Below are positions 1 through 64,000 of a stretch of DNA of 64,000 nt, piece by piece. This DNA comes from Eledone cirrhosa. Its lineage: Eukaryota. The position numbers and the translations under genes are program-made. The notes under the pieces are model-generated. The model was not told where the DNA came from. It ran no database searches and saw nothing but the letters and a program-made list of their open reading frames with translations. Positions within the stretch are counted from its first letter, which is position 1. Each line of letters opens with the position of its first letter. The stretch spans positions 91,946,001 to 92,010,000 of the forward strand of contig OZ024747.1 of the NCBI GenBank assembly GCA_964016885.1, in the 5' to 3' direction.

Positions 1-374
1 GTAATTAACTGCCCACACGTCTCAACCTGAAACCAAGTACAAAGGAGACAGTAAACTAATAATTCACTGAGTTTTCTTATCAGAGTAGAGAACGGAAGAG
101 AGGGTAGAAGAGTATACTTGCCATATATGAAATCAAGTAGTACTAGAAAGTGGAAAACGAGCGGGAAATATATTTAAGAATCTCTCAATTGTGTGAGTAT
201 AGTTATTTATAAAACTATAGAGAAAAGGGTAGTGGAAGAGTAAGGAGAGAATGTAAGTGTAGTGCTATATAAGGTTATTAGTGAAAGAGAATGGAGACAG
301 GTGAAAGAAATGAAGCCCATGTAGAGAAATTGCTTGATATTAATTTATCAAAACATATTGAGAAAGGGATAATT

Positions 375-561
375 AATTGTTTCTACTTTTTGGCACAAGG
401 CCAGCAATTATCCAGTATAAATACTGGTACTTTATTTTATCGACTCCATAAGGATGAAAGGCAAAGTTAACCTTGGCAGGATTTGAACTCAGATCGTAAA
501 GGGACGTAACTACGCTGGAAAGCATGTCCGACCCTCTACCGATACTGCCAATTCACCGCCC
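375..561 (-). mobile_element. Full-length tRNA-derived SINE (main family of this window)
   Basis: Minus strand has an A-box-like TGGCAGTATCGG, a B-box GAGTTCAAATCC, the core TTTGCCTTTCATCCTTA..GGGTCGATAAAATAAAGTACC and the 3' end GGCCTTGTGCCAAAAAGTAGAAACAATT. TSD tgagaaagggataattaat at 359-377 and 562-580. Confidence 0.92.
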
Positions 562-615
562 TGAGAAAGGGATAATTAATATGTAACAAATTGCACTGTA
601 ATATGAATGTATTAA

Positions 616-730
616 TGAGTTCAAATCCCGCCGAGGTTGACTTTGCCTTTCATCCTTACGGGGTCGATAAAATAAAGTACCAGTAATGAACTGGTTATTT
701 GCTGGCCTTGTGCCTAAAGTAGAAACAATT
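616..730 (+). mobile_element. 5'-truncated main-family SINE
   Basis: Starts at the B-box (tgagttcaaatcccg) and runs to gtagaaacaatt. Confidence 0.9.
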
Positions 731-774
731 AATGAGATATGTATTAATGAGAGATATGTATTAAAGAGAGAAGA

Positions 775-961
775 CGGGGGATTGGCAGTATCGGTAGAGG
801 GTCGGACGCCATGCTTTGACGCATAGAGTAACTGCCCTTGCCATTCTGAGTTCAAATCCCGCCAAGGTTAAGTTTGCCTTTCATCCTTACGGGGTCGATA
901 AAATAAAGTACCAGTAATACACTGGGTAGTTGCTGGCCTTGTGCCAAAAGTAGAAACAATT
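775..961 (+). mobile_element. Near full-length main-family SINE
   Basis: attggcagtatcggtagagggtcggacg ... gagttcaaatccc ... gtagaaacaatt. Confidence 0.92.
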
Positions 962-3338
962 AATGAGATAAGGTGAGAGTGATAGAGAAGTCAAGAGATA
1001 GAGTTGAATATTACCTGTAAGCCACACATGCTGTGTTATATGAGGTTATCGGTGAGAAAGGATTTTGAGTACGGTGTGGTACATACGGTCAGATCAAACA
1101 TTTCTAAGACTTCATATTTAGTTTGAAGAATAATGAGCATATATCAATATTATATGCTTTCTTCTTCAAAGTAATCTCCATCAGTTGAGAGTCACTAGCT
1201 AAAAGGCTGATGATACTTTCACAAATGAAGTTGTGTAAATGCTATGTGATTATATATGCTTTCATGCATCGTCAGAATATAGTCAAAGGCTTCTTCCTTT
1301 CTGTTTCATAATAGTGTTGGCGCAATGTATGTGTGATATTGAAGGTGGAATATCAGGTGTGTATTTGAAAACATGTACAAGAGCTAGTACTTATAAATTT
1401 TGATGTGAAAGTACAGTTTTGCCCTAATATACCCACACGCAAATCAAAAATAGATACCTTGGAACCCCAGATAGCCTAGTGTTCGATACTGCGAAAATGA
1501 AATACATCTATTTCCTCAGGGGTTTGTTTTTTCACTTGATAGGGCACAAGAACGGTAACTAAGCAGTATATCTCTGCTGCGCTGAACAGACAATGTGACA
1601 ACAGTATTTCCGTGGAAAACGAGCAGTGACAACTGCTGCGCCAACCAATTTAACAGTGTAAATCGGTAGTCCGTGGACTGAGGAGACGGGACGTTTCGAC
1701 CGAAGTTGCCCCAAAAGGAAGCGATCAGTCACTTCCCGATATCTGAATATCATCTGCTAAGGGCATTCGTATAAGGACTTCAAGTCAACAAGAAGCTGTT
1801 TGGTGATACGTTTTATCGAACACCTAATGGAGAAACTATAGAACATCTGGTTTCATTTGCATTAAGCTACTGTGAGTAGAAAATTCTCTCTAGACACGAC
1901 ACAATTCCGCGAATCTCCCGCTGCTGGTACTCACAACTTGACACACGAATTGCCTAGAAGAACGTAAAATATAAGGATTTGCTGAAAGAAAAGCTCACTA
2001 CCAGTCAAAGAATTAAACTCGCGTGTGTATCAGCCTCACAACTAATGTATTATAAGTGAAAATGTAGTATATATATATATCATGTATCGAAATAAACTAA
2101 TCCTCACTGCAACTTTACTACATACGGTAGATATTATGATTTCATTCTAAGGTTTTATATAAATAGATAATTTGAAATATATAACTACATTTCTTTAACT
2201 GTATTGATATTTGATGAGGCTATAACATTACAACGACCTTCGTCTTAACATAGGTTTATATTACACTCGCAATCACAAAATTTCAAACGGCATTTTGCAG
2301 TTTTTATTTTAATTTTCGACCATTGTTGCGCCTCTATTTTAGTTATTATATGATGGATGCTTAATACATTACATTCTTAGCTAACATTATTTTGATAAAT
2401 ATACATTTTCTAATGTCGGCAGTTTTTCCTAGCCATACTACAAACCACTAACGCGAGAATATTATCATCCATATTATTCGCAAAGCAATGTTGGTGGTTA
2501 AACTCTGCAAATACATCCAGAAGAAAAGTAATGAATCATTGTTATGTGCAGTATTATATAAACACGAAAAATTAGCTAAACGTAACCAGATTTATAGCTT
2601 TTTAACGTATAATGAAGTTACTGAAAAAGAAAAGAATACAATGCATAGCGAGAAATATAAAACGTAGTAACTGAAAATATCTCTACTGGATAAAATAAAA
2701 ATAAATCACTTCAATAACAGTTTTGTTGTTTTGTCAAATAGCTATTTACCACCATTGAATCTTGGTATAAGGAATATATACATACATTGTACAGATGTAG
2801 AATATATAACCATGATATTAAATGTACACAATCCATGATACACAACCTCACACATTTCAAATAGATAGTTTTATTGTATCTGATTACCTCGCACCACGAC
2901 CTGACATTTTCCACGAAACTTAATGATGATGATTTTTTAAGTGTGACAAAATATTCCATTGTAAAATTGATGCTCACATTACACAACTTGTGAATTCATC
3001 TAATGAGGATTTTCCGTGTGCCCTAGAGGGTACTTAAATCTCATAAACTTACTTCCTGTATGTCATTCCAGAAAAGAGCTTGTACCACAGAAACAAATCT
3101 TAAAATCCTTAACCCTCTAGAGTCAAATACTCCTTGACAAGAGTTCTTCTTTCATGTTATTTTACAGTGACTATAATAGTCTGACATAGAGATCATGATT
3201 ATCTGATTAGCCCTGCCTAAGCTCCCCCTAAACCTGTTCACCTGGCATACATTTACTAACACCCATTTATATATATATTTATCTTCACCCAACATTTGAC
3301 TTTTAGTTAGTGTTCCACCTAATAATTGTATCATTCTA

Positions 3339-3660
3339 GAACTCCATTCTTACACTCGTCTCCTTCAACGTATTCAGAACATAAGCTGGCGACATCTACC
3401 TTTGAGAGAGATATATGCCGGCCTCCCACGCATATCTGACGTTGTACGTAAAAGGAGAGTAAGATTTGCTGACCACAGTCCTCGTGCCACCTACGAGGCT
3501 GTGTCCCCATTAGTGCTTTGGAAACCACAAACAGCCACTAATAACAGGGGGCGCAAGCTCTGCTACTCCGATGTCATCTCCAGAGATTCTGGTATTAAAA
3601 TCCAGGACTTAGCAACGGCAATGAACGACAGACCCACGTGCAGATCAACTGTTGGTCGAT
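3339..3660 (+). pseudogene. RTE-clade LINE 3' fragment (C-terminal part of ORF)
   Basis: Translation YTRLLQRIQNISWRH..REIYAGLPRISDVVRKRRVRFADH..R..LVLWKP..RGR..AMNDR resembles the RTE C-terminal RRLRFAGH..R and DR..WR motifs. Confidence 0.75.
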
Positions 3661-4170
3661 TTCGGATGATGAGAACTCCATTAAATAATCGAGGACAATT
3701 TTCTCGAATCCTTTGAAATGAAACGTTATCGTAGGAAAGCATGGCTTTCTCTTCTTTCATTTCTTTAAAAATTATGTACTAAAATAAAATTAAATAGTTT
3801 TGATATGTGTAGGTGGCGAGGGATGACACACACCTCTCTGTACAATACATTCGACGATAACTATTGTAATATTCTGTGTAGATAGTAAACTAGAGATATG
3901 TTGTTCATAATATTATATATGCGACAGACTTGCATACAAGTGAGATCCATATAAACCAGTTAGGCTTGTATAAATATTGATCTTTTTTTCCACTTGACAA
4001 GAGTATGTTTTATTTAAGGAGCGGTAGGAACGATAATGTCCATGTATTTTACACAAGCATCGGCACTATTGCCGAAGAAAAATAGGTTTAAGCAAGAATT
4101 GCAAAAAGCCACAAATACGTAGATAATGAGTATAGAAGAATAGTATAAATGATTCAATATATATATAATA

Positions 4171-4425
4171 AAACAAGGACGAATGGTTACCCTTTCGTTA
4201 CGTTTATTGGTAGGTAACACGCGTTTCGCTATTGATCAGTTCAAGGTTCGATCTGTATCGACCTAGCCCGACTCTGTAATCAATGGCTCCTCAATTCCTC
4301 TGTGGTAGTAATGACAGAATATACTAAACTCTCTCTAGCTCTTCACCTCTATACTGACGTGAACCTAAACATTGAGAGCTCATCCGGGTGAACCTACAGT
4401 AACTCCGCGTTACACTCCCTGGATA
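4171..4425. mobile_element. Short non-autonomous repeat in (TA)n, possibly Penelope-like pLTR-derived
   Basis: Homologous pieces at 34081-34452 (rearranged) and 44031-44082 (internally deleted). Ends gttacactccctggatata. Minus strand has CGAAACGCGTG..AATAAA. Confidence 0.65.
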
Positions 4426-5096
4426 TATATATATTCCCAAGAATATGAATCATAATTGTTCTCTGCATTCAGCAGAATACACACTGAGGTCATAACTGCA
4501 ACGATTTCAACTCGATACGTATAAAAGTGATTATTTAAAATGGAGAACGATATTATTCTGTTTATATATTATCCATCTTTAGATACGGTGCAAATATTAA
4601 GTAAATACCATGTGAATGTATATATATTGAAAAAAATAAAAGATTTGAATAGATTTTCTTTTAAAAGAATATTAGTAAAAAATAATCCATTTTTCGAGAA
4701 AGGCAAAAAAATAATCCTGTCAGTATCAGAATAACTCGCTGCCAGATAGAAAGTGTAATGTCTCTGAACACCTATATACATTCAAAAGGAGAGCGGAAAA
4801 TGCGTAATATATTGGTTACAATACTGTATAGAAAAATGACAAATGTGATAATGTTTAGAATTTAGATTGTGTAAACAAAAAATAAAACAGAAATAAAACG
4901 AACGTTATCTGCTACAATATTTATAATATTTATCATGCCAGATAGGATCATATATGAATACAATAAATCATAACTTAAAGAGAAGACTTTTAGGCAGTAC
5001 GAGTTGATTGCAAGTATAGGTATATGTATACACACGACGTGTGTGCGGGTTTCTGTACGTATTTCTTTAAACACGAACTCGTTCACACACATATAG

Positions 5097-5097
<1 letters not shown>

Positions 5098-5180
<83 letters not shown>

Positions 5181-5231
5181 ATATATACAGATGGATAGAG
5201 AGAGAGAGAGAATGAGTGAGAGAGAGAGAGA

Positions 5232-5297
<66 letters not shown>
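5098..5297. repeat. Compound (TA)n-(GA)n microsatellite
   Basis: Direct reading. Confidence 0.97.
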
Positions 5298-5298
<1 letters not shown>

Positions 5299-5771
5299 TG
5301 GAGTATGAGGTGTATATAGACGTTGTAAAAACGAGAGAAAAACCACACAATTCATGTAACTAGATTATACGTCCATTCAAAGCTGATGGTTACCTCCCCT
5401 ACTATTTCGCGTTTTTCGTGTCACGCTATCTTCCAAACACAAAACATAAGGAGAACGTGGATTGAGGATTTTATTGCACACGCAAAGGTGAATTTCGTCG
5501 TCCAGTTTGATGTTATGGTAAGCCGTTAACAATGGTGGCTGTGCTGGCTGACGATGGGAGAGAGGGGATTTTTAACACAACTTAATCCATATGTTACTTA
5601 AAGTCAGGGGCAGTTGCTATTATTATAGAGACAGTGAGGGTAAACTCATAGCTGTAGAGTTCTATTTAAGGGAATTACTACTGTGATATGTTACAGCATA
5701 TTTTGAACCAATGATATGAGCAGGTTGTAGTTTAGAATTATTAACTAGTCTGTAATTAACTACCAACTGTA

Positions 5772-5886
5772 ATAATAATAGTTTCTACTTTTGGCACAAG
5801 GCCAACCAATTATATCAGTACATTACTGGTACTTTATTTTATCGACCCCGTAAAGATGAAAGTGGAAGGATAGGATTTGAACTCAG
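5772..5886 (-). mobile_element. 5'-truncated main-family SINE
   Basis: gtttctacttttggcacaaggcc ... ttttatcgaccccgta ... ggatttgaactcag. Confidence 0.85.
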
Positions 5887-7093
5887 CTGTAATAATAAAG
5901 TCAAATGCAGACCACTCGTTGAGGAGGAGAAAACAGTTAATAAAATCATCACATGCACTTGACTTATTTTGTGGATCTCAGAGGGATGAAGATTAACATG
6001 TATTTCGGGGAGATTTGAAACCATATTGCTCTAGCAAAACCGGAGATTTAGTTGTATAGTTTGATATCTGTTGAATATAATGAGAAAAACAATTAAATAT
6101 ATAAAATTATATGCATTAATATATATTAACACAAGAAAATATTATGTTCTTTCCTAATTACATCATCATAGAACAGACGTTTAGTGCACCAATAATTTTA
6201 TCGATACTACAAGTAATATTTGTTGAAAAAAATATTTTGAGAAATCTGGAATGAAAACTTATGATAGAACAAACTTGAAGGATTTTCACCCAACGTTGCT
6301 GTAAATTATGCAACTAATACTGTATCATTTTATTCCCTAATTACAAGTGTTAAGACTACAATACGTAACTGAGGCCCCAAATACTTCCCAATTTTCCATC
6401 TTGGAATTATAATAATTTGAATATATCCTTTGATTTAAAACTGAGTAACATGAAATACTGTTTGATGTCCAACTTACATACAATATTTTTACGTGTTAAA
6501 GTACCATCAAAATGAAGAAATGTCATCAATTATTTCGAAATGGGGAAATGAATAGATTTCATTATTTTACGATTCATAAAAGAGTTGATTGGTGCGAACC
6601 ATAGTTATCACATGCTTGAAATAGGAATGTGTAAGCGCAGTTGCAGTATTAGTAGTATATTTAGTAGTTTGCGTTGATATCAAGTTCATTTTTTGTTTAA
6701 TTCGATTTTATTTATTTTTTATCGATGCATATATTATTTTATGTAGTATATAAAAATATATGCATACGACCATTTATTCCAGATTATTTATGAAGTATTT
6801 TTATTTTCGATCGCAAACTAGTTGGGAATAATTGCTGAATATCTCCAAGGTTTTGTAAGCCTAATATGACGCATAGCACAGTGGTAAACAGTCATAATGT
6901 GACTTAGAGTTATAAGGTTTTGAATAGACAGAAAAACGCCAGAAAAAATGAGGTGGTTTGATCAACGCGAAATACTTACTTTTTCTTTCATATCAATGTA
7001 CACAGAATATAATGTTTGATACAACGTAGCTGTAAGTTATGGAGCGAAATCAGTAGCTCTCTCTCTCTGTCTGTCTCTCTCCTTCTCTCTCTC

Positions 7094-7171
<78 letters not shown>

Positions 7172-7190
7172 TATATATATAAATAATAAA

Positions 7191-7346
7191 TAAATAATTA
7201 ATAAATCAACTAATACCTTAATACTGCACACAAAGTAAAACATTTCGTTTTAATCATTTTCTAACCCAGAAAAAAGACAGAAAGAAACAAAAAAGGAAAG
7301 AAAATTATTTTTCTTCCTAATAATCGTCTCTTTCTACCTGTTTTCA
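7191..7346. repeat. Dispersed repeat between (TA)n arrays; second copy at ~30199-30350
   Basis: Shared cacacaaagtaaaa..ttttctaacccagaaaaaaga..tttttcttcctaataatcgtct in the same orientation. Confidence 0.8.
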
Positions 7347-7366
7347 TATATATATGTATATATATA

Positions 7367-7525
7367 ATCATCATCATTTCATTTTACGTCCACTTTTTCC
7401 CTGCTTGCAAGGGTGGGACGGAAACTGATTTTGGCTTTATTTCTACAGCTGGATGCCCTTCCTAACACCAACCTCATTTACAGTGAGTGGTGGGTGCTTT
7501 TTTGCCGTGGCACCTCCACGACCAC
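7367..7525 (-). mobile_element. RTE-type 3' tail fragment (RTE 3' UTR or RTE-dependent SINE)
   Basis: Reverse complement GTTGGTGTTAGGAAGGGCATCCAGCTGTAGAAA ... GTGGACGTAAAA..(GAT)n matches the 3' end of the LINE at 12250-12414. Confidence 0.8.
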
Positions 7526-7641
7526 TTTGCAGTGGAATGATATGGACCCCAGTCCTATCATCTCATTTCTACAGCTGAGTAAACTGGAGTAATGTGAAAT
7601 AAAGTGTCTTGCTCAAGGAAACAACACAGCACCCAGTTTGA

Positions 7642-7961
<320 letters not shown>

Positions 7962-8110
7962 TGGAGGCACATAGCTTAGTGGTTAGAGCATTGGCCTTGC
8001 AAAAGAAAGGTTGTGAGTTCAATTCTCAAACTGGGTGATGTGTTGTTTCCTTGAGCAAGACAGTTTATTTCACATTACTCCAGTTTACTCAGCTGTAGAA
8101 ATGAGATGAT
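7962..8110 (+). mobile_element. Second tRNA-derived SINE family (V-domain-like core), 3'-truncated; inverted partial copy at 7556-7645
   Basis: A-box tagcttagtggttag, B-box gagttcaattc, then tgttgtttccttgagcaagaca..ctccagtttactcagctg. Confidence 0.8.
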
Positions 8111-8193
8111 ATATATATATATATATTATATTATATATATATATATTATGGAATACTGTTGGCTTTTTGCTACAATACCTTTCTATATCTTTC

Positions 8194-12986
<4,793 letters not shown>

Positions 12987-15900
12987 GTGCGTGTGTACGC
13001 GTGTATGTGTGTGTTTATATGTATGTATTTTTGTATTTATATATGTTTGGAGCATTTATACGAATAATAATTTTGCAATTATAACGACAATATTTCAAAG
13101 CAATTAGCGCATCTGAAAGTAAAAATTATAAAGTTAGAGCAGCACTGTAATGTTACACAATTACAAATATCACGAAGATACAAGTGTCATGTTTAAATAA
13201 ATGCACGTATTCGAGCGATAGCGAGTAGGACGAATAGCAGTAAACCCTTCCCTAACTTGCCCATCATTCCGTTTTCGGAAAATAAGTCCCTAGCGAGCTT
13301 GTTGGAGGTCAGATTAATTGAGAGCTCGAAAAATCCTAATTATTATGAATTTTATTTGGTGTTATTACAAAAAAAAACTTCTTTCTATAAGTATATAGAC
13401 ATTCTATAATACCACACAATTAAATACCATCATGCACATGTATGTTTTCCCATTTAAATCTATTTTCACATGAATTTTACTTTTAACAAAAGCAGAGAAG
13501 CAATGAGTGTGGGATTTTGAATGCATGATAATCAACTGTCATAATTTAGCAGGGATTTAGTGGAAATAAAACAGAAGCGACAACTTTGAATTCAAAAGTA
13601 GAAATTATTCATTTCTATATACATAAAAAGAACATTCTGTAATCCTCAATCTTAGGTAGTGTGCAATCATTTCATATTACAGAAAAAAAAGGGAGAAAAT
13701 ATTTTCTATTTTATACCCTGTGGTTTCATAATTCGAAAACGATTGTTTTCAATACAAGCTTTTCGTGAACTTATATTTTCTTTGTAGAACATGAAACAGA
13801 GTTTACAAGTTTTGTCACGCTGCATCATACATGTATTCTGGTATATGAAAGCAAGCCTTACTTCGAGGACAATTGTTATAAAACTTATTACCAGATTATA
13901 TTATTTCATATACTAATTATAAGTTTGAATTCAACTTTCATTGTTAATTTTAGTTTACAATTGAACTATTTCTGTCTACAAAGAATTTCAGATTGCTTTA
14001 TGTAAACTTCCAGTGATGCAGTTACTGCATAGCAATTTCATTGTCCTGAGTTAGATAGATACTTTTTAGAGATGCCGTGCTGTTTTATCTGTTGTATTTT
14101 CTGTTGTTATGCGTCAATTAAGCAAATATTCTGAAATGCTTGTAAGATGCAAAATAACTTGTTTCTATTTGAAATATTTTAAGTTTGCAATACTATATAT
14201 ATATATCAAATCGAAAATTCATGATACATAATATATATCTGCATTGATTTAATAGTTGCATGGCTCCCGCTTTATCGATTATAATATCAATGAATAAACC
14301 TTCCTTTATTCTTGCCACCGGAGTGATAACCCATTATAAATTTCTAACCAATCCCACCGTTATTCACAAATTGCGATGCTAAAAACAATTGATAAATGAT
14401 TATTAACCATGAAAAAGTAAACTTTAATCCGTTTTACATCCTTACTCAGTCATGATGAATCCTTATTCTAGCGGTAGTGTAGGGAAGTGTTAGCATAATT
14501 TGAGTGGTCTCCGAATCTATGCTGTACCCAGGTATAATTGATAATATATTTGTTGCCTCAACCTGCAAACAGATCTCTTTCAACTTACATCTTATATTTA
14601 TATATAAATTAGTATATTTTCCCCCTAAAAATGATAGGATGCTTACAGCCGGAATATCTTTCATCGAAGATCGGCTTACTCAGAGTAGAACTCAAGCTCA
14701 AAATCATCAACAATACCTTTCATATAACTAACTATTAAAACATAACCATTCCTTATTTATCTAACAAGAAACCCAAAGCAAATTAATGAGTAAAGTTCAA
14801 TACCCAGTACATTCATCTCAAAATAACACTGTTCAAATAATGAAATTATCAAGCTTTATTCTTGTTTAAAATAATTTAATTCGCCTTTCAAAGATACCGA
14901 TATTTTGGAAGACTTCGGCTCAACATAATCCAACACCTTTATTTAGTCTATAGACTTTCGGTTTTAATCCCATGTAAGAAATCAATAATTCAGTAATTAA
15001 AGAACCAAATGTTTTGTACAGACCATTAGATTTCTCCGATACCGAATACGTGTATGTATGTAATCGAAATACACAGTTAGATTCGGTTTCGCAGTTAAGA
15101 GTTAACGATAAAGTATAACGTTTGTTAACTTAATTACTTTCTTGTAGATTTTAAAAGAAAGCTTGTCGATGTAGCTTCTCCTAATTAGCTTTCCACTCAA
15201 ATAATATTGCCAGTCATAATGTATTTTATAATCTTTTATATCTGAAAGAGTTTTACCGTTTCAAAATGCCTAAATAGCACAATGTTTTATATACAACTTA
15301 CTTTTTATATTCCATAAATTGGGAAATGACTTTTATCACATTGAAATCTTCTCATGTATAAGATGAATAACATAGTTCTTTTATATTATCTAGGTATTTA
15401 TTCACTTCAGAGATAACGCTGGCTGTGCCAGTCTTAACCCATTCGATTTAAGCAAGTCTTATAATGTTTTCTTTGTTGATAAGCATGTAACATTTTCAAA
15501 TTTTAAGAGTCCTAAAGCATTTTTAATGATCTTATAATCCATGAAAGATAATTATTGAAACCGAATTTCTGATATAAATATACATCATTCATTTTATTTT
15601 AAAATACATGTTCACTTGAAAATGCATTATGATATATATATTTATGTACGTACTCACATACTCACACATACATTCATGTGTGTGTGTTTGTATATATTAT
15701 CATCATATTATTTTCTATAGTGTAGCAATATTTCACAGTAAATGTTCTTTTGAGTATAACAAATATTCGAGCGCGAAAGATATTTCGAGGAATTATTTTC
15801 CTTTAATCATTCAAAATATCACGTTATAAGATTATTATATTTATTTCCTTTCAATTAACTCTTTGGATATCTGTATATATTCACACAATGAATTTGAAAT

Positions 15901-16994
15901 GTTCTGCTTGGTATATAACGATCCAGAGGATCCATTGAACTGTATTAAATGTGTAGTAATCTGGCAAATACGACATAGGATATAAACCTTTGTTCCGTAT
16001 TGTATACATGTAACCAGAGTGAGACATAAATTATTAATAATTAGTAAATATATGTAGAGTACACATAAATCTAAATCAGTCAGCAAATATTTAACTTCAT
16101 CAAAACACATATCATGACTTCTGAACCATGTAACGAAAATATATACGCATTTAACCTATCAGGAAATTAGTCACCGTTATGTTGGTGAAGTTAGTTACAT
16201 TTAAGTTGAGTTGTATTCACTCTGAGACGTTAGAGGGGAGATTAAAATGTCTGGTCGCATTTGTTCTTTATTTTTGTTTACTGAGTTCGTGGGTGGTTTA
16301 TATAATCCGTTTCTCAGTTTAATACCTTACTTGCATTTAGTGGAGTTCACACTGTTGCAAGAATTGAAGCCATGTTTCCGATTTCATTAAAGCTTCAGTT
16401 TTTTCAGTTGGAGGGTCTGATAAATGAAAAGGCTATGAACGCTGCTCATCGTTTCCATGGCTTTGCATTGCAAAATATGAGTTACTTATGTATGCGTAGA
16501 GGATATTTCTTTTTATCTCTATCCGTTGGTAACTATTTATTTTGTGTGGAACTGCTAACTGAAGGTATCAATTGAGGCTCGCTTCCTGGGGGTATCAAAA
16601 ACGGGATCAGCCCGTTCTTTTCTGATATTGTTTCTCATGGAAACCTTAACATTTGGTCCTCCCTTGTTTTAACACTCCTCGACTAAAAGTATCTATTATA
16701 CAACAACCGATGCCTTGATTTTATTACTATTGTCAGATCGAGGATGTTGACCGTACCGTATAGGCTCTTAGATAAGAGATTATATATATATATTGTATAT
16801 ATATGTCTAAATTTATTGATCTGTATTAATAATAAATATTTGCTCTACGGGTTTATACAAACTTATACATATAAAATCCTTAACGCAACTTTGCTGTATA
16901 GGGAGGTGCATTTCTAAGGTCATTTAGCCCGGGTTGTATCTGCTCACGTGATCGTAATGTTTCCATGCAGCCATTAAATCCATTATTATTTCTA

Positions 16995-17082
16995 TTGCCT
17001 TTCATCCTTACGGGGTCGATAAAATAAAGTACCAGTAATGTACTGGGTAATTGCTGGCCTTGTGCCTAAAGTAGAATCAATT
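16995..17082 (+). mobile_element. 5'-truncated main-family SINE with 13-bp TSD
   Basis: TSD attatttctattg at 16985-16997 and 17080-17092. Confidence 0.92.
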
Positions 17083-17322
17083 ATTTCTATTGTACAGGGA
17101 ACCAGCCCAGAATTGTTACTTTTAAAGGCAATTAGCCCTCGTAGAGGCTATGTCTATTCTTTTTGACAATTGGGTGTCATCAAACTTTCGATGATTTGCA
17201 GCGTAAAACTTATCGGGCTTGACAACTGCATCATACTATGAATCGGAATAGCAAATATATCATATGTTGTTTTATTTCCTGGAACTATTCATTTAGGCTA
17301 AATATATATTTATATATATATA

Positions 17323-17380
<58 letters not shown>

Positions 17381-19500
17381 AATAATCGAAGCGTTGAGCG
17401 GTTTGAATAGGAACATGTCTTGCACACAGTTTTATGATACATGCACTTAAATATAATGCAGTAATTAAGCTTTTCAAGAAATTTATTATTATGAGACCAT
17501 AAATGTTTCTTGCCATCAAAATAGAGGAATATCTATTCTTCTTTATCAAACATATTTTTCCTGATCCTATTGAAATATATTTGATACCCCTTATTGCTTT
17601 CTTTTCATATAATTAATTATTTATGTTATGTACACTCTGTTAAATCTTCGCACATTTTTGTTAGATTTAAATAAACGCACTACATAGCCAGGTAAATCTG
17701 AGGTAATGGTAAATAAGGATGGAATTGATAACATTCATTAAAGAAAAAATATATATATAATTGGATTATATAGCAAATTGGATGGAGATTATTATCCTAA
17801 TATTGTATTAAACAGCTGCATGTATCGTAGAACATATGTGTAAACATCCACATTTTCATATTCAAATTAAAATATAGATATTTATGTATGCATACTTATG
17901 TAGTCAATTACATATATGGCAGTAACACGCACATATAATAACTGATAGCATTTATGTACGATACACAATTATTTGCTTTTTTAAATGAAGGTGAATGTGG
18001 AGTTAGACTATGTTGAATGTCCAAAACGCCATTCAACTAATAGCTGAAAAGATTTTATCAAATATATAAATCCATATAAACTAAAGGAATTTACTGTGTA
18101 AAGATTTTAAAAGAAACTCATATAACAATACACTACCCGATGAAACTAATTAAAATACATTTTTTTATTGAGACTAAAATAAATCAATACCAGCTACCTA
18201 ATCCATATAACAGTGCTATGTCCCTAGATCATAACCATTTCACTTGAGTTCCCGGAAAGGAAAGTCAAATTCACATGACTGAAAAGCTACTGTATGTTTA
18301 GCACATCGATGAAACGTTTCAGATATCGATGTTTATTTTTATTCATGTGTTACATTGAACTTTGCATTATCTTAACATAAAGTGTAAATGTTTTCATTGC
18401 ATTGTCAAACGTATGTTTGCTCATGTTACAAAAAAATATCCCGCTGCATTCTTACATTACTCAACAATTTTAGGGCCTTTAGAATAACCGATCTCTTATG
18501 TATGGGATTTCATTTACTCTATTATACCCTTCTGTGTGACTGTATTAGAATCGGACTGAAATATTCTTATTTTGTAGACCTATATTTAATAAATGAAGTA
18601 TTTTTATTTGTTTTTTACGCACTAACCTATACAATGTAAGCTACACAATGTTTATGTAGTCATTATCTGCGTGATGTTCTGCATGTTGTCAATAAGTGTA
18701 GAAGCTGGAGTTTTAGTTATAATTTACCAACCTCTTTTCTTTTCCATTCACGAGCTATATTATAGGGAGTATTTATGTGTCCACTCCAACCATCTTGATT
18801 ATCTCTATTCCTAAATGCGTATAATTCACCATTCCTCTTAGGGGCATATTATAATGTGCTGGGAACTAATCTTTTAGGGGCTGTTTGACAATGCTATTTG
18901 CCAATTCTAGGTGAATTCATTCTCAGTGGATTCGCACTTCACCTGGCATGGTTATGTTACTTCCCTAGGACATTTTCACAAAGTTATTCCCTTTCTTTCG
19001 ATATTATACTGGCTCAACGTCCAGTATATAAAAGGTTTAAGTTGGTCGTACATGTACTTCTGTATTCTTTAAACTAAGCGTGGGCAGTCAGGAACAATGG
19101 CGTTAATTATTTCTTCATAACATCCACAAACTATGCAGTTATATCAAGTATTATTCTTCATATACTTTTCATTGCGTAGATCACAATTATTATTCCTTTC
19201 TTGTCAGCCATGACTCCTCAACGTTTCAGTCGGTGCTACGATATGTTTTTTTGTCTATATCTATCCTATTTAGCTGGGGGAGGGGGTATTCATTAACTAT
19301 GTATGGGATTTACTCATTAATGTCTCTTCATGTCATGCTGTAGCTCAGTTTTATCGCAGTGTTTAGCTAGTTCGCACTTTATCTTCATGCTTCTTGTCTC
19401 TTCATAACTGGCTCTCACTTCCAATTCTGTTTTGTATTTTCTTGTTACCCACAAAAAGATAAAATATATGTTTGTCCGTGTTTTCTAGCTATTTATATAA

Positions 19501-19886
19501 TAATTGTTTCTACTATTGGCACAAGGCCATAAATTATCCAGTACATTACTGGTACTTTATTTTATCGACCCCGTAAGGATAAAAGGCAAAGTTAACCTCG
19601 GCAGGATTTGAACTCAGAATGGCAAGGACCGTAACTCTATGCGTCAAAGCATGGAGTCCGACCCTCTACTGATACTGCCAATTCACCAATTTGTATAATA
19701 ATTGTTTCTACTTTGGCACAAGGCCAGCAATTATCTAGTGCATTACTGGTACTTTATTTTATCGATCCCGTAAGGATGAAAGGCAAAGTCAACCTCGGCG
19801 GGATTTGAACTCAGATCGTAAAGGGACGTAACTATGCTGGAAAGCATGGCGTTCGACCCTCTACCGATACTGCCAATCCACCGCCC
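19501..19886 (-). mobile_element. Tandem pair of full-length main-family SINEs (19501-19687, 19700-19886)
   Basis: The first copy is flanked by atttatataataat / atttgtataataat, i.e. inserted at the tail of the second. Confidence 0.92.
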
Positions 19887-21235
19887 TGATAATAATGTAA
19901 TACTGAAGCAGTTAGATTATTCATGACTAATATTTATGTTTTCATTTAGTTCTGTTTTAAATATAAAACTAATGTTATCGGTAACATCCTGTCTAACACT
20001 TTCTATCATCTGTGTGTACTGTACTATGTGTGGATCAATGATTTCTAAATATGTGTAAGGTGTTGGTCTAATTCTATTAGCTCGGTTTATTTATCTAACA
20101 CGAATTTAGCGTTCTGAATTTTACTCTCAAATTTGCCATAATGCATGTTTATAATTCGGATATCATGTCAACATTTATAACAAATTAGTTTACTGTGTAT
20201 AGCAGTGTTTATAGTATACAAAACATGGTTATTTGACTCCCATACCATTTCAATTAAATACTGTTTGGTAAAACACGCTGTGTAAAGTATAACCACCAGG
20301 CGGAAGGTCTTCTTACTGATCCAATTACAGAAAATATAATGTAGGTGCAGATAGTTTAAAAGATCATGATTTTGCATCGAAACCTTTTATAATTTGTAAT
20401 AATTCTAACAGAGATATAAAGCAGTTGTTAGTACCGTATAGAGACCACAGATGTAAATGTAAAGTATTTTACTGGCTGCTAACAAATAAATCAATTATAT
20501 TATTTTGTGACTCATAACCCCCAAAATAGCCTTCTAATATTTAACTTTCTGAGTGTTGAGCAAATTGAGTAAAGGACACAGCATGCATTTTGGCTACTAT
20601 GGTGCTGTACAGCGTGTGTTATTTAATCTATTTATTATTCATTCTTTGATACAGCTAGTAGCATCAACATTTTGAGCTGTCATCACTGCGAATATATTTC
20701 TCCAACCGATGCAATCTGTTTCCTTCTTTCTCAAGAAGATAATGATCTATTCGTTAATTTATTGCAGTAAATGCCATGCATTTTAAATGTTGTTTTGCCA
20801 CCTATATAAAACATTACACTTTCCAGTATTTTATGTTTCCTAAGAGTACATCTAGCCTCATTATATCCACACGCAACCCATAGAAGACGCTGTTGCTTTT
20901 ACTTCTTTTCATACATTTTGATCGATTTTAATTTATCTTTTTTCGATTTTCACATAATATTGGCCACGGTGCTAAATGCAATTTGCATTTAACGACATTG
21001 TCTATAATATCGTGAAAAAGGAAGCACTACGCTATAGTTGACGTCTAGAAAAATATCCAACAATATTCTCTGTAATATGAGGAAATATTCGGTAAATGTA
21101 AAAAAGAAAGTAAGGTAGAATGACGACTGAATATAAAACATTTGCAGAAAATGTAGGAGAGACATAAAAAAATAATGGCGAATGGCGAATGATAGAGGGC
21201 AAATATTTCAATATATCAAAAGTGAATAACTACAT

Positions 21236-21314
21236 GTGTGTGTATATATATATATATATGTGTGTGTGTATATATATATATATATATGTGTGTGTATATA
21301 TATGTGTATGTGTG

Positions 21315-21347
<33 letters not shown>

Positions 21348-21386
21348 AGATATATATATGTGTGTCTGTGTGTATATATATATATA

Positions 21387-21453
<67 letters not shown>
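21236..21453. repeat. Compound (TA)n/(TG)n microsatellite
   Basis: Direct reading. Confidence 0.95.
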
Positions 21454-21454
<1 letters not shown>

Positions 21455-21992
21455 CTTACGAATAGAGAAATAGAAAAAGACAGCGAGTTAGACAGGTAAA
21501 AGGTGACCAAAATAAATATATCACCTGGTACTCACATGTTTTGTTCATCGTTTGTGAATATATTTTTATTTTCCAAACACACACACACTCTTTCGTTCTC
21601 TCTCAGATATACATCGTTTCTTTCTTTCCCTTTCTCTCTCTATCATTCTCACACAGATACATACATCACTGATTGTCCATCATAATCCATGAGAATCTCC
21701 ATTCCGTTAACCATATGATCTTTCATGGATGATCATATCTTTTTTTTAGTCAGAATATTTATTGCATTTGGATTATTTGTGTGATGGCTGTTGAAGTTGT
21801 GAATGTCACAAGTATGTTTACACCACTTCTGACCTTCCTTTGTTATCTTCAGGTGGTTATCTTTATTTTCGGTATTGAAATCTTATTCCTACACAACTGC
21901 CACTATGGGGCGCGGACAGTATCAACATTGTACATGTCCTCGGCTGTGTTAGCATATTTCCCTTTTCATTAAAGTGCTCCTCATCTCATCCT

Positions 21993-22176
21993 AATAATTG
22001 TTTCTAATGTTTGGCTCAAGGCCAGCAATTACCCCAGTGCATTACTGGTATTTTATTTTATCGACCCTGTAAGAATGAAAGGCAAATTTAACCTCGGTGG
22101 GATTTGAACTCAGACCGTAAAGGGTGGTAACTTTATGCTGCAAATCATGGTGACCGACCCTCTACCGATACTGCCA
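21993..22176 (-). mobile_element. Main-family SINE
   Basis: Runs from aattgtttcta to ccgatactgcca; core and B-box present. Confidence 0.9.
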
Positions 22177-23445
22177 TAACAATGCTTAGTCGACCCTACA
22201 ACTGAACGTCGATCGTGATGTTGCTGAGAGGACACTTGGCTGTGCACCAACATTGGAGACCCTTTACCTGATCCCCATTCATAACAGCTGTCACTGCACG
22301 GTAATTTTGTTATTGGTCTTTGGGAGATATTTTGTTATTGTTCAGACACACACACGTGGGCGTGGATACACACATATACGCAACAATAACATAGTATAGT
22401 GAGTCTTGTAAAAAGAGCAATATCAGTGATAAGACTGATAAAATACATATATATAACTATATATATAAAGGTACATTTCGTTAAATAAACTCTTCATTAT
22501 TGACTAGACGAAATTATTTGCAAATATTATAGAAGAGAATTAGTTACTGGAAAATATTTTAGAGTGAAAGTAAACATTATTGCAGAGAAAATAATAACGA
22601 TATATCATAGAACGGTATTCTTTTGGAAAGAGACTTATTTAATGAAAAATGCTATAGTATAGGCAATGCATTCAAAACTGAATTACTACCAGTGAAAGGT
22701 TTCTATATTTTATGGTATATCAGAATAGATCATAAAGCTATATATCATAGAAAAGAAGCATCATAAAACACAGTATCAACACGGTTTCGTTTTTGCTTCT
22801 CTTATTACAAAAAGAAACAAAAATAGAAATAACAAAGATGTGGATTCATTTTTCATTTTTACATTTAATCAATACTCATTGAATCACGAATTTTATAATC
22901 CTATTTTTGTTTCCACAAAATTAGCATCTTTCCGAAAAGAATACTCAGACTGTCTTTTTATTCCCAATTTTATCAATTTATATTATAATATTTATAAGGC
23001 AAAAATAAAAAGCTATTTTCTTTTACTCAATGTTAAATTTTGAATATTTTACATCTTAAAATGTCCTTTATAGTTCAAATATTGCTTAAAAGTATAATGA
23101 GTTATTTCGGGGGTTTATATGTAGGTTCTTTCATTTCACTCTTATTATAACCTCTATTGCATTGTGTAATTATCATTGACAGTAGTATGCGTTGATTCTT
23201 CCTTTGATTGACATTAAAACTTGAAGAGAATATCGACTAGCTGCAATCTATAAAAGAGTGAGCGTTTGGTCACAGAAGTTTAATAAATTAACTTTCCATT
23301 GATTTGTTTTTGTTTGGTTTCTTTTTCGTTCTCATTTATTCCATCAACATTGTGTAAAGCTGAAATTTCTTCTTTGGCAATCGTAAAAACCAGCCTGATA
23401 ATTTCTCAAAGATTATTTGCATTTAAAGCCGCAATAATGTTTTGT

Positions 23446-23567
23446 TTTATTTTATTTTATTTTATTTTATTTTATTTTATTTTATTTTATTTTATTTTAT
23501 TTTATTTTATTTTATTTTATTTTATTTTATTTTATTTTATTTTATTTTATTTTATTATTTTATTTTA
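23446..23567. repeat. (TTTTA)n pentanucleotide microsatellite
   Basis: More than 20 units, read directly. Confidence 0.97.
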
Positions 23568-23968
23568 CATATCATTCATTTATTTTATTTTATTATTTTA
23601 CACAGTATTTATTTATTTTATTTGTGTATTTTTCTCAGTGTTTTAGAATTCCTAAGATTTGCACGAACTATAATTCTATGCATTCATTTATGTTATGCTT
23701 CCTATTCAGTTACCGATTCTGTAAAGTTGGTGTTAATTAGTCCGGGGAATTCTGATTTAAATGTTCCATATTATTTTTTTAGTTTATGTTATATTTTAGA
23801 CGAAAACTTTCATTCTTTTTTCTATATTATTTTAATTCTTTCTCCCTACCTATCTATCTATCTATATATCTGTTTACGTATAAGTATCTAGCATACATAC
23901 TCCCAGCGATACACTCACATAGATTATACATACACTCTAGTGAACATATGCACGCAAGTATCGCCACA

Positions 23969-24020
<52 letters not shown>

Positions 24021-24024
<4 letters not shown>

Positions 24025-24231
24025 TAGCTTTCCTCTGTGTTGTTTACTTGTCTCACTCGCTTTACGCGTTTTAATTGTCCTAATAACTTATTTTAGTTAT
24101 TATTGCGCCAACGTGAAGTATATGATTTTTAATGCAATGAAATACCTATGACCGTTGGTAAATCACTGATGAGGGACTCATTTTATAACATGTTATCCAT
24201 GTGCAACCATGCAGTATTCTTCTCCCCATTT

Positions 24232-24236
<5 letters not shown>
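24021..24236. mobile_element. ~215-bp dispersed repeat between (TA)n arrays; inverted copy at ~30379-30594
   Basis: ttgtttacttgtctcactcgctttacgcg..ttattttagttatt..gatgagggact..ccatgtgcaacca is shared in reverse complement. Confidence 0.8.
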
Positions 24237-24283
<47 letters not shown>

Positions 24284-25480
24284 GATCACACACACACACA
24301 CACACATATATGCAGTAAAAGTTTGGTAGAAATATCTAAGGGTAGGGACACTCAGTCCATAGGACGAGTTAAGCATAATTAGTTATATATACCGAGATTT
24401 TTTCATATAGTGTTGTGAGAGATTATGCAAATGAATACATGAATCTAGTAGAAAAAAGCTTGACCTCATATATCTTTTTTTTTCCTACTTTTATTTATCG
24501 AGTTCTTTACATTTCCTGTGGATATATTTTAAGCAATCTATTATTGCAAATATGAACAGCTTAATTCTTTCTCAGCAATATATTAGAGATGTCTCTATTT
24601 ATTTTATATATTAAATCGACCCAAAAGTATATTGGAAATTAAACATTTTGTCTCTTTCCCCATTATCCGACAATCTTCATTAAGTTTGACATAGCCTTTT
24701 ATAAATTATCCCCTATTTTTCGACAAATAGATTTGCTTTAGATTTGTTTAGTCAGTGATCGTTTACTGGTCCCAGAGTTCTTTGTTATACAATTTTGGTC
24801 CCCCTTCTAACATGGTATGTTTTTTCTTACTGCTATATCGAGAGATACAATAGATGTGTGTTATATACATGAGTGCACGTGTTCTGTTGGATATATGCAT
24901 TTACTATATGTGATATATCTGTGACTATATCTCTGTGTGTATGTTAGATACTTATACATATATAAACGAGCAGACATATGATAAGGATTTGACGCAATCT
25001 CGCTATTACCATTCCGTCTTTGTCAAGTAACACTGGCCCATATTATCCATCATGCCTTGTAAAGGTATTATTTTGGGGAGGTTTAGAGACTACCATTAGC
25101 AGATCAAACAGCATAGAATAGGAATCCTCTGGTTCTGGGTTCGAGTTCATCTGCGAGACATTGGACACGTGTTTTCTACCATCGCCTTGGTCCCAATTAA
25201 TCCTTTTAGCTAAAACTAAGTAGACGGAATCAGATTAGACTGATGAAATCTAACTATTCCTGCTTGGTAAATCTAATACACTTCACAGTTTAACACTACT
25301 ATTTCGCAAGCCTCTGCATCAGATCTTCTGTTTGATATCAACTATTTTGTTTTGTTGGTTTTTGCCCTTCTTGTATCATGGTCCATGCAAAAGGACATAC
25401 AGGTTTTCCTTCCTCCTATTACTAATTTAATATAAATCGTTATAATTAAAATCCCATTCCTATTATTACTTCGATTGTTA

Positions 25481-25843
25481 GGGCAGTGGATTGGCAGTAT
25501 CGGTAGAGTGTCGGGCAACTTGCTTTGCGACATATAGTTACAGCACTTTACGTTTTGAGCTAAAATCTAGATGAGGTTAACTTTACCTTTCATCATTTTG
25601 GGGTCGATGAATTAAAGTATCAATAACGTACTGGAGCTTGTTCCCAAATCAGATCCATTATTACTTGGCAGTATCAGTAGAGTGTCGGACACCATGCTTT
25701 GCAGTATTGAGTTACGGCTCATTACAGTTTGAGTTCAAATCCCGCCGAGGTTAACTTTGCCTTTCATCTTACGGGGTCGATAAAATAAAGTACCAATAAT
25801 ACAATGAGATAATTGCTGGCCTTGTGCTATAGTAGAAACAATT
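25481..25843 (+). mobile_element. Older SINE (25481-~25640) followed by a younger main-family SINE (25666-25843)
   Basis: Outer TSD attattact(t/a)cgattgtt at ~25462-25479 and ~25841-25858. Inner attattact at 25657-25665. Confidence 0.85.
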
Positions 25844-26584
25844 ATTACTACGATTGTTGTTCTGAAATTGCTGCCTCTAGGTATATCTTCACCCAGTATC
25901 TCTAACATCGTATTATCGTACTTGAAACCTGATATTTAGGTACAGAATCTATTCTCAAAAGATTATCTCTAAACGAACATAATACCTAAATTACATCCCC
26001 GTTGAAACTTCATCCATAAACAAAACCTTTTCACCTTAATTGAACCCATTGTAAAATGAATACACTTAAAAGAGAAGTTGATAGCACATTCTTCAACTTG
26101 TTAAAGGCAGAGCATCATTATAAACAATAAAAACAAAGTTACAAGTTGCAAAGATTATTTCGTTGATGTAGATAGGGGCGCTAACATTAGTTCTGTGAAT
26201 ATCGAATTAAAAGAATACTATGACATTTCTATCAATTCCAGTTAGTTTCAATTGTCTACAGTCACAAGAATGCTGAACATTTTATTTCGGAATCTCCAAA
26301 GACAGTTTGTCTAACATTTATTGATCATATAAAGTATGAAGACGAACTTTCACCAATGTAGTTATCCTGTGTGAAATCACATCACCATTGATGAGTCGTA
26401 CACATTTAATCTTTATTTTCATTAAATTATCGCTAGGCCTTTTTTTTTTTTAGTTTTTGTTTTATTCGCTTTTTTCCATCTTAGGCAAATGACTGACTAT
26501 TCAGTACATTGCATAATAAGGATGACATCACTATCCTTATTGACTTTACTCATCAGGTTTATCTACTTTCTCAGAATCACCCCG

Positions 26585-26650
26585 TTATCATCATCATCAT
26601 CTTCCCCCTCATCATCATCATCATCAACATCTTCATTATAATTTTTATCG

Positions 26651-26701
<51 letters not shown>

Positions 26702-26990
26702 CCATCGTCGTCATCGTCATCATCAACATCATCATCACCATCGTCGTCATCATCATCATCATTATCATCATCCGTACCGTCACCATAATCCTCATCATCA
26801 TCATCATCGTCATCATCATCATCTTCATCCTCTTCATCGTCATCATCGTCATCATAATCTTCATCATCATCATCGTTGTCATCATCAACATCCTTACCGC
26901 CACCTTAATCATCATCATCATCATCATCATTATCAACATAACCATATTTGTTGTCGATTTCGTCGTCTCTGGTATTGTCAGTTATCTCGG

Positions 26991-27042
<52 letters not shown>

Positions 27043-27057
27043 ATTCTTCCTCACCAC

Positions 27058-27096
<39 letters not shown>

Positions 27097-27110
27097 TATC
27101 AGCAACATGA
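26585..27110. repeat. Degenerate (CAT)n trinucleotide array
   Basis: Direct reading; explains the poly-I/H/M pseudo-ORFs. Confidence 0.95.
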
Positions 27111-27165
27111 TCACGAGGCTTTATCCTCCTTATGAGAATTAGTATCGGCTACGGTAGTATGTCTG

Positions 27166-27745
27166 TGGCGGGGTGGCGATGGTGGTGGCGGCGATTAAGG
27201 TGATGGCGGGGTGGCGATGGTGGTGGCGGCGATTAAGGTGATGGCGGGGTGGCGATGGTGGTGGCGGCGATTAAGGTGATGGCGGGGTGGCGATGGTGGT
27301 GGTGGCGATTAAGGTGATGGCGGGGTGGCGATGGTGGTGGCGGCGATTAAGGTGATGGCGGGGTGGCGATGGCGGGGTGGCGATTAAGGTGATGGCGGGG
27401 TGGCGATGGTGGTGGCGGCCGGGGAAGGAGGAGACAGTGGCGATTGTGGTTGCAGTGGTGGTGGTGGTGGTGGTGGTGGTGGTGGTGGCGATGACGGTGG
27501 TGGCCGGGGAAGGAGGAGAGAGTGGCGATTGTGGTTGCAGTGGTGGTGGTGGTGGTTGCAGTGGTGGTGGTGGCGGTGGTGGTGGCGATGGCGGTGCTGG
27601 CTGGGGAAGGAGGAGACAGTGGCGATTGTGGTGGTGGTGGTGGTGGTGGTGGTGGCGATGGCGGTGGTGGCTGGAGAAGGAGGAGACAGTGGCGATTGTG
27701 GTTGCAGTGGTGGTGGTGGTGGTTGCAGTGGTGGTGGTGGCGGTG
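27166..27745. repeat. G-rich minisatellite: ~6 x 38-bp unit, then ~4 units of GG(G/A)GAAGGAGGAGA(C/G)AGTGGCGATTGTGG-(GGT)n
   Basis: gattaagg recurs at 27193, 27231, 27269, 27307, 27345 and 27382. Confidence 0.92.
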
Positions 27746-27882
27746 ACATCTCCCGAGGTATTAGCAATAGAAACAGCGACTCTATCGTCTCTATTATCAT
27801 TATCAACATCCTCCTTGCCATTGTCATAACAGTCTTTATTATCAACAACGTTATGAGATGTCATTACTTTCATCCTCATTAC

Positions 27883-28010
27883 GTCCCTTTACAGTCTGAG
27901 TTCAAATCCCGCCGAGGTTAACTTTGCCTTTCATCCTTACGGGGTCGATAAAATAAAGTACCAGTAATGTATGGGTTATTGCTGGCCTTGTGCCTAAAGT
28001 GGAAACAATT
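27883..28010 (+). mobile_element. 5'-truncated main-family SINE with ~20-bp TSD
   Basis: attactttcatcctcattac (27863-27882) / attacttttatcctcattac (28008-28027). Confidence 0.9.
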
Positions 28011-28376
28011 ACTTTTATCCTCATTACTGTTGCAAAACAATAACTGCAAGACAAGATACAACACTTTTAAAATTTACAAGTTGAAACAACGATATCAGGG
28101 TTCATATTTTCATCAAGAATCACTGTAGTCACTACTACAACTGTTTCTTTCTCATTAATAACTAATTTTCTTAATTAAAGGCAGCCAAGTAACAAATTTA
28201 TTACTGAGGTGGTTAGAATGGCTTGTCTTGTGGTATTTTCTTTCCACATCCCTGACACCTAAGTTCAAATCCCACCCAGATCAACGTTTCCTTTCCATTT
28301 CCGAGTCTATAAATAATTGATTCCTCTCTCTCTCTCTCCCTCTCTATCCTTCTCTCTCTCTGTCACTCATTCTCTC

Positions 28377-28421
<45 letters not shown>

Positions 28422-30004
28422 ACTTATATTCCTCCCTCCCTCTCATTTTGTGTGTATTTATATGGGAAATGGAAATCCACAATTTATTAAGAAAATTAAA
28501 TATGAAGTTTATTTTTATTATTTCACTGAAGTGACATTAAAGGAGGGATTTCTAGTATTAAAAACATAGTCCTATATTAATTTCTTCTTATTATTATTAC
28601 TTTTTTTTTTTTTCTTTACAGTGATGATAATACACAATTCTAGAAAGCTGTAATCATATAAATCTATGCTGGAAACTAACAATGCAGCTAATTTAGCATG
28701 GAACTTTTACATTTCTATTACCCTACCATTATACAACTATAGCATTTTCGCTAAATTCTCAGATTAATACCATAATGGAGATTAGTAATCAAAAACATAC
28801 TTTTAAGACCATATATTTTCAAACCATAATCTGTGCCTTAAGTATTATATATAATTATGTTTAGAACTCAAAGCCCTTTCCTCCATAAATTCTTACATTC
28901 TGTGACAATTTGTCATCTTAGCCTTAAGAGTAGTGGAATGGCAGAATCCGTACAGCTCCAGACAAAATACTTTGCAGCATTTGTTCCGACTCTCTATGTT
29001 CTGAGTTCAAATCTTGTTGAGGTCAATGTTTCCCTTCATCCTTTTGTGAGTGTTTTAAATCTTTGGTATGTGTTATAACACCTACAAAGATAACTAACAG
29101 ATAATTGTTTTGAAATCTATTACTTGTAAGTAGGAGAGAAACAAAATTGATAGAAATTCAATAATAATTTCAAATGTAATATATAACAGAAACAAACAAT
29201 CAAAATTTCATACATAATTTGCCTGAAAGTTAAGCGGGAATAAACCAATTACATTCGTTAAAGAGCTGTTGTTTTCACTTGGCAGAATAGCTGAACAAAA
29301 CCATAATCCGGAGTAAAATCATTGCTGACTTTTTTTTTACAGAAATGAGCATTTATATCATATACACATACAACACGACATATTCTTTATCTAATTTATT
29401 ATATATACGACTGAATCTACGTGGTACACATCCGACTCACCATTTCAGTAAAATCTTGTTCGATGTTTGGCTTACATTGGTTTGCAAAAATTCTGTTCAA
29501 GTTGAAAGGATGAGGATATTTGGCTTCTAATGACCAATTAACGAATTGTGAAACGAGTAAAGGCAATAATTGATGTTTTTCTTTCAAGAAGAGAATAACA
29601 AAATGTGTTAACATCTTTCCCGTCGTTTTATTTAATGTTTTGGCATGATACTTGATATAAAATGATATGTTAAACTAGATATTGTTATAATCGGGAGAGT
29701 CAAGCTAAGTATAAAAACACCCACGCTATGTGAGATTCATATTAGTTTAATATTACATGAGTAATTAATTCATTCATCGGTTAGTTTAGTAACAGGCTGG
29801 TTGCTTAATTGTTGATTGTCAAAACTCTTTCCTCACAGGTAATCTCAATGATTATTATTGGTCCCTTGTGTTTTCTCTTTGTTCTGATATTGTTGTATTA
29901 GAAGGGTGTACGTGGTTTACCATATACACCCCTGGAAAAGTTAAGATGGAACTTTGACAAAGTATAAATATTTGTATATATATATATATATACAAATATT
30001 TATA

Positions 30005-30038
<34 letters not shown>

Positions 30039-30105
30039 AAAAAGTAAGACCCTGACTGCAGGGCTCAAGCCGTTTCGACGGCTATTTTTTTACCACAACT
30101 CCTTC

Positions 30106-30147
<42 letters not shown>

Positions 30148-30589
30148 AGACAATTATTAAATATATAAATAAATAAATAAATAAATAAATGCCATTGTTA
30201 ATTAATTAATAAATTAACTAATACTATAACACTTCACACAAAGTAAAATATTTTGTTTTAAACATTTTCTAACCCAGAAAAAAGAGAAAAAATTAAAAGG
30301 GAAAAAATATATTTTTCTTCCTAATAATCGTCTTTTTCTCCCTATTTTCATATATATATATACATATATATATATATATGAAAAACAAAGGGAGAGGAAT
30401 ACTGCGTGGTTGCACATGGGTTACATATTATAAAATTAGTCCCTCATCATGATTTGCCAACCATCATTGGTATTTCATCGTATTAAAAATCAGATACCTC
30501 AGGTTGGTGCGAGCAATAACTAAAATAAGCCATTGGGACAAGTGAATCGCGTAAAGCGAGTGAGACAAGTAAACAACAAGAAGGAAAAG

Positions 30590-30663
<74 letters not shown>

Positions 30664-31605
30664 CTTACACATACATACATACACATGTATATATATGTAT
30701 ATATATATATATATATACATTCAGACATACAGGTTGGTTGCTTATATTTTCATATATATATATATATATAAATTAATAAAAATAATAAATAAAAACAAAG
30801 AAACAGTTCCTTATATTAAAAAATTCATCATTTTACGATAGTTTCTATATCATATAGATCTATGTAAAAGTTTTACAAACTATCAGAGGGATTATACTTA
30901 CCTACACATATATATGCTGTCTTCAGAAATAATGATATTTGTTTATTGAACAAAACCAACAAAAATTTAATATAATAGGTCTGTTTCAGAACCGGTTTTG
31001 AATTGACCAATAGAAAAGTAGTAAGTGGTCAAGTTGATAGAATAATAGTAGTAGAAATTTAATTTAGGGGTAGAGGAATGCAGACTTCAGTTTTGAATGG
31101 AAAGAGTATTTTGAATGAAAAGATTACTTTGGCGATGAAAATAGGTCAAGTCTGTGAAAGCTACACGAAAATTTGATGTTATAAAAGAATAATGCTAATG
31201 TTAAAATCTAAGGAGAATAAAATTTTACTATAAATGTGTTAGTGAAAAATATCAATCTTATTTAAAACATAAGGAATATAGATCTATAAAAAGAAATTAA
31301 ATTAATTTTATTGATAGGTATATTTATAGGGATAAATTTATATTAATTCATATAGATATGATAAATAAGAGTTAGATGTTATTAAAGAATGTTGTTAAAA
31401 ACGAAGGAAAAAAATGTATACATATATATATATATATATATATACATATGTTGTTAAAAGCGAAGGAAAAAAAAAATATATATATATATATATATACATA
31501 TATATACACATACATACATACATACACATGTATACATATATATATATATATATATAGTATTAAGGATACCATTTATGGTTATGCAAATAGAAAAACCTTT
31601 TGTAG

Positions 31606-31643
<38 letters not shown>

Positions 31644-31651
<8 letters not shown>

Positions 31652-32372
31652 GAGACGTATAGAGATTGTTTTAGCAAGAAGCTAACGGCATTCTATAACA
31701 TATATGCGACTATAACGTCAAGATGGGAAAAGTAGTTAACGAAAGATTTAGGAAAAATAACTCAAACTCATCTCAAAAGAGAATCAGGATACAAATTCAT
31801 CCACAGAATTTAGTAAAATCCATGGAAAAATCTATAGACCTTTAACTCATGATAAAACAAAGTTTGAAACACTTATCCTTCAATTTGGAATAACATCAAA
31901 TGCTCTGTATAGTCTTAAAAGACTATTTCATGAAAACTTTCAGTGGAGATGGTCACGGTTGGAATATCATTCATCAGCAGAGCTCAACAGAAAACCAGGG
32001 CTCTCACAGTAATATAGTCCGAAAAAGGGAATTCTAAAACTGGCTAGTTCGCCTTCATGTGTATTTATGAAAAAGCACATGAGGAAAAAACGGGGCTAGT
32101 GACGTCAGGATGGAAGTGAATGTTTATTTACAAGAAATAGCAGTCAAATACATTCTGAAAAAAACTCTACAAGGAGTTCAGCAAAATAGCAATAATTATC
32201 ACAGTTTTTATGAAAAAAACCGGGATTAGTCACAGATAGTTTAAGCACTCTAGGAAAAGAATCCGAGTATAAATATAAATGAGACGTATAGAGATTGTTT
32301 TAGCAAGAAGCTAACGGCATTCTATAACATATATGCGACTATAACGTCAAGATGGGAAAAGTAGTTAACGAA
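31644..32372. repeat. 100-bp perfect direct repeat enclosing ~530 bp
   Basis: 31644-31743 is identical to 32273-32372; the whole unit lies between (TA)n arrays. Confidence 0.92.
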
Positions 32373-32670
32373 TATATATATATACATATCAATACATATC
32401 AGTAATACATACATATATATATATACATATCAATACATATCAGTAACGAATATATATATATACATATCAATACATATCAGTAATACATACATATCAATAA
32501 TCGGAGGTCATATATGTGATCATCCCTTAATAAATTACTTCGAAGAATCCAAACCTCGGTTTGGAGGAAACAATTGTAAGCATATAAATGATTTGATCAG
32601 AACTTTGATTCTTATAAATTATATATATATATATACATTCATATACACACACACATGTGTGTATGTATGA

Positions 32671-32797
<127 letters not shown>

Positions 32798-33199
32798 TAT
32801 GGAAACAAATTTTTGGATTATTATCAATTGCTATATTTGTCTACACATTCCTTTCAGAACTTAGTATTATGTCGATAACTATATCATTATAAGAATGTGT
32901 GTAACGGTATGGTTGTATATTTGTAGGTTTCGCATATCTTGTTTTCAATTAAATAAACGTGTAGCCAATATCTTATGTCTATTTGAGTAAATGGCTGTTT
33001 CTTCAGCATGATTCTAATGACAATGTTTAGTACTTTCAGTTTAGAAAACATTCAATATAAAATTGGTTTTAAATATTTCTCTAAATAGATAATGCCCTCT
33101 GACTGTCTTAAATGTCTTACAAGAGTACACCTCCTTTAATTCCCAGAGTATTTGTCAATCTGGAAATGTTAATCCATTCAGTTTTCTGTTTGTCTATTT

Positions 33200-33320
<121 letters not shown>

Positions 33321-33371
33321 CTCTCTTTCTTTCTTTCTCAGTCCCACTCTCTCTCGCTCTCACTCTCTCTA

Positions 33372-33404
<33 letters not shown>

Positions 33405-33472
33405 AATACCCTCTCTCTCTGTCATACACACACTCTCACTTTCTCCCTCTATTTCTCCCCCCTCTCTTTCAC

Positions 33473-33509
<37 letters not shown>

Positions 33510-34080
33510 TATATATATGTGTGTGTTTGTTTGAGTGTGTATACATGTGTGTGTGTATAGATGTGTGTGAGTGTCTTTGTGTAAGAAATGACAGGTTCCA
33601 AGCGGTAGAAATATATAAAGGGCAAAGGATGACACATAAGACAAAACAAAGTAATGTTTTATCCAGTCTTTTTGAACTTAATATTTCAGCGTTAATATCC
33701 TCTCTTCAAATATGAAGCAGAAACGAATCAAAACAAAGACGAACGATGAATGTAGTCTTCCTTAACTGGTCTACATGTTTGAAATAACCATGTATGCAGT
33801 CGATAGGGTAGCCAATCTGCTTCGTGCATCTCCAATGTATTATTCATTTGTCTTTTTTTCTGGTTGATGATAATGGCCTTTTTTATTCTTAAATTGCCCA
33901 CATTCCTATCCGTCGCCTCTATTGTGACCTTAATATATAGCAGTGGCGATAACTGGCCGCCTCCGAAACCTAAATTTGCGCATACACATTAAGTGTATGA
34001 ATTATTGATATGTATGCATGCGTGATTATTGATATGTATGTATTACTGATATGTATTGATATGTATATATATATATATAT

Positions 34081-34452
34081 ATCCAGGGAGTGTAACACGG
34101 AGTTACTGTAGGTTCATCCGAGTGAGCACTCTATGTTTAGGTTCACGTCTGTATCGAGGTGTAGAGCTAGACAGAGTGTAGTATAATAATACAAGGACAC
34201 GTGGTTACTCCTTCATTACGTTTATTGGTTGGTGACGCGCGTTTCGACACCGATCAGCTCATGGTTCGATCTGTATCGATTTAGCCCGACTATGTAATCA
34301 ATGAGTCATCGAACCTCTTTGGTGGTAATGATAGAATGAATGCTTACAGAGTCGGGCTAAATCGATACAGATCGAACCTTGAGTTGATCGGTGGCGAAAC
34401 GCGCGTCAGCAAACAATAAACGCAATGAAGGAGTAAACACTCGTCCTTGTTT
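34081..34452. mobile_element. Rearranged copy of the 4171-4425 repeat: inverted B + A + inverted A
   Basis: 34081-34185 is the reverse complement of ~4321-4425. 34190-34337 matches ~4171-4320. 34343-34452 is an inverted copy of 34190-34297. Confidence 0.8.
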
Positions 34453-35526
34453 TATTTTATTATATATATATATATTATAGTTTGTAGCTTTATTACAAAC
34501 CCTCTAATAATATAACAGGGATATATATATGTGCGTGTGTGTGTATGTATGTGTATGTGAAGGGTTTGTTGCTATAATGAACGTGCGATTACATGCAGCA
34601 ACGAGGTGAATAAACAGCTTCGAATAAGTATATATAAAGTATATATATTATATATAAATATATATATAGACAACGTCCTTTGTATATCGGACATTGCACA
34701 CACTCACCTACAGGCACACACACACATCTATATATAATTATATAGATTATAAAATGCGTTTAACTGAAATACCTTGCGCGTATGTTTCTTAAATTAAAAA
34801 AGAATACCACTCAAGTTTTAAAGAAATGGTTATTCCTTTATTAACAAACAATCTATGATAATACATAATAGAAACATTTTATGATTTTCGCAAGCTGATT
34901 GCACTGACTTTTTAGAATGATATTCTCTACTTTTTGTCTGATAAATCAACAGAAAGTATTTTAATATCAAACTTTATTCTGGCTATTTAATTCAATAATA
35001 TGTCTATATATAACTAAATATCTACTGTAACGTACGTTAAGTTTTACTTTAAGACTTCATCGTACTGAACAAACAAAATAAAAACATTTATTCCAAAATG
35101 AAAAAGTGCATTCTGTATATAGACATCATTCTACTTGACAAGACCATTATTTTTTTTTTTTAACGGGAATCTTCTAATGATTTTGATACTTACGTTCTAA
35201 ACTCATTTAAAACCATTGAAAATTATGTATTTGTTTACACCAAGTTAAATATTGTCGATTATCCCTATAAGCAAAGCATTCAAGTCATAACTATTCTGGT
35301 TTTTATCCAGGCCTACAGTGTCTTTTAACCTATTATCCTGTCTTCTTTCAAAATGGTATTTAGGTAGATTTTGCTGCGATTTATAGCAAATGAAAGAACC
35401 ATACAAAAGTTTCACTTACGTATGTCTATATATATATATGTAAAAGGTAAACAGAAATAACAACGCAATCGGTACACTACATGGAAGGAATATATTAGGC
35501 TAACCCTTGAAATAGCAGGAAGAGGG

Positions 35527-35562
35527 TCTTAACATTTCGAACGCTAGACCGTCATCAGAAGA
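35527..35562 (-). ncRNA. Degenerate minimal type-I hammerhead ribozyme motif
   Basis: Minus strand UCUU-CUGAUGA-cggucuagcguuc-GAAA-ug-UU-AAGA. Stem I UCUU/AAGA; stem II imperfect. Confidence 0.5.
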
Positions 35563-36096
35563 AAGAATGAGAAATAAGATAGATTTAAGGGACGGGCGGG
35601 GTGGAATTGGAAAAAGATGTCCCTAGATAGAAATAAGAGGTCCATTCAAGTTATATATATATATACACACACATATATATATACAATGATGGGTGTGTGT
35701 GTATATATATGTATATATACATATGTGTGTGTTTATATATACATATATATATATATATACATATGTGTGTGTGTGTATGTGTGTAATTATTTTCAACATT
35801 ACTTTGCAGATATTTCCTTCCCACAATCATGCGTATTAAACATTCACGTGATCGCTTACTACATGCAAATATATGTATAAAGCTGCTAGTAATGAGAGAA
35901 TGGTAAGAGAGTATTAACTGTATTTCGCAGTTGCTAATATTGTACGTTCGAATTTCACCGAGGTTGAATTTGTTTTCAATTACCTCCGAGTTGATCTGAA
36001 AGATTATACCACGCATCCTTACATATACGTCTATAAGCCTGGTTAAGAGAAATATTATTTTTCACCATGTTTGAAAAACAAAATTCTATTAATTTA

Positions 36097-36287
36097 ATTG
36101 TTTCTACTTTGGGGACAAGGCCAGCAATTATCCCAGTGTATTACTGGTACTTTATTTTTATCGACCCCGTAAGGATGAAAGGCAAAGTTAACCTCGGCGA
36201 GATTTGAACTCAGACCATAAAGGGCCGTAACTCTTTGCTGCAAAGCATGGCGTCCGACCCTCTACCGATACTGCCAATCCACCGCCC
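36097..36287 (-). mobile_element. Full-length main-family SINE with 13-bp TSD
   Basis: ctattaatttaat at 36086-36098 and 36287-36299. Confidence 0.93.
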
Positions 36288-37193
36288 TATTAATTTAATG
36301 TAATGAATTCTGTGTTTTCCATTCCATCCTTCATAAATATTGAATTTTATCAAGGCAAAAACAAATGAGAATATATAATACTGTAAAGGAGTTTATGATA
36401 ATGAATATGGAAGATCCGCGAACTAAATAATTTTAGATGTCTCATTAAACTCTATTTTGTATGTTTAGCCATATACGTAGACGAATTGATACTTGCAATA
36501 TATTGCTATCGTTTTACTCGAATCCAACCCGTTACTAACATAACTGAGCTTGCACCTTGTTAAGTAAAAATTCTGTAATATATAATATTGAAGTATAGGA
36601 TCATGTATCAAAGCGATTCTTTAAATATATACCCGGAATAATTCTGAAAAAGAAATTTTAGCAAAGTTACTTAAATCGTATTATAGATGGTTTAGTAAAT
36701 TCCTATAGTTAAACGTAAAATAAATAAAAAAATAAGTCAAAAGTGCCATCAAATTCAAAAACATTAAGATTTATAGAGTATATATTTCGTATCATTACAA
36801 TATATTTAAATAAATTACAACAGCAACAGCTGTAACAACAAGATGAAAGTCTGCATAAGCAATAAATACAATGAAATTCCAGAGCCCACGTTATTGAAAT
36901 TCGGGAAATAACTTCAGTTTTATGACAATGTTTACGTTATCGTCTCTGCAGCGTTTTATTTTTTGCAACTGATTGTTACATTTCAATGATTATGGAAAGG
37001 ACTTTACATGGTAAATTCATAAAAGTATAGTAAAAACACTTCGAAATCGATATAAATAAAATCAAAGAACTTCAAACATATTCCTATATTTCTGTATGTG
37101 TCTCTGTATGCTTCTTCCATCTCTCTCTATCTCTCTTTCTCTTTATTTCACTCTCTTCCATCCATCTCCCCCCTCTCTCTCTGCGCACATCTT

Positions 37194-37317
<124 letters not shown>

Positions 37318-38479
37318 AAGACAGATACACGTGACTCTCATTCTACCCCCTCCTCTTCTGCTACCACCAAATGATTGAAAGTGACATAAATCCCTCATAT
37401 ATACAGATTCTCAATTTCTTTTTTAGCGTCATTCTCTCTGATTCTATATTTTAAAAAAAAGTAATATTTATTTCAGCTGTCCACTCACTCGGACATACAT
37501 TCCATCTAACATGTACACTGTGCAAATATTTTTGGATATGAATCGAAGACAATGAATCAAATTATGTATATTGATGTTTCGAATTTATTTATTTCATGCT
37601 GTTCTGTAATTTTCATATTGAGATTTTAGGTGAAAGGAATTTGAATTTTTTCTTTTTCATGAAGCGAGTAAAAACAATTCCAAATAAAGGAAAAGCTAAA
37701 TTTGATAACCTGAGGTGAAATTCTTTGATTATTTACTGTACTTTTTCATTCTTTATTTCATCTCAAATAATTACATATTCTTGGCAATATGTGCGTGATA
37801 TCTATATATCACTTCAACACTCTCTGAAGGCATCTTTATCAGTAATGTCTCACATCTCACTCTCAATTTCATATGATACCACCGTTGTCTCATCTCATAT
37901 CACTGGTGTCATAGATGCAGAAATAGAAATATTTACATTGTCAATTTTTTTACATAGACTACTGTTCGACACACAGGCGTTCCAAGCAACTTTCATTACT
38001 TTCTGACATTGAAGCTTAACCTCTACCAGACCGCAGCTGCCTCTCTACTTACCGAGGCGTTCAACTTTTACCCTATCAAGACTACGTCTCACAATCCCAC
38101 ACGTTACATAATGTCTTCATACTCTCAGAACATATGATATTTAAGTCAGCCGATTGATATGAACTCTCCGCATGATACATACGGTTTCACTGCTGAAATA
38201 AGCTATCTTTTAAGATAATTCTCTCGAATCCCCACATACAAGAGCTCGCAACTCAATTACCCAAGCATGGTAACTACGGCTACACCCACTGGAGATGTTA
38301 AACACCAGGACACTAACACATGCGATCCTCGCAACTGTCCTGTTATCTCATCTTAGCTTGTCAATGGACACATAGTTTCGAAGATGAAGTGGGATTGCAT
38401 TGTAGCATTGCTATCTTTATATACAGATATTTCTTCACAAGTCCCACAGTGGTAAAGGTGTGGCAACTGTGCAGACTCA

Positions 38480-39000
38480 ACAGGTTAGAAGCAGCTAGTC
38501 ATAAATCTACACGTGAGTGGCTCCAGTCTTATCCCAACGACGCTGCATTGTTAGCCTGAACAGTAACATGCATCGGCAGAGTCTTGAGAGTCTGAGCGCT
38601 GCTCACCCATACCACAAGGGAAAGGTCTGGGAAAAGTGACCTAAATAAAGCCTGTTCAGTCATCAAACTGGCCAGCAGCCGGTAGTTGGTGGTGGATCAT
38701 AATAGAAGTGAATTCGTTGAAGAGATGACCGTCTTGTGCAAAGATGTGTAGTTATCATGTATGTATGTCAGGTCGGTCTACAGCGCCACTGGTAACATCT
38801 AATACAGTACAACCTGTGCATGGTCAAGTCGTCGGCGACTAAAACGGCAACCCCACCAAGCTTGCTTAGTGATGAGGGTGAATTTGGACACCTTGCGTGA
38901 TGAAAATCAAAACCTGTCAAAGGGCGGAGGAACTCAAGAGAGTCAACGGACATCCAGTAAAGTATTTTTTTGTGGGGCGAGAGACTCTTAGTCTTCATTG
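38480..39000 (-). pseudogene. Possible old L1/Tx1 endonuclease remnant
   Basis: Minus-strand GGVAVLV..DL followed, after a frameshift, by VLDVTSG resembles the EN of the Tx1 ORF2 at 55952. Locally GC-richer. Confidence 0.45.
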
Positions 39001-40079
39001 AGACATCTCTCTAGGAGGTCACTCTGATATCAAACCTGCTACTTCGTTTCCACCCAATGATATAGATTGGTTTTTGGGTAAATGCATTAGATGTTCAGAG
39101 AGTGGAGTTGGCCCCATGCAAAGCTTTTCCTCAGTTAAAAAACCTTCAAGCACATGCGTCGCTTGATATGTGACATTTTTTACGATGCATGGTATTGCTG
39201 GCCATAGGCAAGTCCCTAGCAGGACTAAAAAGCTATGTCCGTGATGCTCATGCTTAAGTATCAAGCGATGGCGTTACACGGAATCGAGCTGCATCCATCA
39301 TGTATATATGTCTGAATCTATATCCAATGAGATATTCATAGATAATTATTAAAACATATTTTACTGTGCATTAATACGCATGCATAAATTGCTGTACACA
39401 AGAGAGAACATATTTTATCACATATCCCGATTGAAAATCTCTCTCTCTCTCTCTCTCACACACACATACACAGCGGGTGAGAAGAAAGAGGAAAAGAAAC
39501 ACTATCATTCATCTGAAATTATCTTTGCAATTTCAAGATACAGCTTTACTTTATGTGTATTCTCGACTCTTACTACTAAAATATAAATTTGAAAAAACTA
39601 ACACAATTTAGGTTTACTAAAAACGACAATATCTTTCATTAATACTCATGCTACCAGTTATAGGGTAGCTGGTGTGGTCCGCTTGTGGTATGCCGAATGT
39701 AGATATAAGAAATTTCCTTTCATAAATTTTAATATTTTCTGAGGATTCTCGCTTGCAGAGGTACAAATTATATTTATCTTTTCCTCTTTTCGTTTCGTAG
39801 TGTTGAATTTTCACTGGTGATACTTCACTATTTTTACCTTTTTGGGACGAAAAAATACAGGCTGAACATAAAGTCTTGGGTGAGCATAAAATATTTCCCT
39901 GATTATAAAGTACAATATCTAGGATACTATTTGAGATTTTACTTTTTCATTGTTTTAATTCATAAATGTCAATTTAAGGTTGTTCAGACTTTATGCTCAT
40001 CCTGTATATATCTCCCATTTAAATTAACTTAACATCCAACTACAAAAACAACAGTTTATTTATCTTTCTCTCTTACTTG

Positions 40080-41395
40080 TTACTACTGCAGCATCAACAA
40101 CTAATACTACTATTATTACCACCGCCACTATCACCGCTACTGTGACCACTACTATCACCAACAACACTTCTACTACCACCACTACCACTACTACTACCAC
40201 CAACACAACCATCACCACAGCTACTATTACCACCATCATCACTACTAATACCACCGTCACTTCCACCACCACCAAAACCACTTCTACTACCACGACCAAC
40301 AGCAACACCATCACCGCCATCACCACAGTCACTATTACTACCACCAACATCACGACTACTAACACCAGCGACACTTCGACCACCACCACCACCAAAACCA
40401 CTTCTACTACCACAACCAACAACAACAACACCACAACAACTACCACCACCACCACCACTATACCACAACTACCACCACCACCACTACCACAATTAATACC
40501 ACCACCACTACCACAATTAATACCACCACCACCACTACCACAATTAATACCACCACCACTACCACAATTAATACCACCGCTACCACCACTACCACAATTA
40601 ATACCACCACCACCACCACCACCACAATTAATACCACCACCACCACCACTATACCACAATTAATACCACCACCGATACCACAATTAAAACCATCACCATC
40701 ACCACTACGACAATTAATATCACAACCACTACCACAATTAATACCACCACCACCACCACTACCACAATTAATACCACCACCACCACTACCACAATTAATA
40801 CCACCACCACCACTACCACAATTAATACCACCACCACCACTACCACAATTAATACTACCACCACCACCACAATTAATACCACCACCACCACCACCACCAC
40901 AATTAATACCACCACCACCACCACTACCACAATTAATACTACCACCACCACCACCACCACAATTAATACCACCACCACCACCACTACCACAATTAATACT
41001 ACCACCACAATTAATAACACCACCACTACCACAATTAAAACCACCACCATCACCACTACCACAATTAATATCACAACCACCACCACCACCACAACTACAA
41101 CAACCATTATTACTACCAACACCACCACCACAGCTACCACAACCATTATTACTACCAACACCACCACCACCACGACCACAACCATTATTACTACCACTAC
41201 CACCACCACAACTACCACAACCATTATTACCTCCAACATCACCACCACAACTACCACAACCATTATTACTACCACCACCATCACCACAACTACCACAATC
41301 ATTATTACTACCACTACCACCTCCATCACGACTTCCACCACCATCACTGCTACCACGACAACTACCACTACCACAACTACTACCACTACTACTAC
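40080..41395. repeat. (ACC/ACT)n-derived minisatellite; core unit (ACC)n-ACTACCACAATTAAT (~24-30 bp)
   Basis: Direct reading; ~20 CCACAATTAAT units at 40480-41070, then CAACCATTATTACT units. Confidence 0.93.
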
Positions 41396-42204
41396 TCTAT
41401 CTTTAATGTTGTTATACTTTTATTTATATTCAGTTTTCTCCAAATGGGATCATATTTTGAATTCCAATTTCTCAAAAGGGTTATTAACCATCCCATGTGT
41501 TTGTGACAATACCAAAATATGATTAATATAACTATCGATCAAGACGATACAAAGGGTTGATTGTTGTTCCCATCATTCATTGCGTTGTTGATACTGACAC
41601 TTCCGGTGTGGTCATTAGGTTCACAGCCAGACACCATTCACTTGGTTTCCGGGTCAAGCCGCGGAATACTTTTTATATATAGTATTGAAAAGTGTTGCAC
41701 CGGGAATAGAAGTTTGAGACGTTGGCTAGCCCTTTCTTTCTGATAATGAATAGCTTACTTTACGTATTAATAACAATGCTAGGCTTCTTGAATGGCAGTA
41801 GGTGGGCTTAGCGAAAACATGGCACAATGTCAATGTTTACAAGCGAAAACAACTATTCTTGAATAGATTTTCCATTTTTAATGGATGGGGGATACAAATA
41901 TGAACGACACCATTGGGAAAGTTTGACTATAGTGAGCTTTTGTGAATCATTCTGAAGGTCAAATATAGGTTTTAATCATCTAGAGAAAAAAATTATACCA
42001 TTTTCACTCACTATTTAACTCCGCATCACTCCCTGTTATAATAGCTATCACTCATGTTTTAATACAATTATTTATAGAACACACATACACTCACTCACTA
42101 TATATATATATAGAGAGAGAAAGGAAGAGAGAGTGTATGAGAGGGGCAGAAACTGTTAGATAGATAGATATGTATATATATATCAAACATACATATTCAT
42201 ATAC

Positions 42205-42275
<71 letters not shown>

Positions 42276-42319
42276 CATATGTGATGTACGAGTATATACG
42301 TGACTGGAGTTGACGACGA

Positions 42320-43420
42320 ATATTCATCCATGACAACCTCCACCTCATGAGATACTTTGTAGAGTTGTAGAGCGGGAGGAAATTAGACCGGATTTTGGAG
42401 GGGCAATGGTCAATTTTGTTCAGTCAAAAGTATTCGGCTGAGTAGACCACTGCAAACAGAAAGCTATGCCTGAAAGGTCGGGTGAAGGTGGAACACACCT
42501 ACAAGGCATTCGTGGTATACTACAGCTTGACCAACGTACCTTGTGCCCCCACCCATACCTGGACCATTTGGAATGCATGGGCTTCTACCTTTTGTGGAAG
42601 CAACAACCCCTATTTGTCAAAAAATCCACTTGCTACTAATATCCACTTCAGGTTGGCCTCACAATGCCACCATTATTGATGTGCAGAGGCGCGCTACAGC
42701 TAACGCTCTTGTGGTCTTATCTAAGGTACTGCAAACACTATGTTACTGAAGCCCAACCAGTGTGGCCACTTTCCGTGCGGCATGCTTTTTCGCTGCTTGT
42801 CTCCTTGGCCGGGCTGCAGTCTTAGGTCAAGCACAGACCAAGGTTAGGCGACTGGCATCTAGAGAGTGGCCAAGCACTCAGGTCAGTTTAGCAGCTGAAC
42901 AACATTATATGCAATAAGAAAACAACACTTGTGTTCTATAGAGTGTTAGTGGAAAGTAGAAACAATGGATGGTATCAGGGAGGTTTTGGACGCTGAAGAG
43001 AATAGGCTGAACGAGCCCTTCTGAAGGACTACCAGGCTAGGAATTATTGACAATTTCCAAATCCCCATGGCATGGAACTGATACGGAGGGACACTACTTC
43101 TACGATAGAACTCCAGCAGTCATGCACGGTATTACCTAGTACCTGTATATTGCTGACTTATGGACTTGATTCGAGCAACTGCTCACAGTGTAGGGTAGAT
43201 CTGGAATCAACCAGATCTATAGTGACATTTGAACCACCTCCTTTTTTTTTTCTTTAAAGCGAGATATGGCAGATCTTTTCGGCATAGTAGATATGGTGAA
43301 GGTAGCTGTATGGTGAATTCGTTCAGAAGTATTGAGTACAGGAATTATCCTCACAAGGCCAAGCTCTCATCAACATCTAGAGAGCTTTGTTTCGAAATAT
43401 CAATCTGAATGGAAGATGAT
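42320..43420 (+). pseudogene. Old, internally deleted Tx1-clade ORF2 fossil related to the 53727-59631 element
   Basis: Collinear matches: IHDNLHLMRY, VNFVQSKVF..DH, RKLCLKGR..YYSLT.VPC, FYRVLVE, DNFQ..AW, IADLW, SIV..EPPP. Confidence 0.8.
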
Positions 43421-43652
43421 AATTGGAACATAAATCCGATGATTTTGTATGTTCGATTGATTTAAATTTTATTGGTTATGCATGGGTCTGGACTGATGTA
43501 TCGGATGAAATTACTAGTTTATAATACCTTTATATGTCTACAACACTCCCACATACATACATATAGAGATGGAAAGTGTAGGGCAGAGGGATCGAGACAT
43601 AAAGATGTATACATGCATGTATACATGCATGTATACATGCATGTATGCATAC

Positions 43653-43691
<39 letters not shown>

Positions 43692-43702
43692 AGTGTATGT
43701 GG

Positions 43703-43763
<61 letters not shown>

Positions 43764-43788
43764 AGTGTATGTGGATGTGTCTATATGA

Positions 43789-43840
<52 letters not shown>

Positions 43841-43843
<3 letters not shown>

Positions 43844-44026
43844 TGTTTCTACTTTTGGCACAAGGCCAGCAATTACTCCAGTGAATTACTGGTGCTTCAT
43901 CTTATCGACCTCGTAATGATGAAAAGTAAAGTTAACCTCTGCCGGATTTAAACTGAGATCGTAAAGGGCCGTAACTCTATGTTACAAAGCATGGCGTCCG
44001 ACCCTCTACCGATACAGCCAATCCAC
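43841..44026 (-). mobile_element. Main-family SINE (more diverged)
   Basis: aattgtttctacttttggcacaaggcc ... ccgatacagccaatccac. Confidence 0.88.
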
Positions 44027-44080
44027 GAACCCAAGGTCAATCGGTTAAGACTTCATTACGTTTATTGTTACACTCCCTGG

Positions 44081-44948
<868 letters not shown>

Positions 44949-45651
44949 GAATCAAGTCTGATTGGGAATATGTATGATGGTTTTGTGAGAAGAATGTAAA
45001 GGTGGGTGGTAATGGAGGATGGATGGTGAAAAAGAGACCAAGTGAAGTGGGTAGTGAAGATACAGAAAAGGGGATAATTGTAAAGGAGTAGTTTCATCTA
45101 TGGGCATAGAGAGTGGGGACCAAATATGAGAGAAAACATTGAGGGGTGTGGGAAAAGACTCAGTAGGGAAGATGGAAGCTTTCATAAAAGGAGAATAGAA
45201 GAGAGAGTATGTAAGTGGAAAGGAGTGTGAATGAGTGAAAGAGAAGAGAGAAGAGAAGCACAGTAAATAGTTCTGTTTGCATCAAGTAGACACTTAAACT
45301 TTCTACTGATTAAAGGTGGTGTGATGAAGACAGATATTCATAGCAATAATACAATGGAAGGAAAATGATGCAAAATTGTTGCTTTCCACTGTAATCACAC
45401 TAGTGGGTCTGATCAACACTGATATATTAACGACTGGGTTGTTTAAGATGAACGTAAAGTAGGTTTTGTTCAGTGTAGGGTGTTGTTGTTACTATTCACC
45501 TTGATTGTCACGGTCATCATTGATACGTGCCTGTGTATATGTATATATGCATTTCTGTGTGTGTGTGTGTATCTGTGTGTGTGTGTGTGTGTATGTGTGT
45601 GTGTGTGTATCTTTATATATGTATATCTGCATTTGTGTGTATATATAAATA

Positions 45652-45690
<39 letters not shown>

Positions 45691-45729
45691 TATAATATAT
45701 ATATATTATATATATATATATATTATATA

Positions 45730-45788
<59 letters not shown>

Positions 45789-45902
45789 TATATATATATA
45801 TATTATATATATATTATATATATATATAAGTATATATGTATATACATACATATATACACATATGTATGTGTGCGTGCATTTGTATATCTATCTATATATA
45901 TA

Positions 45903-45959
<57 letters not shown>

Positions 45960-45972
<13 letters not shown>

Positions 45973-46036
45973 AATTTGTGTGTGTGTATATGTGTATATG
46001 TGTATATATATGTTTGTGCGTTGGTCTATATGTGTG

Positions 46037-46067
<31 letters not shown>

Positions 46068-46358
46068 GTTTGTGTGTGTGTGTGTGTATATGTGTATATA
46101 TATGTTTGTGCGTTGGTCTATATGTGTGTATGTATATATATATATATGTTTGTGTGTGTGTGTGTGTGTATATGTGTATATATATGTTTGTGCGTTGGTC
46201 TATATGTGTGTATGTATATATATATGTTTGTGTGTGTGTGTGTGTGTATATGTGTATATATATGTTTGTGCGTTTGTCTATATGTGTGTATATATATATA
46301 TATATGTTTGTGTGTGTATATGTGTATATATATGTTTGTGCGTTGGTCTATATGTGTG

Positions 46359-46406
<48 letters not shown>
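45960..46406. repeat. Higher-order repeat of (TA)/(TG) blocks with anchor GTTTGTGCGTTGGTCTATATGTGTGTA (~5 copies)
   Basis: Anchor recurs near 46012, 46104, 46186, 46264 and 46334. Confidence 0.9.
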
Positions 46407-46410
<4 letters not shown>

Positions 46411-46653
46411 TATGTATCTGTGTATGTACGCTTGCTCAGGTGTGTGTACGGAGCATTCTTACTATTTGTTTTAATGTAAACGTTACTTGTACAATTTATC
46501 TCTTCAGAAAAAGGGGTTTGTATAATTAAAATATTTTGAGCACCGAAGAGAGAAAAAGGTTCTAAATACTATTAATTCGAGAGTGTGATAAGTGTCATAT
46601 ATACTGTTCGCCCTCATACATTATTAACATACTATTTATACACGATACCATTC

Positions 46654-46684
<31 letters not shown>

Positions 46685-46685
46685 C

Positions 46686-46787
<102 letters not shown>

Positions 46788-46845
46788 AGAAAGAATGATA
46801 GATAGGTAATATGTTAAGGTATAAAGATAAATACATACGTGTATT

Positions 46846-46933
<88 letters not shown>

Positions 46934-48216
46934 TATAATGTTTGTCTGTGAACGTGGACACATGTTTCCTTGTGAGCAATCAGTAAGTATTTCCATTATT
47001 TCAATTTGTTACACATATTCATGCATGTGTAAAAGGTCTTGTGTATGTTTACGCTTATATATGTATATATTGAACTGAAATAATGGATATATATATAAAT
47101 TATATATACACAAGAATAAATTCGAATATTAATATACGTAACTAAGCTGAAATGTGTGTAAACATGTATGCACGCATGACCTCTATATATGGCGTATATG
47201 AATTTAGATAGGATTTTAATTTAAATCAGAAAAGCTCTTTTTAGATCTGGTAGTTGAGGGCCTAAACCATAGGCGAAGAGTAAAAAATTGTGTCAGGAAA
47301 ACAAAACAGAATGCTACAGTAGAGATGAAATCAAATGGAAATTTTCAACAAAGGTAGAAACCACTCGAAGAACAAAACAATATTTAGTCACAGTCATAAA
47401 TGCAATACAGTGATCTTTGATTTAATCTCTTTATCATAGACATAGCATTATGACATAAAAGTCGTGTACGACAACACTACGTGATTACCCATGCAACAAA
47501 TATCACTACATGGCGTAAGTGAGCTGTTTCAAATCATGCTGATCAGTTAATGAACCATACACTTAAAAGTTGCACTTTTATCTTTTCTAACAGACTTCCT
47601 GACACGTTTCCACGAAATGAACCTGCCATGATGACATTTATTATAATACCCTTTTCAATGTTATGCTTATTTCTTCCTCTCTTCGAATTATGTGTCAATG
47701 GGTGATGGCTGATATAAAATCATAGCTAGAATTAGAAACAGTAATTCTAAACTTTTTGGTGTTTGTTTCCAGCATATTTATGATATTTGCTTCTTTGTTT
47801 TTCATTTGATTCCATTTTTTTTTCTTCCATTTTTAAATTTTTTGTTGTTCTTTTTATACCTCCGTTTCTCGTTTTCTTTGTTATATATAATCCATTGTTA
47901 TTCACATATATTTTTACATATTTATATTATATTGCATGTTCCCTACAATTTTATAGACTGTTTGAAATAATATGATATGATATGATTTATTTTTTCTTGT
48001 TTTGCATTAAAATTTAATTCGGAATTATATTTGCATGTTTATTATTATTTAGATGTATATCTGATTTATTGTCTGAAAAGAAGAACAAAAGATATTTTTA
48101 TATGACGTTAATATTATATCGATACAAAATACGAGATAGCCTGGCATTTTATAATAGCTTACATTTTTTTCATCCATTCAACAAAAGTATAACCGCTAAA
48201 CACGGTTGCACAGAAC

Positions 48217-48333
<117 letters not shown>

Positions 48334-48442
48334 AATGAACAAAAATAATATTATATATAGAAATGCAAACACAATCACAAACATTCAAGAATACGCATTC
48401 CTAAGCATATATTCTGCCCATACACATGTTTAGATGCAACCC

Positions 48443-48484
<42 letters not shown>

Positions 48485-48499
48485 CTATCTATCTATCTA

Positions 48500-48532
<33 letters not shown>

Positions 48533-48608
48533 AGCTATAGATAGATATTAATATATATATATTTATATACATATATATATATATACATAAATATATATAT
48601 ATATATAC

Positions 48609-48684
<76 letters not shown>

Positions 48685-48769
48685 ATATATTAATATCTAT
48701 CTATAGCTAGAGAGAGAGAGAGAGGGAGTAGTGTTGCATCTAAACGTGTATGGGATGAATATACGCTTA

Positions 48770-48803
<34 letters not shown>

Positions 48804-49111
48804 ATTTATATATATATATATTTATATATATATATATATATATACATATATATAATAATATATATATATATATTTATATATTTATATTTATATATTTATA
48901 TATATATATATTTATATACATATATATATATATACATATATATAATAATATATATTTATATATATATATTTATATATTTATATATTTATATATATACATG
49001 TTTATATATATTTATATTTATATATTTATATATATATATTTCAGTATTGGCAGTCAATACTGGAATTGAAATATCAAGACCGTTGAGGTTTGTCATACAT
49101 CAATTCATGTA

Positions 49112-49173
49112 TTTTATCTGACGAGGACGTACTAAAAAAACAGCACAGTACCTTCGAAATATATATAATAAAA
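49112..49173 (+). ncRNA. Minimal type-I hammerhead ribozyme (Penelope-like-element type)
   Basis: Stem I UUUUAU(49112-17)/AUAAAA(49168-73); core CUGACGA; stem II GGACGUACU/AGUACCUUC (8 of 9 pairs); GAAA; palindromic stem III UAUAUA; UA cleavage site at 49166-67. Confidence 0.7.
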
Positions 49174-49386
49174 CATATATTTTGATTATGTGAATGTCTT
49201 CATTTATTATTGTTCATTTCTATATATAATATTATTTTTGTTCATTTGTATATATATATTAATTCTGAGTGTGTTCTGTTATTAATTCTGGCAATATTAC
49301 ACAAATATGACCCTCCCCAAGTATAACAATATTTGTTTCGACACACGATTTCATATAAAAAACCTCGCAAAACTAATTCATCGCCG

Positions 49387-49429
<43 letters not shown>

Positions 49430-49802
49430 TCTTTTATATCCTCCCTCACCCATAAACGGTGAAATATGTATACTCCACTAGACATATTCACAGTCTCACA
49501 AAAACTTAATATCATATAAAGTTAGATACATTCAGACAGATGCCGTCTATTCCTCCATGAAAAGCATAGATAAACAAATATATATACTGAGAAGCACCTA
49601 CGTCTATTAAGAAATATTTAGTCTGCTTTTAACAGATAACGCTTATATATATATATTAGTAAGTGAAACAGAATCCCACCCTTATCATTTTCCAGATGAT
49701 TTATTTTCTATGTGTGCTTGAGTGTTTCTTAAGATGCAGTGGCAAGGAATATATAAAATGTTACTGGAGTTATATACTGCATCACTACTCAGATATTATG
49801 AT

Positions 49803-50340
49803 TCTTCTTCTTCTTCTTCTCAAATACAACTTCCAGTGGGTCCTATAAGAAGCAACTTTCTCTAATTGGTACAGCTGGATCATAGTTGAGACCAACTGAG
49901 TTCATGAATGTTATCCTACCATCTTGAACATGGTCTACCTCTGGGTCCCCTGTCGGCTGGTTTTGCCCGTAAATCTTTCCAACGATTCTTTCCTGAGGCA
50001 TCCTATCCACATGCTCATAGTATCGGAGCTTTGATCTCTCAATTCAGAGAGCGGTGGCTCTACATGAAGCAACTACTTGAACTCCGAGCTAAGCACTCTA
50101 TCGAGTAACGTTACTCCAAAGACCCATCGGAGGAGCCCCATTTCGGCCGCTTGTATTCGCAATCATGTTCTTTCGGCCTTGATTCATAACCATAGATAAG
50201 GCTAGGCACGAACACCGAATTAAAGATAGCGATTTTGGCTTTAACACTAACCTCTTTTCTCCTGATGATCGAATACTGAAGCTGTCGCATTATGGCAACA
50301 ATTCATGCAATCCTTGCACTTAATCCAACCTCCTGCCTTC
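49803..50340 (-). pseudogene. RTE-clade (Rex3/Expander-like) LINE 3' fragment with (GAA)n tail
   Basis: Minus translation ..KEVSVKAKIAIFNSVFVPSLIYGYES..RIQAAEMGLLRWVFGVTLLDRV..IERSKLRY; (CTT)n at 49803-49818. Confidence 0.82.
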
Positions 50341-51207
50341 CATAATTCGTGAAAACGGTTCTGAGACATAGTAAATATTTTGTAAATTTTTCAGTGAACT
50401 GAAACAAAGGTATCGACGTGACCATACATATGATTTGTAACTAGTTAAACTTTAGCATGATTCAGACATATAAAGAAAGAATAGAAAGAACTACATGGGA
50501 AACATATAGTTCTGAACTGCAACCGTCTTTCTTTATTAACAACAAATGCTGTTGTTGATATTTTCTCTGGCACAAATAGTTTCCCTTTTTGTGCACCTTT
50601 CCCATTCCTGTTCTCTAAAAAAATCACTTTGCATTGTAATTTAAGCACAAAGTCAACTATTTTGCCGGGAGGGTAAATCTACTCTTTAAATCCTTGTAAT
50701 AATTTACTGGTACTTTATTTTATTTACTCCAAAATGAAACACAAAGTTGACCTCACCGAAATTTGAACTCAATTGTAAAGACCTAAAACTAACATCACAA
50801 TAGCAATTTATAATATTTGTAAAGAACTAATGTCAATGTAGTCTCCTTTCCTCTCCTGATAAAATTCTTGGCCATCTGTCTAAATTAGAAATTATTATTT
50901 CTCATCGGATTGTCAGAATTAATAGATTGCCGGGAAAATAACTTTTGGTATTTAGTTAGAATGTATTACTTCCTAAATTCAAGTCCGGCTGGGAAGACCT
51001 TTGCATTTTTTCTTCAGGGGTCGATAAAATAAAATATCAGTCAAGTACTGAAGACATTCTTGTTGATTTCCCCTTCCATATAAATTGATGAAATTGTGCA
51101 TGAATTATAAATAGTTATCCTCTCTACATTTTTTAATATATCATCTGCGTACTTGAAGAATGTTATCAGGTATAATAAAGAAATGCCTTATATATATATA
51201 TTATAAT

Positions 51208-51398
51208 AATTGTTTCTACATATGGCACAAGGCCAGAAATTATTCCAGTGCATTACTGGTACCTTATTTTATCGACCTCGTAAGGATGAAAGGCAAAGTT
51301 AACCTCGACAGGATTTGAACTCAGATAGTAAATGACCGTAACTCTATGCTGCAAAGCATGGTGTTCGACCTTCTACCGATACTGCCAATCCAACACCC
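51208..51398 (-). mobile_element. Full-length main-family SINE
   Basis: Same motifs as the other copies. Confidence 0.9.
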
Positions 51399-51418
51399 TG
51401 CAACGTCGGTTATACTCA

Positions 51419-51527
51419 TTGCCTTTCATCCTTACGGGGTCGATAAAATAAAGTACCAGTAATGCTCTGGGTAATTGCTGGCCTTGTGCCAAAAGTAGAA
51501 ACAATTATTATTGTTATTATTATTGTT
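51419..51527 (+). mobile_element. 5'-truncated main-family SINE whose (ATT)n tail abuts Dong copy A
   Basis: ttgcctttcatcc...gtagaaacaattattattgttattattattgtt. Confidence 0.9.
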
Positions 51528-53704
51528 CTTTGAGTCTCAGTCATTGATGTTAGTTAACTGGAAACTTTGTTGAAATGAATATCAAGCCACTACCTGCAGC
51601 CTCAGATATTCAGGACGTATCGGAGGGTTCTTGCTGTTCCTAGCAAGCATACCCTTTGAAGCGTTCCAAAAAGCGTGGTGGGGCCAATTTTCTTTAACCA
51701 TCCCTGGAAACTTTTTGAGATAGTACCTAGTGCGCCTATGACACTTTGACTTCATGGTGGTTCCAAATCCTTTTTACCTCCCACTTTAAGTCCTGGTATC
51801 GGATAATTTTTTCCCTCTCCTTCTCTTGCACTCTCGTGTCGAATGGGCAGGCCACATCCACAATCAGGCACGATCTTTTTTCCTTGACCACAACCACCAG
51901 GTCAGGTCTATTGTGTTCCAGTTTCTTGTCCGTCTGTATCCTAAAATCCCATAGCACCTTCACCTGATCGTTTTCTATCACCGACTCTGTTTTATGCTCA
52001 TACCACTTCTCAGAATGTGGTAAATTGTTTAGTTTGCATAGATGCCAGTGGATCACCCTGCCTATCACATCATGTCGCCAGCCTTTATAGTGAGTCTGGG
52101 CTAGGTGTTTACACTCGGATACAATGTGAGCCACAGTCCCCTCTCTCTCTCCACAGATCCTGCACAGTGGGCTAGCCTCCTCCTTGCAATTATGGTGTTT
52201 CAACCACTTCGTTTTGAGGGCCTGCTCTTGCGCAGCCATTAGCAGTCCTTCTGTAGCCTTTTTAAGGTCTCCTCTTTTCAACCAGTTCCATGTCTGTGGA
52301 TCTCTGAATTCAGTTTTCTCAAAGAAGGTACTATGAAGGGATTTTTCATGAAGGCTGCTCTTTCTCCTTGTTGTTATTTCCTCCTTGGACATCCACTGGT
52401 CTATTGTCCTCTCCTTCAGTACAATTCTGAGCATTGGCTCCTTACTATCAGTCACGTATTTGTGTAGGTTGTTTTTCTCCATCTGAACACAGTCCTCTAT
52501 GCTGATAAGACCTCTTCCACCTTCAGATCTCCTTAAGTAGAGTCTATCGACATCACTCCTCTCGTGGAAAATGTTGTAGATAGTCAATAGCTTCCTAGTC
52601 TTCCTATCCATTTCATTTTGTTCAGCAACATTCCATCTCAGAATTCCCGCACTGTACCTAATAATAGACACAGCTCGGGAATTTACTGCACTTATGGCAT
52701 TCCTACTGTTCATGTGTGACTTTAATACGCTCCTTACTCTCCGAATGTATTCAGATCTTATCAATTCCTTCATTTTTTTGTTCTTGATATGATCAGTTTC
52801 CAGAACACCCAAATACTTGTATCCTTCTTCCGTGTCAATTTCCTTTATCATCTCACCTGTTGGTACCTGGATTCCGTTGCTTCTGCTCAATTTACCCCCT
52901 CTTCATCACAAGGACTCCACACTTACTAATACCAAATTGCATACATATATCATTGCTGAAAATACGGACAGTGTCAACAAGCACATCCAACTCCTTCTCA
53001 CCCTTCCCGAAGAGCTTAAGATCGTCCATGAAGAGGAGGTGATTGATGGTAAGCTCTCCTTTTCCCAACTTGTATCCTGCTCTCATTTTTCGCAGTATAA
53101 TGGTCAGGGGCATCAGGGCAAGGACAAACAACAGAGGGGACAGACTATCTCCCTGGAAGATACCTCTCTTGATCTTCACGCCTCCTCCCAAGGATTCTCC
53201 AGCTGATGTTAACTCTGTTTTCCAGGACTTCATACTTTTGCCCAACAACTGTCTGATGTTATCTGCCACCTTGAAGATCTCTAGGCTTTTGGTGATCCAA
53301 GAATGAGGCACCATGTCAAATGCCTTTTTGTAGTCTATCCATCCCATGGCAAGACCAGTGTGTCTCCTCTTGCAATTCCTCATTACCATCTTATCAATAA
53401 GTAACTGGTCTTTTGTACAACGGGACTACTTTCGGCATCCTTTCTGTTCGTCCGGTAACAAGTTGTTTGTGTGGAGGTGATGGTAGATTTCCTCAGACAT
53501 AATGCTTGTCAACAGTTTCCACATTACGGACAGACATGTGATAGGTCTATAGTTGGTAACATCATTACCCTTGATTCGGTCTTTCATTACCAGAACTGTG
53601 GTACCTTTTGTCAACCAATCTGGTACCTCACCTGACATCAAGCAGTCATTGAACATGGTTGTCAGTTTCGGGTGGAGGGATGTTATATTTTTAATCCAAT
53701 ACCC
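51528..53704 (-). mobile_element. R4/Dong-clade non-LTR retrotransposon, copy A (5'-truncated, disrupted RT-RLE ORF)
   Basis: [49 protein letters not shown]. Stop near 53426, frameshift near 52890, 10-bp deletion near 51742. (ATT)n on both sides. Confidence 0.92.
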
Positions 53705-53934
53705 AATTATTATTATTATTATTATTGGCGACCTACGTAGTAAATCGTATCATTGTGAGCTCCGCAAAGGTTTGTTATTTCCGTTTGTTAAAAATTGCCA
53801 TTTATGGAAAATTTTATTGTTAACTGTTTATAAGCACACCTACATTGTTTTCCGAAAAGGACACCCAAAAAGAATGGGGCCTTGTGCCCAAAATTTTAAC
53901 TTTTATTATTATCAAAAAATTTCTTTGAAAAAAA

Positions 53935-55917
53935 ATGGCTAATTCACCTCTGCACGAAGCAGCTGAAAGCCTTCCTCACAAAATAACACCTAACACCGAC
54001 ACCACCATTGTAAATGTTACTACGTTTGCCAACAAAAAAAAAATATAAGCAGTAGCAATATTTTAAATTTGTCTCAGGCAGACATTCATTTCCCGCCATT
54101 ACCAATGACTGCAGGTGTTAAAGCCTCCACCACCACCATCACCGCGACAACCACCACCCCCACCACCACCGCGACAACAGAAACAAAAGAAGAAAAAAAT
54201 AAATTAACTCGTGATGTCGAAATGAAATCAAGCAAAATGGACTCTTCCCCACCAAAGACGACTGACGTCACCACCACCACAACTGAAACTAAAGTTAATA
54301 TTAACACAAATAACGATAGCAACAACAACAGCAATGACATTATAAAACCGACCCTCAGTTTCGCCATAGTAGCAAAACAGTTCGAAGCATTTACGGTAAC
54401 TCAGGAGGATTTAGAAAATGCCAAACAAATGGTAAAGAAAGATGGGTACAGGGTAAGCCTCACCCCCCCCCCCCCACCCCACCCCCCACCTAATAAAATG
54501 GAGCATCGGCGCCTATGCACCGTGTCGTATAGAACAATAAATGTAAAATCGCGCCGAGTGGAACGGGCATCCGAGTCCCAAATCCAAAAAGCTTTGGGAC
54601 ATGTGTGGGCAAGAAAAACCCACATCAGACGTGGGCAAAAGTATGGAACCGTGGACGTGTTCTTTGAAACACCAGAGGAGGCTAGAGAACACTCCATGGC
54701 CCCATTAAGAAGTGACGACTTCACACTCGTCCCAAGCTATTGTGGCCAGAGACTCGTAAAGATCAGGGTGACCCACGTTCCACCGGCCATCGAAATTCCC
54801 TGGCTAATAGCGGCTGTCCTCGCCGGCATCGAAGCCAACACGAAAATAATAGCAATAGCAAAAGAAAAGCAGGAGAACTGGTCCGGATCTGGGATGGAGC
54901 TCCTGATCCAAGCGGACCAAAAAAGCATTGAGGAGATCCCAGAGGTAATAGACCTCACAGACGGCAGCCACCTCACGGTAATTGTCGAGGGCAGAAGACC
55001 TAGGTGTGTCGTTTGTGGTGAAGGAACCCACCTAAGGGCTTTCTGCCCTCAGGCTAAAAGGTTGAGGCCACCTCTCCTACCCACCCCAGTGACACAACCA
55101 TCAACACCACCAGTAGCAGAGATGGCAGCAACAACTGTAGCAGCAACAACAGAAGCAACTATAACAGCAACAACCCCAGCAACAGTAGCAAAACCAACAC
55201 CACCACCACCACCAGCAAAACCAACACCACCACCACCCAACGCTTCAGAACTAGCACCAGCGCCTACACCATCCACCACGCCACAACCAAAACTAACGGC
55301 TGTGGAGGATTTTCCACTCCCCGGCCTATCACAACTGGAGACAGATTGTGACGACGAGGAGTGGGAAACGATATCCGGAAAAAAAAAAGAAACCAAAAAA
55401 GAAAAAATTCTCTTCCTTCCCCCTCCAAAAACAAAATACAGAGGGAAACAAATAAATTAAGAAACAAAAAAGTTAGGACAGATATGCCACCATCCAAACA
55501 CCAACACCATCACCATCATTAACCCCAACACCACCATCACCTACACCACAAAAGTCACCAAAATCCGAAACAGAAACAAACCCACAACAAACGCAAACAA
55601 AACAAAACAACCAAAACGATACACACTACACAGCATTAAATTTGAACAACAAGCAATTATTACACTACATCCAACACAACACCAGCATCACAGAAAAAGA
55701 CTACACAACAACCCCAAAATTCACACCACCTCCACACATACAAATCACTCGCATCACACAGAAAACGTACATGACACTAAAACAAAAATTCCCCAAAGAC
55801 ATCGGAGACTTCCGACAAGTACTCTCCAGGAGGATTTATAAGGACATCCTTCCTGAGGAGGCCACAAGCAGTGAAAAGGATGGAAAAACCGTCCTTCCCC
55901 TACGAGAAGTAAGGTAA
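53935..55917 (+). pseudogene. Tx1 ORF1 (nucleic-acid-binding, CX2CX4HX4C knuckle, Pro/Thr-rich linker); frameshifted
   Basis: Main block 54069-55460 contains CVVCGEGTHLRAFC. An upstream ATG at 53935 and a downstream frame ending at 55917 are separated by A-run frameshifts. Confidence 0.78.
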
Positions 55918-55951
55918 GTGGTCTTTCCCATCTTTTCTACTCCTTTTCAAC

Positions 55952-58900
55952 ATGACCTCACTCAGAATAGGGAGCATAAATGCGCGTGGCTTGGGGTCGT
56001 CATGGAAGCAGGGCCACCTGCTCAACGACCTCAGGTCACTAAACATAGATGTAGTGGCCAGCAGCGAGACCAGAATCTCCGAAGCACAGGCTTTCGCACC
56101 GATCTTCGGCGGCTACGATGTGTACGCATCTCCCAGCCGTCCGGGATCGGGGGGAGGAGTTGCTGTGCTTTTTCTGAGAGGTTTGGATCTTGCCATACGG
56201 GCCATATTCCTGGACCCAGAAGGTAAGTTGGTGGTGCTGGACGTGACCAGCGGAGACGGCCAAGCTTTCAGGTTAGTGGCCGTCTATGCCCCGACAGGAG
56301 CAGGGCGGCCTTATTTCTTCCGGCGTCTGGAGACCTTTCTTGGAACGTCCCGCTCTTTAGTGTTAGTGGGCGACTGGAACGGGATCTTAGATGCACGCTG
56401 GGATTGTGTGGGATTAGTGGATAGGGAAGGAGGGTGCAAGAGTCTCACCAACCTGCTCAGACGTTTTGAACTGTCTGACAGGTACCGAATGGATTTCCCG
56501 AATGTACCAATGTGGACTTGGACAAATCGCATATGGTCATCCAGATCATATCTAGATAGAGTATTTTGTAGGGAAATAGATAGGTCTAGCATAGGCTGTC
56601 CACAATTCAAGATAGTCAGCTACACGGACCACAAATTCGTGATCTGTGTGCTTGACTTAGATAGGCTTCATAGACGAGGATCCGGCTACTGGAAGCTAAA
56701 CGCGTCCTTACCAGCGCGCAAGGCCTACAGAGACCGGATTAGCGAACTAGTTAAGCGGGCGTTGACGGGGGCCATCGTCAACAACAAGTGGTGGTTTGCT
56801 CTGAAAAGAGCAATTAGAATAGAGTCCATTAGGTTTAGTAAGACTTTAGCAATAGAGAAAAATAGAGCAGAGGGAAAATTAGTTAGAAAATTAGATGAGG
56901 CGCTTAGCAAAGGCATCGCGACCGACGTACTTGCGGCGAAATTGGCCCTTGACCAATTCTTCAATGCAAAGCACGAAGGCTGCGTTGTCAGAGCTAGGGT
57001 GCGTGCTCTCAGACACGAGGGGACGAAAGCCGTTCAATGGGCCCGAGTGGCGGAGGCGCGTCGTGGCAACAAAGCCACGATCCGGTCTTTGGTGGACCAC
57101 GACGGGCGTATGCTACTCGATCCCGGGCAAATGTGTGAAGCTTTTCAGCGACACTTCGCTCGACTGTTCGGGGGCAGTGGCGGGCCGGGTCGAGGGATGG
57201 ACTTTAGTGTCTACCTCGACGGACTGCCGCGGCTTTCGGCCACTGAGGCGGAGTGTTGCGAAAAGCCGATAACAACCGCTGAAGTACGGGATGCAATGAC
57301 TAGTTGCACAAGGGGTAAATCGCCTGGTTTGGATGGTCTGCCCTATGAACTTTACGTACAAATGCCAAACTTGTTCGGAGGCCTCTTGGCGGACGTCTAC
57401 TGCAACTGGCAACAGAACGGGAGAATTCCCAGCTCTGTGAGCCGAGGAGCGGTGGCGCTGCTGAGAAAGGATCCGAAAAAGGGGGATAACATAGATAATT
57501 TTAGGCCCATAACTCTGCTAAACACAGAGTTCAAGATTTTGGCCAAGGTGCTAGCAAAGAGGTTGGCGCTTGTCGTTGGTGGTCTGGTGGGAGAGGCGCA
57601 GACATGCGCCATTCCCGACAGATCCATCCACGACAACCTCCACCTCATGCGATACATCGTAGAGAGGGTAGCTAGGGAACCTGGCACGGGTGGGTCTTTG
57701 ATCAATTTAGATCAGTCGAAAGCCTTCGATAGGGTCAACCATCGTTACCTAGCGGCAGTCCTGAGGGCGGCTGGCTTTGGGCCCGTCTTCAGAGGCTGGA
57801 TCGCTGCCATGCACAGCGACATCTGCTCTGTAGTGAGAGTGAACGGTCACCTTTCGGAACCGTTCAACATCATGCGCTCGGTCCGCTAAGGATGTCCCCT
57901 CTCATCCCTATTGTACGTATTGACTCTCGAGCCATTACTGCACAAACTGGAGACGTTGAAGGGGTCCCGCGCGAACTAGGATGCGGAAGATCCGTGTCAG
58001 CATATGCCGACGATGTCACCGTAGTGGTGTCGAACGCCAAACACATCGAGGCGATCGGCACTACACTAAGAGAATACGAAGCGGTGACAGGAGCAATGAT
58101 CAACCAGGAAAAGTCAGTGGGCCTGCAGCGGCACCTGGAGAGGCAGGTCCATGCCGTCCAACAGCGTCGTCGGGCGCTGGACGGACGGACCGGTTAAATT
58201 GCTAGGGGTCTGGTTCGGTCCAGACCTCCAGACGGACAAATACTGGGACGAGGTGACGAGCAGGGTGGCTTCTCTCACCCAGAAATGGGCGGAGAGGAAG
58301 CTATCCCTGAAAAGTCGAGCGGAGGTGGCGAATGCGTACATCGCATCCGTCATCTACTACCGCCTGACCGTCGTACCTTGTCCTAAGCCCCGCCTGACTG
58401 CGCTGGAGCGTTTGCTCTTTCGCTTCTTGCGGAAGGGACGCGCTCCGATGGTCAGGCGGTCTCTCTGCTGTCAACACCCGCTACGTGGAGGGCTGGGCAT
58501 GCCGTGGCTGATGATGCGCAGACACGCGCTCAGGCTACGACATCTCCACCTCTTCCTCGACGGTGATTAGGTGTGGTCGCCGTTTGCTAGACACGTTTTT
58601 CCCCAGCTCGTCTCCTTGACGGAGCTGCAGTCCTGGGTCAAACGAAGACCGAGAGGGAGCGCTTGGAATGTCTTCAGGCGCTCACAGCCCTAGACCAATC
58701 GGGCAATATGATCGGTGGAAACTCCACCTTGGCGTTCTATAGGGGATTAGTGGAGGGGAAGAGCGACGACGTACTTGGAGAAACTCTAGGCGTCGACGAA
58801 AATCAACTAGCCAATCTCTTCGGAAGGACTTTCGGGCCGGGGCCTATGGACAACTTCCAGAAATCCCTGGCCTGGCAGTGCTACCGAGGAGCTTTGCCAG

Positions 58901-59361
58901 TTCGGGATAAACTCTACAGGCATGGAGGTGCCGTCAGCCGGGCATGTCCGAGATGCGCACAGGGCGACGAAACCGTGCTGCACGCACTCGTCCAGTGTCC
59001 GAGCATTGCTGACTTGTGGGTTTATGTCGAACACCTGCTGTCACGTGTAGGACGGATCCAGCTATCAGCTGAGTCCATCGTGAGGATTGCCCCGCCCCCT
59101 TCCTTTAGCCGGGAAGGGCAGGCAGTTTTTATCTGTCTGGTGGCCATGGCGAAAGAGATAGTATGGTGGACACGTTTGAAAGGGCTGAAGACGAGCACTT
59201 ACCTCTTCGGTGATGCCCTGATTAACTTTTTCAAATTTTATTTGAAAAGGAAAATCAGGGTAGAGAGGGAAGTGCTCTCTTCCCAGCATTTTGTTGAAAG
59301 ATGGGTGAGAGAAGCAAGTATGGCCCGAATGAATGGGCCTTCTCTGAGTATGTGTCTGTAA
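55952..59361 (+). pseudogene. Tx1 ORF2: APE endonuclease, reverse transcriptase, C-terminal CCHC
   Basis: SINARGL, SSETR, GGVAVL, VYAP, GDWN, YLDRV, TDHK, GYWKLN, KSPGLDGLP, FRPITLLN, DQSKAFDRV, VR*GCPLS (stop at 57887), YADD, CPRC..ETVLHALVQC. Several frameshifts. Confidence 0.93.
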
Positions 59362-59632
59362 ATTAAAGGTGGAAAACTGGGAGAGGGCACTTGCCCTGGT
59401 GGTCAGGGCCACTGTGGTCTTTTAATGGGCTTTCTCCACAAATGTCCCTCGGAAGTCTCCCCCCTATTGGGGAATTTTTCTTTGTTATTTTATTTCAACC
59501 TCTGTTTTTTTTACACGCAGAAATGCCCATTTGTACCGTCCTGCATTGTCCTGTACTGTCCTTAATGTCTACTTTATGTAAACCCTTGTGGTTAATAAAG
59601 AAAACATTATTATTATTATTGTTATTGTTATT

Positions 59633-62344
59633 CCTTGAATCTCAGTCATTGATGTTGGTTAACTGGAAAGTCCGTTGGATTGAATATCAAGCCACTACCT
59701 GCAGCCTCAGATATTCAGGACGTATCGGAGGGTTCTTGCCGTTCCAAGCAAGCATGCCTTTTGAAGCGTTCCAAAAAGCGTGAAGGGGCCGATTTTCTTT
59801 AACCATCCCTGGAAACCTTTGGAGATAGTCCCCAGTGCGCCTATGACAATCGGGATCACTTTGACTTCATGGCAGTTCCAAATCCTTTTCACCTCCCACT
59901 TTAGGTCCTGGTATCGGTTAATTTTCTCCCTCTCCTTCTCTTGCACTCTCGTGTCGAACGGGCAGGCCACATCCACAATCAGGCACGATCTTTTTTCTTT
60001 GTCCACAACCACCAGGTCAGGTCTATTGTGTTCCAGTTTTTTGTCCGTCTGTATCCTAAAATCCCACAGCACCTTCACCTGACTGTTCTCCATCACCGCC
60101 TCTGGCCTATGCTCATACCATTTCTCAGAATGTGGTAGATTGTTTACTTTGCACAGGTGCCAGTGGATCACCCTGCCCATCACATCGTGTCTCCAGCCCT
60201 TATAGTGGGTCTGGGCTAGGTGTTTACACTCGGACACAATGTGAGCCACAGTCTCCTCTCTCTCTCCACAGATCCTGCACAGTGGGCTAGCCTCCTCCTT
60301 GTAGATATGGTGCTTCAACCACTTCGTTTTGAGGGCCTGCTCCTGCGCAGCCATTAGCATTCCTTCTGTAGCCTTTTTGAGGTCTCCTCTTCTCAACCAG
60401 TTCCATGTCTGTGGATCTCTAAATTCAGTTTTCTCAAAGAAGGTACTATGAAGGGATTTTCCCTTAAGGCTGCTCTTCCTCCTTGATGTTATTTCCTCCT
60501 TGGGTATCCCCTGGCCTACTGTCCCCTCCTTCAGTACAGCTCTGAGCATTGGCTCCTTACTATAGGTCACGTATTTGTATAGGTTGTTTTTCTCCATCTG
60601 AACACAGTCCTCTATGCTGATAAGACCTCTTCCACCCTCAGATCTCCTTAGGTAGAGTCTATCGACATCACTCCTCTTGTGGAAAATGTTGTAGATAGTC
60701 AATAGCTTCCTAGTCTTCCTATCCATTTCTTTTTGTTCAGCAACATTCCATCTCAGAATTCCCGCACTGTACCTAATAATAGACACAGCTCGGGAATTTA
60801 CTGCGCTTATGGCATTTCTGCTGTTCAGATGTGACTTCAATACGCTCCTTACTCTCCGAATGTATTCAGTTCTTAACAATTCCTTCATTTTTTTGTTCTT
60901 TATGCCATCAGCCTCCAGAACGCCCAAATACTTGTATCCTTCCTCAGAGTCAATTTCCTTTATCATCTCACCTGTTGGTATCTGGATCCCGTTACTTCTG
61001 CTCAACCTACCCCTCCTCATCACAATGACTCCACATTTACCAATACCAAACTGCATACATATATCACTGCTGAAAATACGGACAGTGTCAACAAGCACAT
61101 CCAACTCCTTCTCACTTTTTCCGAAGAGCTTAAGATCGTCCATGAAGAGGAGGTGATTGATGGTAAGCTCTCCCCTTCCCAACTTGTATCCTGCTCTCAC
61201 TTTTCGCAGCATAATGGTCAAGGGCATCAGGGCAAGGACAAACAACAGAGGGGACAGGCTATCTCCCTGGAAGATACCTCTCTTGATCTTCACGCTTCCC
61301 AAGGATACTCCAGTTGATGTCAACTCTGTCTCCCAGGACCCCATACTCCTGCCCAGCAACTGTCTGATGTTATCTGCCACCCTGAAGATCTCCAGGCTTT
61401 TGGTGATCCAGGAATGAGGCACCATGTCAAATGCCTTTCTGTAGTCTATCCATCCCATGGCAAGATCAGTGTGTCTCCTCCTGCAATTCCCCATTACCAT
61501 CTTATCAATAAGCAACTGGTCCTTTGTACCACGTGACTTCTTTCGGCATCCTTTCTGTTCGTCCGGCAACAAGTTGTTTGTGTGGAGGTGATGGTAGATT
61601 TCCTCAGACACAATGCTCGTCAACAGTTTCCACATTACGGGCAGACATGTGATAGGTCTATAGTTGGTAACATCATTACCCTTGATTCGGTCTTTCATTA
61701 TCAGAACTGTGGTACCTTTTGTCAACCACTCTGGCACCTCACCCGACACCAAGCAGTCATTGAACATGGCCGTCAGCTTCGGGTGGAGGGATGTTAAATG
61801 TTTAATCCAATACCCCTGCACACCATCTGGGCCTGGTGATTTCCAGTTGGTTAGTTTTTTGGCTTGCCCCTTAAGAGTTTCAACTGTGATACTCAAATCA
61901 GTCTGTTGCTGTGCCTGCTCACCGATCTCCCTCTGTACTGTCTCAATCCACCCTGCCTGGGCATTGTGTCTAACATCCTGCTCCCATATTCCTCTCCAGA
62001 ATGTTTTAGCTTGTTCCGCCCCAGGGATCAAGTCGTTGCCTCTTTCTTTCCCCTCAAGCTGTCCAAACAGCATCTTCTGGTTGTTGTCGAACATGCGGTT
62101 CTGTTTATACTGACTGACTCTGTTCTCGTATCGCCTGATTTTGGCACTCTTTGCTACAATGCGTTGCTTCAATTCCTCTATGATAATATTTAGCTTTTTA
62201 CTCCTAGTTTTGTATTTTATTTCCAGTCTATTTTTAGTGCCTATGTTTTTTAGTGTCCCATTCAGTAGTGACTCAAGCTTTCCTATGTCATTTCTCATTT
62301 CCCCGATTTGCCCACTCAGTCGCTTCCTCCACCACGGCTCTGCT
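59633..62344 (-). mobile_element. R4/Dong-clade retrotransposon, copy B (5'-truncated, young)
   Basis: Shares its 3' UTR with copy A. The frame continues upstream as AEPWWRKRL. The 3' tail is the shared (ATT)n at 59606-59632. Confidence 0.93.
59707..62298 (-). CDS. Dong/R4-type RT + CCHC + restriction-like endonuclease (863-aa uninterrupted but N-terminally truncated ORF)
   Basis: [89 protein letters not shown]. Confidence 0.9.
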   Translation of the reverse strand: MRNDIGKLESLLNGTLKNIGTKNRLEIKYKTRSKKLNIIIEELKQRIVAKSAKIRRYENRVSQYKQNRMFDNNQKMLFGQLEGKERGNDLIPGAEQAKTFWRGIWEQDVRHNAQAGWIETVQREIGEQAQQQTDLSITVETLKGQAKKLTNWKSPGPDGVQGYWIKHLTSLHPKLTAMFNDCLVSGEVPEWLTKGTTVLIMKDRIKGNDVTNYRPITCLPVMWKLLTSIVSEEIYHHLHTNNLLPDEQKGCRKKSRGTKDQLLIDKMVMGNCRRRHTDLAMGWIDYRKAFDMVPHSWITKSLEIFRVADNIRQLLGRSMGSWETELTSTGVSLGSVKIKRGIFQGDSLSPLLFVLALMPLTIMLRKVRAGYKLGRGELTINHLLFMDDLKLFGKSEKELDVLVDTVRIFSSDICMQFGIGKCGVIVMRRGRLSRSNGIQIPTGEMIKEIDSEEGYKYLGVLEADGIKNKKMKELLRTEYIRRVRSVLKSHLNSRNAISAVNSRAVSIIRYSAGILRWNVAEQKEMDRKTRKLLTIYNIFHKRSDVDRLYLRRSEGGRGLISIEDCVQMEKNNLYKYVTYSKEPMLRAVLKEGTVGQGIPKEEITSRRKSSLKGKSLHSTFFEKTEFRDPQTWNWLRRGDLKKATEGMLMAAQEQALKTKWLKHHIYKEEASPLCRICGEREETVAHIVSECKHLAQTHYKGWRHDVMGRVIHWHLCKVNNLPHSEKWYEHRPEAVMENSQVKVLWDFRIQTDKKLEHNRPDLVVVDKEKRSCLIVDVACPFDTRVQEKEREKINRYQDLKWEVKRIWNCHEVKVIPIVIGALGTISKGFQGWLKKIGPFTLFGTLQKACLLGTARTLRYVLNI

Positions 62345-62661
62345 CATTTTGTTGAAAGATGGGTGAGAGAAGCAAGTATGGCCCGAATGAATGGGCCTTC
62401 TCTGAGTATGTGTCTGTAAATTAAAGGTGGAAAACTGGGAGAGGGCACTTGCCCTGGTGGTCAGGGCCACTGTGGTCTTTTAATGGGCTTTCTCCACAAA
62501 TGCCCTCGGAAGTCTCCCCCCTATTGGGGAATTTTTCTTTGTTATTTTATTTCAACCTCTGTTTTTTTTACACGCAGAAATGCCCATTTGTACCGTCCTG
62601 CATTGTCCTGTACTGTCCTTAATGTCTACTTTATGTAAACCCTTGTGGTTAATAAAGAAAA

Positions 62662-62712
<51 letters not shown>
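62345..62712 (+). repeat. Duplicate of the Tx1 3' end (59287-59605) plus (ATT)n
   Basis: 318 vs 319 bp; by eye the copies differ only by a 1-bp indel. Confidence 0.93.
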
Positions 62713-63808
62713 GAATATAACCGAAATTTGTGACGGGAACCAACCTCTGAGCTCTTGTCATTTTTACAGTTTGTTTTAAACTGGTTTTATGCTTTCATAT
62801 ATATATATATAAGATTTATTTAATTACTCAAATAATTGTATAAAACTCTAATTATAGCTGAAGCCAATATTTTGTTACATTATTACCGACTACAGTGGAT
62901 TTCTGATAATTAAGATTAATTTTAGTTTCTGAGTGGAATTGAGCTTAAATGTGTCTGGTTTGAATCGCTATTCTTACATACTTGTGAACCCCCACACGTT
63001 TGTTATGTTGTCAGTTAAGTAACGGTTATATTGTTAAAAGCACTTCCGGTTGTCAGGGAGGAAGTCACAGCTGATTACTAAAAGGAAGTGTTTACAATCA
63101 CATGAAATTTCATCTGATCAGAGGAGTGTCTAGGTATATTGCACTCTTCTGTCTCCATCAATGCACCAGTTTAACTATACTTGACAGCATGACATCCATT
63201 AATTAGGCGTGTTTATGCAGACATTTCTTCCTTTTGAACCATATAAAAATACTACTACACATTAAAGGCTAGACATCATTTTTTTTTATATTAAAATTAT
63301 GAAAAAAATTAATAAAAACATTTTCTTTTTTAATTTTACAGAGAACTTTTTCTGTCTTTCTTCAGGTTCGTTCACTTCATTAAAGGCAATGGTAATATTC
63401 TAATATAGAAGCCGTTTCATTTAATCTAACGAAAACAAACATGGTGGCTAGATAACCTACTACTTTGAAGACAGGAAATATGAGAGCTGCGGTTTAGTCA
63501 ATAATTTCAGAAGGAACTAGAGTCATTATTTGCCTTTAGAAACACACTGTCATAGAGTAAACTATGTCTAGATTCATTTCGAGATCAATTCTTTCAGATT
63601 ATTTATCATGGAAAAAAATTCATAATAAACTGTATTGAAATGCTATGACATTTAAAAGGACAAAACTGGAGTTTTAAGTAAATCCTATTTTAACACACAC
63701 ATAAGATTTAATGCGTCAAGGAATGTATTTGAATCGGAAAAGAGATACATTTAATAAGTTGGATTAACTTTTCAGCGTTATCGTTTATTTATTATTATAA
63801 TGTTGTAA

Positions 63809-64000
63809 GGGCGTTAGATTGGCAGTATCGGTAGAGGGTCGGGCGTATACTATCTAGCTTAGAATTACGGCCCTTTATGATCTGAGTTCAAATCCCGTCG
63901 AGGTTAACTTTGCCTTTCATCCTTACAGGGTCGATAAAATAAAGTACCAGTAATACACTGGGATAATTGCTGGCCTTGTGCCAAAAGTAGAAAGAATTAT
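63809..64000 (+). mobile_element. Full-length main-family SINE at the window end
   Basis: gggcgttagattggcagtatcgg ... gagttcaaatccc ... gtagaaagaattat. Confidence 0.9.

What the first reader, a model, noticed from the sequence alone, without database searches (positions are those of the whole stretch)
59287..62712. ~320-bp duplication flanking Dong copy B with the geometry of a giant TSD
59287-59605+(ATT)n reappears at 62345-62662+(ATT)n, fused directly to the truncated 5' end of Dong B with no ATT spacer. By eye the copies differ by one base, whereas the Tx1 ORFs carry several stops and frameshifts and Dong B's ORF is open. This fits TPRT primed on the + strand in the ATT tail, with second-strand joining ~330 bp to the left, roughly an order of magnitude longer than usual TSDs. 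Alternatives are a cDNA template jump onto the target or onto Tx1 RNA, or an independent truncated Tx1 insertion.
Basis: partly seen in the sequence, partly recalled or inferred. Interest (0 to 1): 0.75.

Follow-up and report, generated by a model that had tools for sequence, protein, structure and literature searches.

The report
Rare 330-base LINE insertion duplication
A young jumping gene sits between two copies of the same ~330 bases of neighbouring DNA, which it likely duplicated as it inserted; this is a rare but known kind of insertion scar and not what its family usually leaves.

Summary
The repeat is real: 59287-59605 and 62345-62662 differ by one deleted base and no substitution. It is a local copy. 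Both carry C at 59544/62601, where 30 of 30 sampled Tx1 relatives have T. Only 22 of 1,536 other motif-bearing copies carry that C, each at least 3 substitutions away. Its age fits the very young Dong B (2 private changes in 2,712 nt). Best reading (0.7): a 319-334-nt target-site duplication made while this 5'-truncated Dong inserted, its far end at a lone AAT. It is not the family rule: of 139 other young Dong copies, one has a 129-nt duplication and one a 30-nt one, both truncated copies. A jump onto Tx1 sense RNA has the wrong orientation. Long TSDs are published (R9, 126 bp; truncated L1 in cell culture), and this scan noted similar 170-200-nt cases in other genomes.

The parts
51499..53704 (-). 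Older 5'-truncated Dong-like copy A (92% identical to copy B)
53706..53726 (+). (ATT)7 tract between the 5' end of Dong A and the 5' end of the Tx1-like element: the usual head-to-head junction, with a tract
53727..59605 (+). Tx1-like APE LINE, full span, ORF2 broken; 14 substitutions and 2 indels private to this copy in its last 1,706 nt
59287..59605 (+). Left (original) copy of the duplicated unit: end of ORF2 plus 3' UTR of the Tx1-like element; carries the rare C59544
59606..59620 (+). (ATT)5: Tx1 tail and inferred site of the priming nick for Dong B (position within the tract unknown)
   Evidence: nick position inferred
59621..59632 (-). Dong's own 3' tail with two AAC interruptions, shared by most young copies
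59633..62344 (-). Dong-like copy B: very young, 5'-truncated RLE-type LINE with open 878-aa frame (RT, CCHC, PD..D motif); 62345 may also belong to it
62345..62662 (+). Right copy of the duplicated unit; same C at 62601; lacks one T; joined to Dong's 5' end with 1 nt exact and 7-of-9 imperfect microhomology
62663..62712 (+). Pure ATT tract (about 16.7 units), inferred to be the original Tx1 tail, followed by single-copy DNA

Best explanation
The 319-nt repeat is a local copy of this Tx1 element's 3' end, and it was likely made in one event as an unusually long (319-334 nt) target-site duplication while the young Dong B copy inserted. Inferred steps: (1) Dong nicked the + strand in the Tx1 (ATT)n tail and reverse transcription ran rightward from it; (2) synthesis stopped or was joined early, 2.7 kb into a roughly 4.5-5.2-kb element; (3) the 5' join was made not inside the tract, as in nearly all other copies, but about 330 nt to the left at a lone ATT/AAT triplet (59288-59290), probably helped by imperfect pairing between the cDNA and that site; (4) fill-in of both staggered ends duplicated the intervening DNA. 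Whether the far end was a nick by Dong's nuclease, a host nick, or a cDNA switch onto the target strand cannot be told from sequence.
For: Geometry: the unit abuts both ends of Dong B in direct orientation. Local origin: C59544 is in both copies; T in 30 of 30 first-listed motif-bearing relatives. The motif plus this C occurs in 24 of 1,538 motif copies, two being the window's; the other 22 differ from the window copy by 3 or more substitutions. C59544 is one of 14 substitutions private to this Tx1 in 1,706 nt. Age: Dong B has 2 private changes in 2,712 nt against 29 colinear copies, predicting 0.47 substitutions between the copies (P(0)=0.62); a duplication as old as the Tx1 gives P(0)=0.005. 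One event explains both the repeat and the missing tract: a TAA tract lies at the called 5' end in 38 of 39 and 93 of 100 other copies. With C62345 given to Dong the flank ends in AAT, the phase class seen in 78 of 100 junctions. The imperfect microhomology score is reached by 1.7% of control positions (scoring chosen after seeing the junction). A second locus, L252, shows the same geometry with an exact 129-nt duplication. Precedent: PMC6895275 (R9 126 bp; template-jump model for TSDs), PMC5223499 (L1 TSDs over 100 bp in up to 10% of HeLa events), PMC2912911 (very long TSDs go with 5'-truncated L1).
Against: Only one diagnostic substitution, and it recurs: 4 of the 22 other carriers have it on otherwise different young haplotypes, and 18 belong to sub-lineages with 59554C. 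A master-like Tx1 copy (L205) differs from the window copy only at 59544 and in poly-T length. A pure TSD starts identical, so the missing T needs a fill-in error, a later mutation or a base-call error. Element-free local tandem duplication of a Tx1 3' end exists in this genome (L205), so duplication does not need Dong. No N run was seen in 1.97 Mb of loci, so the absence of N at the junction says little about contig joins.
Confidence: 0.7

Rival explanations
1. A local tandem duplication came first (slippage or template switch from the ATT tail back to the ATT at 59288), and Dong B then inserted in the tract between the two units, leaving only one ATT unit on its 5' side.
For: L205 holds two identically truncated Tx1 3' ends in tandem, 1 substitution apart, with no element between. 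The junction can be read with one ATT unit.
Against: Needs two rare, equally recent events at one tract. L205's units are bounded by ATT tracts on both sides, while the window's Tx1 has only one ATT triplet at 59288. 11 of the other 12 multi-copy Tx1 loci compared had copies 7-28 substitutions apart. Dong 5' flanks with fewer than 3 units: 9 of 100 by automatic call, about 4 after inspection of the 7 flagged.
Confidence: 0.1
2. Assembly join: a contig ending inside the repetitive Dong was joined without a gap to sequence from the empty haplotype, which begins 319 nt before the Tx1 tail.
For: Dong B is identical to many genomic copies, a natural break point. A 1-base difference could be haplotype difference. 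No N run in any fetched locus, so gaps may not be visible.
Against: The join falls on a base shared with Dong, leaves the flank in the usual AAT phase and shows imperfect microhomology, none of which a mechanical join predicts. L252 shows the same geometry on another contig.
Confidence: 0.08
3. Post-insertion repair: Dong B inserted normally, and a later break in its 5' part was repaired by copying the nearby Tx1 3' end (microhomology-mediated template switch) and rejoining through the ATT tract, deleting Dong's 5' part.
For: Gives the same final sequence, including the shared C59544 and the microhomology. Dong ends joined to foreign sequence occur (L031 ends in TTAGGG repeats; L314 joins inside another repeat).
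Against: Needs a second event within the short life of Dong B. 80 of 139 young copies are 5'-truncated anyway, so the truncation needs no later break.
Confidence: 0.07
4. An independent 5'-truncated Tx1 copy inserted head-to-head at Dong B's 5' end (possibly homogenised later by gene conversion with the left copy).
For: Tx1 3' stubs of 310-340 nt after ATT tracts are common (345 overlapping pattern rows), some start at exactly 59287 (L040, L096, L099), and head-to-head Dong/Tx1 junctions are common.
Against: It would have to carry C59544 on the same haplotype: 0 of 1,536 other motif-bearing copies do (copies with a change inside the 24-nt motif are not counted). Such stubs next to another Tx1 were 7-28 substitutions away. 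It would also have to lose the ATT tract.
Confidence: 0.04
5. Dong's reverse transcriptase jumped onto Tx1 RNA.
For: RLE reverse transcriptases can jump between templates without homology (PMC6895275, passage).
Against: Orientation: Dong cDNA is the + strand and the Tx1 piece is sense on the + strand, so the template had to be Tx1 minus-strand nucleic acid. Only an antisense transcript of this very locus would fit.
Confidence: 0.01

Closest known systems
Long TSDs (>100 bp) of de novo L1 insertions (PMC5223499 and PMC2912911, passages; Gilbert et al. 2005 not held, seen only as cited)
   Same: Sporadic, variable length, tied to 5'-truncated copies, explained by a distal second nick or join.
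   Different: Those are APE-type L1 in cultured human cells (at most 10% in HeLa, 57-91% in NER-deficient lines); this is an RLE-type element in an assembled animal genome, with far ends at AAT motifs.
R9 of bdelloid rotifers, 126-bp TSD (Gladyshev and Arkhipova 2009; not held, seen through a passage of PMC6895275 and titles in reference lists)
   Same: RLE-type non-LTR element with a TSD over 100 bp.
   Different: R9's stagger is described as a property of the element; here 137 of 139 other copies show no duplication of non-TAA sequence, and this one is 2.5 times longer.
Dong, DongAg, DongBg: TAA-targeting elements (PMC3812793, passage); R4 with 13-bp TSD (PMC6895275, passage)
   Same: TAA target, TAA tail, RT followed by CCHC and PD..D motif.
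   Different: No long TSD for Dong turned up in searches (open-access library only). Clade placement not tested by a tree. PMC3812793 lists Dong among APE-type elements; that it is RLE-type is my recall, and matches the protein here.
R2 'Join' 5' junctions (PMC11331408, passages) and annealing-type LINE 5' junctions (PMC4245944, passages)
   Same: Direct fusion of a truncated cDNA to upstream target with little or imperfect microhomology.
   Different: Here the join lies about 330 nt from the first nick on the side that duplicates target DNA.

Membership tests
Target-site duplication | Direct repeat abutting both ends of the insert | tested here: met
Target-site duplication | Repeat copied from the local target, not from elsewhere | tested here: met
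   shared C59544; 0 of 1,536 other motif copies with the same haplotype; rests on one substitution plus poly-T length
Target-site duplication | Same age as the insertion | tested here: inconclusive
   compatible (P(0)=0.62) and much younger than the Tx1 (P=0.005); cannot separate simultaneous from slightly earlier or later
Target-site duplication | Empty allele holds a single copy of the unit | not testable with these tools
   right flank single-copy in the assembly, no alternate contig; no relatives held
Target-site duplication | Junction present in raw reads | not tested
R9-type programmed long TSD | Same long duplication at essentially every insertion | tested here: not met
   1 of 139 copies over 100 nt, 2 of 139 with 30 nt or more of non-TAA sequence
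Dong (R4 clade, RLE non-LTR) | Reverse transcriptase domain | tested here: met
   RVT_1 E=4e-23; best solved relatives are R2 proteins, E=1e-30
Dong (R4 clade, RLE non-LTR) | C-terminal CCHC knuckle and PD..D restriction-like nuclease motif | tested here: met
   aa 689-706 and 774-791; motif patterns are recalled, not from a library
Dong (R4 clade, RLE non-LTR) | Inserted in TAA repeats with a TAA tail | tested here: met
   38 of 39 and 93 of 100 copies with a 5' tract; tails
Dong (R4 clade, RLE non-LTR) | Groups with Dong/R4 in an RT tree | not tested
Tx1 clade | APE endonuclease before RT, C-terminal zinc motif, separate ORF1 | tested here: met
   Exo_endo_phos, RVT_1, zf-RVT; 488-aa upstream frame with no Pfam match
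Tx1 clade | Groups with Tx1 in an RT tree | not tested

The most novel reading that the evidence does not exclude
Dong's 5' joining step is guided by the AAT motif rather than by a fixed distance: when the cDNA is truncated it can use an AAT or TAA tract 100-330 nt away, so about 1-2% of truncated copies duplicate neighbouring DNA. With thousands of young copies, this genome would hold tens of such events, a natural data set on where the second strand of an RLE element is cut or joined.
Probability: 0.35. Interest if true: 0.55.

Novelty: new member of a known kind. Interest (0 to 1): 0.32.

Why it matters
How the second strand of a LINE insertion is cut and joined is still debated (PMC6895275). 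Normal Dong junctions hide this step inside pure TAA repeats. Rare copies whose duplication runs out of the repeat, as here and at L252, show where the far end can fall; both long cases end at AAT. As a single locus it is an uncommon but known scar. It would matter more if a genome-wide count showed that far ends consistently fall on AAT motifs.

Tried and rejected
(DNA search with the 319-nt unit) scored 40 of 98 candidates and skips common words. It returned mostly copies sharing the rare C, so the variant looked invariant and the test looked inconclusive; the exhaustive pattern count (538 copies) corrected this. One search (Dong 3' end as DNA) found nothing for the same reason. One search ended in a script error and was rerun. 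In one search an apparent exact 176-nt TSD at L139 was Dong's own 5' end in a head-to-tail array, caused by a wrong reference start; it vanished. Flank similarities at L123 (85%), L112, L135, L144, L241, L268, L274 and others were separate insertions of related elements or lacked TSD geometry. The idea that 59287 is a special Tx1 truncation hot spot was dropped: the 100 listed rows (of 345) start at many positions across about 59262-59296. A search for an empty allele found only the window. Gladyshev and Arkhipova 2009 and Gilbert et al. 2005 were not held; one search found nothing. No supplements were read.
Full report
Observation. The left copy is the 3' end of a Tx1-like APE LINE spanning 53727-59605 on the + strand. 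It is followed by (ATT)5 and then by a Dong-like RLE element on the - strand, 59633-62344, with an open 878-aa frame holding RT, a CCHC knuckle and a PD..D motif; its best solved relatives are R2 proteins. The two AAC interruptions at 59621-59632 belong to Dong's tail, as most young copies have them. The right copy starts directly at Dong's truncated 5' end and runs into about 17 ATT units and single-copy DNA. C62345 is also the next base of intact Dong copies, so the duplicated unit starts at 59287 or 59288 and is 319-334 nt long, depending on where in the left tract the first nick lay.

Context. Both families are abundant and share ATT tracts in opposite orientations. A 24-nt motif of this Tx1 subfamily occurs 1,538 times; the Dong C-terminus gave 29,182 candidates, of which 150 were scored, all 100% identical. 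Tx1 3' stubs of 310-340 nt after an ATT tract are common (345 overlapping rows, 100 listed), and three start at exactly 59287 (L040, L096, L099). An independent truncated insertion was therefore a serious rival.

Is the right copy local? The first DNA search was biased towards rare words and hid the answer. In the first 30 motif-bearing loci (all on contig C1; two are near-duplicates of each other), 30 of 30 have T at 59544 where both window copies have C. The motif together with this C occurs 24 times; two are the window's, and the other 22 differ from the left copy by 3 to 17 substitutions. Eighteen of them belong to sub-lineages marked by 59554C and four carry the C on different young haplotypes, so the change recurs, but never on this haplotype among the copies counted. 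Copies with a change inside the motif are not counted; those seen were at least 3 substitutions and one indel away. C59544 is one of 14 substitutions private to the window's Tx1 in its last 1,706 nt against 22 colinear copies (two or three lie next to indels and may be alignment effects). Of 12 other loci with two Tx1 3' ends, 11 had copies 7-28 substitutions apart and one (L205) 1 apart. The right copy was thus copied from this Tx1 after it gained C59544. The weakness is that this rests on one substitution and a poly-T length.

Age. Dong B differs from all 29 gap-free comparable young copies (of 39) at only two positions in 2,712 nt. That predicts 0.47 substitutions between duplicated copies, and none is seen (P=0.62); a duplication as old as the Tx1 would give none with P=0.005.

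Is this what Dong does? I examined 139 other young copies: 39 of the 40 rows (copies at least as long as Dong B) and 100 of the 150 rows (the first 100 after skipping places already sampled or in the same region; all on C1). Eighty are 5'-truncated and 59 full or nearly full. A TAA tract lies at the called 5' end in 38 of 39 (the exception was a mis-called end) and 93 of 100. Of those 7, one was mis-called, one had a tract 28 nt away, one was unresolved and four had none or an inverted one. Two copies show duplication of non-TAA sequence in TSD geometry: L252, an exact 129-nt match holding a compound microsatellite and ending in a TAA tract, and L275, 30 nt with 3 nt of microhomology. Both are truncated. 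So duplications over 100 nt occur in 1 of 139 (95% interval 0.02-3.9%) or 1 of 80 truncated copies (0.03-6.8%), not counting the window. Ordinary TSD length cannot be read, because both flanks are pure repeats (medians 51 and 39 nt).

Mechanism. Shown: the geometry, the local origin, the young age and the rarity. Inferred: priming on the + strand in the Tx1 tail, as target-primed reverse transcription of a minus-strand element requires; early joining of a truncated cDNA; a far end at the lone ATT at 59288-59290; fill-in that duplicates the interval. Two details fit. With C62345 assigned to Dong, the flank ends in AAT, the phase class of 78 of 100 junctions. Dong's next nine bases also pair imperfectly (7 of 9) with the target at that point, a score reached by 1.7% of control positions (a post-hoc measure). 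A distal nick and a cDNA switch onto the target strand give the same product; PMC6895275 (passages) merges them in one model, in which a template jump melts the DNA between the cuts and creates the TSD. A jump onto Tx1 sense RNA would give the opposite orientation and is excluded by the sequence itself.

Rivals. A prior local tandem duplication later split by Dong (0.10) has a model in L205 but needs two rare recent events at one tract. Repair after insertion by templated copying (0.07) gives the same sequence. Independent Tx1 insertion (0.04) and an RNA jump (0.01) are poorly supported.

Comparison with what is known. PMC6895275 (passages) gives 126 bp for R9, 13 bp for R4, 9 bp for R8 and 10-20 bp for APE LINEs. 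PMC5223499 (passages) reports L1 TSDs over 100 bp in at most 10% of HeLa events and in 57-91% in NER-deficient lines, attributed to a distal nick. PMC2912911 (passages) notes that extremely long TSDs accompany 5'-truncated L1. PMC4245944 and PMC11331408 (passages) describe annealing and direct-join 5' junctions. PMC3812793 (passage) lists three TAA-targeting Dong elements. PMC5035012 and PMC2861651 gave only reference-list titles. The R9 paper and Gilbert et al. 2005 were not held. Searches showed no report of a long TSD for Dong, but the library lacks most subscription papers. The finding works like the sporadic long TSDs of truncated L1 and is not an R9-type programmed stagger. Earlier notes of this scan describe 170-200-nt cases around RLE elements in other genomes and the shared ATT target in this one; they are unchecked and were not used as support.

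Verdict. Real, local and most likely a long TSD; a new instance of a known rare outcome. Interest 0.32. The bolder reading, that Dong picks its 5' join by the AAT motif and regularly duplicates 100-330 nt in a small share of truncated copies, rests on two loci (probability 0.35) and is directly testable on the whole assembly.

Noticed in passing
L252 (G000:C1:197443315-197451814): 5'-truncated young Dong with an exact 129-nt duplication of a compound microsatellite in TSD geometry, both ends in TAA tracts: a second long-TSD candidate.
   Followed up: yes
L275 (G000:C1:250716313-250724812): Truncated Dong with a 30-nt non-TAA duplication and 3-nt microhomology; a 45-nt Tx1 3' stub lies just outside it.
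   Followed up: partly
L205 1411-1782 and 1806-2177: Two Tx1 3' ends truncated at the same base (window 59236), 1 substitution apart, in tandem with only ATT between: an element-free local duplication.
   Followed up: partly
L031 near 6392: A young Dong copy ends at its 5' side directly in a long (TTAGGG)n telomere-like array.
   Followed up: no
L139 and L140 (G000:C1:165452379-165466872): Head-to-tail Dong copies with the same 5' UTR deletion and the same tail length, suggesting tandem duplication or repeated use of one RNA.
   Followed up: no
L141, L299, L325: Short (15-28 nt) repeats of Dong's own 5'-terminal bases at the 5' junction, like re-priming or slippage during joining.
   Followed up: no
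full-length Dong copies, e.g. L116 2041-3200: The 5' UTR holds internal repeats of about 325 nt in variable number, so full-length copies range from about 4.4 to 5.2 kb; the full ORF is 1,141 aa.
   Followed up: no
window 51499-59632: Dong A (-), ATT tract, Tx1 (+), ATT tract, Dong B (-): both families use the same tracts in opposite orientation, as at many fetched loci.
   Followed up: partly
window 8928-11105: Another APE plus RT LINE on the + strand, broken by a stop.
   Followed up: no
L251 near 1465: Nearly full-length Dong whose 5' flank switches from AAT to ATT repeats (inverted tract) just before the junction.
   Followed up: no
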